A stretch of DNA of 64,000 nt from Bugula neritina (taxonomy: Eukaryota; Animalia; Bryozoa). The notes below the pieces were generated by a model that did no database searches, was not told where the DNA came from, and saw only the letters and a list, made by a program, of their open reading frames with translations. Shown in pieces: positions 1 through 64,000 of this stretch. The DNA is taken from assembly GCA_964035545.1 (NCBI GenBank), contig OZ037766.1:14560722-14624721 (forward strand), in the 5' to 3' direction. Both the position numbers and the translations under genes were made by a program. Within the stretch, counting starts at the first letter, position 1, and each line of letters begins with the position of its first letter.

Positions 1-108
1 TATGACTGAATGCCCTTCCTAACACCACCGATGGCCTTTACTGGGATTTAAATCACTGATCTGGTGTTGGCCAAGCCAGTGCTTTAACCACTACACCATG
101 GCTGCCCC
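1..108 (-). mobile_element. tRNA-derived SINE fragment (5' head) in a TPC1 intron
   Basis: The minus strand reads GGGGCAGCCATGGTGTAGTGGTTAAAGCACTGG...GATTTAAATCCCAG...GGTGTTAGGAAGGGCATTC. It has an A-box-like TGGTGTAGTGG and a degenerate B-box, but no complete cloverleaf. Confidence 0.55.
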
Positions 109-162
109 ATCAAAACTTTGACATATACAGAATGTATTACACCTCTGTTGCTGTGTTTCTAG

Positions 163-3100
163 TGTCTTTTGCTATTGGTGATGGTGTCTGAAGCCATAAC
201 TGTGATTTTAAGAGAGAGGAACCATTTCAGGGTGACCCGAGCTCTGCGCCCCTTGTTCCTTCTCGACACTTACTACTGTCGTGGAATACGGAGGTTGGCA
301 AATAATTTTATTATTATATGCACCATTTAGACTTTCATTATTACGAAAGATGAGTCTTTGCAGCTTTTTTATTTTCAGTTGTTTTATCTAGCTCTTGTAT
401 CATATACTCGGTTAAAAAGCTGTTCATTAAACCAAGGAAATGCAATTGAAATCTTCTAACTCACCAAATTTTGAAATCTACTTCAAACAAAAATTTAACT
501 CATGTACCCTATAGTATGACAGTATGGTCAGTGTGGAGATAATTGAGTTTGTAGCAATAAGTTGTCAATAAGCCCAGCAATTTACTCTAGATCATAGAAT
601 ATAAGTATGGCTGTTGAGAATACATGTATTAGTTAACTATTTGCTGTGAAACTGGCCTCTATACCCACTAAGCTCATATTAGGCATATTTTCAACAAAAA
701 ACCCATTAGCTGCTAAATGTATACTAATCTACAGTTTGAATGTTTTATAGATTCTGTCGTCAGGTATTTCAGTCTCTGCCGCCCATTCTTGAACTGCTCT
801 TTCTTCTTCTCTTTGTGATGTTTCTGTTCTCTATACTAGGTAAGTAATTCTGTCTTTTATTATACCAGGTAGTCCGTAACTCTGTTATTTATTATACCAG
901 GTACTAGGTAACTCTGTTATTTATTATACCAGGTACTAGGTAACTCTGTTATTTATTATACCAGGTACTAGGTAACTCTGTTATTTATTATACCAGGTAC
1001 TAGGTAACTGTTATTTATTATACCAGGTACTAGGTAACTCTGTTATTTATTATACCAGGTAGTAGGTAGCTCTGTCCTTTATTATACCAGGTAGTAGATA
1101 GCTCTGTCCTCTGTTATACCAGGCACTAGGTAAGTAACTCTGATAATAAAGAAACCAGCTCAAAATTGTTATAAAAGTACTGCTACTAGTTTTATTACTA
1201 CTAAACCAATTTCCAGCAAGTTTGTTGAGTCTCTGTTACTCTATAGACTTTATAGTCTATCAGTAGTATAATTTTGTGAATTGAGTTGCTGGAGTTTTGC
1301 TGGACAGGCACTTTGTGTATGTAAGCTTGCTAGTAGGTTGTTCAGCCACTAACACACTTGGTAGGCCTATATCTATTCTATGCTGATAGTTATCAGTGAT
1401 TACTCTCTGTGCGGTTGGCTTGGTTTAGATGTCATGTAATTAGACTATTGTGTTGAAGCATACTAGTCCCTATATCACCTTGTCATCTTACAATATACAA
1501 TAACATATCAAGTACAATTCGAAACAATTGCTGGGTCAAGGGTTGATTACAAGGGATCCAGCTATACTCTAATTACTATAATTAAAAGCTCTTCATTCAA
1601 AGCTCAGTTATAATACCCTGTGCTAGTTTGGTTAGTTTAACTGTGCTAGTTTAACATTGAAAGGCAATTTATGTAAAATACATTATCTGGTCTCCATATA
1701 TAAGTGGTTGTACTCATCATTTCCTATGTGAAAAATTTAAATATCCTTTGACAGGTTTTCCCTACTAAATGAGATATGAATTACTTTAGCTTGGTTCTTC
1801 AGGGGTGCACATACTGAAATGTCTATGGTATAATTTGTATGATCATCCCATAGTTGATCTACTGTGTAATTATTTATGTATATATGACTTGTTGGAATAA
1901 ATTATTTTATTTTTTGCAGGGTTTTATTTGTTCTCTTCCAATGACAACAGCATAGTGAGTATATGTAATATAATACAATCTTTCCCTTTTATTTCTAGTA
2001 CCTTTTTTTGTTACCAGTCTTCATGTAAGGCAGGGGTGGGCAATTTTTTGTTTTTCACTACACCTCTTTTAGATTGCTAGCTATTTTGCCAAAATAGACT
2101 CTTTTTAATGATATAAACTAACAATACATGTACTTATAGTCCAAGCACAGAAACCTCTTAAGTTGTGTAGACGAATCAGTAGTCACTCTCATTCAGTTCT
2201 ATGGCAAATTTGTCATTAAATATAAGGAGGATCTGTCTAGAGCAATCTTACTCTGGAGTCACAAATTATGCCTTTCACATCCTGTTTAAAACTAAAATTT
2301 TGAATAAATTTATTCTACTGCAATATGATGCAAACAAACTTGGCATTGGTCAGACCTGTATTGCACCTTATAAAGAAGACAGTATATTTATTTCATGGGT
2401 GCAATATACTCACTTAATAACTAATTCAGTGTTTTATCACCATTTTAATTTGATTGTTACAACTGTTTTGGCCCATCCATATTTAGTAGTAGATGTTTAC
2501 TTTATAGTACTTTGAGACACTTCCCAAGAGCTTCCTCAGTTTATTTGTGCTGCTAACGACAGCCAACTACCCGGATGTTATGATGCCAGCCTATGCTACG
2601 TCACACATCTCTGCTCTGTTCTTTATTGTCTACATCAGTATTGAACTCTACTTTTTTATGAATCTGGTGAGTAGATTATAATATAGAACTGAAGGCAAAT
2701 GGTTACTCAGTAATTAAAGGTTCGTTCAAGCTGCTGGTTATAAGCCAGTCTGAGAAACCAAAAGAAAGTTGAAGCAACATAGACAATATGCAAATGGAAA
2801 CTAAACATACTAATATGAACAGACAACTCTTGGTTTAGAAAAATAAATTTGAAGATTGGTTGAAATATGATAACAATATATGCATATGTCAACAAGGAGC
2901 ATAGAGATAAGAAGTATTTTTGACCTGATGAAAATATACTGTATAATTTTGTTTATTTAAACAAAATTTTTTAGGCATTTATGTTTTGTAAGCAGTCTGT
3001 AGTAGTGAGATGAACCAGTAATTTTCAAACCCTATTTGCCCGTTACCTTGTGGGACTTGTTATAGAGAGGGTCAAAATTTGATTGTTGACCCTGCCATTC

Positions 3101-6100
3101 AGATGTGTAAATACACACAACTGCCAACATGATGTTTCATAATATTGTTCTCACTTGAATGTTACTTTGCAGTTTCTAGCTGTGGTATACAATACATTCA
3201 CCTCACTAGAGAAGAGTAAGGTGAAGAAGCTGATGTTACATAGACGACATGCGTGTGAACATGCCTTTAGATTGTTGGTGAGCAAGAGGCACAGAAACTC
3301 AATCTCTCTCTGTAACTTTGCTGGTCTTATGAAGTTCTACCGCCCTAGAGCCAGTGAGTTATATCAGGTTATCACTACGGTGAAGTAAATACTGGTTATT
3401 TGTAGGAGTATACAATGTAGATGGCCATTATAGATACAGATAACTGATAAAACTGTACATATCAGCACAGCATGCAAGTAAACAGTCATATGACTACACA
3501 CGTTTGGTTTAGATAACCTGAACCCATAATGTAAACTAAACTACTGCAGTTTCATGTTGAGAAGTATGTATAGTTGTTATAGTAGACTTAGTGCCACCAT
3601 TCTGTCAATAGTTCTGTAGGTTAGGCTGGTAATTTGTGATGGTTTTACCGTATCTTAATATAAACTCAGACTACACTGGAGAAATAATTGTTACAGTTGT
3701 TCATAAATACTAAAATTATGTTTGCTAATTTCAACCAATTACTTCTGATAGCTTTTTTCAGCAATGTAATTTGTTATGTACATGCGTGTACATGGTGCAA
3801 ATAGAAACTCTTATTTGGTTGATGTACTCTGTTCATGTTGTCTTCTTACAGAAAAAATTGAAATCTACTTGACCTTCAAAGCACTGAACAGCAGTTGTAG
3901 TGGTAGTCTCAGCTTAGAAGAATTTTATAACATTTACTCCTTGACTGGCCTCAATTGGAAGGTGAGCCCATCATACTTTCAAGCTAGAAATCTCTGTAGA
4001 TTCAACAATTCTGTAATTGAGAGTGTATACTGCTGCTTTGCTCTAAAAATGTTTGCTGAGAATGAATTTTTGCTTGGTTACAGGAAACTAGCAAGAGTGA
4101 CTTCTGGTTTCAAAAGTTGCCGGGCTGTTTGAGAAAGATGATGGCTAGCTTGAATTGGCTTGTCAACTGGAAGTGGTTTGATTACTTTGTGTGTAAGTCA
4201 TGTTTCTGTATTCCACGCTCTAGTAGGATACAGAAAAACATTTATCAGTTTATGTAATATAATTTTACTTTCTACAAAAAGGGAATGTAAGTTTGGGAAA
4301 TCAAATGTCAAACAATGAAATATTTACTATAAGGAAACTATTTACTGCGGTACTGTACAAGTTTGAACTTGTACCAAGAATCCTCCCATGCGAAAAATAT
4401 GGAAGCTGTGGGTGTAACTCACTCAATTGAGCAACTTTTAACATTAAATGTAGTTTTTCAGTTTTATGTTTTGGTGAGAATAAAGTTTTAGTAAATTTGT
4501 GCGATTTACATGTATTACTATTGATTTTTTATTTGACTAATTATTTTATTTATTTTAAATATTTTGCGTCATTGTGTATTTAGATTTAGTGATATGTGGA
4601 AACTTCATAGTTATACTGTATGAAGCTATCGTTGCGTCTACCAGTGAAAAAAGTGCATTTATCCCTGGATACACTCATGGTGAACAACTCTCCTGGCATT
4701 CTATTATGTTTACAGGATGTAAGTACTAATACCTGTAGTGCAAAACCAACACACCATTTCTATTGTCAGGAAGTTGTGTTCCCTTGATATAAGAGCTACT
4801 TCTTATTTTAACTATTATATTATGATATCTTTTAAAAACAATTTTGGTTGTATCTTTTAAATTATTTTATTTGGTCGATTCCCGAAAAAAGCTTCTGAGT
4901 TGAAACTAATTGTTGAAACTTATATTTTTAGTTTATATCCTGGAAGCCCTATTGAAGATCCTAGGTCTAGGTCCTACCAAATACTTTACAGATGGCTGGA
5001 ACCTGTAAGTTGGTTTGATTCTTTTATTATTATTATAAACATTTGAGATTTTTTTAAGCTTAGCCAAAAGTCGTGGTTTGTTTTAGTAAAGCATGAACTA
5101 GAAATTGTGAGCTGGCATAAATGTATAGCTGTTATATAGTAATTGAGTTTCATATATATTTGAATTTATTCTATAAATTGTTTATATAAACAAATAATAT
5201 TTGGAAATAATATTTGGATTAGTATAAGCATGCTGTAACTGCTCATCAGTGTGATATTGCTGTTATCTTGTAGGTTTGACCTGGGTGTGACTGTTGTGAG
5301 TCTGGTTGGCCTGTTTGGTGACCTCGACAAGGACAGGCTCTTCTTCTTTATAATACTCAGGCCATTCCGTCTCATTCGGTGAGTTCTGCTTACAGTGCAT
5401 TAGCAGTTGTCTGCTCCTTCCTATTAGGGATCCTGTACTTGCTTTGATATTCCATCACATTGCAGTCAGTTTTTGTACCACCACATAGATGTTGGTATCA
5501 CTGATAATAACAATAGCTATTAAATGTGTTGTTATCTCTCAATTGAATTATAATATTATATTATAATGATATAATAATAATGATTTTTAATATTTAAATG
5601 ATAAAAATTCTATTAATGGTGATTGTGGTGATGATGGAAATGTCACCATTCTTAATTAATATCTATTGTGGATAAAAATAACATTTTTTTGTTACCGTTA
5701 CGAAAACTTTTTTTCTACTATTAGGAAGGATATTATTAGTTTTGTCACCACTTGAGATCGTATTGTCTCTTACCTATTTTCTAAGCTGTAATGAATAAAA
5801 ATACTAGATAGTTGATAATTCAATTAATGTCTTGGTCTAAACCCATTGAACTTTCCTTTATCTGTGATTTTCAATTATTCTCCTAATATGTACAGAAAGT
5901 CCCGCAAAGTTGAGATTCTCCAAAATTGCCTCAGCTTGTAGTCTTAGGAGTTTTTATTTCTTCTCAACTCATGATGTGCACACAACTCCCTGTGTTGATT
6001 ATCATTTTTTATTATTGGTATTATTTTATAACATTGTTTTATTTTATATCATCATAGTTTAATTTTGATAGCTATTGCATTTATAATGGTCAAAATTGCT

Positions 6101-9100
6101 GGCAGTTTATTAGCTCAATTCAGTACCATTACTACAAGCAATGCCCACTCAGCTTTAGTTGGCTCAATTTTATTTTGTTTTTCAACAGTAGGTACTTAAA
6201 ATACCAGAGTTGTTTGACAGTTTCAAAATTGAAATCTCATTTGCATGCATTACAATATCCAATGTCTAAGTGTCAGTACCCAGTAGCTATACCTACGTGT
6301 TGACTCTTACCTATTTGTAGGATATTTAAGGCGAGGAAGAGATACCGTGACGTGCTGGGTACTCTGTTTATACTGGCAGACCAGCTGTGGAGTCTAGTAG
6401 TCACTCTCATGCTGCTCTATTACTTCTACGCTGTCATTGGCATGGAGTGCTTCTCCTACATCGATATGCTCAACTGCTGCAAGTAAGTCAGCTGTTTCCT
6501 GTTGCGCGCTGCTGCACTATTATCAAATCGGTCATTCACCACTTTTTGTCACTGGAAACTCAAAAATATATATTGTTATATATAGAAGTTTTATTGGGAT
6601 TTTTGCCTGAACTCCCTTTCTTAAGCCATTTTACCATTTTTTTTATCGCTGGAAGCCAAAAGATATATAGGTTATTGTATGTAAAAGTTTTTATTGAAGA
6701 TCTTTGCATAAACTTTCTTTTTATGTAATTCTTTTTAAATAGATATTGTTTATTTGGCAGGAATAACAGTGCAATAGCTTCTTATTATTCCAATATGACT
6801 GACACAGGTTATTATTACCTCAACAACTTTGATGACATCTTTATCAGTGGAGGTGAGATGATATTCTGCATCTGGTGTGTGTTGGTCTGATATGTTTGCA
6901 ATATCACTATAACATTCTCACAATCATATATATGGCTTGTACGTATCCACAATATACATGTATAAGTCTGTAAATGAATTCACCTAGTCATCTACCTGCA
7001 ATATATGATTTGTTGGAAGCTTATTGGTAAATGATTTTATCTTTCAAACGTAAATACCTTGTACAGTTTTATCCGAATATTATGCATGTTTGAAGAGTTT
7101 TGTGTAATATATTTGTAGTGACGCTGTTTGAGTTGACAGTTGTTAATAACTGGTTCATAATAATGGAGGGCTATGCAATCACCGCTACAGAGTTCAGTCG
7201 TATTTACTTCATGACTTTCTACATAGTCACTATGGTAAGTCTCCATATTATAGCAACAGCTTAACACTTCTGTTAAAGTGTAGATGTGTTCATCTCTAAG
7301 CATACACTGCTGTGATGTTACTTGAGGAAACCTATAAAGTATCATTTGATACTTTACAGTACATGTGAAAACAGCCTGAGATGTAAGCTACTGTGGCAAC
7401 CAGGTGTTGTTCCCTGTGCATTGTATGTTGTAACGCATACTATTGTTTGTTTGTGATAATCAGGTGGTTATGACAGTGGTGGTGGCATTCATCTTAGAAG
7501 CATTCATGTTCAAGATAGGTTATCGTCATCAGACCAATGAAAACTCCAGCATAGACTATCTGATTCACACTCAAACCCTCTCAGTTGATGAGACGCACAT
7601 GATTAATAACACCAAGATGAGCTGCTGGTCGGGTGACCTAATCCGTAACCAATCACCAGCTGCTATTGTAAGTATTGGATTGCTTGTCAAAGAAAAAACA
7701 TTGTAAACATTTTTATATTGAATTTTGAAGTTTAGAGAACAAATTTGTTGCAACATCATATTCTTGACATTGTTCTCACTCTTATACAAATTTTTGATCT
7801 AATTTTCATTATGATGTTTGTGCTAAATGTACCTATATTGTTAAATAAGGGTCATTTTACTTTATTTGATACACACTCTATATCTAGTTTGTAGCTATTT
7901 TTCATAGTTTAGCCCCTAATGTATATCGTTTCTTACATAAAACTGATAAAATATCGACCAATACAACTGATTAAGCAAGATTGTTTCCTAATTTTGCTTG
8001 GTTTTCTATGTTTATTCTAAATAAAGTAAAATGACCCATAATGGTTTTTGTTAATCTCTTGCCATTACTTGTACAAACGGGGTTTGAGCATCTAATTTGT
8101 GTTGAGTATAGTCTTCTATTTGGTGTTTCTATAGACTGATTTCCACTTCCTCGGAAAGAAGAAGAGAGGAAAGATAGAACTGAGTCTACAGATGTACAAG
8201 GATGAAATTCAGGTACCCTCTCTATTATAGTTAAATATTCTCTTCAGTTCTTAGGCAGTGAATTAGATTCAAATAATTGTTATTTAAACCCATAATGTAG
8301 CTGTTGGCTTTAAATTGTAATATACATCTATTGAATGTAATGAGCAACAACTAAACACTGAATTTTATAATGAAAGATATGAGATTTATCAAATGGTTAA
8401 GTTGAGTAGAATGTGAAGTTGTAAATTATGCCTCATCTAAACATAAAGATCTTCAGATAAACCAGTTAAGCTTTTGTAGTTACTAGACTATATTATTCAT
8501 AATCAGTATATTAAATAATATATCTGCAGTATCCATAAGGTGGGAGTGTTTCTCCACCAACACATTGATCTTGAAGCTGTTTTCAGACACACCTTGTTAG
8601 TCTAGAAGTAACCTCCAATTATCTTTCACTCATTACACTTCGAGGGGTGGCCACGCAATTTTTTTAGAAAAAGAGTTTGAAGGGTCCTTATTAATCTGTG
8701 AAAACTCTAGACTGTTCTGTGCACCCAGTTAGCCACAAAAGCGCTTCAAACTTTTAAAATTATTCAGGAGTTGTTTTCCCTTAACGTTTTTTGTGAATCA
8801 GCTAAATATTTTGGAATTATTCAAGCTAATTTATTTTATACAAGCAAAATAATTTTGTTGGTAATCATAGATACTCTTTTCACTTTTCTGTTATAAAAAC
8901 TCTAAATTTTTCTGTCCACCCAGTTAGTCACAAAAACTCTTTAAAATGTTACAGGAGTTGTTTCCCCACAACTTTGTCCAAATCTATTAAATATTATCTT
9001 GAAATTATTGAAGCTAGTTTATTATATATACAAGCAAAAACTTTTGCAGATAATCATAGATGTGTTTTTCACTTCTCTGAGTTTAATTCTAGTGATTTTC

Positions 9101-12100
9101 TTGTGAAAAAATCTGAAAAAAAGTGGATTATATGGACGAAAACAAGAAAAGGAATGGGTTTATTAGTTATAAGGCAAACATTATTATTGATCGGCTATAA
9201 AAAAGCGAATTATAAGTAAATCTGTGCCTGATAATGATTTTCTTCACCATTTTTATTATAATAACTACTTTTACAAAAAAAGTAATGAGAAGCATGAGCA
9301 GGTTGATCTGGACTCCAGAAGATAATATTTTAAATGTGTACAATTGAGCTTTGCCAACAAATTTAGGCTGAACTATATATAAATAAGCAATTTGGTTTTT
9401 AAAAGATAATATTTTAAATGTGTACAATTGAGCTTTGCCAACAAATTTAGGCTGAACTATTTATAAATAAGCAATTTGGTTTTTAAAACAATGCTATTGG
9501 TTAAAATGCATATTTTTATACTATCTTGATATAATGACTCTAGAGTCAATTTATCTCAGTTATAGTTACAGAAGAAATACCCCAAAGCTTCCCTATAATT
9601 TAAAATATATATGGTTATATTTAGGCAGCCCAAGATCATTTTTCAAAGACATAGGCATCTACTTTTTCATGTGTGCTATTTGTCACAAAAATAATAATTT
9701 CTTATCAGCAAATAAAACAAGCTGAGTTTGAGACTGGCGCATTTTTGTATGAAACATGGAGTAAAAATATTTTAAAGAAAAATATTGTTATTATAGTTGA
9801 TGCATACCAAAAAAAATTGCGTTTAGCTACAATTTTTCAAAGATGGTGGAATTTTTAACAAAGCACAACTCAAATGCTTACAATTTGATCATGAGGAAGC
9901 AGATACACAAACTTTGTTACATGCAAAATATCTAATGAACATCATAATCCCACGTGTAATAATCAAATCTCAAGACACTGATGTTTTCATCCTAAGTCTC
10001 GCTATTTGCAAAACATTACCTTCTTACCAATTATATTTTTTCACAGGTGTGGTAATCATGGTGCCATGCCAGATAGAGGCTAGGCTAAATTTCCTACTTA
10101 GCCACTAGTTATTTATTTTGGTAAAATGTATTTTCATGTGCAACTTATTTTAATATTATTGAAATATATGTATATTTAAATAAACTTGGATCAATTGCTT
10201 GTTATTTAGCACATAAATAAATTCCTTTGATTTGCATTAACTTATTAATTTTGTATATTTTATACATCCTGCCTGTTGTTTGAAAAGATATTTTGTTAAT
10301 AAGTATCCATTAAAGATAGTATCTATTATTAATGTATTACTACTTTTTGTCCCACATAACTTCGTAAAAATAATAGAATATTATTCTAGATAATTCATGT
10401 TAGCTACTATAGCTATTAGCATATTAGCTATTTAGCAATCAATTAAACAGTTATATAGGTAATATTAATATATATGGTAACAAAATAAAAACAGCGTCTA
10501 TCTGGGAGGAAACCAAAATCATATTAGGTATTTGGATGTCAACGTTGCAGCAAATAAATCCAAACCGCAGTTGTGTGCAGCACTTACTAGATTTCATGCT
10601 TTAACAGGTTTTTATTCAACTATAGTGCTTTTTATAAAAAAGGATAGCGCAAGGCCTACTCTCTTTTGAGAAAATATCCATAATATATGGGAAGCTTTGA
10701 ACACCTTGGGAAGTATTTCAAGCTGTAAGCCATTACAGAGGCTGAAGTAGAACAATTTGTCTATAAACTTTATGGAGCAGAAAATTCAAATATAGATGAT
10801 GTCTGATACACTGTATTTTGTTCACCGTCTAAAATAACTTAATAGAGTTTGCCTCCAACAAAAGATGAATGAAATTTGCACGTAAAAAGAGCAAATTATC
10901 AGGCAGCCATTATTTGGAGAAGGGTGACAACAGCCTATATTGATGCACCACCCTCAGAACATCATGAAAAGATTGTTGAGAATCATGGCAGCATAAATAT
11001 AAAGTAGATGATTCAAGCTTCCGCACCTGAACATATATATTGCAAAGTTTAAGCTGCTTCTGTAAAACCAGCTGCAACATATCAAAATGTGGATGTCAGA
11101 AGTCTCAAATGCGGTGCATGCACTGATGTTTGTCAATGTAAGGATTGTCTGAAAAGAAGCTCTATATTGGGGAAGAAGCTGATGAGACTGACGGCAGTGA
11201 CAATGATGGCGAGAATACTTTTTTATAATAAAGCACTATTTTTAGACATTTGTTATATATTTTGCTGCAACCAATTTGATTTTGATAATCTCTCATGCTT
11301 CTGTTTCTCTAAATAATTTTGTTTAACGGCTACCGGCAGACTAGCAAATGATTCACTTGGTCATACATGATTATTCTGCATGCTTATGCCTCATGCAATG
11401 TGTCGATTCATAACAAACATATATGTTTATATGAACAACTTGGTTTTAATTTGAGATAGCGTCTTGCAGTCTTTAAATTCAGTATCAGCATAGAATTTAA
11501 AGTAAGAGGCAATTATTTTTAGTATTTCAGCAAATATTTTTTCTTCAAGATAGCTTGATAAAATTGGATACTATTTTGCACAATCCACATTTCTTTTTAT
11601 CACCCATCTAAAATGTCGATTTGTTTTTTGCAATAACTTGAGTTTGGGTAGAGATAGAATTCTAGAGTTTGTAGATTCAGAATCAGCACAAAATTCTGAT
11701 CTAGAAACAACTGTTTTTGAGTGGCCACCTAGTAAAGTGTAATAAGCCAATTTTTTGAGCACTTTTTGGGAGGTTACTTCTAGACTATGTGTTAGCAAAA
11801 GAGAATAGATATCCAAATATCTTTCTAAACATCGCTATAATTCACTTCAATAGACATTTTGTTACATTATAACATGCTTGATTTTGAAGAAAGTCAATAT
11901 TCTTTAGCATTGAATATTTCTATAGCATACCTATATTTTTATACTTTGAAAGAGTTGCTTGAAGCCTTCCTTATCACCACCCATGAAGGGGTGTGATATA
12001 ATAAGTTGCACACACCTCTATGATTTCAGATGGATGTTGATTTCGACATTTGATACGAATATATACTTGTTTTTTATCAGGATTGGATTGAGGAGGAGAA

Positions 12101-12272
12101 AGTGCCAACCCCTGAAATAGGCACCTCGTCAGCACAGCCTGACATTGTGCCCCGCCAACCTCCTGTATTCAACCGCCTAGACTCTTATGTCTCTATCTCT
12201 TCTGACACACCCTGTATTAGCGAAAGGGAAAATAATGTCCAAGTGTCTCGCCAAACCTCTTCTATTGTATGA
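163..12272 (+). CDS. TPCN1: Two-pore channel 1 (endolysosomal cation channel), multi-exon, 5' part outside the window
   Basis: GT/AG exons (approx.): 163-293 ([15 protein letters not shown]), 751-839 ([14 protein letters not shown]), 1920-1954, 2508-2666 (pore [16 protein letters not shown]), 3172-3353, 3851-3961, 4084-4192, 4584-4718, 4933-5004, 5274-5378, 6321-6482, 6761-6852, 7119-7234 (pore [15 protein letters not shown]), 7464-7667, 8134-8212, 12081-12272 (TGA). Both TPC filter motifs and the TPC1-type S4-S5 linker are present. Confidence 0.92.
834..1140. repeat. ~32-bp minisatellite (CTGTTATTTATTATACCAGGTACTAGGTAACT)n, about 9 copies
   Basis: Direct tandem copies are visible, starting at the exon/intron junction ATACTAG|GTAAGT. 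Confidence 0.9.
8598..11787 (+). mobile_element. Degenerate Academ (AcademX-type) DNA transposon in the last TPC1 intron
   Basis: TIRs TAGTCTAGAAGTAACCTCC (8598) and GGAGGTTACTTCTAGACTA (ends 11787), with a further inverted ATTACACTT...GGTGGCCAC block. 3-bp TSD TGT at 8595-8597 and 11788-11790. Frameshifted remnants of an XPG/FEN-like domain ([13 protein letters not shown] ~9887, [15 protein letters not shown] ~10592, [19 protein letters not shown] ~10849) and a C-terminal Cys-rich finger ([10 protein letters not shown]). TAG termini, a 3-bp TSD and XPG plus Cys finger match the described Academ superfamily. Confidence 0.85.
9321..9488. repeat. ~84-bp direct duplication inside the Academ element
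   Basis: GATAATATTTTAAATGTGTACAATTGAGCTTTGCCAACAAATTTAGGCTGAACTAT...AAGCAATTTGGTTTTTAAAA occurs twice in tandem. A second, ~190-bp imperfect duplication lies at ~8700-9080. Confidence 0.85.
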
Positions 12273-14314
12273 GCTCTACCAAGATGAGAAGTCTGTTTTC
12301 TCTTTTAACTATATATACTACTTACTACTCTATGCACAGATTAGCAAGTGCTGGATTTATTTCAGAACAGACAGTTGCATAATTTAGTCTTGGTACAAGC
12401 AATTTATTATCAATTTTTGATAGTTTTCTTATCCTATTGCAGTGTTAAACTCCATGCTTTATGATAATTAATATGGTAATTGGCGTCATGCAATCATGTT
12501 AAATAGGAGGCTCAACAACCTTGCTCTTCTAATTCTTTGCAATATTCTATGGTGCAGGCTTAGCAATATATTCTACTCATTTGATAGACTTACTAGCCAG
12601 CACATGTACATAACATTTATGCCAGTGATTGGTTGTTATTGACGAGATGGTGCTACTTACCTATATACAATATGTGTCTTACACTTCTCGATCTCTGTAG
12701 CTTCACATCCTTCCACTATGTATTATAATATACTAGTCCTGTTCAAGTAGACATGACTACTGATAATTCACTTCGCTGCAAATAATGTAAATTTGGTACT
12801 CTTTTGAAATATTATCATTTATCAAAATATTACTTGATATTGCTAGTCTGGGCAAGTTTTCATGTAGTAGTTTTTCACCAATAATTGCTTGTGAAAGAAT
12901 TATGTATCAACATTTTTTATACTCAGTATTGTGAATTTGTTTTAAATTTACAATGTAGAACAACGCAAACTTTACATAACCTCTGCAATTATAATTTGAT
13001 TTAATTTTAATTTATACTATTTTGTTAATTTTATGCATAATATGCATTAATACTCGTCAATCAACAAAAGATTATGTTGGAAGCATTCCAATGATACCAT
13101 GTAGCTCTCAAACTATTTGATTTAGTAATCTATTATTATTTAAATTATCTATTTGTAAATGTTTGATTAGTTTTTTGAAGGGTGTTTGAAAGACTTGTTT
13201 TTATTGTAAAGCAGGTCAACACTGTCTATTAGCATAATGTACTGTTCTATTTTATTGTCAGAGTGTAACTTTAAGAACAATTTTATGGCTTGTTCTAGCA
13301 TTCTGCTTGTATTTTTTTGATGCAACTTTTAAATAACATATGTGTATGCAAGTTCAAATATACTATTTTACTTAATACACATGTTTTATTGCTTCGGGGA
13401 ACCTTAATTTTCAATAATTTGCTATTAGTTCTCAAAACTTTATCTCACTTGAAATCCCTGACTCTATCAGTGTTACAGTTATTACTTAACATCTTTATCA
13501 CAGTTTAAACTTTAAGACAGCTCAGTGGTTATGCTGTGTGTTGTAGCAGCTAAAAATGACAGCAGTGAAAGTCAGCAATAATCACTATTAGTGTTATAAT
13601 AGCCTAACACAGTCTTCAGAGCTGAATGAAAAATGTCAACAGCATGTACAGAAAATTTATTATACAACAAAATTGTTAGGGCATGCAGTCTGTAGCTAAT
13701 AGCCAAGATGTGTATTATGTATAATATATGAGTATTTTGATATTACCTAAATGAAATGTGTGGAGCTTGTCTTTCGGCTAACTTGCAAGTTATTATTTTC
13801 GAAAGAGGAGGCAACTCATAAAGTTAGAAGTGTTTTTATTGTATGAAATTCAATAGCTTAGTTATGCCATCTTACATAAGCATACGTTTTTCTGTTGCTG
13901 TTGATTTATTTAAAACCAGAAATTTGGATGCTGGCTTATATAACCCAGCGTTGTATAACAGCATTGCACATTTCCTCCTGGCACATCTCTGGTTATCTAA
14001 TAAAGATCTGCGTTAAGTAACTTAGTGAGGTTGGTGAACCATGAATGATTTCAGTCAACCATAACTTGCGCCAATTACATTCCTGGCTACATGAGTTGCA
14101 AGTTATTTATAGTTGTTGTTACTTTGGTAGTTGCATTCACCAATAAGATCTATTTGGCAATCATTAGCAATTCAGGTGACCTAGCTTTTTAGTTAACAGT
14201 TATACTTATACTCAGTAAGTTTGTAGGAGAGCTATTTCCAATACAAGTTCATGTAATTGTCAATTAGAGGTGGTTTGTAATTCTGAGAGAGAATAACAGC
14301 AGGAAGAATAGATT

Positions 14315-29032
<14,718 letters not shown>

Positions 29033-29859
29033 ATTTACGGCAGCTTTCAGTCTAATAATGTTGTGCTGGTTGCATATACAGATTAGCATATTCACATTAT
29101 ATTACTCTGGTGGCTTGGAAACTAAAGTAAATCTAACGCTAAATAAAATGATTAAAAGGCATCATTAAAATGTGCCATTCTTTTTTATTACTGTATTTTC
29201 TTATAAATTATATTTGGTTAATTTTTTTACCAACCAGGGCTTTTCAACTGCTGTTTATAATTGGTCTCCAATAACCCTAAACACTGAAGTATAAGTTTGA
29301 GGTCTGGACTTCAAATCTTGGCTTTGACTGGTTATAATAATTATCTAAACTTATGCAATTGAAAGAAATATATTAGCTATAAGTATAGTGAAGAAGTATC
29401 AATAGCTTAAATTCTATAATTTTGTCATTTACTTTTATTATGGAATGTAGGTTAAAAATCCTTAAATAACTTTTTTTTGTAAGAATTTTCTTATCTAAAA
29501 CACAGGCTTTTTCAAAATTGCTCAACCCTGCACCCTCTCAATAGCATAGCAGGTATATACACTATATGAATATGTTGCTTCTACACTGTATGTAATATAA
29601 AAAAATTATTTAGCTTTGTTTTTAAGCATTTCATTACAATTTTTGAAACATTAATTATTAGATTATTATATTTTTTTAATATATAAACGGAATCATACTA
29701 AGCAAATTACTAACTATCACTGACACCAGTCAATTAACCGAAATGGTTTGCAACCATAATAAAAAAATATGTTAAAAAGCTGTTTTAAATCACCATATGT
29801 AGGTCACGAAACCCAGTCCTAACCTCCCCCACCTGATTGTAGTGCTAATAATTATATTG

Positions 29860-32800
29860 TTATATTGCCATTCCCATGAATTCTCCCAAAACTGCATATC
29901 TGTCACCAGTTGTACGGTTTGCACCCTTCATGCTGTTCTTCTCTAAGTCACTCACATATCTACAAAGTATTGTAAAAAATGTGCATGTAGATAGCAATAA
30001 AACAGCAAGCTTATCTGACACAATTAAGGCCAACAACTTCTACTTTTAGAATATGCATGGCTTTTGTTGTGATGTTATGTTCTTTTAGCTTAAAAGTTAT
30101 GATGTAAATTTTTGTTATAATTATAATAATATAAGAATAGATATAAGATAGTACAGTGATGAATTGTGTATATTTGTAAAGGATAAATATAATATAAAAA
30201 AATGATAGTAGAAAAAATAAACAGCATACACTGTAGAAGAAGCAAATTCAAATAATATAATGAAATAATACATTACAGCCCAGTGTACAGAGTTTAATTG
30301 CTTTAATTAGATTTTTTTATATTTATTTTATAATCTGCAAAAAAGCAGACACAGAGTTATTTTCTCTTGTAAAGATGTTGATGTGTCTGAAATTACAGCA
30401 GTTGTGAAAACAAGTTGTTTACAAATTTCTAGATAAAAAAATAATACTCTTTGAGTTGCTAAAACTTTCCAAAAACCTAAAAAAAATCTTATATAACTGT
30501 CAACCATTCATGGCTCGGTGCCTCGACTAGCTACAGTGCTATTGCGCCATAGGCCCTGTCATTTTGTTTATTTTTTCTCAATTAATTTTTTTCCCCGACT
30601 GCGACAAAATAAAAACAAACAAACAAACAAACAAGCACTATGCTAAAAATAGCTATAGAAGATAATTGCAAAATATTAAATTATTTTTTACTCCTTGACT
30701 TCAGTCTACGTAAACTACAACCGTTTACCCTTGATGAGTGCAGTATAAACAAACTCAAGTAATATTTGAGAAGACCTGTTAGTCTAAATTGCTTTATAAT
30801 TTATAAGAAATTCAACAATGGAAAAGTTGGTTTCAAGACAATCTTGTTTTCTCAGGAAGACATTTAGATCATACAAGTGTAGACATACTTAGCTGCAGGT
30901 GGAGTACGTCCAAACTCCATAGCTATAGTTCTAGTGTATGTAGGGCAATTGCCACAACACATGCCAACGTAATTTACTCCAATGTCTTTAAGTTCTTTTG
31001 CATACCATTCAAGATCCGAACTACCTGAGAGTAATATAAAAGCATTAAAATATCATATTGTGGTCATTTTCCCTTCATTATATATTTCACATAATGCTCA
31101 AATATTAATTGCCTGGCCCAGGACCATAATATATATTAAGCTAAATAACTTAAGTAAGCCAGTACCTATTCTTAAAGCTATTTTGTTTTACAATTAGATA
31201 ACTTTGGTAACCAGCATCATAGTCATTTGATTAAAATTTCAGCACTTTTACAGCTATTGTAGGTATCATATAAGAGGTGATTTTTATTGAATTAACTTAT
31301 AAGAATGACACATGTCCTCGGTCAAACTTTAATCAACAAATGCTGGAATTGTAGTTTTGGTTTAAAACTATTATATTTTCTTGTACTATTATACAGAAAT
31401 ACTAGATTGAATAATATAGAGTCTTATACTGTACCTAAGCAGTGTGCCAACAAGTTCATTGGAAATGACTTGACTCCAGTCCTTGGATGTTTGAGCATGT
31501 ACCAAGTACATTCTTCTTCCGTAGTTTTATATCCCAGGCATACACAAGCCAAAGGTCCCTAAAACAAACACATGCTTATCTGCTTTCTCAAGTGCCTTGT
31601 AGCAAAAGAAGTCAAAATAATAGCTGTTGAAAATGAATTATTGCAAAAAACAGTTTCTTTTTATCAGAAAATACTTTAATATGAAAGTGTTGCAAACTTA
31701 TTTTACTCTTATTTATATAAAAAACAAAATCGGATTATGTTTTACTTTGATTTGTTTCCTGATGTCTCTGATCAGAGGAATAATAGTCTCTGGACCTCTG
31801 GCACAGTTCAGGCCGACACACGCTGCGCCCTCATCCTCCAACAGTTTTAGCGCATCGCCAAGTTTGTACCCGTCAAATGTTTTCATCTCTCCACTGAAGT
31901 CTACAGGTGCTAGTGTTATCACCGCTGGTATATCTGTTGTAACAAGTACCAGATACATCATTGTATATAAACCTTCTGTAGACATGCCTTTAACAAACAT
32001 CTAACAAATTTAATGTTCTCATGCATGTAGAATACAGAAAGAAATCTGACTACCAAAATTAGGCTAGAGCTCAAGCAACTGCAATTAAATTTAGTATATA
32101 GCTAAAATACAAAATTATATAGATTTTGCAAAACCAAACTAGTCAGAAAAATTTATACAAATGGCATTACTTTACCAAACTATTTCAGAGTAATACTTTA
32201 AAAAACGTTGTGGTGTATAAAATAGTTTTATGCCAAATTAAATTTTGTACATTTTTAAATGTTTCCGGCTGTTGTTGAAGAGTGTTTTGGGATTTTTGTC
32301 TTGAATTATTTTTATTTACTAAGTGGGAAGAAAACAATGAACCCAGCAAAAGTGGCATTACTAGCTTCAGATTATATATAAATTTTAGGCTAGTAAAGAT
32401 GGTGTAACACAATTAGACTACCTAAAGTCTATAATATAAACAATTAGTAGGTAAATAGTTGACTTACTAAACTCTTTGCAAACTTTGAGAGCGATGGAGG
32501 CCTCACCATAGTCCCAGAGCGTCTCAATACAAATATAGTCTACATCATATTTAGCACTGAATGCAATCTGCTCCTACAGTGTCCACATATCCATGTACAG
32601 TTATATATGTGTACTCAACATAATGCTTTTACTTTATATCATATACTGATAATATATACATATACATGAGTAACATACACATATACATTGGTAAAATTAA
32701 AATAATTATAAATGTTTTATTAGCTTCCTAGAAAGTGAAGAGAAAATGCATGAATATGATGTTGCTAATATTTCAAAACTACAAAATTTTAAGCAATCAT

Positions 32801-34987
32801 TGCAAGTGATTTACTTTACTTGTTAAAAAATAGAAGGAGTTGCAAAAAGCTACAAGAAATTTTTAACATTTTTTATTCTCAAACTTCCATTGATTACAAG
32901 TCTTAGTTAAAATATAAAAAACTTGTCATTTTTATAATTTTGTTTTCAAAACAAAGTCATGTGTGCACACCCCCAGCACTTTCCTCCCGTGTTATGCAAA
33001 GTTTTTTCCACATTGTAGTTTCTGCAAAAAGTGCGGAAAGCTGCTTTATGTAAAGAATGTAACTTTAGGTGCAATCCTTAAAATAAGTAATCAACCATTA
33101 TTTTTAAAGTACACTGCATGTAAAATACTAGTATGCAATTATATTGTATTAAATCCCTAAATCTTTTGAGTTGCTTAGGGATGGGAAAGTCTAGTGAGAC
33201 TTTTATCTCTAAGTTCAAACATGTCGTGTATAGTGTGCACATAGAAAGGTTTACCAAGAAGATAATAGAATAATGTAAAGATAAGTTATCACTGTTCGTA
33301 AGTAAGAGTTCAAATAAAAAACTGTTACAGAATCAGTTAAGCTGAAACTAAAGCTAATGGAAGTTCACTGCAGTTTTGCATCCTTAAAATTAACCATATA
33401 GCAAGTTATAGATAGCAAAAATAATGTCGGTTCAGAATTGCTCCTCTGTCACTTTGAAGCTCCCACACCATATTATTAGCAAAATTGGAGACAAAGTTTA
33501 TAGCTTACATGAAAACTTGTCCAATGAGAGCTTTTTTAAAAATTGTGTATTTTATATTTACAGTGTCAAGACTAAGAACAGCTCCATATCAAAGATAGTT
33601 TACCCTGAGGAGTTCTTCACATTTCTGCATTTTCTCAGGGCTGTTTGGATCGTAGACATTAGTAGTGCCAACTCCACTGCAGAATAACACTCCTGTCTCC
33701 TCTGCTACCTACAAGGTTGATAGAATATGTTGATGGTGTCTCACAATATGATCGTATAAGTGAGCTGCAGGCTCACCATTACAAACACTCTCTGATCTTA
33801 GCTGGCATTGCAGCTGAGATGAAGCTAATGTTGATAGTTGGTTGAGAATGATGAGTCGATAATAAAGTCAAAGTATTCATAGCAAAATATAACAATAAAC
33901 TGACATTACAGAGATAAATATTATAATAATAAATAGCAATAAATATTGTAAACATAATATCATAAAATAGTAATATAAAGTAAAAGGAAGAAAATTTTTT
34001 AGCTCTTCTACAAAACTCTCACTTGACATTATGGACATAACATTACCTTTTTAGCAATTTCGTGTGCTCGCTGGTTAAGCGTCTCAAACTCAGTTTCTCT
34101 TCCAATATCTTTCATCTTCTCTCTGTGGCTATAATACTGCAACAAACAATGAATAGTTATATAGCTCATGAAATCCTTTCTGCAGAAATCTTGTTACTGG
34201 AATTAATGAACTTGGCACTCTTACAGTGAAGGCTTGACACATATCAGCACCAGCATATACAAGCTCTCTAGCTAGCTCTTCTACCTTCTCTGGCTTGTCT
34301 AACACCACCTGTAAACACAGCATAATAATTTAGTATGATGCATTGTTTGTTTGTTTGTTTGTTTTTATTTTGTCGCAGTCGGGGGGGGGGGGGGGGGGGG
34401 GGGAAATTAATTGAGAAAAAATAAACAAAATGACAGGGCCTATGGCGCAATAGCACTGTAGCTAGTCGAGGCACCGAGCCATGAAAATGCATGCATGCAT
34501 ATTGCTAATAAATTAGAAGTGCCGTACAGTAATAACTATAAAATAACACATTTCCTACCATTTCTTAGGTTACACAGTCAACTGCTATGAAACACAAGTA
34601 CAAATAGTATAAAGCATTAAAAACATGCAATAGAATGCAATGAGATTCACCTCTGGTACAAAGCTGCCGAATTTGCAATAGCCTCTTCTCTCCAGCTCCA
34701 TAATGTAGCCTTCTGCTGCTATCACTACCTCCCCATCTTTGAATCGATCTAGGAGTCCTATAAAAGTTTCACCAACAATTATTTTGTCATTCGAAATATA
34801 TTGTTTTGTCATATGAAATGCAACAACCGGATAAAGTTGCAGTATATAACCTCATAATAATATAATTAGAGATTCACACTCAAGTCATGTCTTTAAAAAG
34901 GCTCTGAACTACAACTGATAGAAACACACGAACGGCCGGCCTTTTTACTTTTAAAAAGACAAGTTTACCTTTCTTTTGTGATGACAT
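29860..34987 (-). CDS. BHMT: Betaine-homocysteine S-methyltransferase family protein
   Basis: Exons (approx.): 34987-34969 (MSSQKK), 34758-34650 ([36 protein letters not shown]), 34308-34225 ([10 protein letters not shown]), 34131-34047, 33707-33604, 32574-32468 (IETL), 31936-31746 (VGLNCARGP), 31558-31434, 31024-30889 (YVGMCCG), 29960-29860 (TAA). The three Zn-ligand cysteines are present. Confidence 0.88.
30507..30634 (+). mobile_element. Short retroposon-like repeat with (AAAC)n tail, copy 1
   Basis: TTCATGGCTCGGTGCCTCGACTAGCTACAGTGCTATTGCGCCATAGGCCCTGTC...CCCCGACTGCGACAAAATAAAAACAAACAAAC. It is near-identical to the inverted copy at 34343-34485. Confidence 0.75.
34343..34485 (-). mobile_element. 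Short retroposon-like repeat with (AAAC)n tail, copy 2 (long G run on + strand)
   Basis: Reverse complement of 30507-30634 with the same 5' boundary. It is flanked by ATGCA on both sides (possible TSD). Confidence 0.75.
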
Positions 34988-35125
34988 GTTGTAGGGAGTG
35001 CTTCGTCCTGTCAACAATTTAGTCAAGATAGGTAAGATGTGCTACACCAGTCACTTAACTCACAATTTTCTATAGTACAGCAGAATGATATGAACCTTTC
35101 ATACTGGCTAAAACTGGATACAAAC

Positions 35126-35325
35126 TAGGGCTGAGCCGATCAGTGAATAATTACTTGAATGCAATTTTATCTTTCGTTATGTTGAATGTGAACTAATTAT
35201 TGATGAGTGAACAAGAAAAAAGCAAGGAAAACTGATTAGGATTGGTTTTAATATCCGTGAAAAACTTAAACAACTCAAGTATCCAATACAAACATTGCGG
35301 CTAGTTCTCAATCGGCCCAGCTCTA
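35126..35325. mobile_element. hAT-like MITE upstream of BHMT
   Basis: TIRs TAGGGCTGAGCCGAT and ATCGGCCCAGCTCTA (13/15 match). No clean TSD. Confidence 0.55.
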
Positions 35326-35949
35326 GTACATGATTATGCTTATCTACAATATAATATGTATACAGCTAATGCCAACAAAACAACAGTGATATGCTTGCTC
35401 TTTATTGTGCCAATATTTTTGTTTTTAGTTAATAAAAAAACTTTTCTTTAGAGTTTGGCATAATGATGGAGTTTAATTAATTTGTTCTACCCCTTTCAAC
35501 ATCACCACAACCATTTAGTTCATATGTACATATTTGCTTACTGTCGAGTATATTGAATGCACATCATCCCCTTGTACAAATTTAAAATAATTTTAAAGAA
35601 AATTGGCTTATAATTGTCAAAAATATTCCCATATGTGTTTACTAGTGTTTTTATTTTATGTGCAGATTTTGGTTTAAACAGCAAAACTTATTATATGACT
35701 GCGTGTCCATAAATACATTTACATTATAAAGTTTTGAATGTAAGTTATTTGAAAAGTATGTTATTGCTATAAAATATTAGTTGCATTAGTTTATAGCTGG
35801 CTCATGTATTTTATAGTCAACTCAAAAATATAGTATAATATCCTGTACCTGAAATTTATTTTTAAAATGGTATAGCTTTACGGTAATGCAATAGGTTGAA
35901 GCTTTACTGGATGTGCGACCATATATATGATTATGCTCTGTATAGATGC

Positions 35950-36090
35950 GGTTACTATTACTTCTGATGCTCCCCTGCTACTAATACTAGTAATACTTTT
36001 AGTATTACTAGTAATAATAGGGTTAATAGTGCTACTAGCACTACTATTATTGCTATTAGAACTACTACTAGTATTAATAGTGGTTTGACT
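35950..36090. repeat. Low-complexity (ACT/AGT/ATT) repeat
   Basis: Trinucleotide-like low-complexity tract that produces two spurious ORFs. Confidence 0.7.
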
Positions 36091-38304
36091 AAAATGCATA
36101 GTTTTAAAATATGTAGACATATTATGATAATAATTCGTCTACGAGTTGTGACTAGAATATTATCAAAAGCTGTTGTCAAACATTGATAAGCCTTGATAGT
36201 TTATCAAAGGTTTTCACTGGTTTTACTGCATATTGCTACATATGCAAAGACTATGAGCACATCTCTAGGTGTTTATAGCTAGCTCTTTATCAATACATAC
36301 ATTGCTTGCTAACAAAATAAGTGTAGACTTTGCATATTATGTGCCCTTGAGTTAAACTTCATAATGAAAAACTTTTGCTAAAAGATTTTAACTCTATTTT
36401 GTTCCAAATTGAAACTAAGCCATAGAAATACAAAGTTTAATGAGAACAATTTCCATTGAGATTCCTGGTTAAAAAGCTTTTTTAAAAGTCAGCTTGCATG
36501 TATATGATTAATGTAGGCGGTAATTTTTTTTTATGAACCATTTTTGAAAAACAAGACATATATTTTGCTCAAATTAACTAAACCAATACTTTTTATTTAT
36601 ATATGGAGATTATAATTTTTTTTAAGTGTGTCATCATTAGCTGCAATTTATGTTATTTTAGTTTTGATTTTATAACTGCTTTAGACTAAACAATTGTGCT
36701 GGTGCTATATTATAACGATATTTCAAACTTTGTGCACTCTACCTTAGATTTTTCAGAAGCCTATTTTTTTGTTTAATTCAAGCAAAATTGAAATGATTTA
36801 ACCGGGTTTTAATATGTAAAATAATCTTAGCGTTGGCTATTTAGTTTTAAGAACTTAGTCAAATCAGTTTCACAGCTAGATCTGTTTTCCAAAACTTCCT
36901 AAGTTACACATAGTTCCCTTTCAATGATAATCAAGCCACATTATAACTAAATTATCTAATATTGGAGTTGTCACCCTATGACTCCGTAAAATTTTATTAC
37001 AACTCTTACTACATATTATCATGTTCACTGTCAACAACCAACAACTCTGTAATTGCATGGTTTAAGAATATTTTTCTAACAAGCTATCATATACAACGTA
37101 CAGTGATTATGCAATAATAGTAGTATCTTGGCAGATAGCTCCAATACAAAAAATACACAGGAATAGACTATTTTATGTACAGTGCGCAGTAGTTATAAAT
37201 ATCAGCATTATATGAGTTACATATTTTTTATTCAATATTTCAATTTTTTTAAGTTATCAAATTTTAGGCTAGTAATAATGCAAGGTGTAAACTGGTGAAA
37301 ACAGATATGTTCACACAAGGAGTTGTCTTATTTCTGTTAGGATCTGTTTAGCTTTACCTCCATATCCAAAGAACACTATTTATAATTTACTGAGAAATAC
37401 TACTGATCATTCCATTCAACTCTTTTAAAGACTGTAGACTCCAAAAATCTGATCCTATCTATAACATAGTTACAGCTTGTACATCCTTGTTGAACTACGG
37501 TAATTGATTACTTTTCATTTGCTAAGCTGCAAACTTGTTCCAGCTTAACACTTATACTCACTAATGATTACATGGAACAAGAACTAATTCATCATATGCA
37601 AGTTGTATAATTTACAAATTCTTCAGATGTGTCATTTTTGTTAGCCTAAACCATAAACCTAAATACAGGTTGGTTACTAAATAACTATATCTCTCATCAA
37701 AAGTATGTATGTGCGGTGAACTTTGCTGAAGATCACCTGAGTAATCACAAGAGCATATGAAAAGTTTTTTCTCAAAAAGTATAGTAGTGATAATGTGGCT
37801 ATGCATTTAGATGCCAGGCTCTAAATTTTAATGACTAAACTATGGTAAAATAAATTACATAATGTAATTAATTCTACTTTGATAAATTTGAGCATTTATC
37901 AAAGGTTAATTACTTTTGCAGCCATAAATAATATTATAGGATTACATGAATATGTTGCAAATCTTTACTGTAAAATGTATATTTACACCAGTTGATTTAT
38001 GTTTAGTTTTAGTGTATGCAGTATTATGCAATCAAACGATAAATAATTATGAATTAATAATAAAGCAAAAGTACACAGTTTTATAAGATAATATACATAT
38101 CTACATAACAGCTACAATGTCTGCAACTGATATTCTACAAACATTGAAGAAAAAAAATTTAGGAAAAAAAATTATATGCATAATAATATGTAATAATAAT
38201 TTTACAATAATATAATGACTGCATGAGTATGTAATGCTGTATATCAGCGTCTGAGTAGTTGTACCATCAGTAAGTGAAGGCATACAGAATTGTCAGCACA
38301 TAGA

Positions 38305-41300
38305 CTAATAAGAAAGCCAAGAGCGCTGAGAAGCAGTCTGATTGGTCCGCAATCCATGGTAACGCTGCCAATATTTAGTCAGCACCGATCTGAGATCTTG
38401 TTGATCTTTCGATTCGGGCTCTTCTACTTCTCTGTAACAACACAATCGTGTTAAGAAGGACTTGAACCAACTAGGTATTAAAATTTTTTTATTAAAGTTT
38501 TTTAAGAACTATCTGTTAAGCGTTTCACCAACTGCTGATGAAGTCTCATTATCTATTAGTTTTGGTTACAACATATTGACCGCATATTAATTTAACTTTT
38601 GAAGCCAGTAATTGCTGGCATCACCATACTAAGAACTAAGCCTATGCACTTAAATATGAAAATAGTTATTACTAGTTTTGCTTCCATGTCATAATTTTAA
38701 GAGCTGGGCTTTTAAAAATTTATAAAAATTTTCTGGACTCTAGAAACTTGTTATTTGCTGAAATATTATATGCACTGCGATGCAGAGTAATTATTACTTA
38801 TATGTCATACACCCTTAATGAAATTATTTGGTTTTCAACAGAGTGGCCGTAGGTAGTACGTATGGTTTGACTGATATTTAGATTTTATACCAAATTACTT
38901 ACTTAGCAAGAAGTGTAATCTCTCTGATTATATAATAGTTTGTAGAATAAGGTCCAAAAGTAGTGATTCCATTTAGTGTTATATGCAGGCGATCTCCTGT
39001 TATTTCCTGTTCACTCTCGAAGTTCCAGGAAATGGAGAGATTATTTCTAAAGTTAAGACATAATTTATCATTATAAATAGCGCTAGTACGTAAAACTGCA
39101 TGGCTTATTAATTTCTTCCCTGCATTGTAATGATTATGAGATAGCAATATTACAAGTGCAGAATGAAACATCAAATACTTGTTAGAACAAGTCATGGCTT
39201 GTTAAGATATTTATATGAAAGAAGAATTTTTGCCATGTTATAAATCTGTAATAAACTTACTTATTCATTCCCAGATACTGCTGACAAACATCCGATTCTG
39301 AGCCACACTTTTCTTGCTGAACTGTAACAAGGGTTCTCATTGGACCATTTTTACTTGACAAACCAATAGAAAATCCTAATGGTACTGTTTCGAGTTGGAG
39401 GCTCAAAGCAGCTACCTGCAAACGATGATGATGGAATGAATTTTTACATTAAGTCATATATTTATATAGATTTATATAATACATTCATATTATATCCATA
39501 TATTACAAGCTAAGATACGTTTCGTATAATTTAGAGATTTAGCTTCCCTTTTAATAGAGAGGGTAACTCTCATCAGGGCAGTCTGCTGTAATTATTGTTT
39601 GTGAGTTTCCACAACAAATTCAAAACTATATAAAATAATGCTATCATGAGCATTAAACATAAATCAGCCCACACTAAATATAGCTTTTGCCCATTTTGAT
39701 CCATGTAGTTAAAAACCGAAGAGTTGGACAATCTATTAAGTGCATATATTGCAACACATCAAAGTGACTTTGACACAAAAAACATGATTTTCACCCCAAA
39801 ACTTGACTTTTTAGTATTACACTAAAACAGCCTAAATCACTTTGGAATTAATCTTAAATGCTTTGGCCTTTTTGGTAAATTTTAATTTTTATCAAGTGCA
39901 CTCAAACAACTACTGCTCTAACTAATAATGTGAAGATTATCACCTGGTACCATAGGCAAGCCATTACAACTTACAGATTTCGCAACAAAAGACAAATAAC
40001 TAGGATTACCTGTTTCAAAGCCCTATAAGTACCAATTAAACTATGAGCAGCTAATGATAATGACTCATACATATAAGGAAACTATTTTATATCTAAAACC
40101 CATCCTCTGTAATCTCTGTGCATGTCTTACTTACAGCATATGTGTTATGCAGGTCTATGTCAATATGAATATTCTTGCCCTCAATAATAGGGAAGGCCCA
40201 CACAGAGCTCAAATTACCATCAACTAATGCATGAGGACTCATTGTCACAATCAGGTCTTGTTCAAGTTCTTCTATAAAGGAAAGTTTGAAACATTCATTA
40301 TAAACATATTACGCTCTTTTTTCTTTTCGAAAAAGGAAAATAAACATAATTATATTTTTCTATTATAAGTCCGCAAAATATAAAAAGCTGCTATACGCAG
40401 TGAATAATTTGAAAGTAGACTGATTTTTATAAATATGCATCTTTTGTTAATTGTATACAAAAATATTTCTCATTTTGGCTTAATAAAATACTCAAACTAA
40501 AATATAAATAATTCACAATAATAAACTCCTTTATGTTAAAATGCAATATACTTATTAAAATAGTGCAAGTTATTGTAGTTTTATAAAGAAATATTGGTTT
40601 GATAGGAATATAAGTTTAGGTGCATTTGAAGCATTGATATTTGGGTCAGTAAAGCATATATATGAGTTGTGCAATAGGTGAATATTATTAGAACACTGAC
40701 CTTTTATTGGACATGAGTTAAATGTAATAGAATAGTCACATTCTGATCTCTGGCTTTTTGGATCAATCCACTTTTCATAGGTCAACTAAATATCGGAACA
40801 TACATTAGGGCACAGTTAGGGAGACAAACGAATGTTATATAAATAAAGTAATTAACTCTAAAAATAAATAGCAATAAAATATAATACTCAACCATTTGAT
40901 GTTTCATCTCCTAGTGGAGATGCCAATTACAATCCCTTCTAGTAGCATTTGTAATTTTCCTAGTAACTATGTCATTCTATTTTAGGAGAAATGACAATCG
41001 CGATCCCACCTAGAGGAGATGCCAAATGCAATCTTCCCTAGTAGAGATGTCAATTGGAAATTTCTACTGATTTTATGTGCTTGTTCTATATACCATGGAG
41101 ACTACACCTGGCCTGTCTGGGAGGAGACAACTTTAAAATACAAATGCTCTTAGAAGCTGTTTTAGCTTCACTTACGGTTGGTATGGTCTCAGCAAACTTC
41201 CAGAACTCTGCTAGACAGTTGAGACTTCCAGGTACAGATATCTCCTGCATCTTGGATTGCTTGGAGTTTCTGTATAACTGACTTGCTTTTCCAACTGTTG

Positions 41301-44300
41301 ACAAAATGTGTTAGTTAGATTATTATAAATAACAAAAAAATATTAAAGTGCTTTCCAGGTTTTACAATATTATGCATACAACAGCCACACAAGTTTATAC
41401 TTAAGTTGATTTGATTTAAAATTGTTGTAGAACTTTTTTTCTGCAAATCTGAAAATCCATATAAAAAAATGTTAAATTTATGAGTGGTTAAGCACTGAAT
41501 TTTTTAGGATTACTATAATTCTAGCTATATATTAAAAATTATTATCATGATCAGAATTTACCTTTTCAATGCACACACTATTCAATTTATAGTAGCCTAC
41601 TATCCTTATAACACACGTCAGCGATTCTTTACTCAGAGTTTTGTCTTGTAAATATGTACATCAAGTTTACAAATGTATAGCGAGTTTTAACCTGGTTTAA
41701 ACTATTATCATATGTTATTATATAATAATAATTTCCAAACGTCTGTTCGAAAGCACAAAGTTTACAGTGAACCCTTGAAGAATTGGAACTATATTAAGAA
41801 AAATAATACTGAATAGTTTAGAATATTAAAAGCAAAAAACTAGCTTTAGAGCTGTCCAATCATTTATTCATCATTATTATAAACATAAATACTATCATTG
41901 CATTATCTGTTACATCATTTCTAATATTAACTATGTTATTACTACCAGCATGCTATAGACTGAACATAATAATATGAGACTCGTGTCAACTCAACTACCA
42001 GAGGGGATGTACAAAATATACTTCTAACCATAGCTTAATGTTTTAGTAGATATCATAGACTCAGTGACGAGTAAATAAATAGCAAGCTAATTCTTATAGA
42101 TTATCATCAATGAGATAAATTCTTAATTAGAAATATATATAATCGAATCTAGAAATTAGAAATTGTTATAAATATGCACTGTACAAGTTTTGGCAGATAA
42201 CTACCCTTCAATAAGTCCCAAAAACCTGCTTTCATTGTAGTAAAATAAACCAACATTTTCATTGAGCAACAACTTAAGCAATCCATAGATAACTAGCTTA
42301 TAGTGAACTGTATTGTTGTGATAAAACATACATGCACTGTTCATACTGCTATATTAGGCTGAAGCTTCAACTATACTTCTTTCTAATACTTCTCTGCTTT
42401 ACCATTTCACGCTCTGACGAGCAAATAATTCAACAAGTCTTATAACTATTTTTCTTATTAATACATTCATATAAAAGTGCTAACTATATACGCCAAGTTT
42501 CTTCTAAAAATTCAATTTATAATTAACACTGAGTAGTAAAGCAACGAGAGGATTTGCAAATGGCTGTTTACTTAATATTGCAAGATATATTATGTTATAC
42601 TATGCTCTATTATATTAAACTATATTAATGTGCCTTTTAGCTTACAAGATCCAAAATAAAAAAGGAAATGCTTCTATTTTTATTTTGTAACTAGTCTTCA
42701 AAAATTTATGTGACGAGCCTCTTTGTTCAATTTGTGATTATCTTCAATAATTGTAGCTATATATATTATATAATTCCAGAGCAACTCTGTAAATACAGTA
42801 AAAGAGTGCCCATGCGGTGTGAATAGCTTACCTAGCTTTGCTGACATCTGCTCAACAGCACCAGTGGTGAAACCTTGCCCAGGATAATCTAAGGTAGCAA
42901 AGTCTTCTACAAAAATATCATTTGAGTTGTAACTTCTAAATACAAGTTTATGTTATAAGTCTGTATCAAAAGCCTTGAAGCAAAAGATAATGATTTGCTA
43001 CAATATTTTAGTTTATGGTTGAATATTAAGCAACACACTAGTCGAACAATAAAGTTAAATCTTTATTATCATATTATTATAGTAAGCAATATTCTAGTCT
43101 TAACTAAAGAGAACCTTTCCAGAGGGGTTCTTGAGATATTATATGCTTGTACTATTTGCATGCTACAGTAAATTCCTGCACCGTGCAGATAGTATACATA
43201 CATACCCCCTAGACACACTTTGCCGCACCATAGGCCGCAACGTAAAATGTTAGCCATTTTTAACGTGTCTGGGCTGAAGTTCTCAAAGTGTGCTATTGGG
43301 TATGATCTATGACATGTCATTGGACATTTATATCCCATTAATTGAACGGGAACGTCTTCCTATCCAATAGGTGCCCGTCGCAACTTTTTTAATCAAGTCG
43401 TGCAGTACAGGAAGCTTGAACATTTGTAAAAATGGCTGACAGTTTACGTTAAGACCTACTGTGCAGAACGGTTTGTTTAGGGGATATACCCAGCGGCTCT
43501 GCTTTTTTCATAATGATATGCGACTTGATTATATTGTTTCAGTACAGTTTCAATATGGGGGCTACTGTGGGATGAAATTTAACACTTATCTGTTGCAACA
43601 AAGAAGACGCTAGTTTAAAGCAAAAATAAAGCTTTTATATTTTGAAGATACCTTAGATCTGTATAATTCATAAAATTAACATATAGTTTCAAGTAACAAG
43701 GTTTTCAATTATTTCTCACTATAAGCTGAGACATTCTGTGCGACAGCTATAAGGAAAGCGATTCATTTTTAAAATATCAAAATATTATGCAAGTAGTTTG
43801 TTTACTGTGCAGGTATTAATATGAGTAATGCATGATATTACACGGCATTAATAAGAATATTATATTGTCATTGTACTTAGTTTAGTTTTGAATAACTGTT
43901 GTAGTAGTTATTTTAGTCTTTTGACTCTTTTCATGCAGCTGCAACAGTGCAACTTAAGTTAGTATGCTTTCAATTAAAATGGTACACATTTGGTACAAAA
44001 GTAGAAACTCAATATTTAAGATTTTAAAGAGCTTCTTGCCTATAATACTTGATGCATTTTTGTAGTATGGTAAATCATAAAATATTCCTTTTATATTTAC
44101 TCTTTTTACAAGGAAAATTATTTTAATTATGGAATTTGTGTTTAGTTAGTACAACACCTTCACAATTTCATACATCTTCCCAATGTCTTACTTTGAGCAT
44201 AACTATCACTAACTAAAACGACTCAAATTTAAAACTTACAAATAGCATTAGGAAATTTTTTTGTAAACTGTAAATGTAGCATCATATATTAAACTTACCA

Positions 44301-44966
44301 AGTTCATTGAACTCACTGTCGTAGACAAATGGTGGTGATGGCGCAAAAGTGACAGAAGTTACAGCTGTGACTAAATAATATAAGTACAAGACAGTCTTGG
44401 TATGTATCCATGCGAGAGCCATGTTGCTGGCTAGGGAGCGACTTTATCACAGGGGTAATAAATTTCCAACTGCCTAAAACCATCTGATCTTATTTATAAG
44501 TAGTTAATCATTGTTAATAAGTTGGCATGAAGCCAGTTTCAGCTAGTAACTATTTGATGAAATGGTTGTTAATTGCTACACAGACTATTTAAACGATTGA
44601 GTATCAAATAAAGTGATTGGTTCTCACATTTTTACAATTTTATCCACTATTAGTTATATACTTTTTTATATGCAAGTTTGTAGCTACCTAACCGTAAAAA
44701 CTTTCTTCAGGTGATTTCCTGGTGACTGGGTCTAGAAATTCATCTGCCAATATTTGTATGCCCACTGAGCCACTGAATCAAAGACAAATTGACGTCAATA
44801 TGGGTGCTTACTGAGGCATGTCTGAGGCTCATATGTTGATATAAATAAATCCTCACTAATTTGCAATCAGCCAAATAATGTGACGGTATAGGAAGTTACT
44901 TAGTTCCTCTGTGCTTCACAGAGTCCTGGAGGTACAGTGCGTTGACATGCATGGAACCAAATTTAA
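38305..44966 (-). CDS. Uncharacterised multi-exon protein with a discoidin/galactose-binding-like (F5/8 type C-like) segment; 5' end unresolved
   Basis: Phase-consistent GT/AG exons: 44966-44900, 44772-44693, 44370-44299, then 42935-42832, 41294-41094, 40271-40135 (ALVDGNLSSVWAFP...IHIDIDLHNTYA), 39415-39261 (VAALSLQLETVPLGFSIGLSSKNG), 38431-38305 (TAG). The 44299-to-42935 junction needs one extra 3n+1 exon. The domain call rests on the DG-x4-W...I.IDL...V pattern only. Confidence 0.55.
40903..41060. repeat. Degenerate short repeats (CTAGTGGAGATGCCAA-like), probably a decayed repeat element
   Basis: CCTAGTGGAGATGCCAAT, CCTAGAGGAGATGCCAAA and CCTAGTAGAGATGTCAAT occur within 160 bp. Confidence 0.45.
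43202..43487. mobile_element. MITE-like element with 61-bp imperfect TIRs
   Basis: 43202-43262 and 43427-43487 are inverted repeats (47/61 identical by manual alignment): ATACCCCCTAGAC...AGCCATTTTTA and TAAAAATGGCTG...TTTAGGGGATAT. Confidence 0.65.
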
Positions 44967-46632
44967 CTGCTCCTTGAACAAACTGGCAACAAGTTTATTA
45001 TTTCATACTTGAGAGCTGTTGCAAATAATTTTGTGAAATAATTAGTAAAGAATTCAGAATATTTATGCAGTTTGATGAAGCAACGATAAGGATTTTCTAG
45101 CCTCCAGTTTTCAATAAGGGGAAATCATCTAATAGAGAAATTTGGAAATATGAGAGAACTACGGTATGAAAGAGAGAATTGTAAAACTTTTTAAAAAAAG
45201 ATTTTTTAGGCCTGTTTGCATGCTTTTTAAGCTAGCACAGAATATGTTTGCGCATCCCCCAATTATTTTTTGATACTCCACAAGCACAAAAAACACATGT
45301 TGTTTATTACAGACCAATATTACAATATTATGAGATCAAATGATGAAAATGTTGGTGTTACAATATTTTAATGCTATCGTCCATCAATTGCATGTAGAAC
45401 TAACTATGAAAGTTTCAACAATTCTATAAGGCATCTGTATAAAATGCCTATAATTTAGTATATATTATGTAGCTGGTTAGGTGAATAGAAACCTTAATAT
45501 TAACTCAAATCATAAAATAGATTGGCTAATGCATAAATTGGCTAATGTAACAATCTTAGCAAGGAATTTAAATATATTAATAGGATTCGGAAAGGAGTAA
45601 TCATAATTTATTGCACCTCCCTTTTCTTTGATTGTCATGCGATACTCAATTCTAATGCACTCTAAATTAAGGTAAGCATAGCTCTTCAGTTTTCATGGGC
45701 ACATATTTTCCAGTCACACGTACCTATTCTCAGAACATGGTGGAAGCAGATTATACTACTGGTTTGTAAAATGTACATTTCCTCTTTGCACACGTTAATG
45801 AATGCAGTATATGTATTCTAATACTCATGTGATAACTTTGCCAGTGGCAGATCATACTCTTCTAAAGTCAATACTAAATTTTTCTTTTGATTCTCAAGAT
45901 TAATGATTTAAACTAAATGTGGTTAAATGAATATAAAATATTGATATGTTATAAATCAAATGCTACAGTGTTTAATGGACAGTTATATATTAGAATGATT
46001 TCGAAGCCATTGTGAAAAGTTAAGCAAGCTAAATTCCTCCTTTACTATTAGATATCACTGACTTGCAGATCGTAAATTTTCAATAGCTATAAACTAGACA
46101 ACTGTGTGACAACTTTACCATCACAGGCTGTAGCGTAGGTTGGTAATATCTATTCAAATACTTAGGGCAGATGTTAAGTATCTCAGCCGTAGGTAATATA
46201 TCATACTAGCTGTTGAAAACAGTTTACCATGTATTCTTACTACCTAATCTGTTTGAATGATTCAGACAATCCCACCTGGCACTATTGAGAAGATATAAAC
46301 ATCCTCTTTCTGAGGGCTGAAAATTGGCCACCATCCACAAACCTTGTGCAATGTTTATTAGAAATGTTGTTAGTTATGAAACAAGTTACTTGATTATGTA
46401 AGTAAGAGTAAAGCTAATCATACACAGATACTTGGAAAAACTTAATTTAATGTAATTTGACTTGTGGCAAACACATAGTGGATAGTTATATTATGTTCAA
46501 ACATTACCAATATGAATTAGTGCACTCTTATCTTTAACAACTGCACATCTGTGTATTCTCATACAAACAATGCAGTGCATATTTAGTAAAAGCATTTCCA
46601 AAAGAAAAGCATTAACACTATTGTAAAAGAAA

Positions 46633-49600
46633 ATGTCAGGAATTCTGTATTTGGCTGTCGTGTGCTGGATAGCAGTCCTTTCTACAGGGGAGATCCTTAA
46701 TGAGGATCAGGTATGTAAACAGTTCATTTTCTCTCTATGTTCCAGTTGTTGAAGTACATTCTTTTATAATAAATCTTTTCGTAACTTTTTCTTTATAACG
46801 CAGCTGAAACTATTTTAATAAATAAATTTACACACGATAACATTTGTTCAAACTTCAAAGGTAATACAGAATAATGTTTATTATAAACTTGCTAGCCAGC
46901 TAGTTGCTACCTACGTTTCTATTCTGTTCAATATTGTCCATGATTCATTTGCATGTAAGCTTTGTAAATGTAAGCTCGAGTGGAAATTTTGCTCGCAGAT
47001 AGCAACTCAAAATTATTATAATACATACTATTAAGTTACACACTACATTACGCTTTGATGAGTGCATGGCATAAATTTTTCATGCTAAGAAATAGTTATG
47101 TAGGTGATTCATTTTAAGTAAACGTCATAGTCATTTTTAATTATAGCTTGATTCTTCACTTTTTAATGACCAGTCTTTCACAGTATCACAATTACATATT
47201 TACATGCAAAGTTGAATCTGTAATTTTAAGTATCAGTTGCAATCATAAAACAATAAACCAAGCTATTGTACCAACACTTGCAAACTTGTGTTATGTTTTA
47301 ATTTGTATTTTGTTAACGCAGCGCTATGAAAACTTTTGCGACTCAAATCCATGTGGAGATGGAAACACTTGTTTCAACACACCTGTGGGATATAAATGCT
47401 TTTGCAGGCCAGGAGATGGTCGTCATGACTGCATGAAAGGTAGGCCTAAAACATGGCAAAAAGTAAGATCTAAATTTGATTCTCCAAATTGTGATGATGT
47501 AGTTTTTGCTATGAAATGGCAGTGCCACACTTTTAAATTGCCGAGTTTAAATTTAAAAATTGAGTTATAGACTTATGGATGAATTTGATTTGTGATTTAT
47601 TGAAAGCCTATATATTTTTACAACATTATGTTAGAAGTATGCAAAAGTGTGACATTAAAGTGAAAAACAAAGGTGATCTCCTATAACAGATTTATTTTAA
47701 ACAGTATACTCTAAAAAATAATTTTATGTTGAATTTATAAAATATGTAAAAACTTTAGAATAATAAAGTTATTCATTTTGATTACAGAAGAAACATGCAT
47801 GCTATACAATCATACTGGAGTATGCCGTAAGGAATGCTTCCAAGAAGAGACTGGTTTTTTCATCCAGCATTTGGGTGGTAAATTTATGGATTTGAAAGTG
47901 TACAACAGTGATGGCAATGTCACGGTGAAAGACAGAGTACCTGTAGTAGACATCAAGGAACAAGACCCTTGTATGTGGCAGCTGTCGGGCAAGCCCAACT
48001 GCTGCTGTAAGTAAGACTGTCTCAAAATGCGATGTAGATTTGCTAATACACTAAAGGGAGGGTAAGATACTAGTTTGCAGCCATTGAGTGCTCAGTACTA
48101 TCACATGGACTCCAACAATTAATTTTAGAACACAACTAAATAACAACATGTTATGTATGCTGTAAGATGTCTGCAAATTTCAATTTAAAAGCAGTTGTGG
48201 CCTAATGTTGAGATGTGTCTGCCTAAAAGCATACTGTGTAGCAATACTTTTTATTGAGAAAATCGTTCTGCTGTTTTATTACCAAAAATTCTCAAAATTT
48301 TTGAAAGACATAATCGAAAGTACTAAACACAGCACAAGGTCAATGGTTTGGACACCAGTAAAAACTATTGGTGATGTTAGGTCATTAGCTAGGGCATTCC
48401 GTTCCAATTAATTTTTTGTCACAATGGAAAACAAGTTCCTGGCCGTTTTAAAAAAATAATCTTTTCATCAGGGGTTGTTACAGGAATGGTGACTATAAAC
48501 CCACGTGAGTCTTTTATCGTAAAATGAAAAAAATAAGTTATTTGACCTTGAAAATTCCAATTTGAATGCCATGAGTCAACCGGGAATAAGTCACAAGGGA
48601 AAGAGTTTTGGTGTGCTGCATCTCTCTGCAAACTTCTTTTTCAATATGTAAGTGGGCACAAAGCTCAACAGTGCCAAGACAGTTCAGACTTCTGCTTAGC
48701 TATTCAAAAAATGCGCAAATAATTATAACACTCTAAAGATAAACTTGTTGGCAGCTCTATTGGGCCAAGCAAAATGACGATGACGAGACCTTCTGTTGAA
48801 GGATTTTGCTAACGGGAAATGTTTGACGTTGATTTTAGTGCCTACTGAAGATGTTGATATTGGATGCTTTGCATACGGAAGTCTGGTACGCACCAAGAAC
48901 CGAGGGACACTAGCAATTGAAGATGTGAGAACTGGTGACCTTGTAGAGAGCATAACTCCAGAAGGAGAAGTTACATATTCTGATGTGGTTATGTTGATGC
49001 ATCAGGTATACTAACTAGCTGGAACAAACAATGAAATTACAGCATTTTTATATAAATTTATAAAATATTAGCTAGGAACTTTTAGTATAATAAGCTTATT
49101 TACTAGTTTTAAAAGTGATTTTAGCTGACCATGGTTTAAATTAATTAATATTACTTTTTAAAGCAAAATTAGCTATTTATTGATTTAAACAATTAGTGAA
49201 GCTTATCTGATAAAACTGATAGTATATTAAGCAGATTGAAAACTTGTCGGGGTTAAAACTTCAAACTGTTAGAATTTTGTTGACTGTAACATTTTTACTA
49301 GATTTTAATAATAATTAAGCATTGATTAACCAATGTATTATGCCAATAGGAGCCTGATAGAACCGAGAGCATGATAGCCATCACTACGGAGGGTAGCAGC
49401 AAGCAACCCCTCACATTAACACGGGACCACTTAGTCTATGTTAGCAACGGTGATGGTAAATGGAGTTATTTGTTTGCTGAGAAAACCAAACCTGGCATGC
49501 TTATTAAGAGGGTTTTGGGTTATCAGGACGTTTCCATTGAGGCCATTAAATCAGTAGAAAGGTAAATTTATATTTTAGGTTGATGCAATTGTATAACTGT

Positions 49601-50149
49601 TGATTTGTTATGCCTACTGTAATTGGGTAGTGTGTGGACATTTGATGTATATTATATACTCAGAAAGCCTGGCATGAGAAGACAAATCTGAACTAATGTC
49701 AAAATTAAATCTTTCCCCAGCGTTAATAACTGTACCATAACTATATTTTGGAATAATATTATGAATGCAATATTTTTAGAATTGTATACCAGTTATTGTA
49801 ACTATTAGGATAACTGTGTTCTTAGTTTGTTTTCATGCCATGTAAATATATTTTTAGTAAAACTGTGAAGGGGTTGTATGCTCCTGTGACCACCACAGGC
49901 AATATAGTGGTGGACTCAATTATGGCTAGTTGCTATGGAAACCATCCTGATCACTATTTGTCACACCAAGTGTTTGCTCCAATCAGATTGGCATACAAGT
50001 GGGCACCCTGGATCTATAATGGCGACTCTGTGGCTGAAGATGGGAGCCACCCGTATGTTTCCTTTCTGAACAAGTACATGAGAACTCTCACAGGCTACAC
50101 TCTTGTCTTGTCTCAGCATAGGCTAGATGGCATGACTGTCTACCCTTGA
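46633..50149 (+). CDS. Secreted Hedgehog-related (Hog-domain) autoprocessing protein: SP, EGF, 6-Cys module, Hint, sterol-recognition region
   Basis: Six phase-consistent exons: 46633-46710 (signal peptide MSGILYLAVVCWIAVLSTG), 47322-47439 (EGF CDSNPCGDGNTCFNTPVGYKCFC), 47788-48006, 48839-49005 (DIG|CFAYGSLV...IEDVRTGDLV), 49350-49561 (LTLTRDHLVY), 49858-50149 (GLYAPVTTTGNIVVDSIMASCY; HQVFAPIRL; GSHPYVSFL). Confidence 0.88.
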
Positions 50150-50777
50150 GATATATAGTTATATACTTGCTTTAAAAGTTTATAAATCAACAATTATAAT
50201 GTTGAACATGAAATAAAGTGTAAAACACATTCGTAAATGCATATTATAGTATAATTGATATTATGCTGCAGCAATATATTATATACAGAGCTGGTGTTGG
50301 AAACATTTACCTAAATTAATGCAGTTGTAAATTGAGGTTTATTACTGAAAAGTTACAACCAAGAGGTTGAATAAGAGCATGAACCAACTTATAGCTTTTT
50401 AGCTAGAATTTTTAATTTATGTGAGTTTAAAAAAAATTAAACTGAAATGAAAAATAAGTTTAGTTTTCAAGTAGCTAAGAAAAACCTCCAGCTTCATTTT
50501 TCTTTTTTCATACATGTTTAGATCAAATTTTGCAAATGATTTTGGTTAGTTTGATTTTTTTCTTGAAGATCTCTTTAAAAAAATTTAAAGCGAATTGTTT
50601 ATAGTTTTAGCATCTTAGTAGATATTGGAATTTAGATAATGTTCGGATGATGGGCACATATAGGCCTACATGCAACTAGTTTATTAACCCCCACAACTTG
50701 CACCTAGCTCTTACCATATATCAATATCGGTGGCATGTAAAACTGTGGAAGCTACTATTTCAAAAACAATCTATAAA

Positions 50778-51230
50778 AGTAGTAGGAGGTGGATGGTCCT
50801 GGCTCACTCTTCTTCTACCGTCGAGTCTTCGACTCGCCAGTGTCAGAAGAGTGAGCCAGGACGCATCCACCTCCTACTACTCTATTAGTAATATTATAAA
50901 AAAAATAGTGTAATATTATAAAAAAGTAGTGTAATATTATAAATTTTATTTAAAAAAATTTTTTTAGGGTGGATGGTCCTGGCTCACAATACGATACTAT
51001 TAGTAAGATAATAAGAGCTTCGACTCGCCAGTGTCAGAAGAGCGATCCAGGACGCATCCACCTGCTACTATTCTATTAGTAATATTATAAAAAAGTAGTG
51101 TAATATTATAAAAAAGTAGTGTAATATTATAAATTTTATTTAGAAAAATATTTTTTTAAAAATAAGAAAAAAATATTTTTAGGGTGGATGGTTCTAGCTC
51201 ACAATACGATACTAATAGTAAGATAATAAA
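50778..51230. repeat. Polinton terminal region: terminal hairpin plus ~2.3 copies of a 180-215-bp subterminal repeat
   Basis: GGTGGATGGT(C/T)CT(G/A)GCTCAC occurs at ~50788, ~50968 and ~51183. CTTCGACTCGCCAGTGTCAGAAGAG...GGACGCATCCACCT occurs twice, and GTAATATTATAAAAAAGTAGT is repeated. Confidence 0.9.
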
Positions 51231-51263
51231 TTATTATACGCTAAGAATATAATAATTTTGTGT

Positions 51264-51458
51264 TTAAACGTTATAACTTGGAAATGTTGGTAAAGATTCA
51301 GTAGATTCGGTTATACCTCCATCATTCGTTGATAAAACTAATTTATTACCAACTGCTCCTTGTAATTTAGGAATAGCGTAATTATTTATATTATTTATTG
51401 TAATAAGATCTGAAATATTTATACCCGTTTCTACAATATTACCATCACTCGAAAGCAT
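51264..51458 (-). CDS. Polinton small ORF with fibre-shaft-like repeats; possibly the broken 3' end of the upstream gene
   Basis: Internal repeat LMLSSDGNIVET / LVLSTNDGGITES. It lacks the TAAATG start motif. Confidence 0.4.
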   Translation of the reverse strand: MLSSDGNIVETGINISDLITINNINNYAIPKLQGAVGNKLVLSTNDGGITESTESLPTFPSYNV

Positions 51459-51472
51459 TAATAATAATTTTT

Positions 51473-51994
51473 TTAATTAGTTAAACTATTATAATAAAGT
51501 TTTAAATATACGTAATCAAAAGGTAGTGCATCAGTAGCGAATTCACTCGGTGTATTAACAAGAATTACGTCATTAGGTTTATAACTCGGATAATTACTCG
51601 AAAGAGCTATTGTAAACGAAAAATTATTATTAGCGTTAACGGTTTTATTAATATTTATTTTATTATACGGAACATTATGTTCGGCACCGCTAATAGTATA
51701 AAATATATTTTCTTTAGACTCGTCAAATGGATTTACGCTATTACGAATATGTAAACCTAATTTTTTATCAGTCCAATATAATTCTTTCGTTTTATTATTA
51801 GGTGAACTTTCGTTATAAAATTGTATTAACGCGTGCGTTATTTCTATAGATTTATTGACTAAATAATCATTAATTAAATCTACCGTAAAGCTATTAATAT
51901 CTTCGTAATAATAAAATTCGTGTTTAGGTATAATACTCGTAATATACGCTTTATTAGTCGTTATATTGACTTTACTAAATTTATAGATATTCAT
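51473..51994 (-). CDS. Polinton hypothetical protein, paralogue A (putative fibre/spike)
   Basis: 173-aa ORF, clearly paralogous to 51991-52509 (KELYWTDKKLGLHIRNS, ALPFDYVYLKLYYN). Confidence 0.75.
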   Translation of the reverse strand: MNIYKFSKVNITTNKAYITSIIPKHEFYYYEDINSFTVDLINDYLVNKSIEITHALIQFYNESSPNNKTKELYWTDKKLGLHIRNSVNPFDESKENIFYTISGAEHNVPYNKININKTVNANNNFSFTIALSSNYPSYKPNDVILVNTPSEFATDALPFDYVYLKLYYNSLTN

Positions 51995-52509
51995 TTATAA
52001 TTATAATAAAGTTTTATTAATACGTAATGAAAAGGTAACGCCGCAGTGGTTATTTCACTAGCGGGAGTATCGGTTAAAATTACGTCGCTAGGTTTATGAC
52101 TAGGATAAGTTTTTGATAATACCATTGTTAATTTAAAATTTTTATTAGCTTCAATAATTTTATTAGCGTTTATTTCGCTAAACGGAAGATTATGTTCGCC
52201 ACCGCTTATATCATAAAAAGTATTTTCATTGGCTCCACTGAATATTTCAGCGCTATTTCTAACGTGTAAGCCTATTCGCTTATCAGTCCAATAAAGTTCT
52301 TTAGTATTATGAGCTTGTTCACCGTAAAATTGTACTAATATATTCGTTATTTCAATCGGTTCATCGATTAAAAAATCTTTAACTAACGTAGCAATAAATC
52401 CTTCGGGATGATACGTAAATTCTGATGGAATTATGATCTTTGTAATATATGGTTTTTCATTTATTATAGTGGCTTTAGCCGAATTTCCAAAAATATAAAC
52501 TGAAGTCAT
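51991..52509 (-). CDS. Polinton hypothetical protein, paralogue B (putative fibre/spike)
   Basis: 172-aa ORF (KELYWTDKRIGLHVRNS, ALPFHYVLIKLYYN). Overlaps paralogue A by 4 nt. Confidence 0.75.
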   Translation of the reverse strand: MTSVYIFGNSAKATIINEKPYITKIIIPSEFTYHPEGFIATLVKDFLIDEPIEITNILVQFYGEQAHNTKELYWTDKRIGLHVRNSAEIFSGANENTFYDISGGEHNLPFSEINANKIIEANKNFKLTMVLSKTYPSHKPSDVILTDTPASEITTAALPFHYVLIKLYYNYK

Positions 52510-52923
52510 TTATATAAGTAATTTATTTATAATTAATTGAGGTGACTCGTGTTTAGACATTTCTTTAAGCCAATATAAACACAAGTGTCCGCATATAACG
52601 GTACCGAATTTTTGTACTCGTTCCGTGTTATAAAATATAGGTGGTTTTAAATATTTCATTATTTCTAGCGGTGGGTGAAGTCCAAAACTATCAAAATAAT
52701 ATTTTTTATTTCCGTTTTTATACCAAGCTACCCAATGAGTACCGTTACCCATTAAATCGTCTAAATTTAATATACCGCATTCTTTTTTACGCGGTTTATC
52801 GGGTAAATCGTTTCTTGAAAATACTCCTCTAAAAAATGGTATTTTTAACTTTTTAATCGTAAACTCTAATTCAATATTTGATAGAGCTTTATTCGGTAAT
52901 TTTATATTTTTTATTTTAATCAT
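52510..52923 (-). CDS. Adenain-like cysteine protease (Polinton PRO)
   Basis: GTHWVAW (His), YFDSFG (Asp), Q...CGHLC (oxyanion Gln and catalytic Cys). Confidence 0.93.
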   Translation of the reverse strand: MIKIKNIKLPNKALSNIELEFTIKKLKIPFFRGVFSRNDLPDKPRKKECGILNLDDLMGNGTHWVAWYKNGNKKYYFDSFGLHPPLEIMKYLKPPIFYNTERVQKFGTVICGHLCLYWLKEMSKHESPQLIINKLLI

Positions 52924-55900
52924 TTATATAACCGTAAGGGACTGTAGTTATACCGTCTTCGAGTATATTTCTTTTATCATCTTCGGCCGACAGAGCTACT
53001 TTATTTATAGTTTCAGCGTACATCGTATGCTTATGACTTCTTAACACGTTCATCGTTCTAAATTGATTTCGTCGCGTTAATAAACACTCTTTATAATCAT
53101 CAAATGTTATGCGATTATCACGAGTTGTTTTATTAATACCCTTACATTTTTTTTCTTCTATATCATCCATCTTGTAAGAATATAATTTAGCTCTTAGGCC
53201 TACAAATTCTGTAATTTGTTTACCGCCGGCTTCATCCTTGAATTTTCCTATTACTTTTTTATTTTTACCGGTTGGTATACCCGATTTATGATTTTTTGGA
53301 TAATTACTCGTGTCAAATTTATTTTCGATATCCGGTAATATATCTTTATAAAAATCTTCAGTTTGCACGTGATACATTAAACTATCCGTATCCGTAAATA
53401 ATAATTGCGCTTTATTATTATATTTATGTTTAATATACTCGTAATGAAAGTCGTACATTAGAGTTTTACTAATGTCTAAAATTGCGGCTCCCAAATATAC
53501 GGGTTTATCAAACTTTAATTTAGTTACGTTCATATGAACGGCTATTAAATTTTCGGAAAATATAGTGAAGCTTTTAAAGTTTGGTTGATTAGTAAACTTT
53601 TTAGCTTCGCTTTCGCTAGTAACCAATTTAACGTTAACTCTATTACGAATATCTTCCATCGTTTTACCGAACACGGAATTATTCATTAGCTTAAAGAAAT
53701 CTTTTTCAAAATCGCTTCGAGCTAAAGTTCTTAGTTCGGTATTTAATTTTATATATTTTTTTAGCTTATTCGATTCATTAAAGGTTATACCTCTATGAAT
53801 TTTCGTTAATTTTAAGCCGTACATAAGGCATTGTTTTAACGCCTCGTAATGTATAATATAATTTTTTTTATTATTTAAGTTTGGCACTAACTTTTCTACT
53901 TTGTTAATCGTTAACCTTTCGGGGCAAAATGGATAATCTTTATGCGAGTCGTGTAACTCTTTAGAATATTCTAAGTCTACTTCCAAGAAGCTAGGCGGAA
54001 AATTTAAACTTTTTTCCAAGTTTTTACATCGCTTTTCAGTCATCCACTTAAAATTACCCGTAGGTAAATTTTTGGACATAGCCCAACCGTATAAATTATT
54101 AGCGTCTAAATAAGTAATATAACTGCTAGGTTCGCTAGCGTTATAATTTTCCATATACTTATTATTGGCTTTAGCGTGTCTATGACTGATCATACTTACA
54201 CCACCCCTAATAGCCTTTTCAAAGAAAAGTAGTTGGTTAACGTCGGTAATTGGATCCAACTTTAATTCGGTAGTTTTAAGCATAGCGTCCCAACTTAAAC
54301 CCGGGGCCGTATAGTACCAAGCGGGATCTAATTTGTAATATTTTAAACACACGTTTCTAAAGTTTTCAAAAACGTCGGCTAAATGTAATACATCAACTTT
54401 CATATACAAGTCGTGATATTCTTTAAACGTTTTCATATTAAATTCTCGCCAAACGTTTTGAGCGTGTATATAATCTTCTTCCGAAATATTTTGCTCGGTT
54501 AAGCTCGAATAAAACTTTTCTTTAGGTGGTAAAGACGTTTCATTCAACACGCTTAGATTATTAAAATAGTCATACGGAAATACTCCTTTTCTTAATACCA
54601 AGTCTAATTGTTTTTCCTTATAATATTCACCTAAGTGTTTAAAGTCGTCGCGTTTTAAATTCGCCACTAAACTCGCTAAATTAGAACTCATAAATTTATA
54701 CGAGTCTAAAAAGCGAATTTCACGGCTAACTTTAATTTTTTCACCTTCTTTATTGGTAAATTCGTCTACTAATAATTTTTTACTAAAAGATATATATTTT
54801 TCTTCGGTATTAGGTATACACGAAGGTTCACCACCTAAATTTTTAATAAATAAGTGGGCGTCATAACCCGATAAGTTGTGTATAAACACCGGATAAAATT
54901 TTGGAATTTTATAATTTAAATTACAATTTTTATGAGCCGCTCCTCTATAGTCTCCAGTCAAGTGGCAGTGATCTCTCACTCTGTCATTACTCAATTTTTC
55001 TTCGCATATATAACAATTTTCGGCTAATTCGAAAGACTTTTGCTCGTCAATCGTAATTCGCATAGTTTTAGCGAATTTATGTTTTTTATAAATATTTTTA
55101 ATGTCGAGTTCTAATAGTCTTATAAATTGTTCGCCAATATCTTCGTCTTCAGTTTCTTTAGTATAACTTCTATAATTACACTCGCCGGTAACGCTTACTA
55201 TATAATATCTGAAACCCGACGGTTCGTGTTGCTGATATTGGTTAGTATAACTTTCTTTAAAATTAGGATTACAGCCTTGTATAGGCTTTGTAAAACATTC
55301 AAAATCCGCGTATACCACAAACGGTACTCTCATACTACGACAATAATGACTAGATTGAAATTTTATTTTATCTTCTAATTTTGGAAATGTCGTAGTCACG
55401 CTATCATTTTTTAAGCACCAATCTTGATGCTTTTTTAATGATTCGTTAGATCGAAACGAATTCATACAATTTACGCAAATATGTTTAGCGTTAACGCGTT
55501 TATTTATTTGCGAACCGAGTAATTTATTTAAATTTTTAATATACGTATAATGATTTTTTTCGCCATCGGTTATATAAAGTAAATTTATAATTTTATTCTG
55601 ACCGCTAGTTTTTCTCCATAAATTTATCGTATTGCCGTTCCACATAAATACATTAATTCCTATTGAGGAATTAACTTTTTCGAAAGCGTCAATGGATTCT
55701 TTCGTAGCCGGAAATTCCACTCCTTCCCACGATAATTTATTAACGTGCTCTTTATAATTACTAATTCTTTCAACATTTTTATTAACCGGATAAACTCCCA
55801 TTAAAATGGCCCACATAAAGCATTTATCGTCTTTATTTTTAGGATTTATTACGGCCTTTTTCGTTTTAATTTCTTTCGGAAGATCAATCCACGATGATCC

Positions 55901-56581
55901 GTTAAGAGGTTGATATTTATTAATATTAATTTCCATTTTTTTAATGGAATTAAACGTCCAACTACTTCCTTTAGCGTTTAACGAAGCAAAATTTTCTTTT
56001 ATACGTTCAATTATTTCATTGTATATTTCATCAACATTCGTAGAAGATAATATAATTTCAACGTTTGATGTAAATGGCATAGTTTCTATAATAATTTCTC
56101 CGGTACTTATATTATGCTTTTTTACTTTGCAATATAAAAATATTTTAGCTTTTATAGTAGGTTTTAATAATTCTAGTACGTTTAGTTTTACTAGTTTACA
56201 AAACGAATTTATATCGTATCCGGGTAAACCTTTAATTTCATAAGTTTGAAACCAACCATTAGCGGCTTGTTCTTTAAGCTTAGGCTGATTATATAAAGCC
56301 ATAATTTTATCCTTAATCGGATTTACAATTTTTGCAATCGGCTTTACAATACCCTTAACCCATTTTTTTATATTACGCGTAGTTTGCGTAAATATTTCTC
56401 GCATAATTTTTTTCGCGGGTATAGGTATTAACGGGGCTTGTCCTATATTTGGAACGGGTTCGTCCATAGGCGATAATAGCCGTATAAGTTCGGCTTTTCT
56501 TAATCGAGAATATCGTTTCAATCCTCTTTCTTTAGCTAAAGCTTTTAAAGCTTTTACGGTAATTTTTGTATTGAACTCCAT
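52916..56581 (-). CDS. Protein-primed family B DNA polymerase (pPolB) with N-terminal accessory domains
   Basis: Exo motifs YADFE, HNLSGYD and YMKVDV. Pol motifs YLDANNLYGWAM, KLMNNSVFGK and TDTDS. Accessory parts are an N-terminal HEH-like helix pair, an OTU-like DKCFMWA...HYTYI, a C2H2-like finger and an endonuclease-VII-like insert (CYIC...DHCHLTGDYRGAAHKNCN). Confidence 0.97.
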   Translation of the reverse strand: MEFNTKITVKALKALAKERGLKRYSRLRKAELIRLLSPMDEPVPNIGQAPLIPIPAKKIMREIFTQTTRNIKKWVKGIVKPIAKIVNPIKDKIMALYNQPKLKEQAANGWFQTYEIKGLPGYDINSFCKLVKLNVLELLKPTIKAKIFLYCKVKKHNISTGEIIIETMPFTSNVEIILSSTNVDEIYNEIIERIKENFASLNAKGSSWTFNSIKKMEININKYQPLNGSSWIDLPKEIKTKKAVINPKNKDDKCFMWAILMGVYPVNKNVERISNYKEHVNKLSWEGVEFPATKESIDAFEKVNSSIGINVFMWNGNTINLWRKTSGQNKIINLLYITDGEKNHYTYIKNLNKLLGSQINKRVNAKHICVNCMNSFRSNESLKKHQDWCLKNDSVTTTFPKLEDKIKFQSSHYCRSMRVPFVVYADFECFTKPIQGCNPNFKESYTNQYQQHEPSGFRYYIVSVTGECNYRSYTKETEDEDIGEQFIRLLELDIKNIYKKHKFAKTMRITIDEQKSFELAENCYICEEKLSNDRVRDHCHLTGDYRGAAHKNCNLNYKIPKFYPVFIHNLSGYDAHLFIKNLGGEPSCIPNTEEKYISFSKKLLVDEFTNKEGEKIKVSREIRFLDSYKFMSSNLASLVANLKRDDFKHLGEYYKEKQLDLVLRKGVFPYDYFNNLSVLNETSLPPKEKFYSSLTEQNISEEDYIHAQNVWREFNMKTFKEYHDLYMKVDVLHLADVFENFRNVCLKYYKLDPAWYYTAPGLSWDAMLKTTELKLDPITDVNQLLFFEKAIRGGVSMISHRHAKANNKYMENYNASEPSSYITYLDANNLYGWAMSKNLPTGNFKWMTEKRCKNLEKSLNFPPSFLEVDLEYSKELHDSHKDYPFCPERLTINKVEKLVPNLNNKKNYIIHYEALKQCLMYGLKLTKIHRGITFNESNKLKKYIKLNTELRTLARSDFEKDFFKLMNNSVFGKTMEDIRNRVNVKLVTSESEAKKFTNQPNFKSFTIFSENLIAVHMNVTKLKFDKPVYLGAAILDISKTLMYDFHYEYIKHKYNNKAQLLFTDTDSLMYHVQTEDFYKDILPDIENKFDTSNYPKNHKSGIPTGKNKKVIGKFKDEAGGKQITEFVGLRAKLYSYKMDDIEEKKCKGINKTTRDNRITFDDYKECLLTRRNQFRTMNVLRSHKHTMYAETINKVALSAEDDKRNILEDGITTVPYGYIND

Positions 56582-56664
56582 TTATATAGTAAAAAAATCT
56601 TTAAACTATAAAATCAATTTTTTAATATTATTACTTATGTAAAATAAGTAATAATACTGAGAAA

Positions 56665-56883
56665 CTAACGTTCTTCTTTTAGTTTATAAGCTTCGCGTTT
56701 TAAAATACTTTTTATATAAAAATATCTATCAATGTTAGGAATTTGTTTTCTCGTTCTAAAATTAATTTCTTTAAGAGATATATTACTAATTACCGGCATA
56801 TATAAATATTCGAGTAACGGCGTATATTTTTTTTGTTCCGATTGCGCGATTAATTTATCGAGTAATTCAACGGTAAGATCCAT
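56665..56883 (-). CDS. Polinton small hypothetical protein (likely start at MDLTVELL)
   Basis: Part of the 56665-56913 ORF. The internal ATG is preceded by TATAAT, a variant of the gene-start motif. Confidence 0.5.
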   Translation of the reverse strand: MDLTVELLDKLIAQSEQKKYTPLLEYLYMPVISNISLKEINFRTRKQIPNIDRYFYIKSILKREAYKLKEER

Positions 56884-56925
56884 ATTATAAAATAATAAAA
56901 TAATAAAAATCATTTTTTTATATAA

Positions 56926-57405
56926 ATGGACTTTCGACGAGAAAAATTAGAACTCTTAAACGATGAAATTATTAAATTAGAAAACGAATACGAACAAAAA
57001 CTTAATCATTTTAATTGGTTATCGAAATCGTTAAAAATAATTTCGGGATTATGCGGTACAACGAATTTAATATGCGGCGTTATTATTACGGCGTTATTAA
57101 ACGCTAACGTTACTAAACAAACGTTATTACCATTATCTATAATAGTAAGTATAATGAGTGTAATTACTACTTCTATTTCTTCTCAAGATACTAAATTAAT
57201 TAAATCTACGTTAATGTATTTAGATATATATACCTTTATAAAAGATTCTAAATTAGAAATTAATTCTATGTTGTCGAAATTTTTAAGCGACGCTCATATA
57301 GACGAAGAAGAATACGACGCTATAACCGAAAAATATAAAGATATTAATAGCGTAATATCGGATAAAAAAAGCGATATAATAATCGCTCGTAACAACATTT
57401 GTTAA
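56926..57405 (+). CDS. Polinton membrane protein with two hydrophobic helices and coiled coil (the type labelled gasdermin-like in adintoviruses)
   Basis: Two hydrophobic segments and a C-terminal SKFLSDAHIDEEEY. Starts at TATATAAATG. The gasdermin similarity is recalled, not tested. Confidence 0.65.
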   Translation: MDFRREKLELLNDEIIKLENEYEQKLNHFNWLSKSLKIISGLCGTTNLICGVIITALLNANVTKQTLLPLSIIVSIMSVITTSISSQDTKLIKSTLMYLDIYTFIKDSKLEINSMLSKFLSDAHIDEEEYDAITEKYKDINSVISDKKSDIIIARNNIC

Positions 57406-57478
57406 TTACTTGCAAAATGCAATTAATTAAAAAAGGGAGTTCAATACAAAAATATTCGTTTATTTATATACGTTTTCT

Positions 57479-57883
57479 TTAACTATAATATAAAGCGTCA
57501 TTTCGTCTTTTTTCTATTTCGTCTTCGGCGTATTTTAGTTTAGTAAAGAATGACGGTATTCTAGCCACCGCGTAATTCATTAAACCTACGTTAAGTTCTT
57601 GAATTATTTCTTTAGTCTTGTAAATAGTTTTTATTTTTAATTTTCCATCATTTTCTTTATAAATAATTTCTTTTTTATTAGTATAAACGCGTTCTTCGAA
57701 CACTCCTCGTTCGTTAGACGGATTAGTCATTTCGTCTAATATATTAAATTTTTTATATATAATTATTTCTTTTAAATCACCGCTTTCATACATTTGTTTT
57801 TCGTATTCGGAAGTTTTATATATCGTTTCGGTAATTGGGGTGCCGTCGAGGCTTTTATAAGTAATTACTGTTGGTTCAACCAT
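57479..57883 (-). CDS. Polinton hypothetical protein
   Basis: 134-aa ORF with the TATATAAATG start motif and short internal E(I/T)IYK repeats. Confidence 0.65.
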   Translation of the reverse strand: MVEPTVITYKSLDGTPITETIYKTSEYEKQMYESGDLKEIIIYKKFNILDEMTNPSNERGVFEERVYTNKKEIIYKENDGKLKIKTIYKTKEIIQELNVGLMNYAVARIPSFFTKLKYAEDEIEKRRNDALYYS

Positions 57884-57903
57884 TTATATACTTATTCTTT
57901 AAA

Positions 57904-58473
57904 CTATAATAGCATGCTTAAAAGAGGAATGTTTTTAAACGGACTATTCGGACCTAAAATTAAACCTTCGCCTTTTATATAGCTAGAACCCTGTTTTAAA
58001 TATAAACCGTTACCTTTCATTAGATTAGACGACGCGACTGGTTTTAAAGTAATAGAACCGTTTGAATTTGGTTCTACGGAACATACGCATCCGCCTCTTT
58101 TCAAATAAAGACCTTTACCTTTAATAGCTCTTTCGACTCCGGCACTAGCGGCTCCGGAAAGTACACCCGGTATAATAGTTTTTAATAGCGTAGGTATTAC
58201 TCTCGTAGCTATACCCAATAGAGCTCCTAAAAATCCTCCGCTCATTGACGCGTTAGTTTTTACTAACGACGGAGACATTTCGAGCGTTATATTTTTTTTA
58301 TTCGCGTTTAACGCTTTTAAAATATTATCATTTTGCGTTTTCGTAACGACTAGTTTATCGTTTCCGCTTTCGAGAGGTAATTTAATAACGCAACCCTTAC
58401 CGCTTCTATAAGCGTTCATTATTTTTTGTTTTTGCGCCTGCGGCACATTTCCTATAATTTCGCAATAACCCAT
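57904..58473 (-). CDS. Polinton virion core/membrane-lytic precursor protein
   Basis: MSGG|FLGALLGIATRVIPTLLK amphipathic segment and repeated KGxG|LYLK motifs. Confidence 0.7.
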   Translation of the reverse strand: MGYCEIIGNVPQAQKQKIMNAYRSGKGCVIKLPLESGNDKLVVTKTQNDNILKALNANKKNITLEMSPSLVKTNASMSGGFLGALLGIATRVIPTLLKTIIPGVLSGAASAGVERAIKGKGLYLKRGGCVCSVEPNSNGSITLKPVASSNLMKGNGLYLKQGSSYIKGEGLILGPNSPFKNIPLLSMLL

Positions 58474-58485
58474 TTATATAATACA

Positions 58486-59244
58486 TTAAACTTCTCTTAA
58501 ATGAAATCTTATTGAAAGTTGTTCGCCGCTAAGATCTAATAAATTACCTTTTTGATCCGTTACCGTAACGGTTAACGTCTTAATATATTTAACGTGAACG
58601 GGTAAGTATATTAAATTATGAGGTTTTTCTATTATTTTATATCCAGGACTAACGCTCGGAAAAAATGAATAGATAACGGGTTTATAAGTACCATCGATAT
58701 AACTTCCGTTGATACAATCAACTTGTACGTGTATAGCGTTTATATTTAAAATATTTACTATGTTCGTAGCTTCGATATATGGTTGATTATATATCGCCGC
58801 GTCAAAACCTAAAACGTCTCTTAAAGAATCTTCAACGTTAAAATCTATTCGATAATTTGGTTTTAATTTAAGTATAATTCTAAAAGTTACTTTATTAGCT
58901 TGCAAAGTAATACCGTTTCTATTACCCCCCTCTTTTACTATTTCGTCTTGAATAGCTTCTTCTAGTTGATCTAATTCGTACACTCCGACTGGTAACGAAA
59001 CTAAATGCCACGTAGTACCACCGTCTTTAGACCATCTATAGGAATTTCTATCGGTACTAATGTTTGGAAAAGAATAAAACGTATCCAAACTAATAAGACA
59101 CATTTCGTATTTTTTATTTTTATTTAACTCTATAGGCGGATTAAGTTGAGTAATTATTCTCGTTTTAGTATCGGTAACTCCTATAGTCATCGTTTGTTTA
59201 GAGGCCGTATTATCGGCAATTTCTCTTAAAATTCTATTATCCAT
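58486..59244 (-). CDS. Minor capsid protein (penton, single jelly-roll)
   Basis: 252 aa, beta-rich, directly downstream of the MCP. Carries IYSFFPSVSPGYKIIEKPHNLIYLPV and DQKGNLLDLSGEQLSIRFHLR, typical of Polinton pentons. Confidence 0.85.
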   Translation of the reverse strand: MDNRILREIADNTASKQTMTIGVTDTKTRIITQLNPPIELNKNKKYEMCLISLDTFYSFPNISTDRNSYRWSKDGGTTWHLVSLPVGVYELDQLEEAIQDEIVKEGGNRNGITLQANKVTFRIILKLKPNYRIDFNVEDSLRDVLGFDAAIYNQPYIEATNIVNILNINAIHVQVDCINGSYIDGTYKPVIYSFFPSVSPGYKIIEKPHNLIYLPVHVKYIKTLTVTVTDQKGNLLDLSGEQLSIRFHLREV

Positions 59245-60519
59245 TTATATAACTTTTAAATTATTTCCATCGGAACCGAGAGACATGGTTTTATCGGATA
59301 GAATTAACGCGTAAGCTTGAGTATCAGCCGGCACGTTTTGACTAAACTGAACTCTCAATTGAATATCGGCTACGCTATTCTTAAGAGCTTCGCTTTGCTT
59401 ACTAACGTCTATTACGAACAAAGCGTAAAGATCTTTATATTCCGAAGGTAATACGTTCGAATAAGCGATTAGTTCGTTTATACCGTAATATTCTCCGCAA
59501 AATTTAGAAGCGTCTCCGTAAACTCTACTAAACTTCATTTTAGCGAAATCTATATCGTAATCAACTTCGGGATACCGCTCACTGTTTAGCATCGCGTATA
59601 CGCTTTTAACGTTAACGTGATCGAATACGGCTGGATTAGTCGTTTGACTTTCATTCTTACCCGTTTGAAAACCTACAATAATATATTTAGGTTTTTCCGT
59701 ATCACCTCTAGAACCCAAACGCCACGTAAAGTTTGTAGTTTGCGGCACCGCGATACTATCACACCACCTAGACCTATAAATTATGGGTAGCTGCGTCTTA
59801 CTCTCTATAATTTTATAGAGTTTATTTTTCATTTCAAAACTAGGCGTTACGTGAGGCATCCACCACGACACTTTATCCAACGTTATTTTTCCCGCGTCTA
59901 CACCGTTTGCTCTAAATATAGCGTTATCGTTAGTATCGCGTACGAGAGTGAGTTGATGTTTTATACCGTACAAAACTTTTTCGTAATCGTCGGCGAACCC
60001 AAACAAATGTCTGAGATCCACTTTAATACTAAAAGTACCTTTAGGATCGGGCTTTTGTATAATATAAATTTGACGCGCGTTAAAACCTAAATTAGCGGCG
60101 GCAGCGGCTGCGGTAGTATCTTTTGACCACAACTGATTAAGACCTCTCGACTTGCCGTAGTCGTCGGGATAAGTTAGTAAACCCATCATAGTCGAAGCGT
60201 GTCCGGGATTATTTATATATTCCAAGTCGTGTCCGTCGAGTTGATATCTAACGCTTTTAAACAAATAAGCCATACCGTTATTCGTCAACGTTACTAAGTC
60301 AGCGTCGGCGTATGCGGTTCCATCGGCTTTAGTTAGACGACCTTCGATAATCAAATAACTTTTACTAGGCTGAACGTACAAATCTTGTTGATTAATAACT
60401 ATTCTAATTTCACCGGGATTATCCAAATTCGTTCCCGTTACGGGTTCGTATTCGTGCACTTGATCGCGTTCTACGCTCGTATCGAGTACAATTTTTTGTG
60501 TAATGTTCAGAGAGTCCAT
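59245..60519 (-). CDS. Major capsid protein (double jelly-roll)
   Basis: 424 aa with PSKSYLIIEG, NNGMAYLFKSVRYQL, KPKYIIVGFQT, LNSERYP and LFVIDVSKQ motifs typical of Polinton MCPs. Confidence 0.9.
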   Translation of the reverse strand: MDSLNITQKIVLDTSVERDQVHEYEPVTGTNLDNPGEIRIVINQQDLYVQPSKSYLIIEGRLTKADGTAYADADLVTLTNNGMAYLFKSVRYQLDGHDLEYINNPGHASTMMGLLTYPDDYGKSRGLNQLWSKDTTAAAAAANLGFNARQIYIIQKPDPKGTFSIKVDLRHLFGFADDYEKVLYGIKHQLTLVRDTNDNAIFRANGVDAGKITLDKVSWWMPHVTPSFEMKNKLYKIIESKTQLPIIYRSRWCDSIAVPQTTNFTWRLGSRGDTEKPKYIIVGFQTGKNESQTTNPAVFDHVNVKSVYAMLNSERYPEVDYDIDFAKMKFSRVYGDASKFCGEYYGINELIAYSNVLPSEYKDLYALFVIDVSKQSEALKNSVADIQLRVQFSQNVPADTQAYALILSDKTMSLGSDGNNLKVI

Positions 60520-60540
60520 TTATTATAGTAAAATAATTTC

Positions 60541-60900
60541 TTAATAAGCTATAGCTTGCCCGCTTCCTTCTAAAATATTGGCAATAGCGTTTTCTCCCTC
60601 GCTAAGCGATCTTAATATATTTTGCCTTTGAATATCATTAAGAGGTTGACTAAGACTTTTTAATATTTTTTGTCGTTTAGTATCATTAAGAGGTACTCGA
60701 TTTAATCTTTTCTTTCGATTTTTTATCGCGTTAACAATTTTTTCACCGGCCGCGGTACCCGCTTTGGCTATAGCCTTTTTACCTAATTCTCTTACGCTGG
60801 AATTACTAGCTAATTTAGTTACTACATTTTTAATGGTGTCGAATATTCCACCACCGGCGTAGTGTCTTTGTAATCGTTGTCTTTTATCGTAAACGTACAT
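60541..60900 (-). CDS. Basic virion core/membrane-active precursor protein
   Basis: YAGGG|IFDTIKNVVTKLA amphipathic helix, a basic patch, the repeat PLNDTKRQKILKSLS/PLNDIQRQNILRSLS, and a C-terminal LEGSG. Confidence 0.7.
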   Translation of the reverse strand: MYVYDKRQRLQRHYAGGGIFDTIKNVVTKLASNSSVRELGKKAIAKAGTAAGEKIVNAIKNRKKRLNRVPLNDTKRQKILKSLSQPLNDIQRQNILRSLSEGENAIANILEGSGQAIAY

Positions 60901-60903
60901 TTA

Positions 60904-61716
60904 TTATAGACGTAAAAGAATGTTTTCGTATTGGTTACGAGTAATTTCTTTCATTCTAAGTAATTCGTCTAATATAGCTACAATTTCGTTTCGTACTCCT
61001 GTATTTCCGGCTTTAGCGCTAGAAATTAAAAGTTGAAGTCGTTCTACTAAAGCGTCAGGATCCGACGATAAATATACTACTCCCTCACCCCTTTTAGCTT
61101 TTTTACTATCGGCGAGTTTCGCTCTCCGAGGATATAATTGCTCCCAAATAGGTCTAACAATACGTTTCCATTTATCACTATTTTTATCTACGGGACCGCG
61201 TTTACTTTGATATATAGCCCCGCTATTATCGAGTATACTTTTATAATTTTCATAATCATCGTCATTATATCCTACAGGCGTTTTACGCGTTAAAAGACTT
61301 AAAAGTCCTCTAGTTGCCAAATATTCTTTACCATCAAAAATTATTTTACCATCGTTAAAATTTATAGGCTTAGTACCTATAACGTGTCTATTACCATCCC
61401 ACTTTACGTTATAAGCTCCGGGTTCTAAGCCGGCTAAAGCGTTTTGAGTATATTCGTCTAAATTTATAACTCCATCCGTTATCGCTTGCAAAGGAGTATA
61501 GTTTTGTACGACTGAATTTTGCAGCTGTTTTAACGCTTCAGTCGTTTGAGCTTGAGAAGCGATTACGGGTTCAAAATATTTTTCTTGAGCTATTACGGCA
61601 TTTAATTCTCGCTCGCGTTCTCGTTTAAAATTCTCTTTTATTCTATTCTTTCGAGAAATAAAATCTTGTACGATTTTATCTCTTTTTATAGGATCGTGAA
61701 TCTTTAAGTAACTCAT
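60904..61716 (-). CDS. Conserved Polinton uncharacterised protein (PZ-like)
   Basis: 270 aa with TRGLLSLLT...DDDYENYKSIL and a C-terminal GEG|VVYLSSDPDALVERLQLLISSAKAGNTGVRNEIVAILDEL module recurrent in Polintons. Confidence 0.7.
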   Translation of the reverse strand: MSYLKIHDPIKRDKIVQDFISRKNRIKENFKRERERELNAVIAQEKYFEPVIASQAQTTEALKQLQNSVVQNYTPLQAITDGVINLDEYTQNALAGLEPGAYNVKWDGNRHVIGTKPINFNDGKIIFDGKEYLATRGLLSLLTRKTPVGYNDDDYENYKSILDNSGAIYQSKRGPVDKNSDKWKRIVRPIWEQLYPRRAKLADSKKAKRGEGVVYLSSDPDALVERLQLLISSAKAGNTGVRNEIVAILDELLRMKEITRNQYENILLRL

Positions 61717-61724
61717 TTATATAA

Positions 61725-61826
61725 ACACAAATTTGTGTCTACATTTGTGTCCACTGGACACAATTTGTGTCTACTTTTGTGTCCACTGGACACAATTTGT
61801 GTCCACTTTTGTGTCTAGTGTCCACT
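61725..61826. repeat. Palindromic 32-bp tandem repeat array in the integrase-PZ intergenic gap
   Basis: ACACAAATTTGTGT palindrome followed by (TTTGTGTCTACWTTTGTGTCCACTGGACACAA) x2 and a partial third copy. Confidence 0.9.
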
Positions 61827-63189
61827 ATAATCGTTCTAAAACGTTTAAATTTACCCAAGAGTTTTGAGAATCGGGATAACCCAACCATTTTACTAAAGCC
61901 TTTTTACCTTTCTTTTTAATTACGCGCTCTATTCTATAAATTTCTTGACTCGTCTTTTGTAATTCCTGTTCGTAAAAGGTTCCTTGAATTTCTTCTCCTC
62001 CCGAGTCGGTTAATTTATAAGTAGTCGGATTAGTATATAATATTTTACTTATAGTAAACACTTCCTCCGTCCATCTAACGGTATAACCTTTTTCAAACGT
62101 TCGTTTTTTACGAGGTATACGCACTCTATCACCTATAGTAAATTTAGGTTTAGAAGGCGCTGGTAAGTTTGGATATAATTTTACGCGTACTTTATTTTCA
62201 TTAGAAGGATTACTAGCTTCAATCGGTGTCATTCCAATAGACGAATGTTTAGTCTCGTTATACCGTTTTACTAAATCTTTTAGTACGTCTATATATTTAT
62301 AAGTATTATTCGCCGAAAAATATTTAAACATTCGCTCTTTCATTGTTCTATTCCACCTCTCTACTACGCTAGACTTTTCTTCATTTTCCGTAGAATATAA
62401 TTCTATTAAGGACTTTACGTCTTTATTATAAAACTCTTTTCCCTTGTCAACCCATAAACGTTGCGGCTTACGATGAGTAAAAATAGTTTTTAAAGCTAAA
62501 GCCGTCGCTTTACCAGTCTTATTTTTTAAAGGTACTATCCAACCGTATTTTGAAAACACGTCTATTACCGTTAATAAATATTTATAACCGTTATTAAATT
62601 TAGCGAATTCAGTCATATCAACCAAGTCGGCCGCCCAAATATTATCAATACCCGATACCCAAACTCGTCTTTTACGAAATTTTTTTTGTACGGGTTTATG
62701 TAATTCTTCGGCTAACTCGTTCGTCCATCCCCATCCTAAACGCTTTTTCGCTCCTATTATTGCTGAAGCAAAACGACTGTGTCGCTGTTCGGAGGGCGTA
62801 GGATTAGGTATAGCTTTCAGTTCGTCTAGCATATTTTTATCACATATTTCGTTTCTAGTTTTAGTATCTTTATTAAGCGCGTAACATACGTCGTGTCTCA
62901 TGGCTATAGCGTCGTCTCGATCTACCGGTTTACTCCATTCTTTAGGAGTCATGTCGTCATTTAAACGTTTATTTAATTTAGTACCGGGTCCTAAAAAATT
63001 ATGACCGGGGTAATGCAATTCAAAGGGTAAATTGTTTATTAAATTATTCGCTAAACCCGACCCAACAAATGTAGTTTTTTTACATCCGCATTGACCGCAA
63101 TTACCGTAACCCATTAGTCTATTATTTTTACTTACTCTCTTTTCGTAATTGAGAGTTTTCGTTTTAATTTTACACTTACAACAATACAT
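61825..63189 (-). CDS. Retroviral-type (rve) integrase fused to an N-terminal Zn ribbon and a parvovirus-like PLA2, with a C-terminal chromodomain
   Basis: Zn ribbon CCKC...CGQC. PLA2 motifs HNFLGPGT...AMRHDVCY...D. DDE motifs WAADL, VDKGKEF and VVERWNRT. Chromodomain YRIERVIKKKGKKALVKWLGYPDSQNSWV. Confidence 0.93.
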   Translation of the reverse strand: MYCCKCKIKTKTLNYEKRVSKNNRLMGYGNCGQCGCKKTTFVGSGLANNLINNLPFELHYPGHNFLGPGTKLNKRLNDDMTPKEWSKPVDRDDAIAMRHDVCYALNKDTKTRNEICDKNMLDELKAIPNPTPSEQRHSRFASAIIGAKKRLGWGWTNELAEELHKPVQKKFRKRRVWVSGIDNIWAADLVDMTEFAKFNNGYKYLLTVIDVFSKYGWIVPLKNKTGKATALALKTIFTHRKPQRLWVDKGKEFYNKDVKSLIELYSTENEEKSSVVERWNRTMKERMFKYFSANNTYKYIDVLKDLVKRYNETKHSSIGMTPIEASNPSNENKVRVKLYPNLPAPSKPKFTIGDRVRIPRKKRTFEKGYTVRWTEEVFTISKILYTNPTTYKLTDSGGEEIQGTFYEQELQKTSQEIYRIERVIKKKGKKALVKWLGYPDSQNSWVNLNVLERL

Positions 63190-63204
63190 TTATTATAATA
63201 AATG
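63187..63204. promoter_or_regulatory. Perfect 18-bp palindrome CATTTATTATAATAAATG containing the start codons of integrase (-) and ATPase (+)
   Basis: The sequence is self-complementary and each strand reads TATAATAAATG. The promoter role is inferred. Confidence 0.6.
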
Positions 63205-63960
63205 GAAATAGAAAATCTTTCGTGGAAAAACGAAATTAATCGTAATAATAATCCTTTACTTCCTAAAAGCATAAGAGGTCTTATCGTTGGAAAGTCTGGA
63301 TGCGGTAAAACTACGTTACTTTGTAACTTACTATTACAACCTAATTGGCTCGATTACGATAAACTTATGATTTACGGTAAAAGTCTTTCTCAACCCGAAT
63401 ATATAAATATGAGGAAGGCTTTCGAACGTAAATTAACTAAAGAAGAAATTTTAAATTTTTTTAAAAATAACGAAGCGATAGTAAATTCGGGTATAAACGT
63501 AACTCGTGTTTTAAAAAATAGTAGGGGTAACGGTAACATAGACGCTGAATTTATAGAATCTAGTGACGACGTTTATGACCCTAGCGAATTAGACGCTAGT
63601 AATAAAAATTTAATAATATTCGATGATTTAATGTTGGAAAAACAAAAAACTTGCGAAAGTTATTACGTAAGAGGACGACATAATAACGTCGATTGCTTTT
63701 ATTTGTCGCAAAATTATTTTAAGCTGCCTAGAAATACTATTCGAGAAAACGCTAATTTTATTTGCTTATTTCCTCAAGACGGAAAAAACTTAAATCATAT
63801 ATATCAAGATCACATAAACGGAGATTTAACGTTAAACGAATTTAAAAACTTTTGTTATAAAGGATGGCAAAAACCTCACGGCTTTATTACTTTAGATCTT
63901 TCTTCCTCAAAAAATAATGGGAGGTATAGACACGGATTAGACGAATTTTATATACCGTAA
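63202..63960 (+). CDS. A32/FtsK-like DNA packaging ATPase
   Basis: Walker A GKSGCGKT, Walker B LIIFDD, arginine finger RGRH and SQ motif. Confidence 0.93.
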   Translation: MEIENLSWKNEINRNNNPLLPKSIRGLIVGKSGCGKTTLLCNLLLQPNWLDYDKLMIYGKSLSQPEYINMRKAFERKLTKEEILNFFKNNEAIVNSGINVTRVLKNSRGNGNIDAEFIESSDDVYDPSELDASNKNLIIFDDLMLEKQKTCESYYVRGRHNNVDCFYLSQNYFKLPRNTIRENANFICLFPQDGKNLNHIYQDHINGDLTLNEFKNFCYKGWQKPHGFITLDLSSSKNNGRYRHGLDEFYIP

Positions 63961-63963
63961 TAA

Positions 63964-64000
63964 ATGAGTGTTTATAAATTCGGAGGAAGCGGAAAAACGG
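63964..64000 (+). CDS. Start of the next Polinton ORF (MSVYKFGGSGKT...), truncated by the window
   Basis: TAATAAATG start directly after the ATPase stop. The frame is open to the window end. Confidence 0.55.
   Translation, partial: MSVYKFGGSGKT

Follow-up and report, generated by a model that had tools for sequence, protein, structure and literature searches.

All 13 open reading frames (ORFs) of at least 100 amino acids (AAs) in a Maverick/Polinton that occupies the right-hand part of the window (the whole 64,000-nucleotide stretch of Bugula neritina DNA that was analysed) are headed by the word ATAAATG, and a fourteenth such start lies at the window edge. We see about an even chance that this word is a post-replicative initiator of the Nucleocytoviricota type that is read by the RNA polymerase of a helper virus, by analogy with mavirus.

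The element is a Maverick/Polinton, since an rve integrase, an A32-type ATPase and a double jelly-roll capsid protein are all present; its gene set is Maverick-like and it is not classed in Lavidaviridae. Its GC content is 27–36%, and at its left end, where the CpG observed/expected ratio climbs from ~0.4 to ~2, an inverted repeat is followed by partial subterminal repeats that continue to ~51230; the right arm and right terminus are beyond the window. The features are, in order:

50780 to 50882, no strand: left end, inverted repeat of ~103 bp beginning AGTAGT
51473 to 52000, minus strand: 173-AA ORF, start TTATAAATG at 51994, overlapping the last codons of the upstream gene
51991 to 52516, minus strand: 172-AA ORF, start TATATAAATG at 52509, its TAA being the protease stop
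52510 to 52930, minus strand: adenain-like protease, start TATATAAATG at 52923, within the last codons of the polymerase
52916 to 56588, minus strand: 1221-AA B-family DNA polymerase, start TATATAAATG at 56581
56665 to 56883, minus strand: 72-AA gene, start TTATAATATG, with TATA and without TAAATG
56919 to 57405, plus strand: 159-AA ORF, start TATATAAATG at 56926, without an upstream stop
57479 to 57890, minus strand: 134-AA gene with nine homologues, start TATATAAATG at 57883
57904 to 58480, minus strand: 189-AA conserved gene, start TATATAAATG at 58473
58486 to 59251, minus strand: 252-AA conserved gene, start TATATAAATG at 59244, its TAA being the capsid stop
59245 to 60527, minus strand: double jelly-roll major capsid protein, start TATAATAAATG at 60519
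60541 to 60908, minus strand: 119-AA ORF, start TATAATAAATG at 60900, its TAA being the second one past the upstream stop
60904 to 61723, minus strand: 270-AA conserved gene, DUF8207-like, start TATATAAATG at 61716
61730 to 61825, no strand: three 32-bp palindromic repeats (z -6.15), flanked by the integrase stop and the 61716 start
61825 to 63189, minus strand: integrase with DUF5679, PLA2-like, rve and chromo domains in a single frame, start TATAATAAATG at 63189
63187 to 63204, no strand: perfect 18-bp palindrome CATTTATTATAATAAATG containing the start codons of the two divergent genes, which are 12 nt apart
63202 to 63960, plus strand: A32-like packaging ATPase, start TATAATAAATG at 63202
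63958 to 64000, plus strand: gene cut by the window edge after 12 codons, start TAATAAATG at 63964

The major capsid protein (Pfam DJR-like_dom, E 2.6e-57, its sole Pfam match) has no solved relative by sequence, the ATPase matches Pox_A32 (E 2e-8) and the integrase matches rve (E 6e-9), while the protease match to Peptidase_C5 (E 0.003) is short of the Pfam cut-off. The 1221-AA protein matches only Rho_N and Endonuclease_7 and no polymerase family in Pfam; its translation contains what we take, by eye, to be B-family polymerase motifs. The 173-AA ORF is a paralogue of its 172-AA neighbour (54% identical), and the 72-AA gene has four homologues (78–91%). The 189-AA protein is presumably a virion core protein and the 252-AA protein, which has no Pfam match, is likely a minor capsid protein. 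A search with the predicted fold of the 134-AA protein gave nothing clear (best Z 6.5), and the sole Foldseek match of the 270-AA protein is a Cotesia bracovirus DUF8207 protein (E 2e-9). Mimivirus/Sputnik-type transcription leaves a hairpin after most stop codons; hairpin terminators were rejected as a general rule here, as a good fold is present only at the integrase end (1/12) and the median z in relatives is ~0.

All 14 motif-bearing starts claimed in the first-pass annotation are present at the positions listed above, TATATAAATG at eight, TATAATAAATG at four and TTATAAATG and TAATAAATG at one each. Positions -4 to -1 are A, T, A, A in 14/14, so that TAAAT(G) lies over the start codon in all of them, or in 14/15 starts when the 72-AA gene is counted, and polymerase, integrase, protease, ATPase and capsid genes carry it alike. 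TATA is found no more than 8 nt from the ATG in 13 of the 14 and in the 72-AA exception as well; T occupies -13 in eight of the 14, and the stretch from -17 to -11 is T-leaning. When every ATG-initiated ORF of at least 100 AAs in the element was taken as an unbiased set (n=13), TAA preceded the ATG in 13/13, against 10/241 other ATGs, among which the 63964 start is counted (Fisher p 5e-16), and shuffling the last 10, 15 or 25 upstream nucleotides (20,000 trials) gave on average 1.2–1.6 and at most 8 of 14. TAAATG is commoner at true starts than at internal ATGs or in shuffled controls. The host part of the window (50.3 kb) contains no copy of TATATAAATG, TATAATAAATG or TAATAAATG, and none of its 54 TAAATG words opens an ORF of 100 codons, compared with 13 of 23 in the element. 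Within genes TAAATG occurs five times where 13 are expected, a deficit to which we give no weight, since the whole element is poor in TpG (observed/expected 0.57). Three exceptions had been overlooked: the 72-AA gene, a 64-AA ORF (51264–51458, minus strand) that starts TATTAATG and for which no homologue was found, and a full TATAATAAATG inside a gene at 52460 (minus strand) that opens only nine codons. No description of a motif of this kind for animal Polintons was found in the literature searched.

When the comparison was repeated in relatives, exact TAAATG proved to be lineage-specific: it is strong in clade A (66/82 starts, with at most 15/82 in shuffles) and nearly missing elsewhere (2/134). 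The starts outside clade A instead have T-A(2-7)-ATG in 81/134, against 28 ± 5 in shuffles and 52/1518 internal ATGs, and 93% of these 134 have A at -3, whereas T is at -3 in 14/14 starts of the element and 66/82 of clade A. A at -3 is a good translation context in animals too. TATA is not enriched in clade A (21/82, shuffles 16 ± 3), where T is at -13 in 49% of starts. The window element and clade A may share a single origin of TAAATG or may have gained it separately (p-AU 0.22 on 25 of 57 rows; quick tree). Giant-virus-like contigs carry the same start context; single-protein scans of viral contigs gave no match, capsid alignments proved too diverse for such scans, and palindromes found in viral contigs were set aside as mostly chance (at two divergent starts in 1/120 loci, at one start in 13).

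The integrase and ATPase genes are head to head with their starts 7–45 nt apart (median 25) in 37 loci, and the spacers are 8% GC. In 50 ATPase genes the initial 150 nt (7500 nt altogether) contain no antisense TATAWA and show no extra conservation at 4-fold sites. Because the starts are so close and no TATA is hidden in the opposite gene, ordinary Pol II promoters would have little space. Nor does the TATA act as a -30 box with a start farther downstream, since the second methionine is at residue 19–255 or missing and the N-termini align from residue 1. Contigs that bridge this junction were found in X4 (63124–63382, depth 2.1) and X1 (63050–63260); X1 to X4 are assembled contigs guessed to be RNA that carry neither start sites nor strand, and the bridging contigs, if RNA, are less easily reconciled with leaderless mRNA than with long leaders that overlap, or with DNA. 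The depth of X1 and X2 is high, which may reflect free element DNA. Poly(A) at a start was seen at none of 20 of the 61 loose contig ends, although contigs cannot reveal starts in any case.

The first-pass annotation likened the motif to the poxvirus late promoter. Its placement does match: in vaccinia, TAAAT plus a following G spans the start codon at late promoters, and intermediate promoters have TAAA (PMC11980589, in excerpt). Poxvirus late and intermediate initiators (PMC11980589; PMC6211774; PMC4542343) have the same word in the same place, downstream of AT-rich, T-leaning sequence, and the longer A-run form is seen in the element's relatives. The attribution to poxviruses in particular is not supported, as other giant-virus contigs are alike, the word also contains the TATA of the African swine fever virus (ASFV) late initiator, and most relatives use T-A(3-6)-ATG; the label "poxvirus" is too specific. 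Unlike in poxviruses, the motif stands before genes of every class in a small element that integrates and has no visible polymerase, a TATA is fixed just upstream, and the vaccinia-type T, ten bases farther up, is weak (8/14). The ASFV late initiator, TA(+1)TA with a short AT-rich leader (PMC7163114), resembles the element in having TATA near the ATG, and a start at that TATA would give similarly short leaders of 4–7 nt here (ASFV late median 9). TAA before the ATG is, however, not fixed in ASFV, and clade A, with its unenriched TATA, departs from an initiator of the ASFV type.

Mavirus, with its helper CroV, is likely the best guide to how the element works, by analogy: as excerpts of 10.1101/068312 describe it, it is an integrating virus of 15–20 kb with an rve integrase, a protein-primed polymerase and one late-type motif shared across all gene classes. 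The motif of the element differs from that of mavirus, its gene set is of the Maverick type, its host is an animal and its helper is hypothetical. The Beta-type adintoviruses/Mavericks have the full core gene set in common with it, and, in line with descriptions of Beta PolB, its polymerase has no match to the archetypal Pfam family; the excerpted text of both sources (PMC8502044; PMC8097293) contains no promoter analysis and raises activation of Mavericks by a giant virus (iridovirus) only as a possibility. AHEV_PLV1 and CBEV_PLV1, animal-associated Polinton relatives that are proposed poxvirus hyperparasites and whose capsid lies beside the mavpol2 clade, were found in entomopoxvirus occlusion bodies (PMC11296320, in excerpt) and are not chromosomal Mavericks; the words "promoter" and "motif" do not occur in the main text of that paper.

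Under the helper-virus reading, the (TATA)TAAATG that runs into the start codon of nearly every gene would likely be the entire core promoter of the Polinton, and it would be read not by host Pol II but by the RNA polymerase that a co-infecting member of the Nucleocytoviricota, pox-like or of another lineage, uses post-replicatively. Transcription would begin in the AAA, or at TATA as in ASFV, and give a nearly leaderless mRNA with an A-rich 5' end from slippage, a process that produces 5' poly(A) in vaccinia and also at the TAAAN of yeast virus-like elements (PMC6211774, in excerpt); the T at -3 would then never be seen by a ribosome. The integrated copy would be mostly silent until a large DNA virus infects the cell, whereupon the Polinton would replicate and be packaged as a satellite in the manner of mavirus. 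In favour of this are the same motif on all gene classes, which is the mavirus pattern, and the occurrence of Polinton relatives close to the mavpol2 capsid clade in entomopoxvirus occlusion bodies. Against it are the unexplained step by which a cytoplasmic polymerase reaches a chromosomal copy, the 72-AA gene, a real gene that lacks TAAATG, the vaccinia-type T in only eight of 14 starts, and the A at -3 of most relatives, which also suits translation in animals.

Host Pol II is a possible but unlikely reader: the element would be transcribed in the nucleus, where it integrates, with the motif as a compact TBP/initiator site or a mark of short leaders, perhaps with an element-encoded factor and without a helper. 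TATATAAA is indeed a canonical TATA box (PMC5294985), X3 and X4 hold related contigs at low depth (one of them bridging the divergent junction), the -3 base outside clade A points the same way, and expression in ordinary samples is reported for about half of a set of 49 coral polintoviruses (PMC11131425, in excerpt), which also counts against the need for a helper. A TATA box at -7 would, however, start transcripts within coding sequence, yet the N-termini are conserved; spacers go down to 7 nt, the opposite gene offers no upstream TATA, and the T at -3 of the element and clade A is at odds with this reading. Moreover, AATAAA is not depleted in coding strands (41 against 32 expected, 16 of them in the polymerase gene) and is absent from most gene ends (present at 5/13 in the element and 38/118 in relatives), both counts being without a host-gene control, and no TBP or TFIIB Pfam match was found in the window ORFs or the related-locus ORFs searched. 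Pol III was rejected as well, as there are many T runs inside genes.

It is improbable that the motif is instead a translation signal, with long transcripts from the integrase/ATPase junction translated by termination and reinitiation and an in-frame TAA insulating each start. Most genes are directed outward from that central junction, and genes that follow one another head to tail in relatives are separated by -7 to 50 nt. At two of the 14 starts the TAA is the upstream stop, and at two others it is a second stop. But the motif is equally strict at divergent or isolated starts without an upstream stop (56926, 63189 and 63202), an ORF ends at -3 or -6 in just 8/66 clade A starts (an undercount where copies are broken), and the TATA at -8 to -4 is left unexplained; both the limited reach of stop-start coupling and its failure at divergent starts had been anticipated by the annotation. 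Resolution by spliced leader does not fit either, since no AG acceptor adjoins the ATG.

We give equally little credence to a pox-like polymerase or specificity factor of the element's own, encoded by it or by a larger sister element and reading TAAAT in the cytoplasm. In yeast virus-like elements a TAAAN initiator is indeed served by a two-subunit polymerase that they encode themselves (PMC6211774, in excerpt), and the unseen right arm leaves space for such a gene. The annotation's remark that no RNA polymerase is visible agrees, however, with the 13 window ORFs, none of which has such a Pfam match; no polymerase or transcription-factor match was found in 49 and 14 further ORFs of related loci, some of them 13–15 kb, and the folds predicted for the 134-AA and the 270-AA protein gave none either. 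That AT richness and genome compaction produced the motif as a side effect, as the low GC of element and spacers might suggest, is very improbable and is largely refuted by the composition-matched shuffles of the element and clade A.

A need of animal Polintons for helpers has been proposed before, on the grounds of host ranges in one paper (PMC8097293) and of co-packaging with entomopoxviruses in another (PMC11296320), the excerpts of which hold no promoter evidence; a fixed initiator on all genes makes such dependence directly testable. We suggest, tentatively and at rather longer odds than for the helper-read initiator itself, that animal Mavericks of this group may be endogenous satellites that depend on large DNA viruses, poxvirus-like or other, and bear the helper's initiator on every gene, that their lineages may switch between TAAATG and the longer A-run as they track their helpers, and that chromosomal copies may form an inducible antiviral reserve like the provirophages of protists. 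If so, chromosomal Mavericks would indicate that their hosts harbour large DNA viruses so far unseen, and defence of the provirophage kind may extend to animals.

A Maverick/Polinton is inserted in the animal chromosome from about 50780 to the end of the window, and its genes include those for a double jelly-roll capsid, an A32 ATPase and an rve integrase, along with a putative adenain-like protease and a probable polymerase of 1221 aa. Its CpG and TpG pattern is opposite to the host's (observed/expected CpG 2.08 vs. 0.36, TpG 0.57 vs. 1.26), and its CpG value exceeds that of the related loci checked (0.14–1.41); the element may have arrived recently, or it may be subject to its own mutational bias. 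The landmarks are:

47166–50149, EGF- and Hint-domain exons of the host (a hedgehog-related gene), directly left of the insertion
50780–50882, the element's left end, one long inverted repeat
61730–61825, a strongly folding set (z -6) of three palindromic 32-bp repeats that follows the integrase stop codon

The left-end repeat could form a terminal hairpin, and partial copies of its unit come next. The palindromic repeats may serve as a terminator, as an origin or in packaging; folding (z below -2) is seen at 4 of 23 integrase ends in relatives as well. Within the integrase gene (61825–63189) a PLA2-like gene and the integrase share one frame; they are two ORFs in most relatives (e.g., L121, L123 and L217).

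The first-pass annotation had reported a TAAATG-type word fused to 14 named start codons, and it is present at all of them. This motif is real and does not arise by chance: bases -4 to -1 are ATAA at 14/14 starts, shuffled upstream sequence has the motif at a maximum of 8/14, and TAA precedes ATG in 13/13 element ORFs of at least 100 aa vs. 10/241 other ATGs. The exception is a real 72-aa gene with start TTATAATATG; a 64-aa ORF for which no homologue was found has the start TATTAATG. The one complete motif inside a gene opens just 9 codons, and at two starts the motif is retained within codons of the upstream gene.

Relatives were collected with an ATPase alignment built from 48 of 120 listed homologues, and this retrieved 80 of the 447 confirmed metagenome loci, along with 16 viral loci and 3 from genomes; the 85 loci with ATPase identity of at least 50% were kept, 14 distant loci were dropped, and 216 distinct starts had N-termini alignable to window proteins. 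Clade A, a group of related loci delimited by contig series, 14 of whose full-length ATPases form one branch, is treated as one lineage because it probably represents few hosts. Across related Polintons, the motif recurs in its exact form in clade A (TAAATG at 66/82 starts; shuffles 7 ± 3) but hardly elsewhere (2/134), where 93% of the 134 starts have A at -3 and 81 have T-A(2–7)-ATG (shuffles 28 ± 5; internal ATGs 52/1518). The family trait is therefore a T plus an A-run ending in ATG, in GC-poor surroundings. The strict form occurs in two lineages, the window's and clade A, whose common origin is neither demonstrated nor rejected (p-AU 0.22). As to cargo, clade A loci L151, L190 and L194 carry a matrixin-like metalloprotease, and the relatives L121 (11498–12148) and L201 (988–1755) carry DUF2738. 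The Polinton relatives L217 and L218 come from two MAGs classed as bacterial, where viral or eukaryotic DNA was probably mis-binned.

The integrase and ATPase genes start head to head. Their ATGs are 12 nt apart in the window, within a perfect palindrome, and the spacing across 37 related loci is 7–45 nt (median 25, 8% GC), a count that omits four more pairs whose first ATGs overlap. In L180, L181 and L194 the integrase-side and ATPase start codons lie 7 nt apart (CATTTATTAAATG). A Pol II promoter of the integrase, if present, would have to fall inside the ATPase gene. That host Pol II reads the element is possible but rather unlikely: antisense TATAWA is absent from the first 150 nt of 50 ATPase genes, whose 4-fold sites at the gene start show no extra conservation. 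Nor can the motif's own TATA be its gene's -30 box, because N-termini are conserved and second methionines lie far inside. Translational coupling is improbable, as direct stop-start coupling accounts for only 2/14 starts and doubled stops for 2 more, only some cases, as the first pass had held. A polymerase of the element's own is equally improbable: the visible part of the element indeed shows no RNA polymerase, with no match to polymerase, TBP or TFIIB families in 13 window ORFs or in 49 + 14 related ORFs (these 63 being a selection of unlabelled ORFs, and the element's right arm lying outside the window), and two predicted protein folds likewise gave no match to them. Chance, given the shuffles, has next to no probability.

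Vaccinia late promoters have TAAAT(G) across the start codon and intermediate promoters TAAA (PMC11980589), slippage at vaccinia and yeast virus-like element initiators yields 5' poly(A) (PMC6211774), and ASFV late genes initiate at TA(+1)TA with a median leader of 9 nt (PMC7163114); by comparison, a TATA lies at most 8 nt from the ATG at 13/14 element starts. Three palindrome-scan contigs have TAAATG at many ORFs, at rates inflated because the contigs were picked by the motif itself:

L010 (IMGVR_UViG_3300037507_002651), a 152-kb giant-virus-like contig, presumably iridovirus- or marseillevirus-like, 9/16 ORFs from the 20 kb seen
L070, encoding an NCLDV capsid, 6/16 ORFs
L008, labelled giant-virus MAG, 6/16 ORFs

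The proposed likeness to poxvirus late promoters is supported for the word across the start codon, not as a pointer to poxviruses in particular. Since the context is not private to them, "Nucleocytoviricota post-replicative type" is a fair label.

Expression was checked on assembled contigs of runs X1–X4 (presumed RNA), which cannot show start sites. X1 and X2, from one sample, cover 30/30 bins at high summed depth; X3 covers 27 and X4 21, at depths of at most 13. Over 58400–64000, X1 and X2 have flat high contig depth with one dominant variant, which either a multi-copy family or free element DNA could produce. Among 20 of 61 loose ends, none was a poly(A) at a start. X1 and X4 contigs span the integrase/ATPase junction, which speaks mildly against leaderless transcripts should these runs be RNA and has no bearing should they be DNA. 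Coding strands show no depletion of AATAAA, either in the window (41 vs. 32 expected) or in 83 ORFs of relatives (77 vs. 70), and it is missing from most gene ends (present at 5/13 in the window and 38/118 in relatives, shuffles 29 ± 4); lacking a host control, both tests carry little weight. Hairpins behind stop codons are not a general feature.

No description of a start motif in animal Polintons was found in the mostly open-access literature covered; in the portions available, "promoter" is absent from PMC11296320, PMC8502044, PMC10120064 and PMC11131425 and occurs twice, unrelated, in PMC8097293. Mavirus is known to share a motif with its helper (10.1101/068312), and earlier work has suggested that animal Polintons depend on helpers (PMC8097293, PMC11296320). 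Coral polintoviruses are reported to be expressed in ordinary samples (PMC11131425), which argues against a strict need for a helper in animal Polintons generally. The helper model would need a step that brings a cytoplasmic enzyme to the chromosomal copy; in the case of mavirus, entry of a late factor into the nucleus has been proposed (10.1101/068312). The motif, its presence across gene classes, the tight divergent starts, T at -3 and the lack of a visible polymerase are best explained by an initiator of giant-virus type carried by an animal Polinton. The late RNA polymerase of a helper virus would start within the motif, the mRNA would be nearly leaderless and the element would multiply as a satellite of that virus, a scheme with roughly an even chance of being right; helper dependence of the element is plausible.
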